From positions 3,472,001 to 3,536,000 of the forward strand of contig CM120641.1 in the NCBI GenBank assembly GCA_051362555.1: a stretch of DNA of 64,000 nt, in the 5' to 3' direction. A program made the translations under genes and the position numbers. The DNA is from Lingula anatina (lineage: Eukaryota; Animalia; Brachiopoda). Within the stretch, counting starts at the first letter, position 1. Every line of letters begins with the position of its first letter. This document shows, in pieces, positions 1 through 64,000 of this stretch. Under the pieces are notes generated by a model that worked only from the letters and a program-made list of their open reading frames with translations, made no database searches and had not been told where the DNA came from.

Positions 1-352
1 TCATACACGTATATCGTGTCCATATACATTTTATAGACTTAATTGTACACCCAACACAATGTTTACTATTTGTAGGAAGTAGACAGCATTGAGACATATA
101 GGGCACACTGGGAAGACTCTATTAACCAGTAACTGATGGTAACTGACAGGATTTCTTCCCAAAGTTAGCAAGACTACAGATGCTTTTTAAGTGCTTGGTC
201 CCTATATTTATTTGAGTTCTCCATATATTTGAATTAAATGCATGTCTCCTTATTTTATGTAAATTATTTATGATTTGGGCCATAGGGGTATAAATATATA
301 TAGATGTTTCATATTAAAATGCCTTAGATTTTAAGACAAATTAAGGCACTAA

Positions 353-568
353 GACTGCATTCCCAGAGATTTAGATCGATCCATCTGGATCGACCTAACT
401 CCCTGGGGGTTCACGCTAAATTGCTGTCAGTTGAGTGCACACCACAGTTAATTACCCCCTTACAGCTTTTAGTAGGCGGGATAGACATTTAAGCCTGTTA
501 AGCTGAAACCAATCTAGTAAGACTCCCCAGGGGGATAGATTGATCTAAATATCTATGGGAATGGGGTC
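353..568. mobile_element. MITE family A, copy 1 (PIF/Harbinger/Tourist-like)
   Basis: Imperfect terminal inverted repeats (GACTGCATTCCCAGAGATTTAGATCGATC ... GATTGATCTAAATATCTATGGGAATGGGGTC), flanked by TAA at 350-352 and 569-571. A colinear second copy lies at 6925-7139. Confidence 0.8.
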
Positions 569-877
569 TAAGAAATGTAAATTTTTATGATGGTTATATT
601 GTTTTATTATAAGCTATTTTATGAGGGGGCATAGGTCTGAAAGGCATGGGTTATCGGAATTTTAGTGTTTTATTTTGTCAAGTATTATTATGTTAAAATC
701 ATGGATGTTCAACAGGTTTGCTTATAGGACATTTAAGATAAACACTGAAAAATCCATCTTGAAAAGTAGACTTCCATAGTTTTAGGTAACATAATAAATT
801 TAAATTATCACCATATTTAATAATAACATGTTAGCATTTTGTGTAATTTCTAAGCTTGGTCAGCTGCTGCAGGGAGT

Positions 878-3800
878 ATGAAAAGATCAGTTGGACAGAT
901 CAAGGCAGTTCTGAAGAGTGAAAGACAGCAGTACAAGACTCGATGGCAATTTAGCACAGCACCTTGTCTGCTGCAGCAGTCAGCCATTTCTGGTCCTGCA
1001 CCTTCAGCAACAGGATTCAATAATTATGAAGAGGGAAGACAGAAGTTTCAACTGATTGTTCCTGAAAAATATAATTTTGCTCGAGATGTACTTGACCAGT
1101 GGTCTAGTAAAGCACAGGTTAGTTATGGGTTGTTTTACTTAAAGCCATATAATGTGCATGCTCTAAACCTTCATGTACCCATAGCAAAAAAAAAAAAAAA
1201 AAAATTTGCAGCTGATTTGTTGCTGAATTGCTCTCTTGTTTACTTGTAAATATTATAAGAAGGTTTTCTCCCAGAAAAGATGAATATAAATTGTGTTACA
1301 TTTTTTTTTAGTTTATAGATGTTGCTGGGGTCATTTTGATTAATTTTATTTTAGATATTTAGTAACTATATATTTACACTATTTCATTTGTAATTTTTTC
1401 TAGAAAATTACTATATATATATACATTCATTTGGATTAATTCATTGAACAATCGGTCAAAAAGCCTTGTGGTTTGTTATATACTGATAAATGCATTTCAT
1501 CATTAAAGAGTAATATATATCCTCTTTTTCTCTGATTGTTCTTCAGCACAGCGCCAGGACTGCCCTATGGTGGGTGGATGACTATGGACAGGAGTTCAAG
1601 TGGACATTTAAACACATGGAAATACTGTCCAAGAGGTATGTACGGATGCCAAGAGGTATGCATAGAAATCTTGTTCAGGAAAAGTTCTTTGTTTTTAAAG
1701 ATTGCATTCATTCATAATACATTAAGTCATGATGAATGCCAAATCATTCACATCATTATTGTGAACTTCATTGCTTTTACCTTTCAGAGAATTTTTATTC
1801 TAAGGGTACTGGTTGGATGGATTGGGGGGGGGGGGGGGGGGTGCTTATTTCACAGAGATTCTGTAGATTTATTTATATATTTATTCATTCAAATAATGTA
1901 TTCCCCATCAGGTTGGCTAATGGCATGTCTGTGAAATGTCAGTTGAAAGCGGGGGATAGAGTGATAGTTATCTTACCACGGCTACCAGAATGGTGGGTCA
2001 TCAACCTGGCTTGTATGAGGATAGGTATGTATAGAACTGAGAGAGAGAGAGGATATGTCACCTGTCAAGTTGGGGCCGTAGCAATAGTCTGAAGGTTCAA
2101 TAGGTAGAGGTATGTATAGAACTGAGAGAGAGAGAGGATATGTCACCTGTCAAGTTGGGGCCGTAGCAATAGTCTGAAGGTTCAATAGTCCAAATGTTCG
2201 TTGGCCTGAATGCTCACTATAGAACCTTTACACCAATGAATATTAAAAAACTGATGAAAATGCTATGATTATTCGGACCAATGAACCCTCAGGCTATCAA
2301 GACGCCCCTGTCAAGTTGTTGGATGTACATACATTTCAGCAGGTTTTCTGATAATTATTAAGTCACAAGTCAAACTAATGTCACACTACTTACCTCAGTT
2401 GTGAAAGTGATTGGTGACTTAGTAGGGTCTCATTCCCTATAAAACTGTTGTTCTACGTAGATCGATCCAACTTCATGGGGACTCTCGTTGAATGCGATCA
2501 GATTATCAGATAAATATTTCAGTGAGAGTCCCTGAGGAGTTGGATTGATCTATGTAGAATGATAGTTTCATTGGGAATCAGCCCTAGGGAACTTGTAGTC
2601 CAAGACTGGATCTCTGACTACACTGGGTACCATCATGGTGGAATGTGTAACGGTCAACAGAAGGCGTAAATCAGTATGAATTAATACTATACAAAGTTGA
2701 TATTGTGATTAAACTTCAGAGTATGCTTCTGTTGAGAGCTAGCCTCAGTAGACCCATCCAATCTGAGACAGTTTTATAATATATTTATTCTTATGAAGTA
2801 TCGCTGCGCTAACAGCAAGTTCATTGAAACATGGAAATTCAAGGTAGCTAAGTAGACAAACCACTGAGTTTTTAAAAACAATGTTATGGATTACAATAGA
2901 ATATGATACTGTTTGAAACTTCAAAAAGTTCTTTAAGAATGTAATCCTGTTGTTCCAGGGCTAGTTCTGTGTCCAGGCACAGTGTTGCTGACCCCTAAAG
3001 ACATCATGCAGAGGATCCAGGCCTCTGGCGCCAAGTGTATCATCACTGATGAGGCAGGTGCAACGGAGGTGCAGAAGGTGGGACCATGTGTATTTTTGAG
3101 GGGTTCTATAAAACCAGTGCTTCTGTATTGAGTAGATTTATTCATTGTTTATCATGTGATTCACATTAGAATGTTATCTGAAAACAAAGTGTATTTGTAT
3201 GCAAATGGTAGAATATTTAATGAAAAGTAGATCGAAGAAGAAAGTTTCATAATACTTTTTATAGAAACCATCATTCCCTATTTTATGTACCTGTCTCAAG
3301 ACAGTGAATCATTTTTTGAAACCAGTAATTGTAATGGTAGAGTAATAAATTTCTCTGCATCAGTTTTTCATGTCAGTATGTCATCTCTTTCTCTGGTAAT
3401 ATCGCTGAAGAGGTCTTGTGAGGTCTTGCATATGAACAGAAAATAAACCTTTTCCTTTTTATATACCTCTTCATAACTTGAGATTTCTGTATCTAACTTT
3501 CAGATTGCTAGAGATTGCCCCACACTGAAGACTAAGGTTGTAGTTGGTGCAGAAAAAATAAGGTATATTTTTAATGAAATGTGCCCATGATGGATATAGG
3601 GGGAAATACTTTAAGTAAGGAATAAAAATAAACTACAGTAAAGCCCTGTGGATTTTAGAATAAGCAAATATAAATTATTTTCCTAAATAATTTTATAGTT
3701 TTTTTCCATTCATATGATTTTCAAACACAAAAGTAATTTATAAGTTTTCAAGATCACATATGTTCACTAGACTTAACCACATTAGATTTTAGAGGAATTC

Positions 3801-6800
3801 CTTGCCTTTTTTTAAACTGGTTCAAAATTGCAGTTTTTGCACAGTGGTAGCTTTATGATTTTGCAAGGAGTTAAAATACCTTTGAAAAAAAATAGAGAAT
3901 ATTTAATAAAAAATGCTCTGGTACTGCCCTGTAATTTCTGTGCATCTTTGCAGGCCAGGCTGGTTTGGTCTTAGTCATTTGATGGAAGGGGGCAGCACTG
4001 AACATAAGGTGGGTGTTGAATGTGTGTTCTTCTCTCACTTGCTGCTTAATGTGATGTTTAGCATGTTCATTTTGTTACCATAGGAAAATTGCTTCATCGG
4101 GTATTTTTTCAGATTCGGGTTTTTCCTATATAAAGCCTGGTTTAGGGTAATGATCCAGATCAGACAGTGGCTTGCCTCATATTTGGTTCATGTGATGGCT
4201 TTTATGTTTAGTCCTTTCCTTTTATATTTCATCTGTGGGTTTGCTTTGCACCATGTCCACAAGTAAACCAGCTTGTAGATGCAATTTTGAAAATATTTTA
4301 TCAGAAGGAGATTAATGATTTGTTCCTTTGCTTCAACTTTTTTTATCTAGAATATTACTTAGAACCAAATGAACCACACCTGAGTAACTTTGATTTTTAA
4401 TTTATTTAAAAATAATGAATCCATAGAATAATGTTGTGGCAATCTTACTTTTAAATCATGCATTTTTCTTGCTCCTACAGAGTACCCTATGTTTTATTAG
4501 CAGCCAGTTGCTTTTTAATTGCTTTGAATGTGTTGTCTCTTGTTTTCACCTCAGTGTATAGATAGTTTGAGTTCCGACCCCATGACTCTGTTCTTCACCA
4601 GTGGCACTACTGGTCTACCCAAAATGGTGGAACACACTCACGCCAGCTACGGGATGGCACATGTTATCACTGGAAAGTAAGCATGTATCAGATTTTTTTA
4701 ATGAGAATGAGCATTTACTAATAAAAGTGTAGAATGAGCATTTTAAGTACTATTTTTTTCTTATAATTTTTGACTGAGTAAAAATTAGTTGATGAGGTGT
4801 AGGTTATTGTCAGCATCTATTTTTCTTCTTGGTTGCTGGCTATACACCTGGTTCTGTTGATAATGAATTTAGAAAACAGTCAATTATTTTATGAAACAGA
4901 ATATTTAAATTGCTTTTCTATATTAAGATGTGAAAAATTTAGTGGAACATACTTCATTTATGCAACAGTTTTGAGTATATAAAATATTTTGCTTTGAAGT
5001 TTATCATAAAGTTTATATTTAATGTACATTGCTAATTATATTAAGCAGAACATAATCTTCTAAACATTTACACATCATTTTGAAAAATATTACAGAATTG
5101 CTTTAAGTTTTCAAATTATTATTATTTGAAATTTTTGTAGATACTGGCTGGACCTGACTCCAGAGGATATTCACTGGAACATGTCAGATACTGGGTGGGC
5201 CAAGTCTGCCTGGAGCAGCCTCTTCGCCCCCTGGATACAAGGTGCTTGCATTTTTGCACACCACAGTCCTAGTTTTGATGCAGAACAAACACTGCGGGTA
5301 AGTTTTCACTTGCTCTTGAGTAGAAATAATGTCAAAGACCAAGTTGGAATGTTACTGATATCTAAAAACTTTGTGTTGGGCTTTGTTTTTTTTTTTATGT
5401 ATGTTTTTTTAAAAATAAATATACATTGTAGATATATTTCTGAAGGAATCAGGGAATGAACATGAAATAAGACTCAATCTTAAAATATAATTATTTATTT
5501 AAAAATATCTTTTAAGAATCCAGGATTGTTTTCATATCTTTATCTCTAAAAACTCTTTCTCTAAGGATTATTAAACTACTACAAACTACTACAAAAGTTA
5601 CTGTTTGTGCTTTCAGATGGCTTTCTTGCTTTAAATCCCATGCTTTATAGCTTCAGTAGTAATCGTGCCTCCATTTCAATTCTTTACAGATGTTGGAGCA
5701 GTATCCCATATCAACATTTTGTACAGCACCCACAGCATATCGTATGTTTGCCCAGCAAGACTTGAAAGACCGAGAATTCAAGGCACTGAGACATTGCCTT
5801 AGTGCTGGGGAACCACTGGTATGACACTGTGGGCACTTGACAAACTAAACACAATCAGAGACATTGCAGGGGCAGATTTAGGCAGTCTTCTGGGTCTTCC
5901 GGAAGACGGTAAGATTTTTAAGTTTACATTGATGGGTATTTATTCCTTCTGTCGGTCAGATGGAAGATGGATCAACAAAGATAATTTGGAAGACTGTCAG
6001 AAAATATCTCTGGATCAGCCCCTGCACATACATACGTACAAAACAAGAAGCATTAGTTAAGACATGTCATACGTAACACACATGGTACAAATTAATCATG
6101 AGGAATAAGACTTTAGCAGTGTCATATTGAACATACTCATTGCATTTTACATCTTCAACATAAAACTTTTCACATGCTCCACACATCAGAGTGTTTACCT
6201 TAGTCAACATTTAACTTTTCATCTTCACATATTACACAATAATCACCATTCAAATCCATTCATCAGTGGAACGATAAGTTTATTGCCTAGTTAATGAGGG
6301 TGAGAACATTCAGGCAAAAATGGCTATGTTTTGATTGTTTAGTATATGTTTTAGCTGGTCATATCTTATATATTGACTTTTAAGTGTGGTGTATGCATGG
6401 TGATTTGAAAAATAGGGCAAGCACAACTTCTGCTTTTTGTATGTAAACATAAAGCTCCTTCAAAACAAAAGTTAGTGTATTCTATGCTGTAAGTTGGCTT
6501 CCCAAGGTGGAGATATTTTTGGTAGAGGGTGGAGGGAGGAGGAGGGAGTGAGAGGGGGTGGGGGAGGGGGGTTTCTTGACCTGTGCCAACCATTTGCAAA
6601 TGGATTAAAGGGATAACAACTGTTCATTTTGGCCAAAAATGAATTATCCAGGGGTAAAGGACAATTTTCCCATACTTACCATTGGTTAATGAATCCATTC
6701 CCTCATTCAAAAGAGTCCCTGTTTTTTTCTAAAAAGTTTGGTTTTTTGTAATATTCTCTTAAAAGATTTTTACAGAGTATAGCCATCTGTGGAGGTCACG

Positions 6801-9800
6801 TGATATGATGACAAGCACAAATTCCAGAATAATTGCATTTAACACTGTTTTAGTGGAAAAATGGAATTTATTATATTTCTGTATGCTGTTTACAATGCAT
6901 TTATTGTGAAATATGGATAACTTAGAGGGCATTTCCAGAGATTTAGATGGATCTTACTAGATCGACCTAACTCCCTGGGGGTTCACGCTAAATTGCAGTC
7001 AGCCGACCGCGCACGGAAGTTAATTACCCCCTTACAGCTTGTAGTAGGCCGGATGGACATTTAAGCCGGATTATCTGACAGTAATCTAGTGAGACTCCCC
7101 ACGGGAATAGATCGATCTAAAATCTATGGGAATGCGCCCTTACAAACAGTTGTTATCCCTTTAACTCTGATTTATTTTTAGAATCCAGAGGTGACAGAGG
7201 TGTGGGAGGAGCATACTAAACATACAATCAGAGAAGGTTATGGACAAACTGAAACAGTGAGTATACGTACATGTTGGACTTGAAAATGTGACATACTTTC
7301 ACTCTTGGCTGAAAAAAAATAATTTTGGCTACTTGATGTAAAGCATACAGTAAGTAGCGACTTCCTTTTGTTAGGTTGTGGCAATTAGCCATTCCTGCAC
7401 AAATTCCAACTCCTGCTGTTAATTGTATTGTATTCAATTTTCATGTCTGAAGCAAAGAGATATACTGCCAGGGTAATAATGTGAAATTTTTCCAGTCACT
7501 TATATTAATTGCCTTTGCTCAAGAATATTTTATCTTCATCCATATTACTTTTGATTTGATTAATTCTTTAGTTTTGTCCAGATCTAGCCCTTAGTACATG
7601 TAAAAACTTGTATATAGCATGTTTAGTAGTACAGGGGTGTGAGAGTCAATACAACCTTTTTCGTGTATATATTTTTTCTGCTTTTTTCTACTCATATGAT
7701 AAGCTTCTTAAACTTATATGATAATCTCTTTAGTATTGTGTATGTGTGTGTGTTGAATTAATACACAACTGTATGTTGCAGGTGCTGCTGTGTGGAAGTT
7801 TTAGATGTCTACAGAACAAACCGGGATCTATGGGAAAACCAGCCCCTGGTTATGACATCCAGGTCAGTGGAGGAGAGAAACTTTTTTTTTGGATGGGGAT
7901 GAAGGGAGGGGGGGATTCAATGATTTAGCCCAGAATTTAATTAAATAGTGTGACTGTAAGACCTGGACCAATTAAAGCAGTTCTAATGAGTGCATTCAGA
8001 AGGAGTTGATCAGGTTTTTATTATAATTATGTTATCGTGGATTATTGCTCAAGAACAAATGTACAGTAGGGAATGTACTAGAGCACCTCTCTATATAAGG
8101 CAAAGCTGGATCAACTGAGGAGGTAAAAAGGACCACTTTTTCACACAAAAAGTCTTGTAAATTATGTTTTCCTAAAATAATTTTGTCAATAATAAAGGGA
8201 TGGTATCAAAAGTTAGAAAAGTGAGTTGACTGCAAGTCAGAAGGTATGCTCTGTGAGATCCTGAAGATAATATAGTTTATTAAAATAAAATATTAGAGTA
8301 AATCAGCTGTTAGGAATTTTTGTGTAATTAACCACAAGTTTGAATACAGTCTTCTCTCCTTTGATGATTAAAGGGATAATAACTCTTCGTTTCGGCCAAA
8401 AAATGAATTTTCCTGGAGTAAACAACAATTTTCCCATACTTACCAATGGTTAATGAATCCATTTTTACATTCAAAGTTAGTCCCTGGTTTTTTTTCTAAA
8501 AAGTTTGTTTTTTTGTTAAAATCTCTTAAGAGATTTTAACAGAGTATAGCCATCAATGGAGGTCACGTGGTCTGAAGACAAGCTCAGATATCAGAATAAT
8601 AGCTATAACTGCTGTTTTTGTGGTAAAACAGAATATATTATATTTCTATGAGTTATTCACAATGTTTTTGTTGTGAAATATAGATCTCATACGAAGAGTT
8701 ATTATCCCTTTAACATTATGCTTGATGTATAAGGGAGCATTTACAACTAGTTGATCAGCAGACTAACTAGTCCATGGATCAAGTATGGTACGTGCAACCC
8801 ACTTAAAAACATGTGCCAATATTAAATTTCTCTGGCCCTGTTGAGAAGGCACACATGGGAGGCTGGTAATCCATTCCATTATTGTTAGGGGATAATGAGG
8901 CTTGCTTTCAAGTTCATGCCATATTTCATCCACAGACTAGTTAATGTATGGATCAACTGATTGTGAATGCTCCCTAAAACTGCATTTTATTCTATTATTT
9001 ATATGCCAGGTAATTGATCAGGAAGGGAACGAGTTGGAACCAGGCCAGGAGGGAAACATTGCTGTGAAATACAAGCCTGACAGGCCTGTTGGCCTCTTCA
9101 CTGGGTATCTGGTGAGTGAAAATTATTCCTGATAAAATAAAAATGCTCTACCTGAGCTGAATCCCTTAACACAGCTGTAGATGATCTTATCGTGAAAGAT
9201 GGAGACTAAATGTACTTAATTATAATTTTTACATTAATTCAGAAAAGTGAAGTAAAGAGCTCTTCTTTCTAAAATATTATTATTTTTTTGTTTCTGTACT
9301 CTTCCAACAGAGATTAATCAATTACACATGGTTAACAGATGATCTGATTATCAAGGAGGGGGTTGGTGGGGTGAATGTTCATGAAGTTGTCTAATCAAAT
9401 TTTATTGGAAAATAAATTTAATCATACTCACATTAATCAATTAACATGCTCTTGCACTTCAGTGATTCAGTGTAATACAAACGTGTATACCATTTTTATA
9501 CACAGACACTATATTTACTATATTTTTGCTTTACTTAAAATTTTATTAGATGTGTTTGGTAAAAATGCAGATTTCTGATGATAAGTTTTATTTATTTTTT
9601 GTATACATTTTTTAAATGTTTTTGCTGTTTGTTGTCTGTATATTTGTCAGCATTGTTGTTTAGTTAATAAAGTAATTTAGCGCTTAATATTTCTGGTAAA
9701 GTTTAGACTTCCATGTCTTCTTGTATATTTCAGAAAAAATATCAACATCGGGTGCTTTTATTTTCTGTTATATCATTTTCTAAATGAAAAAAGGTCTGAA

Positions 9801-12588
9801 AATTGGGGAAAATAAGTAGCTTTGTAGGATATGCAGACAAAGAATTATGACTTTGGGACATATATGTGCTTATATAAATTATAAAATTATACCAGTATGA
9901 ATGTTGTACACAGAGACTGTCATTTACAGAGTGATCTATCAAAATATACAGCAATAAGTAGTGAACCTCCCGTGGTATATATGAAATTGAATACCAGTGA
10001 CATATGTTATTCATCTTGGATAATCTCCATGTTACAATAAATTGCACATAAATTTCCTCAGTTGAGGGTTGGAGGTAAGGTTCCCTAGCAGAAGACTGTA
10101 ACCAGCTTGTATCAAGATTACATTCTTAGATTTCATTATTTCTCTTCAGGGAGCTTCAGTTTACAGTATACCAAGTGTTTTTTTTTTTTTTTTTTTTTTT
10201 GGCAGCAAAAAATAGATTTAAGAGTTGTATTTAAACCACATGGACAGATTACAGTAATAATTCAAATTTAGGCACATTTGTTAAAACAAACATTAGGCTC
10301 CCTTCTCTTAGGCCCCGTTAACATGACAAGTCTATTTTCTAAAAATCTATTTTCTATTCACGGTATATTGTAATCACGGTCCCTGTGCCCTGAATATCCT
10401 GCGGCGTAATTACTGACGGTGCGAGCCAGTTACTTCCAAAGCTGTAATTAATTCTTGGGATATACAGGGCACAGGGACCGTGATTACAAGATACCGCCAA
10501 TAGAAAATAGATTTTTAGAAAATAGACTTTCCATGTGAACGGAGTCTTATAGATACTTGCCACTTTGCTTGATTTATATGAACAGAATTTAAGTATACTT
10601 GGATTGTGGAAATTCCTAGTAGCATTATGAAGCACTGCCAATTATGTTCTGTATTTATTGCTACTATCATGAAGAAATAAATGAAAGTATGTGAGTGAGG
10701 TTGTCTTTTTGTTAATCCCATGTCACAAGTCCATGTCACAGATTGCGCCATACAATTATAGGAGAAAACTAGCAGTTACACTTTCATCAATTTTAGAACA
10801 AATGTTTATACAGTGGGGATACATAGAGTTCTGAGTCCTGACCATACCAAGAAAAAAATTTTAAATTGTGAGGCACAATTTTAGAAAATAAAGCACCTGA
10901 AACAGCTGCTACTTTTCCTTGACATAAACTGACATTTCTTTACATTTAGCAGTGCTTGTAACATTTTCCTTTTTTGTTCTATACTAATTATTACATGATA
11001 AAAAGCAATATTTCACTGTAATATAAAACAGTTTGATGGAACTTGCTCTCTGCTCTCAAATATGGATGTGCTGTGAGCTGTCTGAGAACCAGATGTCAGA
11101 TATTTTTCAATTCCATATTTTTCATGAAGGATGACGAGGAGCGCACCAGTGCAAGTTTTCATAGAGACTATTACTTGACTGGGGACAGAGCTTACTGTGA
11201 TGAGGAGGGGTACCTGTGGTTTGTTGGAAGGTCAGATGATGTCATCATATCAGCTGGGTAAGCACAGTTAAAGGTGTATTGGACACTTTCAACTAAGTCA
11301 TAGTTTTGACATATTAAATGTGCTCTGTTCAATGTGATGTCAAATTTTGTTTTTTATTTGGAAAGAACAACACATTGCTATTAAATACGAGAAGGCTGTT
11401 ACATCTCAGTTAAACTTTATTTGTCCTCAACTTAAAAATGGAATTCACATTATGTTAATTTATTAAGTATAGTGTATAATCAGTGGCCAAAAAAATTTTC
11501 TTGGGACTCATTTGATGAGTTCAAGCGATCAGTGTCTTTTTTTTTTTCAAAGAAGCAATAGGTTTACTGAACGTCTTCATTTACAGATACCGAATCGGAC
11601 CATTTTAGGTCATAAGTGCTCTTTTAGAGCACCCAGCTGTGGTAGTACTACTCCACCTTTAAGGAATCTTAGACTTCTTTGTTTATTGTGCTTCTTAATT
11701 TTTAGTTACCGTATTGGACCATTTGAGGTGGAAAGTGCTCTTATAGAGCACCCTGCTGTGGTGGAGTCCGCCGTGGTCAGCAGCCCAGATGAAACTAGAG
11801 GAGAGGTATGCTTTATTGTAGAATTTTTCTGCTTACTAACATGTACAAGCAAAAAAAATAAAAAGCAAATGCTTTGTGAATGAAAATGAAGGGGCTGATA
11901 ATTTGTTTTTCAAACTTGACAAAACATTATAAGTTTCAAGCAAGATGGAAATACTTCATATTATCTAAATGAGAGAATTCCACATAATGCAGCATTAAGG
12001 GGAATATCAGGCTAGTATTTTTTACTCGCACCCTCTTTTGGGTCTGTGTTCAAGTTTTTCTGTTTTTAAAATAAGAAATAATTGACAGCAACAAATGGTT
12101 TTGGATTTCAAATACGTTTTTCCAATCTGCTACTTAACGTCTGCTACTAATTGTTGTTGCCAGCCAGGTTTGAATTGTTCAAGGGATGAAATTTTGACAT
12201 GGTATATTTTCAGGTGGTAAAAGCATTTATTGTTCTCAGTGAAGCATATAAAACCATTGACAAAGATAACTTAACCAAGGAATTACAGGAACATGTGAAA
12301 AAGTCAACTGCTCCTTATAAATATCCCAGAAAGGTGAGTTTATATATATATTTTTTGAATTGGCATTTTACTGTTGTTTCCAGAAAGATCGGCTTTATGT
12401 TTAATATGTCGTATTGTAAACTTCTTTTAAAACAATATATTTCTTTGGGATGGGTGGTGGCTAGTTAGACAATTCATCAGTTACAAACTTTTTCTTAGGT
12501 GGAGTTTGTGGAACAGCTTCCTAAAACTGTGAGTGGCAAAATCCGAAGAGTGGAGCTAAGGGAAAAAGAACATTCAAAAGAAAAATGA
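878..12588 (+). CDS. ACSM3: Acyl-CoA synthetase, medium-chain (ACSM3/ACSM4-like), probably mitochondrial; 16 coding exons, about 592 aa
   Basis: Phase-consistent GT-AG exons: 878-1117, 1547-1635, 1912-2024, 2959-3077, 3504-3562, 3954-4008, 4555-4676, 5141-5297, 5690-5818, 7182-7256, 7782-7862, 9010-9111, 11130-11257, 11706-11805, 12214-12333, 12499-12588 (TGA). Motifs: [14 protein letters not shown]-binding [92 protein letters not shown]. Basic N-terminus resembles a mitochondrial presequence. Family call is firm; the paralog number is not. Confidence 0.92.
2023..2188 (+). repeat. Direct duplication of an 81-bp unit (2023-2103 and 2108-2188) containing the ACSM exon 3 donor
   Basis: AGGTATGTATAGAACTGAGAGAGAGAGAGGATATGTCACCTGTCAAGTTGGGGCCGTAGCAATAGTCTGAAGGTTCAATAG occurs twice, separated by GTAG. 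Confidence 0.9.
2157..2308. mobile_element. Short non-autonomous DNA transposon with 9-bp TSD (MULE-like)
   Basis: GGGG...CCCC termini with about 34-bp imperfect TIRs; TGTCAAGTT duplicated at 2148-2156 and 2309-2317. A related copy lies at 26577-26692. Confidence 0.7.
2426..2584. mobile_element. Fold-back MITE with TIR related to family A, TAG TSD
   Basis: Long imperfect palindrome: GGTCTCATTCCC...TTCTACGTAGATCGATCCAACTTC / GGAGTTGGATTGATCTATGTAGAA...GGGAATCAGCCC. TAG on both sides (2423-2425, 2585-2587). Confidence 0.7.
6609..7160. mobile_element. TTAA-target MITE family B, copy 1 (Kolobok/T2-like), interrupted by a family A MITE
   Basis: TTAA|AGGGATAACAACTGTT ... AACAGTTGTTATCCCT|TTAA. 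Body colinear with copies at 8372-8709 and 20212-20567. Confidence 0.85.
6925..7139. mobile_element. MITE family A, copy 2, nested in a family B element
   Basis: Highly similar to 353-568; TTA TSD at 6922-6924 and 7140-7142. Confidence 0.85.
8372..8709. mobile_element. TTAA-target MITE family B, copy 2 (uninterrupted)
   Basis: TTAA|AGGGATAATAACTCTTCGT ... ACGAAGAGTTATTATCCCT|TTAA; perfect 19-bp TIR. Confidence 0.88.
10311..10546. mobile_element. Harbinger-like fold-back MITE family C
   Basis: TTA TSD (10308-10310, 10547-10549). About 85-bp inverted arms: GGCCCCGTTAACATG..AAGTCTATTTTCTAAAAATCTATTTTCTATT..TGTAATCACGGTCCCTGTGCCCTG and its reverse complement. Confidence 0.82.
11587..11645 (+). 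pseudogene. Decayed partial duplicate of ACSM exon 14 (pseudo-exon)
   Basis: After the acceptor cttcatttacag it reads [18 protein letters not shown], versus [19 protein letters not shown] in the true exon at 11706. Confidence 0.8.
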
Positions 12589-14083
12589 GCACCATCAATT
12601 CATGACTGAATAAGTTCTAAAAATACAATGAATATTTTAAGCAACCACGGAGTGGAAGAGATGCATGTTTGTGTTCAGCAAACCCAATTCATCAGACAGC
12701 TGAGCTTTTTTCTTATATATACTGATAGAATAACAAAAGTTCCTGTTAATAGGGAGATGTGTCCGATCATTAAAATATCAGAACTTTCTATAAATAGGGA
12801 GAGTTATAGAAAAAATCTACTCTAGTAAGATGCAGGTAAATGACCAGATTTTGTGCCAGAAAAACAGTATGAATGGCAGCAAACATTCCATCCACTGGGT
12901 TTATACAGATTAATAAACCAGCACAGGACACAAATTAATACATGCTATTTTTTAAAGCTCAGCTGGAAGAATTTTATATAATAATGTAAAAAAAGTTATA
13001 AAAATGAGGAACTGGTTTTGTAAAGTGAGCTGCAGTTTTTACAGAACATATTAATGCTACACCGAGTACAAAATCGAGTATTAATTTTACTTGAAACTGC
13101 AATAACATTTGTGTGCAGTCTCAAACCTTTTGTGAGAGAATATAGACACAAAGGTGCCAAGAGTGCACCCGAGCACAGGGAGGACACAAGACAACTATGG
13201 TCACAAATGCCTGAAGAATGGCAAACCGTTTCAAACCCATCTTAATTATACTTAGTGTAGCATTCTAGAGATCCCGTGTGATGTGGTAACGAACACAGCA
13301 GCAAATGATCACAGAGTTGCTTTATATCGCACAAACAAGTACACTTATTTAAGTTGTTGTTGGAACTGACACATGCCAAAATATATTTGATAAATTTCTT
13401 TTGATGTTCAATGTTTGAAACCACTTGGCATCAATTAGTTGGGTTTAGCAGTAGCAATTGGACATGAACTAGCTTCACACGCATCTTAAAATTTACCTTT
13501 TGCGCTTTTCCCAAATAGCCCCATGTTAAAACGCTGATCAGGAAAACTTGAAGCCTCACAGACAAAATCTGTGATCCCCATTATCATTATACCACACAAA
13601 TTATTTTATAAAGATTCTGGAATTAGGTTTTAAAAAATTGACAGGAAAAAAAAAGTTTTGCTGCAAATGGTCAGACAGACGATTAACAATTAAATGTGTT
13701 ATTGGACCTAAACAGTACTGTTATTCACTGCAGTTTCAACAGAACAAGATAAATCTTTAAAGACACAAAAAACCTGTACCAAGAAATGTGGCTTTATTAA
13801 AGCTTTTTGAAAGTTTCTCTACATCAGATCTTCACTTTGTTCAGATTCTAGAAAAGTATGCATGAAGGAACAAATAAAGCTAGTCGAAAACAGATGAGAA
13901 TCTTCTCTCAGAGAATTATGACAAAATTTTGTAAATGAAATAGAAAAAAATTTAACTCGAGATCCTCCTTTCAATAAAAAGATGTCCTGTACTAAACAAT
14001 TACAATTGATTTAGTACATTGTGAAAAATGCACTGCCTGATCAAATTCCTTATATAGAAATTATTTATGACATGATCAGATTC

Positions 14084-16688
14084 CTACAGCTGACCGCAAT
14101 TGTTAATTGCAATTTTTTTGCTGGTCTTGCCACTCTGGCTGCCGAATGCCTCGATCTTGTCGACAACATCCAAGCCTTCTGTTACGGTACCAAACACAAC
14201 GTGCTTGCCATCGAGCCTAAAAAATAAGACAAAACTTTAATACCAACACCACATGTTACAGGTTTATTATTGCTTGCTAATGTTTTTTTTTTTCAATCCA
14301 TATAAACAAAGAACACTCAATGCTGACAAATTAGTGATGACTGTTTATCATGCAAAGCACTTGACAGCAGTGGACAATTTCTCATCTTTATCAAGTAATT
14401 TCAATTAAAAAAAAGTTTTGTAATGATTTTTTGTATTTTATGCAAGTTGTTTATAATTTCAGCAAACAGTTTTTAATCAGATCTTTCTGTCTAGCACAGC
14501 TTAAAAATATACAGACACCAATCAGAGAAAAATTAATAAAATAAACATTAAAATAATATTTACAATAAAAAATTAATCATAAAAAATATAAATAAAAGTT
14601 CATTTTCAAAACTAATATAAATATAGGATCCAGGCAGCGTCACAGATATCCAGGGAATGAGGGTTTCTGAGGTTTAGCCACTGTAATAGGTAGGCAAGTG
14701 GGAATTGATGCGATGACATAGTGGTTAAAATATATACAGACACATGAAGTGTCTGTATACAAAAATTGGACATATTTAAGCAACTTCCACAACAAGAAAG
14801 CCATGTTTATGAACTTCCTCAAAAACCAGTACTTTAAAGCATTGTATTGTATTATAACTATAATTTGGCTGTGTGAATGTAAAATTATACATAGGAAAAG
14901 CAGTCTCAAAATGCAACAATAATTAGATAATTATAAAACAAAATACTTAAATAATTGTCATGTAGTCACTGGTGATATATTATAAAGTGAGAGCAAAATA
15001 AAAAATAACAAGATAACAACAAATACACCATGTTACTAACTTGTATGTACAGTTATTAGTGAAAGCTCAAAGATAAAAGCATAACATGACGAACAGTAGT
15101 GCTAACTGTAGGGAAAAAATTCCCATGTCTTCCAAATAGTTCATATCAAACATGGTCATTGCCAACTTTTAAAAAGAAAGGTGCATATATATATATATAT
15201 TCCATCACCATGCCAAAATAGTTTCAGAGTTATTAATCAAGCTGAAATGAGGCCTCATTCTGTGTTAAAAAGTAAAACATGATAATCTGCATCATACACC
15301 ACAATGTAGCAAACATTTTGGGTCACATTGACGTTAAAATGTTGAGGCTTAACACAAATACCATGCAAGATGAATAACAAATACTGCCACAATTTTTATT
15401 TGGATCCTTTACTACAAAATGGGAACTTTGGTGCAGATTTCACAACATAATGAAAGGAATGACTGTATACATTTTGCCAAGAAACCCCCCCTTATATCAA
15501 GCAACATTGAGGATTTTTGGTCACTTTACCAGCCTGTCTCGACGGTACAGATGAAAAACTGGGAACCATTTGTGTTAGGTCCAGCATTGGCCATGGACAA
15601 AGTTCCTGATTGTAGACATAAAAAGACAAAATATCAATCTCTAAAGTCTATCAATTCAACGCAATCTGTTGTTAATGTCAAATAAGTTCCTTACCATGGT
15701 GTTACAACTGTGCAAATAAAAAACTGAGAACCATTTGTGTGTGGACCTGCATTAGCCATGGACAAACAACCTGAAAGTACATTGTATACCCTGAAATGGT
15801 GATTTCCTTCAAGAAACCAGTCACACTAAAATGCAGTGCATAAGTACAGTTATGGCAAATTAAAACATTTACAAGTGACAGATTAAACAGACAAATAAAT
15901 AGAAATGTTTAAAAAAAATACATATACCAATGTCCTTGTTATAATTATGTAAATGCATACACATGTACATCTATGTTACCATAACATTTTAGCTTCGATA
16001 AACTAATAATGTAATTAGTTTTTTTCCAAGAAAAAGATCAACCATTTAGTGCATAACCAAAGAGATTTGCAGATTCTAGTAGTTACTGTATAATAGGCAG
16101 TGTCAAAATAGAAACAGGAAACATAAAAATTACACAGGAAAAAAAGTAAATTTGTTGTAATATATATAAAACACTACTACAAAATACTTATGCAACTCAA
16201 ACAAGACCACGTGCTAAAGGATAAACCAAATTTACCCCCCCTCACCCCCCAAAAAAAGATTGAAATTGGACCTACTTCCTTTTTTTCTTGGTCATAAATT
16301 TGACTTGTTTACCTGTACCTCCAGTTCATGGAGGTCTGTCAAATTACTTAGTAATGTATTGTGCATTACTGCTGCACACCAAATAGCACAATTTTCCAAA
16401 TGACAGTTAGCAAACAGGATCTAGAGATATGTATAGCAGCACAGAAGGAAAGCAGAAAATACCTGTTCAAATATCTTTTTGCGGGAAATATGAAACAATA
16501 CCCTTTGGTATACCTTTGAGGTACACTATATGGTAGCATGTATTGGGTTTTAGTGTAACTGACTTGACAAGTCAACTAGCATTTTTAAACAGCACATAAC
16601 ATAAGATATTCTGGAATAAAAACCCCAAGCAGTCCCTGGATTCAAATTAATATTTTAAAGAACAGTAACAAGAATTTAAAAAATAAGC

Positions 16689-16733
<45 letters not shown>

Positions 16734-19280
16734 ATCTTGATTTTTCCTGCAGTTAACCATGCAACTGTTCTTTTGCACAAATAGAAACTCTTCCAAACAC
16801 TGAAACAAAGCTTTTGAGAAAAAGTAATAAAAAAAAGTTATTAGGAATCAAATTGCACAATAAGGGCATTATCTTACATGTGATATTCATAAATATTTTA
16901 AAAAAATTATGTGACTCTCCTCGCAACCAGTTAACCTAATCCTCTAATATTTCTGTATGTTGGTAGGAAAATTCTCCTGTAATGAAATGGACATCTTTAC
17001 TGAGAACCTTGAATATGTGCTAGGTGTTTGCTGTAGAGGAATTTCCAACCAGGTACTTAAAAGGTCAAACTTCGCCTGCACAAGCTTCTAAATAGTTGCT
17101 TTACCTTTGCCAGTGTGCTTCAACTGGAAGTTCTCATCTTGAAACTTCTCCCCATAAATGCTCTTGCCACCAGTTCCATTGCCATGGGTAAAATCGCCCC
17201 CTTGGAGCATGAAACCTGGAATGACCCTGTGGAATACGCACCCCTTGTACCCATACCCCTTCTCTCCAGTGCACAGGGCACGGAAGTTCTCTGAAATGAG
17301 CCATAGACTTGCATAAAAAAGACAGTATTCCTGAGCAGTTATTAATAGTTTTACTGGGATATGTGGTAGGCTTAACATAGGCTGCAGAAGAGAAATTCCT
17401 TTCATGTTTAATCTTTCATTTTTTCCAGACTTTTTTCTTTGTGAACTGTAAAAAGACTTAGATGAAAATAAAATTAATTTTATTAAGGGGCAAAAGAAAT
17501 TATGCTTCACACTTAAGATAGCAAATACAATCAGTCCTAAAGGTTGGCAACAGAAACAGCAGCAAAACAAAAGGCAATTGATTTTTGCACATAATGGATA
17601 ATCTTAACTGGTAATGATATTGATCTCTACATATATGTTAGGCAAGATATATAAGCTGCCTAGAAGACTTCCAATATGCCAATGAAATCAACAAACTTTA
17701 GATAACTTTCTTTGTGTATTAAAATGAACAATCACCAACATTATAAGTAAAAAGAATGAGGTGTTATACATGTTCAGCAATGAAGAAATAGATTCAGTAA
17801 CCAAATTAGTAAGCATAGTAAGATAACATCAAATGACATCATTCACTTAGTAGATATGAGTAACCTTTGGGTGTGTTGCAATCCAGTCCTCTTCATAAAA
17901 ATTCAGGAGTGTCAACATGTACATAATAAGTTACCGGCATTATTTTTTCTTTTTTTTTTTTGTAAACTATTTGAAAGAAAGGACTAGGTTTACAATTCTT
18001 CAATGCGATCCTTATGACTATTGGTCCTGAAGGTTTTATGTCTGTGACTGGAGGTTTAAATGTGGTAACATGTCAGTATTTGGTCTTAAAATACCTACCT
18101 GCTGTCTTTGGTACAACATCAGCGCGCAGCTAAAATGAAAAAGAAATGTAATAAATAATTGAACATTTTGCCATAATCATACATGTACTTCAAGAAGAAC
18201 CAAGAGGAACAGCATTTCTCTATCAGAACAGTTCAACCTGTTATCTCAATTTTGATCACTAAATCCTGGTTGATATAAATTTATCAATGGATATCATGTC
18301 ACATACCTCATTCACACTACAGTGTGGAAGTGGATAAGAAGCAAATTTGAAAAAACCCAAATATAATTTGATAATTTTAGTTCTCTTCCATCTTGAAATT
18401 CGTTGTGCACCTTGCTGCATCATTTAGCAAAAAAAGGGGGAAAAATGCTAAAATTTTTAAATATTGTACATTTGTCATGTATCCCAATTTACATTTAAAT
18501 TCATCAAAATGATCCAGAATAGAGTGAGAACAAAGCACACAGACACCTCTCTAAGAGGACCCAGATTAAGTCTTTTTTTTTTGGTAGCATCAGCTAAAAT
18601 ATCTTCACATAAATCTTATTCCACATTGAATTATGTTTGGCTTGTAGAAAAGTAAATAAATAAGTCCATCTTAAATATGTCCAGTTGTTTCTCTTCTCAT
18701 GATGTTTTTTGGAAGAGCAGGGGAATGGGGAAGGTGGCACGTACGGGTCAAGGCAAAAAAACATGGTAAAAATTAGCGACCCCGCCCTTCTAGAAATTAC
18801 GTAACAATTATTAACATAAAAGTATCAGAAATAAATCAGAACTTTCATCCTCGTACTTCTCTCTACCATTTTTATTTCTTAACATTTAATCAAAGTTGTT
18901 ACGACGCAGACCGGTCAAAACACTACGTCAAGGTCAAATAAAGGTCCTTTGTATGCTTGTCTGTTTGCAGTTGTCAATAAAAATAAACATTTCAAAATAT
19001 TGCACTAAATGTTAAAACCTAAAAAAATTTGAAATCACAGTGCACTGCTTCATTAACACAATATCTTTTGGATACATGTAAAATCTAGAGACAATATGAA
19101 GATAACTAAAATGTAACACATTATCAGTCTTTAAAAGACCGGCCGGCAACTACCTTGGTTGTCATTAGATCTACACAAAAGAAATTAACATTTGTTGATT
19201 TCTGACAATACCTCCATGACGATCCTCCCGAGCGCATTGCCGTCGGCACTAACATCAAAGTATACCTTCGGGTTACTCAT
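14084..19280 (-). CDS. PPIA: Cyclophilin-type peptidyl-prolyl cis-trans isomerase (CypA-like), paralog 1; 164 aa; alternative exon 4
   Basis: Exons 19280-19212 ([23 protein letters not shown]), 18129-18099 ([10 protein letters not shown]), 17290-17105 ([35 protein letters not shown]...), exon 4a 15770-15695 or 4b 15605-15530, and 14216-14084 (LDGKHVVFG...NCGQL*). Total 495 nt. Catalytic and cyclosporin-binding residues equivalent to R55, F60, Q63, F113, W121 and H126 are present. Symbol denotes the family, not proven orthology. Confidence 0.93.
15530..15605 (-). CDS. Cyclophilin 1 exon 4b (candidate mutually exclusive exon): [26 protein letters not shown]
   Basis: 76 nt, acceptor ...tatgtctacaatcag, donor TG|GTAAAG, phase 1 to 2, open frame. 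Confidence 0.85.
15695..15770 (-). CDS. Cyclophilin 1 exon 4a (candidate mutually exclusive exon): [26 protein letters not shown]
   Basis: 76 nt, acceptor gtactttcag, donor TG|GTAAGG, phase 1 to 2, open frame. Confidence 0.85.
16692..16731. repeat. (TA)n microsatellite
   Basis: About 20 TA units in cyclophilin 1 intron 3. Confidence 0.95.
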
Positions 19281-19310
19281 GATTACCGTGAGGACGAAAT
19301 TCCAAGGCTG

Positions 19311-19376
19311 GACTAAAAATGAAGAGAAATGTGAACTGCCCTTCTCGAAGGATAAACCCACGTGTGACCTTCCGCA
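19311..19376 (-). promoter_or_regulatory. Proximal promoter or 5' leader of cyclophilin 1
   Basis: CGGAAG (ETS-like), CACGTG E-box at 19359-19364 and pyrimidine tract TTTCTCTTCATTTTTAG about 35-50 nt upstream of the ATG. Confidence 0.45.
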
Positions 19377-20211
19377 TGAGCGCGACGTATTACTACGCGA
19401 ATTAAATTACAATTTGTCATTTATCATGCATTAAATTGGATCCCTTACTCACAAGGATATGTCAATATAATAAATATAATAATATAACAGAAAATTAGGC
19501 TATATGAAGTATATTTAGGTATCAAACGTCATATATCTTGGATCTACTTTTTTTGAAAAAGTAGTCTCATTTTCTCAAGGAAGCTCACATGTACGAATGG
19601 GAGCTCATCCGCTTGGCGTACTATATAGCTAGAACGCTTTGCGGTCTTTGTTAACTTTGTGCAACAATTTACTTGGTGTACGTTAATTTCATTTTGGGTG
19701 ACCCTCTTTAGCGTATAATCTTATCATATTTGTCATTGCAGTGGATCTGTTATCATTAATATATTATACCTAACCTTTTAAACTTAGCTAGCCTATATTT
19801 TGACGAATATTGGCGCCAAGTTGGATCTTTGTGTCCCTTTGTCTTACCTTTGTGCTCAACGGTCAGATTTACGTGACAACAGGAGCGTATTTCGGCATTT
19901 TACTTCCTCGTGTCGCTTAGTCACGTAGATCATAACGTGATCATTTTTAAATATAACTTATTTTGATTTCTTTTTTTTTTGTAGCCTACATATGGAAGTT
20001 TTCAGATGTAGCTGCACCGGTAGGGCCTAGTCACTGCCCCGAAGGGTGGGGGCAACCAAAGTGCACAACTTTGAAAATAAAAGCACGATTCTGAAAAGTT
20101 CTAGTTTTCATTAATTTTTTAATTGTCAGACTAACTGCACCAGAGATTTATAATAAGATCTGTCAAAGGTGCTCAACAAGGGCACCATATCTAATAGAAC
20201 TAAACAATTAA

Positions 20212-20567
20212 AGGGATAATAACTCTTCGTATGAGGTCTATAGGGCCTATTTCACAATAAAAACATTGTGAATAACTCATAGAAATATAACATATTCTGT
20301 TTTACGACAAAAGCAGGAGTTATAGCTATTATTCTGATATCTGAGCTTGTCTTCAGACCACGTAACTTCCATGCTGGCTATACTCGATCTGTATAATCTC
20401 TTAAGAGATTTTAACAAAAAAAAAAAAAAAAAAAAAAAACTTTTAAGAAAAAACAGGGACTAACTTTGAATGTAGAAATGGATTCATTAACCATTGGTAA
20501 GTATGGGAAAATTGTTGTTTACTCCAGGAAAATTAATTTTTTTTGGCCAAAACGAAGAGTTATTATC
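20212..20567. mobile_element. TTAA-target MITE family B, copy 3 (inverted, one end eroded)
   Basis: Reverse complement of 8372-8709. Left end TTAA|AGGGATAATAACTCTTCGT intact; right end stops at ...GAAGAGTTATTATC. Confidence 0.85.
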
Positions 20568-21562
20568 AAGAAGTACTTGCATAGACCGAGAAAATGAGTG
20601 GTGTATAATGTATGCAGAGTGAAACGGGCATCTGCAGATATTGGTGATTTGTGGATGTCTGTAGAGATAACCATTTACAAACACGAGCTTAATTGGTATT
20701 TTATGAGTCACGTACTGGTGTGTAACAGATGTTATATTGGTATGGTTAACGAACCTACATGTATGAGCAGCAGGTGATTCATTAAGGAACGCAAATGTAT
20801 TTAATGGGGATAGCAGGGATTATTGAAACCTTTTTTATGGCTCATTACACGTTCTAGTTTTTTCCCCCATTTAAGTTGTTCAATTGTATATATTTTTCAT
20901 TTATTTTGATTGCCATCCCCTCAAATGATTCCTGATAAGCGTAAATGAGGGTCACGTACACAAGTAACGTGACAGCCTTTTCCAAGAATTATACAAGGCC
21001 CGCCCATACTATACAGTATAAATTGAGGTATAAACTGAATTATTTCGGGACAAGTTTAAAACCCACTACTATCAACGATGTTCAGAAATAAGCTAGTGGC
21101 ATTTCAGAGATAGGCAAACAAGGAATCCAAGGTAAAAAAAAAATAAAAAAAAAAAAAAAACATAGATCACGTTGTTTACTTGTGGATCCAGGGTATTAGA
21201 AAGAAGTAGCGTTTTATAGGTTATCTTTCGAAAAGTTGCCCCACATTTAGAAATGGACACATATGATAACCAGACTAAAGGTTGTTTTTTTTCACTTAAA
21301 TATTTTGAGGGTGGAGAGGAGATGAAGAAGGATTAAGAGGCTGTAAATACCAGCAATATAGGTTAGCGGCAAAACGGAAACCTGTAGTTTTGCTAGACAA
21401 GCAGCAAAAAACTAATTTTGAATACAGATCCTACAAGAGAAAAACGAAGTTCTACAGACCGCCCCAGTTTCTTTTACATCAGCATTTCCCACTGACGTCA
21501 TGTTATACGTGAAGTCATTCAGTTGGCTTCAAGCTACCGTCTTTCGGGTTTAAAAATTGCTC

Positions 21563-21740
21563 CATATCCTTTTAACTGGACGGCGTCCATTCTGCAACCA
21601 TGTGAAAGGAGGCACAAGCATCGCTTTGGGTGCAGAATGAATGCTCAGTGATCGGCCAGTTGTCGGCTTTAATTTTTTTACTCTCAAACGGGGCCGAACT
21701 ACGGGACGCAAAAAGGACGCCGTCCAATGTAAAAGATGTA
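21563..21740. mobile_element. Candidate MITE or fold-back element
   Basis: Inverted ends CTTTTAACTGGACGGCGTCC / GGACGCCGTCCAATGTAAAAG, plus an internal hairpin CATTCTGCA...TGCAGAATG. Single copy in the window. Confidence 0.45.
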
Positions 21741-22935
21741 CAAGCTAGTCCACCGGATATGTTTATTCTTTTTCTTCAGTGGATCTTGGTGAAGCCTTCA
21801 ATGTGGCCTTTCTGCAGCACCAATATTCTAAGTTAAAACCGGAAACGAGTGGTCCCGAAGGAAAAATCATCAATTCTTTTTTTTGGGTGTGTGTGTGTGC
21901 GCGCGCGCGCAATCAAGCAAGGAACATCAATTGATTTTTTACTATATATTCACAGATGTCTCTGGCCATTTTTTAAATCAACGTCTGGACTCGAAACAGA
22001 AATAAAAAATACTGAACATGAAATTAATCCTTGGTGTTTTCCAATACAAATCTCGTACTTCAAAACAGAACAGTGACAATAAACACTGAAAAGATTGTCA
22101 TACTTTTATTTATTATTGACAAACTTCTAAGGCCAATACAGCCAACAGATAACTCCCACTGTCATGGCTGTATTACCAATATTTGCATCCGTGTTGACTG
22201 AAATATATAATCCACGAAAAAAAAAAAGCAAAATAAATTTGATCCGTGACTATAGATGAATTTCAAATTTTGTTTCATTCAAAGATATGTATGATGTCAA
22301 GCAACTTCTGGTATCATTGTCTCAATGCACCTGTCATTCTTCTTAAGTGTTGTGATAAAGCAATTTCATGAACAATATTGCAGAGACGAGTGTTTGTTCC
22401 GTGGTTCAGCATGCCCTGACAAAACAGTATTTTTAAAATGTTTTAAGAAATTTGTGCCAATGCAACATAATCTTATTTTGTAAAATTTTTATATCACTTA
22501 CACAGCTACAAAAAGTGTTCACATCATTGGTTTATTTAACAAGCTGTCAAATTTCTGCTTCCAAGGTACAAAAGCACAGTTTCGATTTTAGACTACATGC
22601 ACAACCTGAAATAAAAATTAGAATAAATATAAAAATAAATGTCAAGAAAACTCAAAAAGATATGACATTTACAAAATTTACTTGTGAATTCAACACCAGA
22701 ATGTTTAACATATGCATAAGATAACACATAAAAAACACAAACTTTAACGGTCTTAATTCTCCCATTTTAATCATTGTAAACTACTGAAAGCAGCTAAATT
22801 GGACAAATACTGGCCCCATTTTCCTCAAAAATTACCAATTATAAAAAATAGAGACTTTTTATGCTTAAAGTACATATAATTACAAGAATTAAAAGTCAAG
22901 AAGCTTTTATAAACAAAGGGTTCAATATTTACCTT

Positions 22936-25900
22936 TTACAATTGGCCACAGTTTGAAATTGACACAGTGCCGTTGGTCTTCCCACTATTTGACCCAAGAG
23001 CTTCCATCTTCTGCACAACATCCATGCCCTCCTCCACCTTGCCAAACACCACGTGCTTATTATCCAGCCTGTACAAGGAAAAGATACCCAATCACTAATG
23101 TGATAAATTTAAAAATTTGCATTTTGGCAGAGCACATTAGCAACCTCTATTAACAGGATATCACTGCTTCTTTGCCAAACAAAATCTAGTCAATTTTCAG
23201 TAAAAAACATAATTGGCCTGTCAGATATGGTATGAACATATGTATATGAAAGGGGACAAACAAACAGGCAAAAATATATGCACACACTGTGTCCGTAAAT
23301 AATATACGTGATGAGTGGGTAATACATCCCATATTTTGGACAGTGAGCCATGTTGGACACCATGTATTAATTTTCCTGCTGTTTTTCTAATGCTAAATTT
23401 ACTTGATGAGATCAAGCATAAATATATTTAAAAAAAACAGAAATTAAGTTATTATCAATATAAAAAGTAAACAAAAAATTAATTTTTTTACTTTAATAAA
23501 TAAATAATAAAAAAATGTCCCCTTCCCTGTGATTCCTTCTTCAATACTATCAAATCAACAAATTACTGCTTATGTGTGATCACATATTACAATAATATTC
23601 TTCCTCAATGTATGCCAAATTGCACATTTATTTCTTGTTTAAATGGGTCACAAGACATTTAATTTTTGTGACTTACCACTCAGTCTTAACAGTTGTAATG
23701 AAAAACTGGGAACCATTGGTGTTTGGTCCTGAATTGGCCATAGACAGCACACCTGACAAAACAATTTAACAGCAGTTAAACAGTAATTCTTGTGAAAGAG
23801 ACTATTCATAAGTGGATTGAAGCACTCACTCTCAACAGGCATGGCCATCGGAGATACCAACAAGGGTAGAAATGTTGCTTTCTTGGTTCCTATGGAAAAC
23901 TATTGTGAGCTTGGGAAATCTTGGTCAAATCTTACTTTCCTGTAAATCATTGCTGAAGTCCAGGAAATGCAAAAACCTTTAGGAAAATAGCTATTAAAGG
24001 TCGCTTTCTGGAATAACTGGCACAAAAGCACAGGGCTCCACATAAATGACTTTCAGGGAACAAAAATCTGTAAAACAAATCATTACATCTCTTCGCGGCA
24101 CCATTTGTTTATATGTGAATAGGGCTAGCCAATTTATAGTTGCCATAAATAGACACAAAACTGATGTATGTTCAGGTGAATATTGAGAAAGTGACATTAT
24201 GCCGCAAGCCGATTGGATCATATTTATATACTCCAGCTATTTCAAGAGCTTGTTTTCCAAATGCCATAAATTGCGTTTTAGAGGCATTTTCAAATGTTGA
24301 TTTGCTGTACATTTATGATTGAAATGATGTTTTGTCAAACTTCAGTTCATTTAAGAATAGATCCACTTTTGGGCAGATTTTTCCAGTCTGATTTTGGTCA
24401 TTTTGGTTTCAAATTCTTGGCAATACATTCTTGATTACATGTGAGTCTGTTCTTCTACTACTGTGACCGTTTAACCTTGTATTTCTCAATCAGATCAGAC
24501 ATATGTCACTGTACAATTCTCCCTGGCTTCTGCAGTGGCAACAGAAGCATTGAAAAGCAAGGAATTCCTTAAGGGTGAAGCAGGCACACATGGTGCTGGT
24601 ATGCCCTAAATAACAAGTCTGGACCCTTGTAGTATCTGTACTCAAGTCCAAACTGAAGTGTGAAACTTAATACATGTAAATGTACCATAAATTGGCATAT
24701 ATATTTAACATTATAATATACAAACATTTCTGCAATATGTGATATCACATACCTGGTCCTGTATGCTTATATATGAAGTTTTCATCTGCAAACTTCTTTC
24801 CATAAATACTTTTCCCTCCTGTGCCGTTGCCCATGGTAAAATCGCCACCCTGGATCATAAATTTTGGGATAATTCTGTGGAACACACAACCATTGTATCC
24901 AAAGCCTTTTTCACCAGTACACAGGGCACGGAAATTTTCTAAGAATAATTAAAATAAAATATCAGTCAGTAGTGAACACTGAAAAGTAAAGTATTTCATG
25001 CAATAAGTAATTTTTAGACACCATTCCTTTTCTGGAAAAGGATATATGAAAATATGTTGCTAAGCAAGGATCACTTGCTCTGTCAAACCCGAAAAAATAA
25101 TTTATAATAAAAAATTTGCAAATTGTCAAATACACTGGTAACTGTTTGTTGCATGAAATATTAACAAACACAATTTTCACTAAATACCATAGAGTGTGTA
25201 TTTCAATAATCATTTATCATCATCTGCATGCAAAATGATCATATAAGACATACCTGCTGTTTTGGGCACTTTGTCAGCAAAAAGCTGGAAAATATAATGA
25301 ATATAAAATTTATTCAAATTTGTAAAGTAAATATACAGGGAAGATGTTTCAGATGTTGGGAGATCTTTAAACTTGTATTCATAGTACATATATAAAAATG
25401 CACAGGCCACTCCCTTGACGGGTTGGTCGAAACATACATTTTATGGTTTATGAAATTATGAGGCATCTGCTCCCATAGGAGTAGTTTTTCTTATCAATTA
25501 AGTGAAAAGAAAATGCCATTTGAAGCTTTTCTGGTTACAGTGGTATGTGTTAAATATGAGATATGCCAGACTACAAGTAAAAAAAATGTAAGCAGTGTTA
25601 CTACTTGTACTTCTGTCTATAAAAAAAAAAACAACACCAAAATTATCAATATTATCTAGGCACATCACTCCTTTAACTTACAGTATACTCAATTACTGAA
25701 AGGGCGATTAAATTGGTAACAGCAGTATCATATATATGAGCAGCATATTAAAACCAGGAAGTAACTTTTGATGAACTTTGAACCATAATGATTTTATCGC
25801 GCTTAGAAATAGTCTAACAAGATGATACTATTAGTATCACGCCACTGTAACTCGAGTATGTATCGAAACTTGTCGCCATGATACACCATTTTCATGTCAA

Positions 25901-25982
25901 TTAATAATGTTACCTCCATGACAATGCGCCCCAGTGGTTGCTTATTGTGCACAACATCAAAGAAAACTCTGGGATTAGCCAT
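22936..25982 (-). CDS. PPIA: Cyclophilin-type PPIase (CypA-like), paralog 2; 164 aa
   Basis: Exons 25982-25914 ([23 protein letters not shown]), 25284-25254 ([10 protein letters not shown]), 24938-24753 ([35 protein letters not shown]...), 23752-23677 ([26 protein letters not shown]), 23068-22936 (LDNKHVVFG...NCGQL*). Exon sizes 69/31/186/76/133 nt. Candidate minus-strand AATAAA at 22105-22110. Symbol denotes the family. Confidence 0.93.
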
Positions 25983-26576
25983 GACTGCTGATAATATAAT
26001 AATTAGCTAAGTTATCCTCTGACTTAATTGGTCGATGAGTTAAGATGTCCGAAGCACTCGCTTCCACCGCTCAAAGAGAAAGAAACACGTGCTTTTATTC
26101 ATACACTTAATTGATAATACATACGCTTGTAATTAGCGAATTTTGGGTATTTACATTCATGTAATTTCTTTATAACGTATTCGAACTTTAATAAATAAAT
26201 AATGATCAGAAGGAATATTCCAATTGTTAAAAAAGCGCTGAGTGCTTTGTGTCATGACCGAACTATTTTTTCACGAACCGGCATTTTCGGCACTGTCCAC
26301 ACTTTTGCCTCGTTCTCGCTAAGCTTCTTTCATATGCTCAAAATGGGTTTGAGGTTAATTGACAAATCCTGGGTGGTGGCTGGTGGTGGCACATTATCTT
26401 ATCTAAAGTCAGTAAATGGGACGAATGCGGAGAAAGTGGTGGAAAAGCATGTCTTTTATTCATGCGTGAAACTGCACATTTTGAACGGGGCATTACAAGT
26501 TCACTTCGTTAATTTTCTTTATTTGTGAATTTATTGAGTTATCTCATCCAGAATCCCCTCCCCAGACCAGAAATTT

Positions 26577-26692
26577 GGGGTCGTAGCAATGAACCTTTTA
26601 TTAAAAATCCTCCGACCAATGAACCCTTTATTAAAAACCGATGAAAATGTTATTTTTCGGACCAATGAACCTTCGGACTATCGAGACACCCC
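26577..26692. mobile_element. Internally deleted copy of the 2157-2308 element
   Basis: Shares the GGGG(T/C)CGTAGCAAT left end and the ...GATGAAAATG...TTCGGACCAATGAACC..C.G.CTATC.AGAC.CCCC right end. Confidence 0.65.
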
Positions 26693-28628
26693 CCCCTCCC
26701 CCCCCTTTACTCCCTATATCAAACTGCATCATCTGTTTATTTATTTGTGTAATTGAGTTTTTTTTTCATTATTATAAATAGTTGTTAACACCATGTACAC
26801 TAGGGTTTATATCAATTAAGTTCTTCTGCTGTAGGACTTTGGGACAGATCGATACACGTGTGTGTTCTTAAAAACCCTGATGATTTACCCTATGGCCTAC
26901 ACGGAAGAGATATCAGCGTGCTTGCTGTCTTTTTTCAAGGAACTTGGATTGAAGTGTACTTTTGCATATATTGTAAATTTAGATGTTTAGATTGAAGAAA
27001 TTCCAATAGATGGCCAATCAACAACATAACACTAGCCAGTGCTTAAAGCAGTTTTATATCATAATCCAGTCACAAGGAAAAGTGCAAGTCTTCTACGATT
27101 CATAAGGCTTGTAACTTGAAGTACCACTGTTCCACAGCCATCCCAGTTACATTATTTACAAACACAGATCTGACGATTACAGTAGTTGATTACGAGCTTC
27201 ACAACATTCATGTACAAGAATAAATACAAAATAGCAGCAGCACCATTGTGTGTTCAGATGCAATCTTACTGTGTGAAAATATGGGCTCACGTTTTAACTA
27301 AAAGCACAGATCCAAAAGTTCTTCCACATACCCAAGTTTACATAAGTACAGCCACTACAACGAATTCACATTTAGACTGACAGGCATTACACAGTAATCA
27401 TATTTCATTTTTAACAGCAACTTGGATGTTCCACTTCTGAATTAGAACAGTTTGCTGAGAGAGGGAGAGAGAGAGTGGAAAGTTTGCTACTTCTTCACAT
27501 ATAAAGCAAACTGGGACCAGCTTAATCATAAAGAAAAAAACAAACAAACAAAAAGGTCAATTGCCCACGCTTACATTCTTATGTAACACGTGCAAAACTG
27601 GAAAAAACCATGGTAAAATCCCCACATCACTTTTCTAAAGTCAACTGCATCTATAACTCCAATTTAATAAGCCACTTCACTCACATCACCCTGTGGCAGG
27701 GACAAACACATCAAAAAGCCTTTGGCGTGGCAATGAGATCAATATGAATGTTATGATTGCAGTAAAAGCCCCTTAATGTTTACATTACACCATCAAATAT
27801 CAGGCTTTTCTGCAGTACGTCAATGGGACATGCTATGCCTCAACCCGCCACCGCAGGCAAGGGCTGCATGCCACAGCTAGCCTGAATGACACTACAGCTA
27901 AATTATTATCTAAAAACTACATCTCACTATGCCATTTAAGCTCACCATTGTACATTTTGAATAAACATTAATTTGATTTTCTGATCATATTTCCGTTTGT
28001 CTTGAAACAGTTTGTCATGGCATAAAAAGTGTATTTTCTTGGTGTAAGTCTGTTTTCTTACAGCTTCTTGTCCCCTTCTTCAAGCATGTTTTGCCAAGAG
28101 TCACATTTATGTCCACCTATTAACGTTTGCCAATCAAGCAACATGAAAAGCACCACATGCTCTGACATAAAAATAAACCATTTTCGAAAATTAAATACAT
28201 ATTGCTGAGGTTTGTTTTTCTATCAATTGTGAAAACAGGAATGGCTTTTTTTTAATGAGCAGATTCATATGTCAGTCATGTGTATAGAGATAATGTGCAT
28301 CGTATATTTCACATTCAATGAGAAACGATCAATGTTTTTGTAAAACACCCACGATAAGTAATAAGTAAACTGTTCACCAGGTGGTGAAAAGAGCTTTTTA
28401 TCCCCAAACTGTCCATTAAAACCATTCCGTTGAAGCATTGTGGGAATCCTGAAAACCAAAGGAGAGTTTCCTTTCACGATCTATGCATTAGAATTTGTCC
28501 ATTATGTTTATTTTGCCTCTTTGTCAACCATCATCAAACTCCAAACTCCAATACCAATGCAGTGGCAATCTTCTGTGAAAGCATCCTTCTTTAAAAGTTT
28601 GACAGACATTTGCCTCGAAAACTGTGCC

Positions 28629-31600
28629 TCAGATATTCCCCGATGGCACCCAAATGGTCTTCTTCTGCTCAATGTCAATGGCTGACTTGATCTGGGTGGA
28701 CATGTATGCCAAGCTATTGCCCCCTTGGACCATACCTGAATGAAGAGAACAAAACATGCTATTAATCCCACTGATCTGAATTTTAGGTCTTGTGTACATA
28801 AAATTAGAGTCGACTTAACGCATGCTTTACAATGATATACCTTAAAACGAAAACAAATTTAAAAGTGAAAAGTTATTGAAAATGAACTGTAGGTTAACGA
28901 TACAAACGTGAAAATTTTTCACTGCATAACTGCTACTCATACCAGGACACATTTGAATATATGAGGAACTTAAAACCATAATGCTCATTTTGAAGGATAA
29001 TGTTTTACCATACTTTTAAACATACTTTATAGAAATTAAGGATGGATACATCATAATTTTTAATGAAAATAATGAAATATGAACATTCAAATCATGAAGT
29101 AAGCAAAATGCTGACTTTTACAGTAAAATGAATGAGAGTATCATTTCTAAGAAAAAAAATTATTAAGCCATAAAATATCTTACTTGAAAACAAATGCCTG
29201 CAATCCTGTTCTACTTTCTGGAACTGTTCATACAGCTGCTTTGCACTTTTACTGGTCATCTTCTCTGGTAGAAATCTTGTGTCCTTCACCTCTCTGCAAG
29301 AAAAACAAAAATAATTTATCATCGAAAGCCCAAAAATCAATCAATCATTCAATTAATCAACCATTCAATAAAATACTGTATCTGCCAGCACATTCACACA
29401 CGAAATCAACCAGTCCAAATGGCCACAACATTTGACTACAGCTATCATACTGCAGGCAGGTTTAGACAATCTGCATACCTCAGTTCTTTAGATGACTTGT
29501 GTTTGCAGTAAAGCACTATGGGATAGATCTGTAGGCGATGGAGTCTCTCTATGGCATGGGCGCTAACATCCAGCATGGCATGGCGATTCTGAAAGCAAAC
29601 AATTTTATCCTTTACCTATATCCTATAATATGCTAAAACCAGTATTATTAAACACAACTAACATAATATTTGTAGAGGCATTCAGATACAAAAAAGTCCA
29701 TTTGGAAAAAATAAGGGAGGAAACTTTCAGATGAAACTATCTTTAATTTCGTATAATTCTTATCCCTCATAACTTCCTGCTTTTTAACATTTGTAAGTTG
29801 CAAAAATGAACATCAAGGTTATCATCTGACCCAGTCCTGGTTAAAATAATTCTGTAATCAATATAATTTTACCTTTTCAACAATTTGCTTGACTGCCTCT
29901 ACAGTGATGCACTCATAATGGTCGTCTTTTATACGGTAGTCCACCAACTGGCCATCAGATAATGCTTTTTCCACACTGCCTGCTAAGGCTTTCATTGGCA
30001 CTGTGAGAAAGATACAAATTACTCAGGTTTCAAAAAGATGGTGGCATCAAAAAACCAGAATATTTATTTATACATATGTCAGAGCAATGAATCTGCATTA
30101 ATTCTTTCTGTAAATAACAATTGAAGATTTTAAACTCCTATGCTCTGATTTTAATTTGACAATTATTCCTACATGCTTGTCGTTTCCAACAAAACTTGGC
30201 ACAAAACATTGGCAAAATTGTGTCTCAAGCCTCTTTGCATGCTCTCACTGAGTTGAATTCCACTTCTTTCAAGTACTGTCTCAAGCCTCATTTCTCTTTG
30301 CATGCTTTCACTGGCTTGAATACCATTTCTATCAAATACTATCAGTTTTTTATTGTAGTCTTAACAGTGACAATTTCACACACTCAAAAAAAGTGTTTTG
30401 TTGTTGTTTTTCACAACTTACTTGATTCACAGCGACAATATTTGTCTGGGGACTCAGAAGTAAGTTTATTAATCAATGGCTCTGCCAGGGGTCCAAGGAT
30501 CATAACTGGGCGACACACTTTATCTAAAAAAAGAGAGACAACAACTTTCTTTTTTTTTTTTCTGCAACATTGTGTACATAAAAAGAACTGAATTAAGATT
30601 AGATAAGTAAGATACCCTCTCCCTCCATGTCCAGCACCTGAAGAGAAGATTCAGTTTATATAAGACATGGTTTCCTTTCTTTCTTATATTGTTTATTTTA
30701 AGGCACTGGCTAAGGCTATACAAGAATAAAAATTTTCTATAAAGGTTATTAAGGCTTTAAAATAATGATCAGTTTAATAACTTTACACTAAAACCAATAA
30801 ATATAATTTTAATCAAAATCATTAACTAATTATCTCTAAAACACATTAAAAATTTATAGAAAGATACTAGTAATCCTTTGTTATTTGATGTCATTCCCAA
30901 TTTCTTTTTTCCAGCGTAATTGTGTTCTGGGCAATACTTACAGTCCAATCTCTCCACCCTCTGATATGTCAGCACAGTTCCATCTGCAAATATAGAAATG
31001 AGCATAGTTTATCACTTAGTAAAAATGTGTTACACTTCCCCTAAGCTAAAATGACAATGCCAGTGCTAATATGTTCTTATGAAATGTCAAAAGTAAAAGA
31101 TCAAGAAGAAAAGCTCTTAACAAGCTGTACAGACAAAATCTAATGATATAATAGTAAATCTGTAAATGTTATGTGCTAGAATAGATGGGCATAAACTGAG
31201 GTAAAAATGACAATTCCAGAACCTGAAATCATTCAGCTAATTTCAGCATTCATCGTCAAATTATTTTTTCCATGGAAACTTACCATCTAAAATAGGCACC
31301 GAATCTGTATTGATGGAGACATCTGAGAAAGAGGCCAGCTCACGGCTATCCTTGGAATTATTTCTCTGGTGTTTCTTCCGACGGAAGAAACTGCGTCTCG
31401 CTGTGGCAGATCCTCGACGAGAGGAGGCATTTTTCAATTCCTCCTCTTGCAAGGATTCAGAAAGGCTCCTTTTCATGGCAAGCTCATCCTCCATTCTAAA
31501 AGAGACAACAAGGAGGGTGAATTAGCCTGGTTCTTTACTTAAATCAGGAGAAACACATGAAAGAAATTATTCCATCTGGCCAATTCCATTATCTTTGAGT

Positions 31601-34103
31601 ATTTATAAAAACAACCGTACAATTAAATGCAGTTGCTAAAACAGAATACCCAACTTGTTTAAAAATCATAATCCTGAGAACCTTACGAAAGAGCAAAACC
31701 AATCTTACCTGTATTTGGAAGGAATGGTCCCACACTGTAATTTGTTGCCCTCGTCATCCACAAGCCATGCTTTCCATGTGCCAGGCATGCCATTGTATAA
31801 AGTGTCTTCTATGTACAGAACATCATCACGCTTAAAGCTCAGTTCCCCTTCATTTTCAGCTTGGCGATCAAACAGGGTACGGATATAAAATGAATCTCCT
31901 GGCTGGTCTCTTATTTTGTTATATCCTGTGGATAGATTATTGAACAGTTATACAAATAATGACTCACTTTGGTCAATGGTTGTTGTTAAGATACATGGAG
32001 GAATTTGCTACACAACAGTAGTCACAGTTGTAAAGGTCTAATTTCGTTACTATTCCACAAAAATATCTAAGAAGTATTTCGCTGCATAACTGTTGAATAC
32101 TGATATTTATGATGTATTCAAATGTTCTGAGTTGTGGCTAATCTGCACACACTCCAAAAAACAAACAAACAAACAAACAAACAAACAAATAAATAAATTC
32201 AAGATAAAAAACTGACAAACCAGTGCCCCACTCATTTATTTATGGACATGGTAAAATGTCTTTGTTCTTCTGATGATACTTACTGACTATATCATATCTG
32301 GCTAGAATGGTCACTCTTTCAGAAGGTTTGGACAATTCATGGGCTGCTTGCTCTGCTGTGGCTGACCGGAGATCAACACCATTGAACTGAAATGACCAGA
32401 TGTACCTTAACCTTAATGGTTTGTAGACTTCAGTGTCACCACATACACTAAACACAGTACTTGGTTTAACAGAGTAAAATAAAATCATTTTGATATACGT
32501 ACTTCATTTTTTCCAAAAATAAATCTACCATAATAAATTAGGAGGCCAATCCCATATTATTCCACACTGCAGAGCTACAAATAATTTGGAAAGAAAAATG
32601 TGTGAGTTGCCCTCAGTGCATCAGCAAAGAACAATGACAAGATGGTGGCAACTCAATACACAGGTTTCAAAGACAGTGCATAAAAGACTGTCATTGCTGT
32701 TCAGTCAGTAAATACCTCTAGTATCTGGTCTCCACATCGTAAGCCATTTGGTCCACATGCCACACTGTCCTTCTGGACTTCGTGAACAAAGATGCCCACA
32801 GCGTTGCCCCCTATCAGGCTGATACCCAGGCTGGAGGCAGCAGACTTCTGGAGGAACACAAACCTGGGCTCCATTGGAACATGGCTGTCTTGGCTACTGG
32901 AACTATAGAGGGCGCCACAGTGAGTCACTCATTTTTGATAGTTCAAGATCAATTTATGGCAGATTTTTTGCCTGAGACAACCCGACATATTGAGCGCTGA
33001 TTTGCAGCAACCTAAAGCAGCTTTTCTCAGCATATTTTACAAACATCAATAAAAACAGATTTTTACAGTAACACAAAAACACATCACATCATATAATATC
33101 AAAGCCCAGTGTGTTAAATATTATTCCATTGGAATATTCTAGCATTCGATAGGAAGATCAGTATGTAAAGATTTTGGTACACAAATTCTACTTAAAAAAT
33201 TAAATATCATTGACACTATACAAGCTGTACCTCTGGTTATTTGGATTGTTTCTTGGTGAATTAGTTGGTGTAGAGGAAGTGATGGTCTCATTGCTGCCAT
33301 GCTTTACCAGCTTGGGGGAGGTGGCGGGAGAGGTGGCCCTAGAGGACTGACTGGACCCACTATCTTCTCCATTGTCTTCAAATTCTGAAAGGAAGAATGA
33401 TTAGGAATTTATATCATATACATCATCATCATAATAAACCACTCTATACATAGATAATATATTTAATTGGATATTGCAAAATGGACTTTTGATTCAAACA
33501 TAAAATTAGCTTAAATCTACAGCATAATATTTTAAATAATTAAAAAAAAATTTTCACAAATAAAAATTCCATTTAGCATCCCTTTACAATTGCTATACTT
33601 TTACTTTACTATAGATCTCTATTTCATCCCCCTCTCCTAAAAAGGCAAAAACACAACTCACTATCAGGCAGGTATTGCACAAGCATTGTCATGCTGTCTC
33701 CACATTGCCTCAATACTATGGCAGCCTGGGTCTCATTGGCAGTTCTTAAACTCAGACCACACACCTGGAAACAAAAACCCCAAAACATCATTAAGATCCA
33801 AATTATTTATATAAAGCAAATGTTGTCTTGGATTGCTTTTTATGTTTAAAGATATCCAAATAAATAACAGAGTAACCCCTGAATTGCTTTTATTCAAGTT
33901 CCTGACAATGAAACATATTTTCAGGGTAAAACTTAGGATTCATTTAAAGGACTGCATTTCATGTGGTAACTTTCAAAACCTGCATTAACATACCACTTAT
34001 ATGCTGTTCCACAGATATTGTATACTGCAGTGTAATTGTGTTGACCTTCCCAAAGAAATCAACTTACTAATGGAATATTACCAATCCGTAAATTGTAGTT
34101 ATG

Positions 34104-34179
<76 letters not shown>

Positions 34180-37100
34180 CATAACTACAATTTACATATA
34201 TATAAAAACCCTCATACAGTTTTTATAACAAAAGAACCTATTGCTGACATGAAACTTCTACTAACCTCCAGAATCTGGTCTCCAACTTCCAGACCATAGT
34301 GCTCGGCCAGGCTGTTCTGTCCCACGGAAGATATAAAGATGCCGCTGCCATTCTTCCCTGGCTTGATTTGAATACCCAGTGGTTGAAATGTTTTCTCAAT
34401 GCTGATATGTCTGGTCTCCCCAATCTCAGGTCTAAAGAAATTGAGAACAACATTTTAAGAAATAACAAATTGTGTGCCTTGTAAATTTGCACTAACTATA
34501 GACCTACCATACTTGATATATAGAGCTACAGTGCAAACACTGTCATATTCACTTCATCGTGCTTTTATTAGAGTTAATAGTCAATTGATACCTAATGAAA
34601 GTCACCAATATCAACTGCATATCAAACTTTTGTTATATCAGTTGCTCTGTAATCTGTAGTCTGACATGACTTTTGCTACAAGTCCTATGTTTTAGCTTAC
34701 TTCTTTCTTGTCCTGGGAGGTTCAACGGAAGGAATGGAGCCTGTTGAGCTGTTAGTGCCAGGATGTTCAAGGTGTAAATATGGTGACATGGGACTGCTGC
34801 GATCTGACACTGAAATATACCGCAGTCAAATAGAAATTCTACATTCTAATACAATGAAAAGTTTCCAAAAGCAAACTAGGGAAAATGGACTCAGTGTGAT
34901 GGGACACAGAAATATATCAAAGCTGTGGACTTATATCCTAATAATTTTTTTCATTTTAAGAATAAACTACACAAACATCAAACTACTGATTTCACTCACA
35001 CTGTCACACACATACAAACTTTCTTCTCTTAGTTACTTTATAATAGACTGAGATTTCAGATTTTCACACAGTAAGACAATGTACTTTTCACTTACAAGAG
35101 CCAGCAGACCAAATGATCTTGCTGACGGAATTATTGACAGAATCTTGCGAAGGAATGCGAATGCGAGCAGTGTGATGCGGGTGATGATGGCCTCGTTTTG
35201 GGAAGGTTGAGAAACCATCGCTGTGCTCCAACTGTCCACTGCTGTGGTACGCTTTAGGAGCAGAGACGCCTCCGTATGGAAACTGTTCCTCGCTTGGGGT
35301 CGGGGTGGCTCTGTCCACTGTACTGCTGCTCTGTTAACATCAATACACATGCATATGGTTAAACAAGACGCAATATCAATATGGTAAAACATCATATATT
35401 CACCCAATACCAATACGGTTAAACATCATATAATCACCCAATATGTACATAACACATTTTAAATAGTGCTTGCATGGGCAAAATGTTTGACTTTCATGGT
35501 TTCACAAGATTACAGGAGGAGGCCTCACCAACTGTTAATTTCTCCTTGCTTCCTCTAACATGGTTTCAGTATTTAAATGCTGAAAATTTTGACCAACTGA
35601 TATGTGAGCCCTATTAGCTACAGGTTTTCAGCCATATCAATTATCTGATCCAAAGGAACATTCCTTCAGGCAAACAGAAATCCACTGTATATTTATAATA
35701 TTCTATAGCCTTAATAACACTTCACAAAGGCAGAAACCATAACCAAAGCAAGCAGAACAATTAGGAAATTTAAACTTACAAATGATGGCGAGGGAGATGT
35801 ACTGTACGGTTCATGGCGTATATAAGACCTCAGTGGCTCGGGACGTTGGTGAATTCCAGGAGGAGACGTAACTCGCGGGGAAGTTGGTTGACTAGTAGAT
35901 GGGAAGAGAGGACCAACTGACTGAGGTTGTCCATACACATTGGGGGATGTTCGCCGATGGTGGGCTGTTGAACTGGAAACAAGAACAACAGAAATAATGG
36001 AAACTCAGATACAGAACTACTTACATGGAAACCTATTCAATATAAAGCAGAGCCCCAGTTTAACTGCAAGTAAATCTCTTAGTTTCAAGATGAGGAAGAA
36101 GCAGAGTTGAAAACTGACCTTGGAGTATATACAGGCTGTGACTTCACCATGCCTTGGTAAGAAGCTGGGTGGTACCCTGCAGCTCGTTCCTGCAGCTTGT
36201 TTGATAATGGCGAAATCTTATCTCGTGGAGAAGTTGGCTGAGTGCCGTAAGTCTTTTGTTGGTTTGGTAGGTACATGGGTTGAACCTCCAACGACCCTGG
36301 CTTTGCGATGGGACTACTGTAGGTGGCATTAATTGGGGGTCGGTGGCCTGGGCCTCGTTTGTTGGATGGCGCTGACGTTGGCCTATGTCGTGGCGAGGGA
36401 TAATAATTGTTGTGTCCTGAAGTGACCGAGAAGTCCATGTCAGGTGTAGAAGTGTTTGGGTAATGAAGTGGTTCGAAACGCTTTTCTCCATCAGAGCTAA
36501 TCTCGTCTACTGAACTGTGCTTCACTGTGGCTTTGGGATACTTTGGCTTGCTACTATGGCCGTGCTGTGACGATGAATGAAGTGGTTTTTGTGGGGGTTT
36601 CTCCACCACAAAACTGGGTCCGTATTTGGCAGACATGTCAGAGGAGTTCTGTGGACTATGGACTTTCACTGGGAAATGATGGGACTTGTTTGTGTCCCGT
36701 CCAATGGAAGAAACTCCAGGGATATTTTGAGTCATCTTTGGATAAGCTGATCTTGGGGATGCATATTGTTGCGGTTGCTGTTTCTGTTGCTCTTGCAGTT
36801 GTTGTTGTTGATTTGGAGTTTGCTGTGACAACATCTCTGGTATTCCTGGTCGCTCTTTTTTCTTGTGCTCCCCTGGTACCAGTGAAATGGTCCCCGCACT
36901 GGTGAATTCTAAAGCACCCCTATATTTTGGCCAGGTACCTCCATTCTCTTCAATCTTCACACGCTTTCGTTTTTCTACGCGGGGTTTGTAGTCAATATCA
37001 TCCAGCACCGAATTGAGCTGTGTAAGAGCATCTTCCTCTGCAGTTTTAAGACTGGTGTCGGTGATGGCAGTGCCACTTTTGCTGAGTCGCTCTTTCTCTT

Positions 37101-38602
37101 GTTTATGCCTGGAACGATTCACAAGTTTGTCCCATGCTAAGGTGATGAAGTTCTCATGATGAGAACTCCGTTTCTCGGGAATATTTTCCTTGTTTTCGTC
37201 CTTCTTCCCAAACTTTCTTGGTGTGTGACCTGGAGTGGAGCACTCGGAACTCCCCGACTGAGATCCTTTATTAGAAGCACTGTTCTGCTTTGAACTGTTG
37301 TCGATCCAGAATTTAGGAAATCGTTGTGAGCCGATGGTAGTTTCTACAGTCTGAGGGGTGGCTTGTATCCCCTCCATAAGGTTTTGGTTGCTCTGGCACC
37401 CAGATGGGAGAAATGAACTTGGCACCGGAATAAACTTCTGTACATTGAGACTAAGACAATCGCTGTTGCTCTCCATAATGGACAGTACATCTGACACAGA
37501 TTTTCCATCTACTGAGCGACCATTTACCTGTCAAAAGAATATGAAAATATCTTTAATAACTATTCAACATGAAAAATTTCAAAGAGGTGTTATCTAAAAC
37601 AGCTTCACCTGGGCGAGGGGGCAGTTTTTGACAGGAAATGTATACTCATAAGATTTTAAGTAGGTACAAAAAGGATGTTAAACAATTTGACTTATCTCAG
37701 GATAATTTTAAATGGCAAATGTTTTTTAAATAAGAGTGAGAGAAGATTAAACATTGCAATGAATTTGGTACAGAATGCTGATATTCTTGATAATCAAGCT
37801 CCGCAATGCTACAGTTGTACTCACAGTCAAAAGACGATCTCCCACGGCCAGATTGCTCTCTCTGGCAGCAGCTGTTCCAGGCACTATCTTTCCAATGTAC
37901 ATACCAAGCTCTGGGTGAATACCTATCTCTGCAAATATGGACAGGGATTTGCATTCCACTTTTTAGAATAAATGCACATTAAATTTGGAGACTAAATACT
38001 GTTGAAATCATATAAAGAGGGAATAACCAGCTTTCTGATTCCAAATTGTGTAACATATATTGCAAATTCACACTCAGACAGTTTATGGTGTTTGTGCTAC
38101 AAGACTACAGACAAAAGTCAAGGTATTCATTCGCAAATAACTGATAAACAGCAGACCAGGAAGTAGTATGAGGTCTTGGATAAACAATCATGGCAGGGCT
38201 TTTATATGGAGAAAACAAACGCATAGCTATACTTCTCCCACTTTCGAGTTGATTGATCCAAATATTATGAGTTTGCAGACTTTATCATAATCAAACAAAT
38301 CATTCAGCATTTGGGAACAAGGTATATCACGTAATGACTGGTTTCTTAAAATTATCCACATGTGAAAATGAAACTAGCTTACGCTTGTTGCCAGATATGT
38401 TCAAATGCACTGGTTGTACTGCTTTAGTGGTGCACTTTCTTCGACGAATGACCTGAAAAAATAGGAAATAAAGAATAAGATAAAAATCTAATAGCAGAAA
38501 TCTAGAAACGAGTATTAAGTCAAATTAAATAATAGGAATATAGACTTCACCGAAGACCACAGAGAAATTTGATTTTTCTTACAAAAGGAAACAGATATGT
38601 GA

Positions 38603-38654
<52 letters not shown>

Positions 38655-39597
38655 GGCACCCTGAAAATTGATGATGAAAAAAAAAATGCATCCCTGGGAA
38701 AAAATCATGCATAAAGCACTCACTGGACAGAGGTAAGTTATCATAATATTGGGGGGGGGGGGGGGGGGGGGGAGTACAGGAACCCTGCTGATCCTGAATT
38801 ATTGATCTGACAGCCACGATACATTCACAACTGTTCATCCATCCACTCACAATTGGTATTGATTCAGTATGTTCTGCTTCTTGAAACCTACAGACCTTCC
38901 TCTGGGAAATAATATTGATCATCTAAGTGACAACATTCATTTTCAATGACCTATGTTCCCAGAACCGACACAGTCTTAAGAATGGGCTACATTGTGCTGA
39001 AGTTACACTGCATTAACCTGAACGTTTCCTGCTCAGCTAAGAAATTTCCCTGGAGGAATCATGGCCATGAAAATTATCATTTTCTGTTGATGATTGGCAC
39101 CAAACAGTATATCATCTGAGATTTTTGACTTGGAAATCTGACAAAAATATGTCAGCATGTTGGGTTTTACAGTGATAATTAATGTTTTTCCCTATACAAG
39201 GATACAATAGTTTGAAGTATGAGGGTGTTGTAAGTTGAAAAATTGAACAATGCATTACTATGAAACTAAAAGTTATTTTTTGGTGCTTATGCAAACATGT
39301 GTATAAAATTCTCTTACACTATCTTCAGAGAACTGCTCCTCAACATCCATTCCCCATTCATAAATTATAAAAGAAGACTTGAACTATTGATGATGCAGAA
39401 CCCATGTGCTCTTCCATAACCTGTATTCTCTATTTATCAATGGGGGCAAATATAAAGAAGTTCACCCAATGTTAAAATGTATAAAGGTACACCAGGGACA
39501 GGGAAGGTAAATAACAGTGTTAAAAGTGAGACATTCCCCTCCATGTTCATACAACAAATGTACAGGAGGCCAGAAAACTGCAAAGTTTAACATATAG

Positions 39598-39640
<43 letters not shown>

Positions 39641-42304
39641 TCATTTGTGCTTCTATAAATTATGCTTCTATAAGACTTAGTTATTTTTACCAATATCCAA
39701 ACATTCTCATCTTTTACTCCACATTTGAAGGAAATGTTGCATTCAACCCTTGGCAGCTTAGAAAGGACTCACCATATTGAGAATGCCTCCTCCATTTTGT
39801 ATAGCCTGCACAGCCACCAGTCTGTCTGCATTTGTCACATCAACATTGTTCACCTTCAAGACTACATCATTCACTCTGAAATTAAAGTTTTAATATTTTT
39901 TTCAAATCATATAAATGATGCTTAATGTCTTGGTGCAAGTGTTACATTTATTTTCATGAAAAAGAAGTGAAGTTGACACATTTCTCGTTTTAAGGTAACA
40001 AGGCAAACCAATAAGATCTACCCAAGTATGACGCGCACAGTATAACTCAAGGAAAAATTGATAGTAAAACTCTTTGTCACACATTTCACTAAAGGGCAAA
40101 ATAAATGAAATTCAATAGAATTTTTCCACTCACTTGAGTTTCCCATCTGCATCACTCCCTTTAGTAACACTGCCAACAAAGATGGAGTAATCACTGGGAA
40201 ATCGTGGGTCATCACGCCCTCCGACCAGCTCGAACCCAAAGTCTTCGTCATTCACACCACCCTGAAGAGAAAATATCCATCTAGATTAGAACATAGTTTA
40301 CTAATAAGAAATCATTACCACCAATAATCACCTCATTGTCATCAAGAATCCATTCCCGTCTCTGGCACTTTTCTCTTAATATCAACATTTCTGATAAGCA
40401 CTATCTGACTGTTTGAGCCCATCACAAATGGTTAATGTTAGGTGATGATCACCCATCCTGCAGGAATAATTAGTTTGTGATTTAGAAGTCAGTTTCACAC
40501 CACCAAAAATGATCTACTTTTCACAAAAATGGGAAGAACCTTAAAAGACTTATTTTGTGCTTTCAGATGACAAACCCAGCACTAGTTAAATATATTTTTG
40601 ATACATTTTTCTGATATAAGTGGATGAAATGGTTCTTTACAGTCTTTAGAAAATGCCTTATTCATTCTTTGCCCTTCACGTACCACATCAACCTCTAATG
40701 TTTCCGTCTCCCACTCCTGTAGATCGGTGTCTATGGCAGAATCACGACTGTGATTGTGACCAATAGCATTCAGCTGTTGCTTGCGGTTTTCTTTATCAAG
40801 CATGGCATCATAGTGCTCTCTGTAAATTTTAAAGAAGAGGAAAAAAATATGCAAAGTGGAAAGTTATATAATCTTTATCTTAAGCACTCTTGAAAGAGTT
40901 TACAGTCTTAATCTTAAGTACTCTGGAAATAATTCACAAAAAGATTATCACAATTTTTTTTACAAATAAGTTGTTTGGCATGCTAAATCACAATGCTCCT
41001 TGTCATGGTGCATTACATAAAAACTATGAACAGGTTTTAAAAAATCTGGAATTGCCATTAAAGCAAAGAAACCAGTTCTTACTTTATTGTCTTCAGTTCC
41101 TTCTCCTTTTTACTCTTATCCTTCTTAAGCTCATCAGAATCTCTAAGAGCTTCTCCAAGTTCGCTTACTAAGCGATCACGTTCACGACGGAGCTGATCAC
41201 AAAGTGCTCGCATGCTCTCGCGTTCCAGAACAATTTTGTCTCGCTCACTGAATGCCCAGTCTCGGCGGTTTTTGGCAGTCTCAGCTTCCTTTCTGACTTC
41301 TACATGCAAAAATTAAATTAAAACATTTTATCACCTTACACTTCACCATTTATAATATTCTCGTAACAGTTGTTTATTAAAAAGACAAAACAATGGAAAA
41401 ATTGCTCTTCCATTTAACTACCCCCCACCAAGATATACGCACCAATATGTAATATTTAATATATTTTAGAAAATACTGGGAAATAATGGATCTCGTTACA
41501 TTAACAGGCTATCCCACTGTCTAACAGCTGCCATTGCATTCAAACATGTTATTAGATGCTGAGTCATTGTTAAAAGATAAAATGACTCAGAAATGATTTA
41601 ACTGACGTTTTGATGTTCATGCAAACTGACACTTGGACACAAATATCTTTTCTGGCAAAATTTTATACCTTTGCTACACAACCACTTATTATATGCTTCT
41701 GGCAATCCATAAAACCATTAACCAGTTATTTCAAAATGACAACAGGTTTAAAAGAACCCCTTTTTTTCTAATCACAGGATAGCAGCAAATAAATAATTGG
41801 ATATAGACACCAAAGGTGTGTCTACAATGATAGTAAAAATAGGGAATATTGTGTCTATCAAATTGAAAGAGACCCAATGTCAACAATAAAATCCACATAA
41901 TTTGGCTTTCATTACTTTGCAGTCATTATTGGCCTTTATAAGGTGTTAAAGCTAAGAATAAAACTCTAGTATAACAACAGTCCTGGGCTGTTCAAATACT
42001 GTTGACACCACCAGACTGTCTGTAGAGATGATGGTTAATTAAACAGTGATGAGCAGCCCTGATCAATACCAACAACACACTGATGAATACTGATAAATTA
42101 AGCCATCATATCTTGACTTGCATAATGGATATGAGATCCCCTTCACCATCCCTATGGACTTCCCCCATGGCCCTAATGATGAAGTATTTACATAGCATAA
42201 CTGCCCTGGATGTGACTAGACCAGTGTGTCTGTGTATGAAACAGCAACTGATCTATGTAACAACTGAGAAACTTTTTGTACCCGACCTACATATGTATTA
42301 ACCA

Positions 42305-42378
<74 letters not shown>

Positions 42379-45300
42379 TTGACTAAAGTAAAAGAAAACT
42401 GAAATAAAATCCTTGGGCATTTTCTCCAAAAAGTAATTTTGAATCTTAAAATAAATTACATTGAGTCATTGACTACACCCAGCAGCATAACGGTTAAGAG
42501 GGAGTTTTTGCGTCATGACAAAAAACAAGATTGGCCTCTAGACTTGGATGATGTACATCAGTCATGCATGATCTCATATTTTTGCCCCCTCTGTAAGCGT
42601 GTCTCAAACCCCTGGATAAAAACAGCCTGTGACTCATCCTACACAGTATTATCTGATCAACTTTAATTATATCTAAACTCCACTGGCCATTTGTCTTCTC
42701 TGCAATTAACAGTCTAATGATATGCCAGGCAAGCACTTGAGACACTTGCCATTACCAATCAGGGGTTAATTGTTCTGTACATGCAGTATATCCTCAGCTG
42801 TCACTGGTCTGGGGACCATCATATCATATCATAGTGACAATTTAGCCAAATGATAATAAGCCAGGAAATAATTCAAATTTGAAACCTGACCCAGTCAAGG
42901 ATAAGTATTAAAGGCATGGAAAATTTGGTATAGTTATTGACTAAATGATGGAAATTCTTAGTGTATTTTCATTCAATCTCTGTAGCAGCCACCAAGACAA
43001 TAATTCTCATATTATATTATTCAACAATAATATAACATTGACTTCTACAAGAAAACTTTGACATTAAGATGGTGACCATAAAGTTATCCTTCTTGCATGT
43101 CACTTCACAGCTAGGTCATAAAGGTTAACTTATGAAGGACTTTGAATAAGTTTACAGCCAGGACAGTCCATTCACAAAGATTACCTACTTCATTGCAGCT
43201 AAGATATGTTTCCGGCTATAAACTGATATACTTCAAAGGTCAAATGTATTCTACTACAAAGTAAGAGGGCACTTGAAGGCAACTGACCAAAACAGAGTTG
43301 GTCTATGACTCATCTCAGTATCAGGGTTGTGGACTTTCTTTTGTGTCAATGGTAATTCCGGATGACAGCCATTTATGCTATTCTACTCTAATTCCCCTGC
43401 AGATTTGAATTGCTCATTTTTTTAAATGAATAATAGCACTTAACAAAGATCCCCAGGGCAACTTACCTTCCACGTCTTCCTTTAGTTTTTCAATCTCCTT
43501 TTTCATCTCTGCTTCTTTAGTGGAATATTCTTTTTCATCTGCCAGTTTCCATGTTTCACGTATAATGCGATCTCGCTGTTCTAATGCTTCATGGCGTTCT
43601 TTCCGTGCCACATTTCGCTCGTGTGTTAACATTTCAACGTCTCTGCGTACCTCATCTCTCTCTTTCTGTACTTCAATCTTTGCAGTGACAATATCACCGT
43701 ATTTGACACGGACATCGTTGCACTCTTTAATAGCTTTGTCACGATCATGTAATGCCGATGTGATCTCATGGCGCAATGTTTCTATTTCATCTCGCAATGT
43801 TTTCTTGTCTTTTTCATAAACTTCTCCTTTCTTATTTGCCTCATTAAGTTTATCTTGCAGTTGTTCCATTTCTTTGTGTACCTGCCCTCTTTCAGACATC
43901 ACTAATCTGTACTCCTCTATGGCTGCATTCCGCTCTTCCGTTAGGCGAGCTATTTCTTTGGTTACTCGCACAACAGATTGGTTTGCCTGTTGTTGGGTCT
44001 TGCTTAACTGTTCTCGCAAGTCTTCCACTGTACGCAGCGATTTGTCCCACTGCCTCACAACATCAGTGCATTGTTTTTGAAGTGCTACTCGCTCTTTGAT
44101 TGCGCGATCTCGCTCATTACATACATCCGTGTATTGTTTCTTAAGTCGCGCATTCTCCTCTTGCACAGATTCTAATTTGTGAATGGCAATATCACGTGTG
44201 GACATTAAGTCTGCGTATCGTTTACTAAGGGACTCGTTGTCCTTTCTGATTGCTTCATATTTTTCAATTGCAGTATCATACATGCGTGTGAGAATTTCAT
44301 TACTACCACTTTCTGAAATGACTTCACGCTGTTGTTTTCTGAGTTCTTCAATTTCGTGTTTATTTTCTTCTCGTGATTCTTGAAGGTCAATCACCTCTTG
44401 CTGTAACCGTTGTTTTTCTCCTTGTAATTCACTAATTTCTTGTTTCTGAGCATGCAGCTCAATACGTGTGCCTTCAAGCTTGTCCACAGAGATACGATGC
44501 TCATTACGATAGTAATCACTCTCCCTGACGGCCTTGTCACACTTATTCATCGTAATGCTCAACTGAGTCTTCATCGTTTGAAGTTCGTTCATTGCAGTAT
44601 CACACTGGGTCTTTAACCAATCATAATCTCGCACCAAATGTTTGTCAGTCACATTCTTAGTGTCGCCACTGCCCAGAGAAGCCATTTTGGAATAGGAGTC
44701 TAACTGGGACTGTGTCTTCTGCAGTTCCTCTTTCAGGTGGTCCCTATCTTGCACCACTAATTTCAACTCCTGTTTCAGGAGATGAAGGTTGGATTGGTTG
44801 AAGTCATAGTCATGGGATGGCGGTCCATTACGCCTGTATGAAGATGACGGATAGGGAGCATCCTGACTACTACTGTCATCCTCTGCAAAGAGAAGGTGGA
44901 AATGAATTAAAGATGGTGAATACAATTCTGATTACCAGCTTACGAGTGGCGGATCAATGCATTTCCCACAGGGACATTCACTGCCTCCTGCTGCCAGCAA
45001 ATGCCAGCTCAATTATGGAAGACACACAAGTCTATGTTCAATAATCCTGATATTTTCCACCCTACTCTATTGGAGCAAGTGTAATCATCTGTGAATCCCC
45101 ACTTTTTGCTATAAAATCAAGAATATATGACCATTACATCTGACCATTTTTAAATTATCCATTATTGAAGAAACTGTTAGTAAGGTCTTCTATTGATTCT
45201 TCTTAAAACAAAATAAATTATCATGCATTTAGACTAGCCAATTAAAATAAATTTTTGCTACAATTTTACTGTAAGTATCCTGGTCAAATGATGTTGCTAT

Positions 45301-48300
45301 GCAGATAAAATATGCCCTACAGAAGTTCATCACTGCCAGCTAACAGAAGAAAAAAAATCAATGTGTGTTTTTGTGTTTGACATTCACCTACTGTTGTATC
45401 AGAAGTACTAAGACAGACGCAGGTGCCTGGCAGTCTGCCGCAGTCTACCAACAGCTGACACCAGACTATCACACCAATAAGCTGTTCCAAGAACTCATTT
45501 TCTTCAAGAGTATATTCATTATTATATTTACAATAAACATGGACTTGTTTTATAGACTGTAGTCTTATGTCAATTGATGCTGTCATGTAGCAAATAAGAG
45601 ATTTAATATCCAGGAAATACAAATTGTGTTACATACATGTGGACAGCAGGTTATTTGCCCAGAAATCTGTTGTGCTAAAACAACACACTAAGGATATGTA
45701 AATAACAAATAACCATTTGCCTGCCATGTGTAAACCCTACCTTGAAGATTCCACAGGACTATTGTAGAAACCAAACTACTTCACCAAAACCTCCAACACT
45801 AATACCTGGACAAGTGTGATGCATGTATTATCTTTGACCTTTCACCAAAAAGCATGTTCACATCAGGTTTAACTTTCACCTCCACAAACTACTAACAGAA
45901 GTCATGTGACTACATAACAGAGTGTTTAAGTTTAAGGTATAATATGGGCCCTATGTAATGTGGTCTTCTGATGATGTCATGTACACAGTTTAAGTCTGCC
46001 TTGATGTAAAGACACCCAATAAACTAATGTACAGGATCACAGGATGAAACCCAGCACTCTAATGGGGTCTTGTAGATTTTGACATTGAAATGCAAGCAGC
46101 TATTGAAACTAGTGGTCATCAAGAGAGAATGATGCAGGGTCACACTTGGAGTTCTGTTCAATTTAAAACAGTTACGTCACCCAGGAAATGTAGGCTAATT
46201 GAATTGTGATCAATGAGGGCAGAAATGAGATGATTACAGACGCAGACTCCACACACCCTCCACCCTAAAACTGATATATCTGCCCTTATCCCCCCCCCCC
46301 ATTATTCTGACTTAACCCCTATCCTTCCCATTACCCAACTTCCACACCTCAGATTGAATTCAATCTCGCCATTAAACATGTATCCATAGAGTCTTACTAT
46401 TATTACCAATCGAAACACAGCCTGTTACACTGGTAAAAACTCTCCCCTTTCCTCTGGGTTAACGCATTGGGTAATGCACTCAACTCTAGATACACAGATC
46501 ATCTTCTTAAGTCCATGTCATTCACCTAGTGTCAAGTATTGTACAATATAGAAGATACCTTTACTTGTAAGTTCAGCAATACTTCAATATATCAATATAA
46601 CCACATGTATACACCTGAGCCCCAGGTTAAAGTCCACTTGAAATCCATGAAGACAGCCTAGTAATGACTGGGATACACTTACCTGGGCTGGGGTTACTTA
46701 GCACTTCAGCCAATGACTAAACCTTAATCATCCTCATTGAAACATTAATTAGCTGATTGCAGTTAATTTAGTGAACAATATAACTAAATAAATGGCTATT
46801 TGGCTGAAGTAAACATGAAGAGGGTATGACCATCCTCTCTCTCCCCCCCCCCTTCACCCCTACGCCCATCCTCACAGACAATATCTACCTGACTTGACCA
46901 GTTCCATGTTAACTCTGCTGCCAGGTTTCATGGTCCATGATAAAAGCACTTGTTATTGACTCCTCTAGGTTTATAACTATATAAGCCAGCTGTATTGAGC
47001 TGAATCTGTTGACAGAAACCAAGAGTCTGTTTGCTGTCACTGCTGATGCCAGGTGATTCCTGATGCCAGGCGGCCCAGCTTCAAAGGTGAGAACTCCATA
47101 TACACACACCCAACAGATGAGAGTGGGTGGAGATCTATTTAACAGTTAGATCCACACACAACAGTGCATGTAATATTAAGTGTTAAAATGAAAATGTTGT
47201 ACAAAAACCCTGTCGAGGTTTATCTAATCAATACTAACAAAGGACACATAATACACATAACCCAACCTGTCTCGCCAAGGGTTTCTACAGGAAATGCAAC
47301 AATCACTAGACTTACACACAGACCATGTCGTCTGTTTTTACTACATTGTTCCCTTATTTTACCTGTCATTTTCCCCGGCTGGCTGCTTCATAATGGCTCC
47401 CACCAATCAATGGGGCATTACCCATAGCCTGCAGTGCCCTTTTGGGTTTAAAAAGAATATTCATAACCCACTCCTCTTGCCTTGGCACCCTGACCTCAGA
47501 AAGGGTCTCTCTCACTCATTATATCCAGTCTGGGGGGAGGAGATCCCGGTTATAAGAATTGATAAATGTACCTATACTGATATTGTGGCCAAGCTGCACC
47601 AAGGTTATTATCAACTCTTTTGGAAACTAGGTTATTGGCAGGGAAACCCCAATAAGTACAAAGAATGATTTATAACGACTATAATAATACATTATTTATG
47701 TTCTTAAAGCCACAATGTGAACTGAAATTTCATTAATAACCCACCTATGATGTGAACTAAATGCTACATACACATATCATTTGAACAAGAGCTGTTAACT
47801 TTGATGCATTTTTGACTTGGATACTACCTTTAGAAATCTTAATACTTGTGACTTTTATTTTTTCTTTTATGGTCTTTTCTTGGCTTATCAGATTTCACGA
47901 ACCAGGTGATTTTTTGGTCATCATACCATCATCATACATCATATACAATTTATTACATGATAAGGGGAAAGAAAATGGCAACTGCAAAGAAATGTTTTTT
48001 TCTCAAGGTTTTATAGCTGTTTTTTAAAATCATTTCTCCTTCAAAGTGTCATTTACCACCTTCTCCCTACTGGAATCAGTGTCACATCTTAAGATTTATG
48101 ATCACTGTGATATTAATGTAGTCTCCGAGACAGCCTTGCAACATATTTTTATTTAACTATTAATCATTATTAACAAGCACACATTTCAACTAGGACAGCA
48201 TTAATCATGTATGTAACACTATTTAACCAGTCTTCATTTCAATATTTCATAGCGTTTTTTCATCTTCTATTTTCTCATAAAAGTGGGACAAATTAATTTT

Positions 48301-51300
48301 TTTTTCATAAAAGTGAAGCAGATTTTTCATTTCAATATCTATCTGGTAACTGGTATAAGCTAATATTTTGTCTGTATGTTGTGTAATGTTGCCAAGAGCC
48401 TGGGTGGCATGGCAGCTACCACTATCAAGTGACTGACATGGCACTGCCTGTCAAATGATATGACTATATCAGTAGACAGCTAAAATGATCCTAGCTCCCA
48501 TTACTACTATATAATAGGCTTGTCTAGACAAGAACTACAAAAGCCTGAAACCTGACTAACTTCAATCACATCAAATGACCGAATGCATCTACTTTCATTT
48601 ATATTCCTTTACAAAAGGTTACTTGATTTAGTTGTCCAGTGACCCAAGTTTGGACAAATCACAGTCTTGAGTAGTCCTTGTCCAGATGTGCTTTTGATGA
48701 AGAGAAGAGAAGAGAGCAGGGAGGCTTTTTAATGTGAAGACAGACTGAGGACTCCAGATTAATGCATTCTAGACGTAGGCACATATCACTTTTACCTGCT
48801 GATTGCATAAATATGTAAATAACTGCAGTGTCTGCTAGAGCAAATGAGCAATGGACTAGTTAAACAAAAATATACACCAGACTGATCTTACCAAGGCAAT
48901 GAATGATTGAGATGGTGAAAGCAATCTGGACTGGTTAAGTTACTGTTAAGTTGTGTATCATATATAATTTGCATGTACCACCTGTTTCAATATATACAAT
49001 TATATAATTAATAATATCTCCCCTGTACCTACGTAACTGTATCATAAAACATGAACCTCAGATGTATATATATAGTAAATGTCGTACAGAGTGTGTGCAT
49101 GCATGTATATGTCTGTGCACCACGTAATAAATAACACCATACACAGTTCATATCTTACCTGTATCAGGGGTATTACGGAGGACATCATCTGATGAGGATG
49201 AAGCTAGGGAAGCTGACGGTGAGCGAGAATCTAGAAAATACAAAAGGTATAATCTCTCATCAACACAGCTACCAATTTTTACCAAACAGCAGTGATAAAC
49301 TAGTAAAGAGAGAGGACATGTGTCCTTACCTGGCCGACCTTCCATTATGTTATTGTCACATTTTTGTGAACTTTCCGTCTTGTCTCCAGCAGCTGGTGAC
49401 ATTATGTCACTAACCCCTACATTCTGCAAGCCAGTATCCATATAAACCACTGGCATAAGCCACAATATTACACAAATACCAAGTCAGAGACTGGAAAATG
49501 TTTAAGTACTGGTCACAAGAAAAAAACTACAGAAAAATCAACAACATTCTGTTTTTGTGTAGCATTCCCAAAGTTGTCCGTAGAGCAATACCACCTTAGA
49601 CGAAAGTAGCAACGTGACTTCTACATGTGTAAAACCTAGCCTTTTAACAACAACCCCGTGTGTGCGTTTATGTGAGTGTGAACCACGTTCAAGGTAGCAC
49701 ACAGCCAATCAATCTGTGATTTGTTTCTAACCCCGTGTGTCTCCAGTCCACAGAGGTGCCCCGGGCTGGATTAAGAGACAGGATTAAGGACTCTAGTGAC
49801 GGGAGATAACTTATCACCTTTGCTTGAAAGTAAACACAGACGATTTCCTGTACCAGGAGAAAAAGCATGCCCCCTTCAGAGCTGTCCTCACTGACTGGGG
49901 TGTAATGTTACTAGGTCTTATATAAACTGTACAACCAGGTGATGAATAAAAAATAGTCTTGACACCTTTTTAAAGACAACTTTAGCATGAAGTATATAAC
50001 TTCTGGATTGTGTCAAGGCAACTTCTTTTTCTGGTGTCAGGGTTATGCGACATCAGCTTTTAGGATTGTATAAATGCCTTGTTTTTTAATTTAACTTAAT
50101 ACTGAATAAAAATTAAAAAAAAAAAAAATTTAACAATGATCAGTAGCAAGACACTGGTAAACAAATTTATCACCAAGAAGAATACCTACACACACACATA
50201 CATGCATACACGATAAATGTCACAACAAAGAAGAGTGAATTTAAGCTTTAAGCCCAAATCATTCAAATAACCCCACAATTTATATCCAAGACCCTACTCA
50301 TACTTCCGCCTGTAGCTGACAGCATGAAAACAAATAGTTAACCATGGCAGCGGCTTGCTAAGCACAGTGGCACATATTGGTACCCTGCTACCTCAAGCCA
50401 CATGTGCTGTCACATACTGTCAAACACAAGCTGCTGTCATAACATTTGTCACATAGACAACTTCATGGAGATGTCAACTTCAGTTGACAGAAAAAGGCCA
50501 AAAAGTTATCTGGAGAAAAATATACTAAAAATTCTTCGACAGGGCGGTAGCCTGATAGCCCAGGGCTGGTAGACTGCTAGGTCGGGCTACCAGTTTTTGC
50601 CTATATATATTTTTGTATTTATTTAGTTAAAATGTTAAGGCCCATTTCTTGTCATTTATAAAAGCTTAACTTAAGTAGTATGTTGTTTTTACTTTTTTAA
50701 CCAATGGAAACTATCGTCATCGGCCAACTTCATTGTACGCCAATACGAATCAAACTTCTGCACTGCATGGGTTATGCAAAATTTGAGAATGTAGGAAACT
50801 CCACATGGAGTGGAGTTAACTTTTTAGCCATAAGGGTGAACTGCGGAGGACGATTCCCATGACTGAAATCGGGATAACAATTATATTGGTTGACATATTG
50901 GACATAGTAATCACAAAGTCTTCAAAGAAAGTATGGGCAAATTTAAGGGTTAAGAGAAGCTGTATAACCTGTATACCATGACCCTATTGACCAACTTTGT
51001 AGTATTATAAATTGATTATTTAAAAGCCATTTGAACACATTTGTTTTAAAATAAAAGTGAGCAAGTGCCATTAACTGTGTACCTATAAGGAAGGAAAGCA
51101 CCATGCAAACAGATACACAGACTTAACCATTCAATCCCTTTCTATCCAGGCACCAGTTCTGTTGTTGTTGCCCCTGGCTTTAAACTGCAAGTTTCCCACA
51201 GCCCTTGTAAGCTATTGACTAGGTCCATAGATTTCTAAACCAGGTATAGGCAGGAAATAAAACAAGCTTTATAATATCACAGGTAATAGTATTGAATGGG

Positions 51301-54300
51301 CGTGTGGGTGTGCCATACACAGGCTTGGACAACGGGACTGACCATTGTCCACAGGTAAAGTCAAGAGGCCATTTATTTAACAGTTTCTGTATATTCTGGC
51401 AGAAGAATGAGATAGTAAACTTCTCTTGCCAGCTGTATACTCTAGAGACCACAGCAGATTGGTAATTTTGGCTTTTCACAACCCAGTTTCTAATAATTCT
51501 CAGGATCCATTTACCTTTTTTTTTTATTTACACAAGTACCCATTTCCTATAACAAAAATTATAATGAATTTGTGAAAATTGTTTTTTCATATCATTTAGT
51601 CAATAAACACAAATGGCATTCATATATTCTACAGTCACTTCTTCTAATCCAAACATTAATCACATTCAGCATTTAAAAATAAATTTGAGACCTGGAGAAT
51701 TGAGTTGTGGTCCCATTACTTTTTCATCCAAGCCACAAACAACAGGGTGCCTCAGTAACACCTGACCTTTGCACACCCCAGTCCTTGTTCAAAGCTGTTT
51801 GTTTGCTGGCACCTCTATCTTAAAATACACCAGTCTGGTCTGCACCCAGCGCTAGACTAATTATCCAGCCAACAACCTCAGAGATTATGATCCCTGCTCT
51901 AATAAACACCTGTGACCACAAGCCTACACCTGCAGTCAGAATACATGCTCTTGATTTATGACTTTTTTCCTATAAAGGAAATCTTGTTGACTTTCGTGGG
52001 TGTTTTTTTTTTCATCCAGTGCCATTTCAGTCCGACTTTTCTTAGTTTGAATGTAAAATACAAGGGGCAATGTTATCAAATTATTTGAGTTATGTTCAAA
52101 CAAATGAAATGCTCATTGCATTATTTCCTTATATATTTGACTTTTATCTGAATAAATGATCCCTAAATGAAAACTTAGACCCCCCACCCAAAAAAGTGTT
52201 GTCTATAAATGCTTTTAAATGGTCACATTTTATTACCATTTTACTTTGATGTTGATAAGCTCATCCCAACTTTCTAAGTGATGAGGATAATTAAGTAAAT
52301 CTAAAGAGAGCAGCATTTAATCATTATCACCTGTTAAATAAATTAAAATTCAATTGGCCTAAACAAAGAAAAGGACAACACAGAAAAAACGACTTTGTCA
52401 CTCCTGATGTTGCACACCTGGCAGCAGTATTAACTAGCACTTGTGGTGAAGACACCTTTGATCTAAACACAGAATCCCAATTTATAAACCTACCTGGAAA
52501 CAAGGGTATAACTTGTGCAAAAATCACGGCAGACAACATGATGCTGACTTGTTGGGAAAGACAACTATTCTAAAAGCAGTCTTGGACCACTTCTGATCTT
52601 TTTCCAGGCCTGAGAGGAATATCGCATGAATATTCCCATATATTGTGATGAGAGCTGGTGCAGTGCAGCTGGTATATTACAACTTGTGGTCATCAGGCTC
52701 TTTTATCTTACATCCCATTGAATTAATGTTACCTCTTAATGCTAGTTCAGTGGTTAGAAACAAAGCCTGTTCTCTTGTAAGGTGACCTGATAAGGCAGTA
52801 CGGCACACAATGGAGGGTCTGTTTCCCCCCCAGCCTGGCCCCATTCACCCCTCTGTTGTCTCTGCTAGAGTGAAAACATACCCAGACTGGATGCACTGTC
52901 TGGCCCCCTGGTACACATTATCAATACTAATAGGGACATCTAATCAAATCCAGTGGGAGAAGTTTATGCACTGGTCAATCAGAACTGTTGGACTCGAGTT
53001 CACAAGATCACTCCACTTTTTTCTGTTTAATTGGTGAATTTTGAAGCCTAAAGGTACATGGTGTGAAAGTCATTTTATTGCAGACCATCAATGTCATGCA
53101 TTGGATTCATCCACTACAGCAATAAATACAATTTTCCCATGGAAGAAATGGCTCTACTTTTAATCATTAAGATAAGTTATTGCTGATAAAAACCTATTTT
53201 TTACACGTTAAGTTCTTTATTTTCAGCATCTTGGAGCCACATGGTGACATGAGTAAAGGTAATCATGCTTCAAATTCCTGTCTTCAAGAATGGTTTTCTT
53301 TCATATTCAATTTCATCTTTTTTTCAGGACATATAAGCACCGTGTTTTTTTCATTTCTTCTTTGGAAACAGACCTTTATAACCGTATTACATGACTGATC
53401 TCATTTACATTAATTCCTCTTAGCTTTAAAAGCAATATTCGTCAGTCTACAAAAAGTGCCGTACTAATGTAAGGCATTCACCTTTACTGTCAACAATATC
53501 CAGAGCACTTTTACTGACATCAAAGTGACAAGGGAGGGTGAAAGGGGAAAAGTCCAGCTCCATAAAAAATAAATAATAATAATAATGAAGTAATAAAACA
53601 ATAAAATAATAATAAATGTAATATCACTTTGATGAATGCCATTCCCATGAAATGAAGAGACCCAAATAATGGCAATATCATTACATTCAAAATATCACGA
53701 AAAGAAAATATACATGACAGCCAGTCACCTAACGGCCTAGGTATCTTTCTTTTCTTTAAATTCACACAAATAAACTCATCTCTCAATGATCCAAAGCCTG
53801 AATAGCCTGTCTCTCCACTGCCATGACCTTAACTCTGACACCTAGGAGAAATCTGAAGACTAAAACACATACCCACCCATCTAAGAAAAGACATACGATG
53901 ACTTAAATTATTATCTTAAAAAAAAAAACAAGAAATGGAAATTGGCTTATTTGTAACCTGTTGACTGAAAAAGTTCATTTCTAACAGATGTTAATGTGAT
54001 ACCTAGACTAATAAACCACCTGTTGTCATCACTGCCTGGAGGTTCAATTCACAGTGACAGCCCTGGACATGTTTAACAAAGAAAAAACTTAAAACTTAAA
54101 ACAGTTTTATTAGTCATAAAATAGGGTTAGTCATAAATGTGTTAAAATATCAGGATTAAATTATCATGTTTGACATGGTCATATTTGCATCTGAGACATT
54201 TTGGGAGAGGTACCTCAGCGGAATAAAGATAGACCCAAACGCTGTGTGTGTTAAATGTATGTACTTTTAAGCAGAAAATAAAATGTAAAATTGATTCTGA

Positions 54301-56711
54301 GGAGAAAGACATCTAAAAAATAGCTATATGGTACACAGACAGTGTTTAGGCATAAAAACATGACAGAAATTGCTTCTAAATCTTGGAAGAGATTTTCTTA
54401 ACATTTAGTTGCCTGCTTGCTCATACATATATTAAAACACAAGCTAATTATTTCAATTTCTGTAAAAACTATCTGATATATGGTGGTGCTTGATAAAAAC
54501 ATGTTTGTCTGGGATTTAAATCAAGTCCTTTTAAATCCCATTTTAATTACCTTTGACCTCCCACGCTCCCTATTTATGGGTTGCATAAATAACACTCAAC
54601 CAAACAAACTTATTCATTAAATCTTATCTATCATTCAATATCAGATAAGGCACTTAAATTATAATGCTGTCTGTAGCTTAATACTCTCCGCATGTAAACA
54701 AGGTCTGGGCAATATCTACTTTCTCATTATAGCTTGAAGAGATAGTGAAAAGAGATAAATCTTAAATTAGAATACAAGTGTATTTCGCAGCAGTATAACA
54801 TGTACAACAGTGCTGCCATCTCGGGGCAAAATAAAACCAAGTGATGTCTTTCCTTGGAAGACAAAAAACATGTGACTCACACCCTGTGATCTGTAATATA
54901 TTGATATTTGGACACGAAATGTCACCGTCTTAACAAATTCTACAGGATGTTTTCCAAATGCATTCTATTTTAAGAAAAGGTTGACTGAATTTTCATATCC
55001 TGAAATTCATGAATGCATGGACAAACTTACCAAGTAATGTTGACACAGTGTTTTATTTTACCCTATGATACAGATTACAGAATGAGTTAACCCGATTTCA
55101 CTCTTGATGATGACGATATATTTACTCATAAATCTAAACTTTCTCTTCAGGACATAAAGTAGTAAGAATCACATTGAGACACAATGGCTAAATTAATGTC
55201 ATGTTAATTTACAATTTCAGGGTTTTTTTTTTTAACCTGTGAGAATACCTAGACTGAAATTCAGCTTTTTAAAACTTAATATTTCTAGTTATAAATGGAC
55301 CTGCATTCACGTGACTAGTAAAATTTAACTTGACAATGAGGTGTGAAAGAGAGGCCATTTTCCATATTTCCAACCAAAAACAATTGCAGAGACAAGAGGA
55401 GGTTAATCACTGTATACTTACCACTGTTATTCCTCCACAACCCTAGTACCCCTATACTATACTGTTGGTTATCTTCTACAATACTCAATAAGGTACCAAA
55501 TTGTCTCAATTCCGTTTTAAAATTTTTAAATGTTGAACATTTAATGTAAAGAATTCACATGCATATACTGTTTACAAACTGTGTTGACACTTTCACAAAA
55601 AGCAGATCAACAGACAATACCGTTGTTAGGAGCTAAAATCCATCCTTTCTCAAAGCAAATATGATAATATAAACATGATCATTTTAGATGGAAACTTGTG
55701 GTTAAATTTGGCACTGGGGTGAAAAGAGATTGAAAACTGATACTTTTGTGAAATGCAAATATAAGTCTACAAGAAAGGTTAAAACACCCTTGAAATAGAG
55801 CTATATCAACCTTTGCAATCCCCCTCTATTCCTATTGCCATGAGGATGAAAATACAAACCATGAGACAAATCTACACAAAATACTGCTCAGGAAACACTG
55901 ATTATGTGATGTAAACAAAAATCAGTTTTTCAAAACTGTAGTCTTAGATACAATATAATCAAAATAAACAAACTTGGCTCTCAGTATATCAGCTTCACAT
56001 ATTGCACATATCATAAACATGGCACAACACACACTCAGGCATACACATACATCATACACACATACACAGTGCATATTGTGCTAGAGATGGTTAGACATGA
56101 TGAAACCCAGGTACAAATATTTATAATGGTTATAGTTGTGAGACTGTGATACCCCATAGGATTAACTGAGTAACAAAAAACGTGTATTCTGGGGGTAAAT
56201 TTGAAAGAAAAAGGGCACTTAATATTGCATCTTAGGTGCTTACATTTTATCTGAAACAAAAATGATTAGAATTAATTGAACAAATAGAGGGGTGATTTCA
56301 CAAAGGCCCTTCATTTCAAGAAAATCAACTACACTATATTTATTATAAAATATGTAATAATATGGGTGGAATACCAGGACTTAAATGTATGCAGTGTCTG
56401 TCAAACTTACCAGTTTGGGGTGGAGATTTTGTCCCCAGAAACATGACTGTTAACAAGTGTGGATAGGTGGTCTCCAGAGCCAAACACAGAGCCTGGAAGG
56501 CTTGAGGACCCGCAGCTGGCAGGACATCTAACAACTTCTCTACCTTCTCTTCTTTACTTGGCAGCTGACTTATTTCCTGGATGTCCTCGTTCCTTAAGGC
56601 GCCTGGGGACGTTTCGGTTCCTTTCAAGATGGGATACAATCTCTCTACGTCGACGGATTGCACAAATTTCGATCTGTGTTGCTGCAAAAGTTCTCGGTGC
56701 TTCTCCTCCAT
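28629..56711 (-). CDS. DLG5: Discs large homolog 5 (MAGUK scaffold: CARD, coiled coil, 4 PDZ, SH3, GK); 26 exons, about 2077 aa
   Basis: Phase-consistent exons (high-low): 56711-56411 (CARD-like), 49230-49159, 44882-43467 and 41299-41083 (coiled coil; AFSERDKIVLERESMRALCDQLRRERDR), 40819-40684 (SRDSAIDTDLQEWETE), 40261-40134 and 39875-39773 (PDZ1), 38452-38383, 37928-37825 and 37527-36119 (PDZ2 plus linker, GGTWPK), 35972-35780, 35330-35096 (RIRIPS), 34809-34701, 34431-34266 and 33764-33662 (PDZ3), 33384-33231, 32902-32716 and 32386-32284 (PDZ4; LGISLIGGNAVGIFV), 31925-31709 (SH3; GDSFYIRTLFD), 31495-31284 (ARRSFFRRKK), 30983-30942, 30523-30422, 30000-29873, 29588-29479, 29293-29184, 28735-28629 (GK; EQKKTIWVPSGNI*). 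Confidence 0.94.
30221..30340. repeat. Degenerate two-copy tandem repeat (about 57-60 bp unit)
   Basis: TGTCTCAAGCCTC...TTTGCATGCT.TCACTG..TTGAAT.CCA.TTCT.TCAA.TACT repeated twice in a DLG5 intron. Confidence 0.75.
34109..34176. repeat. (TA)n microsatellite
   Basis: About 33 TA units. Confidence 0.95.
35378..35443. repeat. Two-copy tandem repeat (about 33 bp)
   Basis: AATA.GGT.AAACATCATATA.TCACCCAATA occurs twice. Confidence 0.75.
38606..38656. repeat. (TG)n followed by poly-G
   Basis: About 16 TG units followed by a G run; a second G run lies near 38751-38772. Confidence 0.9.
39598..39642. repeat. (TC)n microsatellite
   Basis: Seen directly in the sequence. Confidence 0.9.
42306..42373. 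repeat. Poly-A followed by (AAT)n
   Basis: About 34 A followed by about 11 AAT units. Confidence 0.9.
49330..49456 (-). CDS. Candidate alternative first coding exon of DLG5 (CARD-less isoform)
   Basis: Open frame MPVVYMDTGLQNVGVSDIMSPAAGDKTESSQKCDNNIMEGRP ends in CAG|GTAAGG, phase 1, 99 nt from the phase-1 acceptor of exon 2. Confidence 0.55.
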
Positions 56712-56899
56712 TCTATCCTACTCTCGCAGGCGGGGATCTGGTTGCAGTATGTGCACCCTAACTTTATCTGGAGTGTTTTTCAATGCGGACGCCTGACGCC
56801 ATCATTTCTGATAATCCCCAAAGTAACTTAGTCACTTTCTCGATAAAAGTTTTAAATAGCAAAACATGTTATTCGTAACTAAGTTAACCGATAGATCAA

Positions 56900-58090
56900 G
56901 TCTTTAAGTGACCTGTGTCTGATCGACGGTCCTAAAAATGTCGACAGCTTCCTACTACTTACGGAATAAGGAGCTGGAGACAGTTTTTCTCACAGGACGT
57001 CGCCATTTTGATCAAGAGAACGTCAACATCTGAGCTGTCAATCATTGGAATCTAGGTCATAGCAAAAGAGGTACAGATGAAAAGAACACAGGAAAGGAAT
57101 GGTAGCTAATAATTTGTAGGGATAGTTTTTCTGGCAAACATAAATTATAATCAGTTATTTCCTATTTATAACCGTGGATCAATGAGAAATTAATGAATTA
57201 TCGGACTCAAGATAATGCTTTATCGTAGTCTTTTCTTGGGCAGGTGCTCGCTGCATCGTAAAGTAGTGACATCTACAATCTCACCTAACACAACCGTAAC
57301 GGAACTGTCCACTTTTCAAGTCCTATTTGACTGCATGTGAACCCTATTCCAGTATCTATCAACACTTCTTTACACACATTCTAGTCTCTTATACGAAGAA
57401 AGGTCAGGTAAGTTGCAGAAATCTATAGAGTTGTTTTATAAACAATGTGCTCTATAAAAACTCGAGCGGTACCGTTCTCCTGTCTCCCGCCATTTGCCTC
57501 TTTTTGTTTGTTTTGAAAACTAATAAAAAAAACTTGTCTGCATATATTGCTTAATCGTCATTGTTCACATTTCTGTTAATTATATGTACCACTTTTTAAG
57601 CTCCAAGGGATGAATAAAGTTAAGAGTCATTTTCTTATAGTTGTTGTCCCCGCCCATCTGACTACTGCGCCCCTTCAATGCGCCGACTTGGACTCGTCCG
57701 TCAAGGTGTTGTGTCCAGTGGAGAGCAGCGGACGTAAACACTTCGAATCCTCGGATTCTGGGAATTTCAGAGATCCAAAGGTGAAGACAAGAAGACTGGA
57801 AGAATAGCCAAGTCCGCTTTAGCAGCCCAATGAGCTACGTTTGATTGCTTCACACATCATAGCAGAAATGATCGAAGGCGAAGGACACACCGGAGGAGGG
57901 GACGCAAACGTGCTGGTAGACCAGAAACAGGTGCCTCCACAGGTAAGAAGTTCGGTTGAAACTGAGTGCCAATGTTCAGGTGCAACCTGCTGCAGGATTG
58001 AATAACAACTCTCAGGCTTCTCCCGTCGCAATATGCAAGGTAGTCCGCGGGAAACTTAAGCAGGTTGGGGGGATTCAACATGGCGGATCC
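56900..58090. promoter_or_regulatory. CpG-richer bidirectional promoter region between DLG5 and a divergent gene
   Basis: Local CpG enrichment; YY1-like motifs CGCCATTTTG (57001), CGCCATTT (57488) and CAACATGGCGG (58076); GC box CCCCGCCC near 57648; head-to-head first exons. Confidence 0.6.
57868..57942 (+). CDS. First coding exon of an unidentified gene continuing beyond the window (MIEGEGHTGGGDANVLVDQKQVPPQ)
   Basis: GAAATG context, 25 open codons, strong donor CAG|GTAAGA, inside the CpG-rich region. Protein not recognised. Confidence 0.55.
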
Positions 58091-61000
58091 GGTTATTGAT
58101 TTTCTTGTTTTAAGCTTGCCGCATTTTCATTCTCAGGAAGCATTTGATGATATGCAAGTCAATAAATTTATAATATTTATATTTCAGCAGAAAAGCGTAG
58201 GCTTTGCGATGCTGTATTCGTATTGATTACTGGTATATTATCATAATATTATGTCAGTTTTGGTACTCGATTCACTTTGTGTTCTGTGCATGCATGCAAT
58301 TTTTTTGTTGACATATTGAATTAAAATCTTATCAGTCTTAGAACACTGAGACGGATTTGCATGTGTGATACATCAGCTACTAGACACACTAAATGGCACA
58401 TATAGGCGCGTGCATGGAATCCAGTAATTTCCATAGATAAAATGCAATCTCTAGGTCAGTTTGTACTGTATAATTAATTAATTGATAATGTTATATTATA
58501 CACTGTTATCATTAATGTTGCTCAAATTTTCAACCTTTGAGACCCATATTTCCTGTCAGAATGTGAGAAATAGCTCCTATTGCATGTGTTTATTAAGACA
58601 ATGTTATTATTATTGTACAGTATATGTCAGTGAAACGAATTTGATGAATGCCTGTGCTTCTATGGATCAATATTTAGTCTCTATATCTATATTTTGGGAA
58701 TGATAACATGCACTTTATTTGACATTTGAGGCCATGCACATAGAACTAACAGTCAGAAGAGGATTGGGACCCCTGTTACATCCTAATTACAGCAATTTAA
58801 GCCACTTAGAAGAAATTAGCTCACTCATATTCCATCTCAATATGCATGAAGGGTTTATTAGATGGAATGAAAATGTTATGTTACAGTGAATTATGGAACA
58901 GAAAGCCTGTCTTATTTAGAATTAGATGTAAGCTTGTGCAATTGTAAAAAGAGAATTGAAAGGGACTATAGCAGTGCCTTTACGACTTTCATGCATAATT
59001 TATGTAATCCATGTGCCAGCATGATTCATTCTGGTTCTAGGTGATTGATATTGATCTGTTCTCCTATAATCCCTTTCCTCTATGAAAGGAAAGATGCAAT
59101 TAAGTTTCAGGTTTTGCGGAAAAGGACAGATGACAGACAGAATGTAATTGTGCAATATAGAACTGCCTTATGAAGTACATTACACATAGCCTTTCCCAAG
59201 TATAATTAATCATATATTTCCTATCTCAGGTCAGAGAGGACTGTATAGTTATCAAAGCAAAGGGAACATATAGAAAATCATCCAAAGTATAAATGGTTTT
59301 TTTCTTAAGCCACTGCGCAGATTGCTTTTAAGTATTTAGGAAGCTTTTAGAAAATGCTTTAGAAGTGGAAGATGAAATAGTCGTAGGCTTTGGTGTGATG
59401 TTCTGCCCTGGATTTCATGCTCCTAGATGTGGAAAACCTGCCCTGATTGCACTCAAGATACCTCGTAGCAGGTGCTTGCTTTCAGCCAGGGAATAGGTTA
59501 ATTACTTCAAGGGAGCCTCATCTTTTTTTCATTATTGTTTTGGTAAAGAAAAATCTTGCATGTTTGTACCCCTCTTAGATATTTTTTATGAGAGCATTTA
59601 GTTTTTGTACGGAATTAACTATAAACCATGCACTGACAGTTGGGCTGAAAGTGTTGTCATGTTTTTGTTTTTTGATATCCATTCTTAAATTTCTTAGCTT
59701 TGAATGCTTACGAGAAAGTGGTTGGTGTCTAGAAGATAGTATGCCAGCTACTTTATATTTGAAGAATTCTCTTTTGCATCCATTGTATGTGCTTTGAGAT
59801 GTTTGTGACTTCCTGCCTCAGTAAGCAAGAGGGGGCTGTGTGTATGCCTTGAATTCTGATGAAATTCATAAACCTCAGTGACATGAATCACATCATAGGG
59901 GCCTGCATCTCAGCAGGTGGTGGATATGTCACGTTGGAGACACTTAAAGTGTCACCAACATGGTAAGTGCCATCCCTTCACCCCTTATGCCCCCTGTGAT
60001 TGCTTTGTCGACTCTGTGCAAGAGAAGGGCTGTGTTGTGTAATGCTTAAGGCAGGGGTAAATAATCTAATATTACAGGTCTGTGGAGGCACTATGGTGTA
60101 ACAGATAAATTTAACTAAAGACAGTCTGTGAAATAGGTAAATATTTGCATGGCCTTAAGGTCTCGGTAGATGTATGTTGGGTCTAGGCATGGCCCCACCT
60201 TTCGCCCCTGCAACTAAAAAATGGTGTGCCAGCCGGTTTGATAAATAAAAGTAATTTCATCGTGCGCCAAGCACCTTAGTTGCTTTAGGAGTCAGGTAGA
60301 GCATGCATGGAAATAGGTCACGCTGCACTTCTCGATGACTCACCTGTCTAGATAATGTACCCTAGCAATTGCTATAGTATTATACCCAAAACCGGTTCAT
60401 AATGTATTTGGATTAATGGCGCTTTAGAAGTAGCATTGCCTGCAGAATTACTTTGTGAGGGGGCTTGTTAGTAAACACCTTTCTGTTGTATTTATATGTA
60501 TGCCTATGAAAAAAGGTGCTAAAATGAGGCATTTTAATTCATTCTGATGCTATTTAATTGTAATTTGACTTAGCTATTTTGCATAGGTCAATGCATATTT
60601 ATTACGTTATTGTATGTATTGGTTATTGCCCTATAGTCAAGGTTATAAAGAGCCAGTCGGTATGGCTATGTCTTAAAGTTTAAGGAGACATTACCAGTGA
60701 GTGTAATAGGATAGATGACAACATTGAGGGTTAAACAAACTGACCCATGCCTCTAAGCATGGCCATATAGCAATATGTACACTGCATGTAGATAAGATTT
60801 ACAGAGTTTGAAGACTTCACAAGAAGCTTATGCTTTGTGTAGAGTAGACATTTTACTCTTTTTTAAGAGAGGTAATTTCTCTTCTTATCCTTGGTAAGCT
60901 GCATCTGTTTCTATATTGAATGAAAATAAAGAAATCATACATAAATGATTGTTTTTTTAAATCTGTATTTTTTAATCAGGCCCTGGTTGTCATTCTAATT

Positions 61001-62423
61001 AATTACTTCTTACTATTTCATATTCTGTTTCCCAGTCAGACAGTCCACCTTATTCAACCTTCAGATGGAAATATGGTAAAAACTCTCCTAATTTAAACAA
61101 AATTGTTAAAACATTTTCCAGAGCTGTATTTCTTTTTGGCAATATCTAGGGAAAATAATCAGAGTTGTGACATGAGAAATGGGCCTATATCAGGAATATG
61201 CTTTTGTAAGATGAAATGGTAAATCAGGATATTAGAGTAATTGAGGTATTGGAATTTTCAGGACATTACCATAAAGTAAAGAAGCCTTGCTGTTTTGGTC
61301 TTTGCACATGCTGCGACTTAGATCCTCTCTCAATATTTATCAATCCTAAGCATTACAATGATGCAGAGACGTGCATTAAGGGTTTGCTTGTTCAACCAAG
61401 GTGGTTAAATGTCAGGTGATAAGTAATACCACGTAAAATGTTTTCAGACAGTTGTATTTTAATGGGAATTTTCTTATTAAAAGTTTTCTCTGGATACTGT
61501 GGCATTAGGTAGAAATGTGATTTTCTTTAAGACTGCTCAGATTTTTAAAGAGTGGGCTATATCTGAAAATATGAAGGATTATTGATTGATTTTTTTTTGT
61601 GAAGGAAATGTCATTAATTAGATTTTTTTCCATGTAGATGTCCAAACACCTTGAAGTTCTTAGCTGTCTCAATAACTGCAAATTCATCCAGTTGTCTTTT
61701 TTCCTTTTTGTAGTTTGAAAAAACAAAAAAACAGTAGATTATTGCTTAACATTTACTTGCATTGTTTCATGATGCAAAATTGCTGGAAATAGAACTTTTA
61801 TTTCATAATAAGTATTAATATTTTTAGAAATTTCAAGATTAAACTTTTATTTTGCATATGAAGCAGGTACTTCATGTTATCCTTTGCCTTAATATGTATT
61901 TTTAATTTTATAGTTCTCAGCAGCTGTCTCCTGATAGAATATGGTGAACTGATAATGGCAGCTCAGGAGATAGCTGTTTTTGGAAACTGTTCAGGCAGAA
62001 GATTTGCTGATTGTGTTGGCTAACTGCTCGTCTGGTAAAAAGGGAATATTAATAGGCTGTTCCCATTCCCTCCCTCTGCCCCAGGTCTCCCGCCAGCAGT
62101 ATTGTTTACAGATATCTTTGAGCATCATAATAAAAAACAACAAGATGTAGATCTTATAACACGAGAGTAACAAAAAGAACAATTGGACAGGGTGTTTCAT
62201 GTCAGGGTTATTCCTCGAAAACTAATTGCATTCCTAATTATTTTTAGCCACAGATAAGGAGTTCACATTGGCTGAATTCTGATATATTTGGTAATATATT
62301 TGTAGCACACTGCACAGGTGTATTATATGTTAAAAAAGCACAGGCTCAGCAGTTTGTTAGATAAGGTACATGGTCCGACTGGTTAGCTAGCTGTTAGCAG
62401 GGGATACTGGATACAAGTCAAGT

Positions 62424-62462
62424 ATGCCAGAGGCCATCGTCATGGATTCAGACATTTTAGAT
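62424..62462 (+). CDS. Candidate alternative first coding exon (MPEAIVMDSDILD) of the same unidentified gene
   Basis: 13 codons then GAT|GTAAGT, phase 0 like the 57868 exon; TATA-like tract about 100 nt upstream. Confidence 0.4.
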
Positions 62463-63745
62463 GTAAGTTTGTTTGTTAACAAGTATGTTTTGATGATTAT
62501 TTTGGCCATTGTTGTTTTTTTATTGTTGATTATCTTTATGATTAGACTACCCAGCAGATCTGCTGCTTCAAGAAGAGCTGCAATTTCTGGAAAAAAGTCA
62601 GATTAGAAGAAATCTACATTATCAAGTGTTATGCTTCAAACCATAGGCTGTTAAGAATCAAACAAATGGTGAAATTATAATATTATGAAAACTCTTGGAG
62701 AATTGTACAGGGTTAGGTAAATTGTTCATGTCCTTAGTAGTGTTGCCTTAAGTGAGATGAGGTATTGGGCTTTTTTTTTAGTCTGAAGGCATGATACAGG
62801 AGGAAGGTGTGAATATGTTAAAGAGAATTTTAAAAAAATGAAATGCATTCTTGCATGTAAAATGAGCCAAATTAGTAGTCATTTTTGAGTTGCATACATA
62901 GTTATGAAACATTTCTGGGTTATTTTTTTGCTACCTGCCATGTGACTAGTAATAATCTTCTTGTGTATGTGATTACCAGGTCTCATCAGAATGGTTTCAG
63001 CTAAAACACTTTAGGTTTCTATGTCAGGATGATCATCTAATCCCTCTGTAATCCCCAGATCAGCATTATGCACATGTGAGGTTGGGGAGGAGGATGACAG
63101 GAAGATTATAAAGACAAGATTGGATTGCAAGAAAGTGCCTACCTCCTAAAGTTCTAATACTTCTGAGTGTGACTGAAACATTTTTTAAGAATGCTGTTTA
63201 GAACGTGACCCTCCAACTCTCCCTGACCATCCCAGTGTGCCATATCTGTAACATGTTGTGAAAACTACCAATGTAAAAGATAGCAGGCATTCCTGGCTGA
63301 TACTGTGGGCACATCAAAGCACACATTTATACCTGGGCATTTTGAATGATATAACAACTGCAGTATGCAGAAGTACACATACTATAGAGCTATTGGAATG
63401 ATAGAGCAGTGATGGTACTGTTTGCATAGATACCAAATGTCATCATGCGAAATTATTTATGTACAGTTTTGAAGTAGGCTACACATGAAACCAGATATAT
63501 GATCTGGTAAAGTTTTATCTGGTTCATGTTGCCCTAAACCAAACAGTTTCCTGTCAGGCGTATTGTTATTGTTACCTGGTCGGGGTCTGGGTGAAATGCC
63601 TGGTTGTGGTATCCAGTATTTTAACCACATCAACTAGAGGTTAAATAGTCAGAAAAACTGTTTGCTGTACACACATTTTGGTTGCTGTTCCTGATGTGAT
63701 CTCTCACAATTTTTGTTCAGTAATTCTTTCTCTTTCTCTCTTTCA

Positions 63746-63842
63746 GCATACACACATCTGCACACACAGTCACACAAATACACACACACACATGCACGCA
63801 TGCATGCACGCACACACACACACACTCTCTTTCACACACACA
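63746..63842. repeat. Imperfect (CA)n microsatellite
   Basis: Interrupted CA runs. Confidence 0.85.
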
Positions 63843-64000
63843 GTGTTCAATTAGAATGTAAATCAGAAGCATCGTGACTTATTACAACAAAAATTACATA
63901 GAGATTTCAATTAATAATCAAATTCACATCTATAATTAGTTTTAGATACTTGGCCCTTAGTTTTAAAAAGGCCAAGTTATCAGCATGTGGACATTTCGAA

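What the first reader, a model, noticed from the sequence alone, without database searches (positions are those of the whole stretch)
15530..15770. Tandem duplicated active-site exon in a cyclophilin A gene: candidate mutually exclusive splicing switch
Seen: cyclophilin 1 carries two intact copies of exon 4 (15770-15695 and 15605-15530), each exactly 76 nt and phase 1 to 2, each with its own AG acceptor and GTAA donor, separated by an 89-nt intron. Codon-by-codon comparison gives 11 synonymous differences and 4 amino-acid differences (C/T, H/N, V/E, P/G). Including both exons shifts the frame (TAA at nt 29-31 of 4b) and skipping both also shifts it, so only one-of-two splicing gives the 164-aa protein. 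Established: this exon covers human CypA residues 96-121, including A101, N102, Q111, F113 and W121 of the substrate/cyclosporin pocket; the variable sites map to 97, 106, 118 and 120, next to W121. Inference: both copies are under purifying selection and give two PPIase isoforms with different surface charge near the pocket and an extra Cys in 4a. Exclusion could be steric (short intervening intron) or enforced by decay. I do not know of a described mutually exclusive exon pair in a CypA-type gene, but I cannot search the literature.
Basis: partly seen in the sequence, partly recalled or inferred. Interest (0 to 1): 0.88.

Follow-up and report, generated by a model that had tools for sequence, protein, structure and literature searches.

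The report
Swappable active-site exon in brachiopod cyclophilin
A cyclophilin A gene of the lamp shell Lingula carries two old, intact, side-by-side copies of the exon that builds part of the enzyme's pocket and likely splices in one or the other to make two slightly different enzymes, a design already shown for a green-alga cyclophilin.

Summary
A Lingula anatina cyclophilin A gene has two 76-nt copies of exon 4, each with AG/GT borders. Either copy alone gives a 164-aa protein; both or neither break the frame. The copies are old and selected as protein: dS about 2, dN/dS 0.06, flanks unalignable, and the four residue changes sit at tolerant columns. Mutually exclusive splicing is likely (0.77), with 4b the default: it is in the RefSeq model and has the gene's codon bias, while 4a is AT-rich at silent sites and has the weakest acceptor. 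No RNA reads were laid, so use of 4a is untested. One lead is new: residue 97 (Cys in 4a) is a second-shell site beside Ser99 and Cys115 that tunes turnover in human CypA mutants, so 4a could be a redox- or dynamics-tuned form. Verdict: new member of a known kind.

The parts
19212..19280 (-). Cyclophilin A gene 1, coding exon 1 (residues 1-23)
   Evidence: ATG start, GT donor, translation; matches residues 141 onward of RefSeq XP_023931814.1
18099..18129 (-). Exon 2 (31 nt)
   Evidence: AG/GT borders and in-frame translation
17105..17290 (-). Exon 3 (186 nt; carries R55, F60, M61, Q63)
   Evidence: 100% identical to the Lingula anatina record; Pfam PF00160
15695..15770 (-). Exon 4a (residues 96-121; C97, H106, V118, P120); likely the minor alternative
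   Evidence: GC3 5 of 23; acceptor with 10 of 20 pyrimidines, lowest of nine acceptors scored; not in any protein record found
15606..15694 (-). 89-nt intron between the copies; AG-free zone from nt 57; predicted branch A at nt 61 (29 nt before the acceptor)
   Evidence: branch point predicted from consensus, not mapped
15530..15605 (-). Exon 4b (residues 96-121; T97, N106, E118, G120); likely the default
   Evidence: used by RefSeq model XP_023931814.1; GC3 12 of 23, like the rest of the gene
14084..14216 (-). Exon 5 to the stop codon (carries L122, H126)
22936..25982 (-). Neighbouring cyclophilin A gene 2, same five-exon plan, single exon 4 at 23752-23677 (used as outgroup)

Best explanation
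Exon 4 of this Lingula cyclophilin A gene is present as two old tandem copies that have both been kept as protein-coding sequence, and the gene likely splices in one at a time, 4b by default and 4a as a minor, probably tissue- or stage-limited form, giving two predicted 164-residue isomerases with the same pocket residues but different second-shell and rim residues. Shown: duplicate structure, frame logic, selection on both copies. Inferred: (a) use of 4a in RNA; (b) 4b as default; (c) exclusion, most likely by a weak 4a acceptor that needs an activator plus poor splicing of the short 89-nt intron, with the out-of-frame double-inclusion product (130 aa, no H126) wasted or decayed; (d) function, most likely a modest change in turnover, stability or partner binding rather than in proline-pocket specificity.
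For: Nei-Gojobori over codons 97-120: 12.0 of 17.2 silent sites differ against 6.0 of 54.8 replacement sites, dS 1.97, dN 0.12, ratio 0.06, Fisher p 5e-6. With 4a simulated as neutral since duplication, 3, 1, 0 and 0 of 4000 runs at four time depths gave at least 10 silent and at most 4 residue changes with no stop; with both copies constrained 3-9% did. The four changes fall at entropy ranks 1, 2, 3 and 7 of 26 columns in 120 homologues; 7 of 10626 four-column draws are as variable. 4a silent sites are AT-shifted (GC3 5 of 23 against 76 of 124 in exons 1, 3 and 5, p 0.0005; six silent differences are AT in 4a and GC in 4b, one is the reverse), which suggests many silent changes on the 4a line itself while every invariant residue and both splice sites survived. 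Each 4a residue occurs in natural cyclophilins (C97 4, H106 18, V118 9, P120 82 of 182 domains). RefSeq uses 4b. Published precedent over the same region, RT-PCR verified: Volvox cyn23.
Against: No transcript evidence for 4a was obtained. No record among the best 120 of 3975 hits carries the 4a peptide exactly, and no stand-alone 164-aa record of either form is among the best 120 of 8000 scored (best 85%). In the 120 nearest whole-length homologues (fetched with a 4b-bearing query) 4a's residues are rare: C97 0, H106 1, V118 0, P120 6. No relative's locus was seen, and no pair of fetched proteins differed only inside residues 96-121. No enforcing mechanism was found: no docking-type pairing above shuffles (38 of 100, 60 of 100, 30 of 40 and 32 of 40 shuffles as good). 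Death of 4a within the last ~0.05 substitutions per site would leave these signals intact 15% of the time or more.
Confidence: 0.77

Rival explanations
1. 4a was a working alternative exon but has recently fallen out of use, or is included only at noise level; the gene now makes only the 4b protein.
For: Only 4b is in the RefSeq model; 4a has lost the gene's codon bias, has the weakest acceptor and carries rare residues; a recent death is not detectable (chance of no hit 0.68, 0.47, 0.15 at 0.01, 0.02, 0.05 substitutions per site).
Against: Death older than about 0.1 substitutions per site is unlikely (0.02), a short window against a dS near 2; low GC3 and weak acceptors also fit a minor regulated exon.
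Confidence: 0.14
2. 4a came from another cyclophilin paralogue, by a deletion that fused two tandem genes or by insertion of a gene piece, so its selection signal was earned elsewhere and it is not spliced here.
For: The locus is a tandem array (gene 2 about 3.7 kb upstream); 4a, 4b and gene-2 exon 4 are about equally far apart (57, 53 and 56 of 76 bases identical), so their order of branching is unresolved.
Against: In a fusion, exons 1-3 should resemble 4a, but their GC3 (14 of 21, 37 of 60) matches 4b and exon 5, not 4a. No donor gene with the 4a peptide was found and gene 2 shows no second copy. The rest of the genome could not be searched.
Confidence: 0.05
3. 4a acts as a poison cassette: it is added in front of 4b to break the frame and lower cyclophilin output.
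For: Double inclusion gives an early stop; the predicted branch point is far enough from the 4a donor to allow the short intron to be spliced.
Against: A poison exon has no need to keep cyclophilin residues, yet replacement sites are strongly conserved while silent sites are near saturation.
Confidence: 0.03
4. Assembly artefact (two alleles laid side by side) or copies kept alike by gene conversion.
For: The species is reported as heterozygous at 1.6% (PMC4595640, passage).
Against: The copies differ at 19 of 76 bases, spread along the exon, and their flanks are unrelated; no larger duplicated block surrounds them.
Confidence: 0.01

Closest known systems
Volvox carteri cyn23 exons 4/5 (PMC4378016; section 10, passages and supplement part 2 of 4 read)
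   Same: A cyclophilin-family gene with two equal-length, tandem, mutually exclusive exons whose length is not a multiple of three; by eye from its Figure S11 the alternative block starts at about the same Gly-x-Leu-Ser-Met motif and covers the same loop and the W121-equivalent position; both forms shown by RT-PCR; altered ligand binding proposed.
   Different: cyn23 is a divergent 238-aa cyclophilin of a green alga, 106-nt exons, 13 residue changes including the gatekeeper loop; here a canonical 164-aa animal CypA, 76-nt exons, 4 changes, none at a named pocket residue. Independent origin is inferred, not tested.
Homologous mutually exclusive exons in general (PMC7954323, abstract and outline read)
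   Same: Duplicated exon pair, fold kept, variable residues near a functional site.
   Different: Those events were annotated from transcripts; this one rests on genome sequence alone. Its six supplementary text files hold no cyclophilin term; its web list was not seen.
OGDH exons 4a/4b, steric exclusion by distant branch points (PMC7969005; passages and section 29 read)
   Same: Enzyme with a duplicated exon pair around a short intron; joint length out of frame.
   Different: OGDH branch points lie 25-46 nt from the donor with an AG-free zone behind them; here four AGs follow the near candidates and the AG-free zone points to a branch A 60 nt from the donor.
Human cyclophilin A (PPIA) and its S99T/C115S/I97V mutants (PMC2911226 section 7 and passages; PMC5883053 passages)
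   Same: Colinear numbering; R55, F60, M61, Q63, F113, W121, L122, H126 and gatekeepers 103, 107, 110, 111 present in both predicted forms.
   Different: Residue 97 is Ile in human, Cys or Thr here by exon choice; no exon pair is described for PPIA in the listings I saw.

Membership tests
Homologous mutually exclusive exons | Two adjacent exons that arose by duplication | tested here: met
   57 of 76 bases identical, z 12.6; 89 nt apart
Homologous mutually exclusive exons | Same length and phase, own splice sites, each alone restores the full reading frame | tested here: met
Homologous mutually exclusive exons | Both copies constrained as protein | tested here: met
   dN/dS 0.06, p 5e-6; neutral-4a simulation at most 3 of 4000; recent loss not excluded
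Homologous mutually exclusive exons | Each copy found in transcripts joined to the common flanking exons | not tested
   No reads were laid; 4b is in a RefSeq model whose support I did not see; 4a in no record found
Homologous mutually exclusive exons | The two copies rarely occur together in one mRNA | not tested
   No reads were laid; frame logic only
Homologous mutually exclusive exons | Pair conserved in related species (supporting, not required) | tested here: inconclusive
   No genome held; no isoform-like pairs among 120 homologues or in 10 clusters opened, but these hold no named brachiopod relative
Sterically enforced pair (OGDH type) | Branch point under ~50 nt from the upstream donor with an AG-free zone down to the acceptor | tested here: not met
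   AGs at intron nt 28, 46, 53, 55 follow the near candidates (A17, A23, A44 in part); the AG-free candidate is A61. Prediction only; branch point not mapped
Docking-site/selector pair (Dscam type; family features recalled) | Competing base-pairing between the middle intron and a flanking intron | tested here: not met
   Best duplexes no better than shuffles in four regions; one genome, no covariation test; part of intron 4 not scanned
Single-domain cyclophilin A | PF00160 domain of about 165 aa with R55, F60, M61, Q63, F113, W121, L122, H126 | tested here: met
   residue list from PMC2911226 and recalled for R55, Q63
Single-domain cyclophilin A | Isomerase activity and cyclosporin A binding | not testable with these tools
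   Needs bench assay

The most novel reading that the evidence does not exclude
Exon choice switches the second shell of the catalytic network: 4a places a cysteine at 97 beside Ser99 and the shared Cys115, the two sites whose mutation speeds the Phe113 in/out motion in human CypA, so the 4a form is a redox- or dynamics-gated cyclophilin A made by splicing, in a tissue- or stress-specific way. All 22 fetched domains with Cys97 also have Cys115 (4 of 182 in the exon-3 set, p 0.13; 18 of 113 in a set biased by the 4a query, p 0.02). Against: I97V alone leaves human kcat/KM unchanged (122 against 123) and no Cys97-Cys115 distance was measured.
Probability: 0.12. Interest if true: 0.7.

Novelty: new member of a known kind. 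Interest (0 to 1): 0.38.

Why it matters
Cyclophilin A is a heavily studied single-domain enzyme whose variety in animals is usually put down to separate genes (own knowledge). A natural pair that differs at only four residues, one of them at a second-shell site tied to catalytic dynamics, would be a ready-made test of whether small changes outside the pocket tune this enzyme in life. The same region being duplicated in a green alga and a brachiopod suggests it is a repeated target of exon duplication. The RefSeq record fuses the two neighbouring genes and omits 4a, so the annotation can be corrected. The kind of system itself is well known.

Tried and rejected
Expression: no RNA holder listed; nine raw-read RNA runs with the same species label were listed but are not indexed. 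No reads were laid, so nothing is known here about use of either exon. Whole genome: none held, so other paralogues and other exon pairs in this animal were not searched. Protein search with the in-frame stretch ending in 4a found no exact 4a record. Ten clusters opened (of 120 hits) showed no member pair differing only in exon 4 in the way isoforms would; one pair differed at a single residue, 114, and came from two spider species. Competing RNA structure: none above shuffles. An apparent extension of the 4b/gene-2 match into the downstream intron is not significant (165 of 2000 background windows as good). Order of gene and exon duplication: unresolved, silent sites saturated. One search pooled two searches, one biased to 4a, so its counts were not used; several zero entropies are fixed by the search pattern, so the alignment was used for ranks. 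One search had a pattern error and was rerun. No structure was predicted because the tool returns no distances. Literature: ten searches; cyclophilin + mutually exclusive exons gave 25 papers, 24 listed, of which I opened one (Volvox); PPIA + mutually exclusive exons gave 21, 15 listed, none opened; Lingula anatina + cyclophilin gave one unrelated listing. MetazExp (PMC8728262, passages) called splicing events on 16 Lingula runs and may already list this event; its database was not seen. The Lingula genome paper has no cyclophilin term in main text or its one supplement. A paper on redox control of a Schistosoma cyclophilin (recalled) was not held. Subscription journals and bioRxiv supplements were not covered. 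Earlier scan notes: none on this gene.

Full report
Observation. On the minus strand a five-exon cyclophilin gene has two 76-nt versions of exon 4 (15770-15695 and 15605-15530), each with CAG before and GTAA after, 89 nt apart. Either alone gives 164 residues; both give 130, neither 106. Eleven codons differ silently and four change the residue. The exon covers residues 96-121 in CypA numbering. Exon 3 is 100% identical to RefSeq XP_023931814.1 of Lingula anatina, a brachiopod. That record is a 304-aa fusion of the neighbouring paralogue and this gene, and it uses 4b.

Is the pair selected? Over codons 97-120, 12.0 of 17.2 silent sites and 6.0 of 54.8 replacement sites differ (dS 1.97, dN 0.12, Fisher p 5e-6), and the flanking introns share nothing beyond shuffles. 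Silent distance is as saturated as between the two paralogous genes (pS 0.67-0.76), so the duplication is old. Simulating 4a as neutral since the duplication reproduced the pattern in 3, 1, 0 and 0 of 4000 runs; constraining both copies did so in 3-9%. The four changes lie at entropy ranks 1, 2, 3 and 7 of 26 columns in 120 homologues (7 of 10626 draws as variable; the set was fetched with a 4b-bearing query). Third positions of 4a are GC in 5 of 23 codons against 76 of 124 in exons 1, 3 and 5 (p 0.0005), 4b 12 of 23 (p 0.49); 4a against 4b directly is p 0.065. I infer that 4a took many silent changes toward the intron background (31% GC) while keeping every invariant residue, which is selection on 4a itself, and that 4a is the less used copy. 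The same numbers argue against a fusion of two genes, in which exons 1-3 would share 4a's composition. What sequence cannot exclude is a recent death of 4a: at 0.05 substitutions per site since death, 15% of cases would still look intact.

Expression. No reads were laid, so use of either exon in RNA is untested. Indirect evidence is one-sided: RefSeq has 4b; no exact 4a record is among the best 120 of 3975 hits; no stand-alone 164-aa form is among the best 120 of 8000 scored. Because the one Lingula record is a fused model, its silence on 4a carries little weight.

How exclusion would work. The 4a acceptor has 10 pyrimidines in 20, the fewest of nine acceptors in the two genes, and a competing AG 20 nt upstream. 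The middle intron is 89 nt against 808-1334 nt for the gene's other introns and a species mean of 787 nt (PMC4595640 supplement passage). Its AGs lie at nt 4, 28, 46, 53, 55 and 88, so the AG-free zone points to a branch A at nt 61, 60 nt from the donor and above the ~50-nt steric limit quoted for OGDH (PMC7969005). No docking-type pairing beat shuffles. The double-inclusion stop ends 45 nt before the last junction and the double-skip stop is in the last exon, short of the recalled 50-55-nt rule for junction-dependent decay. I favour a default 4b, an activator-dependent 4a, inefficient splicing of the short intron, and loss of any out-of-frame product; this step is inferred.

What the two proteins would differ in. 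F113, W121 and the gatekeepers A103, T107, S110, Q111 (PMC2911226) are the same in both. Positions 118 and 120 flank W121 and are among the most variable columns; V118E removes or adds a charge. Position 97 is more interesting: in human CypA, I97V and C115S are the two second-shell changes that partly rescue S99T by easing the Phe113 motion, though I97V alone does nothing to kcat/KM (PMC5883053). 4a has cysteine at both 97 and 115, and all 22 fetched domains with Cys97 also have Cys115 (18 of them from a biased set, and not independent). A redox or dynamics switch is therefore possible but unmeasured.

Comparison with what is known. Homologous mutually exclusive exons are an established class, with variable residues typically on surfaces near functional sites (PMC7954323 abstract). 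A cyclophilin precedent exists: Volvox cyn23 has two 106-nt mutually exclusive exons over the same loop, both shown by RT-PCR (PMC4378016). My ten searches listed no paper on such a pair in an animal CypA or in Lingula, but most listed papers were not opened and MetazExp may hold the event. Two earlier scan notes describe comparable pairs in octopus Ras and sea-urchin Argonaute (unchecked leads), so the pattern recurs in invertebrate genomes.

Verdict. Real feature; likely a working mutually exclusive pair (0.77); new member of a known kind; interest 0.38. The bolder reading, a splicing-controlled Cys97/Cys115 switch, has probability about 0.12.

Noticed in passing
window 25982-22936 (-): A second cyclophilin A gene in tandem, same five-exon plan, one exon 4 only; silent sites saturated against gene 1.
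   Followed up: partly
P0006 (XP_023931814.1); window 23011 to 19280: RefSeq joins the first 140 residues of gene 2 to the whole of gene 1; by eye there is no GT-AG pair at that join in this window, so it is probably an annotation artefact.
   Followed up: partly
P0076: The nearest 164-aa relative (85%, unnamed Logan contig) mixes the two states: Thr97 as in 4b, His106 as in 4a.
   Followed up: no
P0153, P0158, P0187 and others: Cys97 with Cys115 occurs in C. elegans cyclophilin 1 and in trypanosomatid cyclophilins, some also with His106 and Pro120 like 4a.
   Followed up: partly
window 56346-56717 (-): Open frame with a CARD domain, E 4e-12.
   Followed up: no
window 11473-11880 (+): Open frame with part of an AMP-binding enzyme C-terminal domain, probably an exon of a neighbouring gene.
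   Followed up: no
window 36088-37530 (-) and 43417-44931 (-): Two long open frames (481 and 505 codons) with no Pfam family above its cut-off.
   Followed up: no
window 20208-20567: A ~360-nt repeat between the two cyclophilin genes with inverted copies at 8713-8375 (87%) and 6913-6612 (76%).
   Followed up: no
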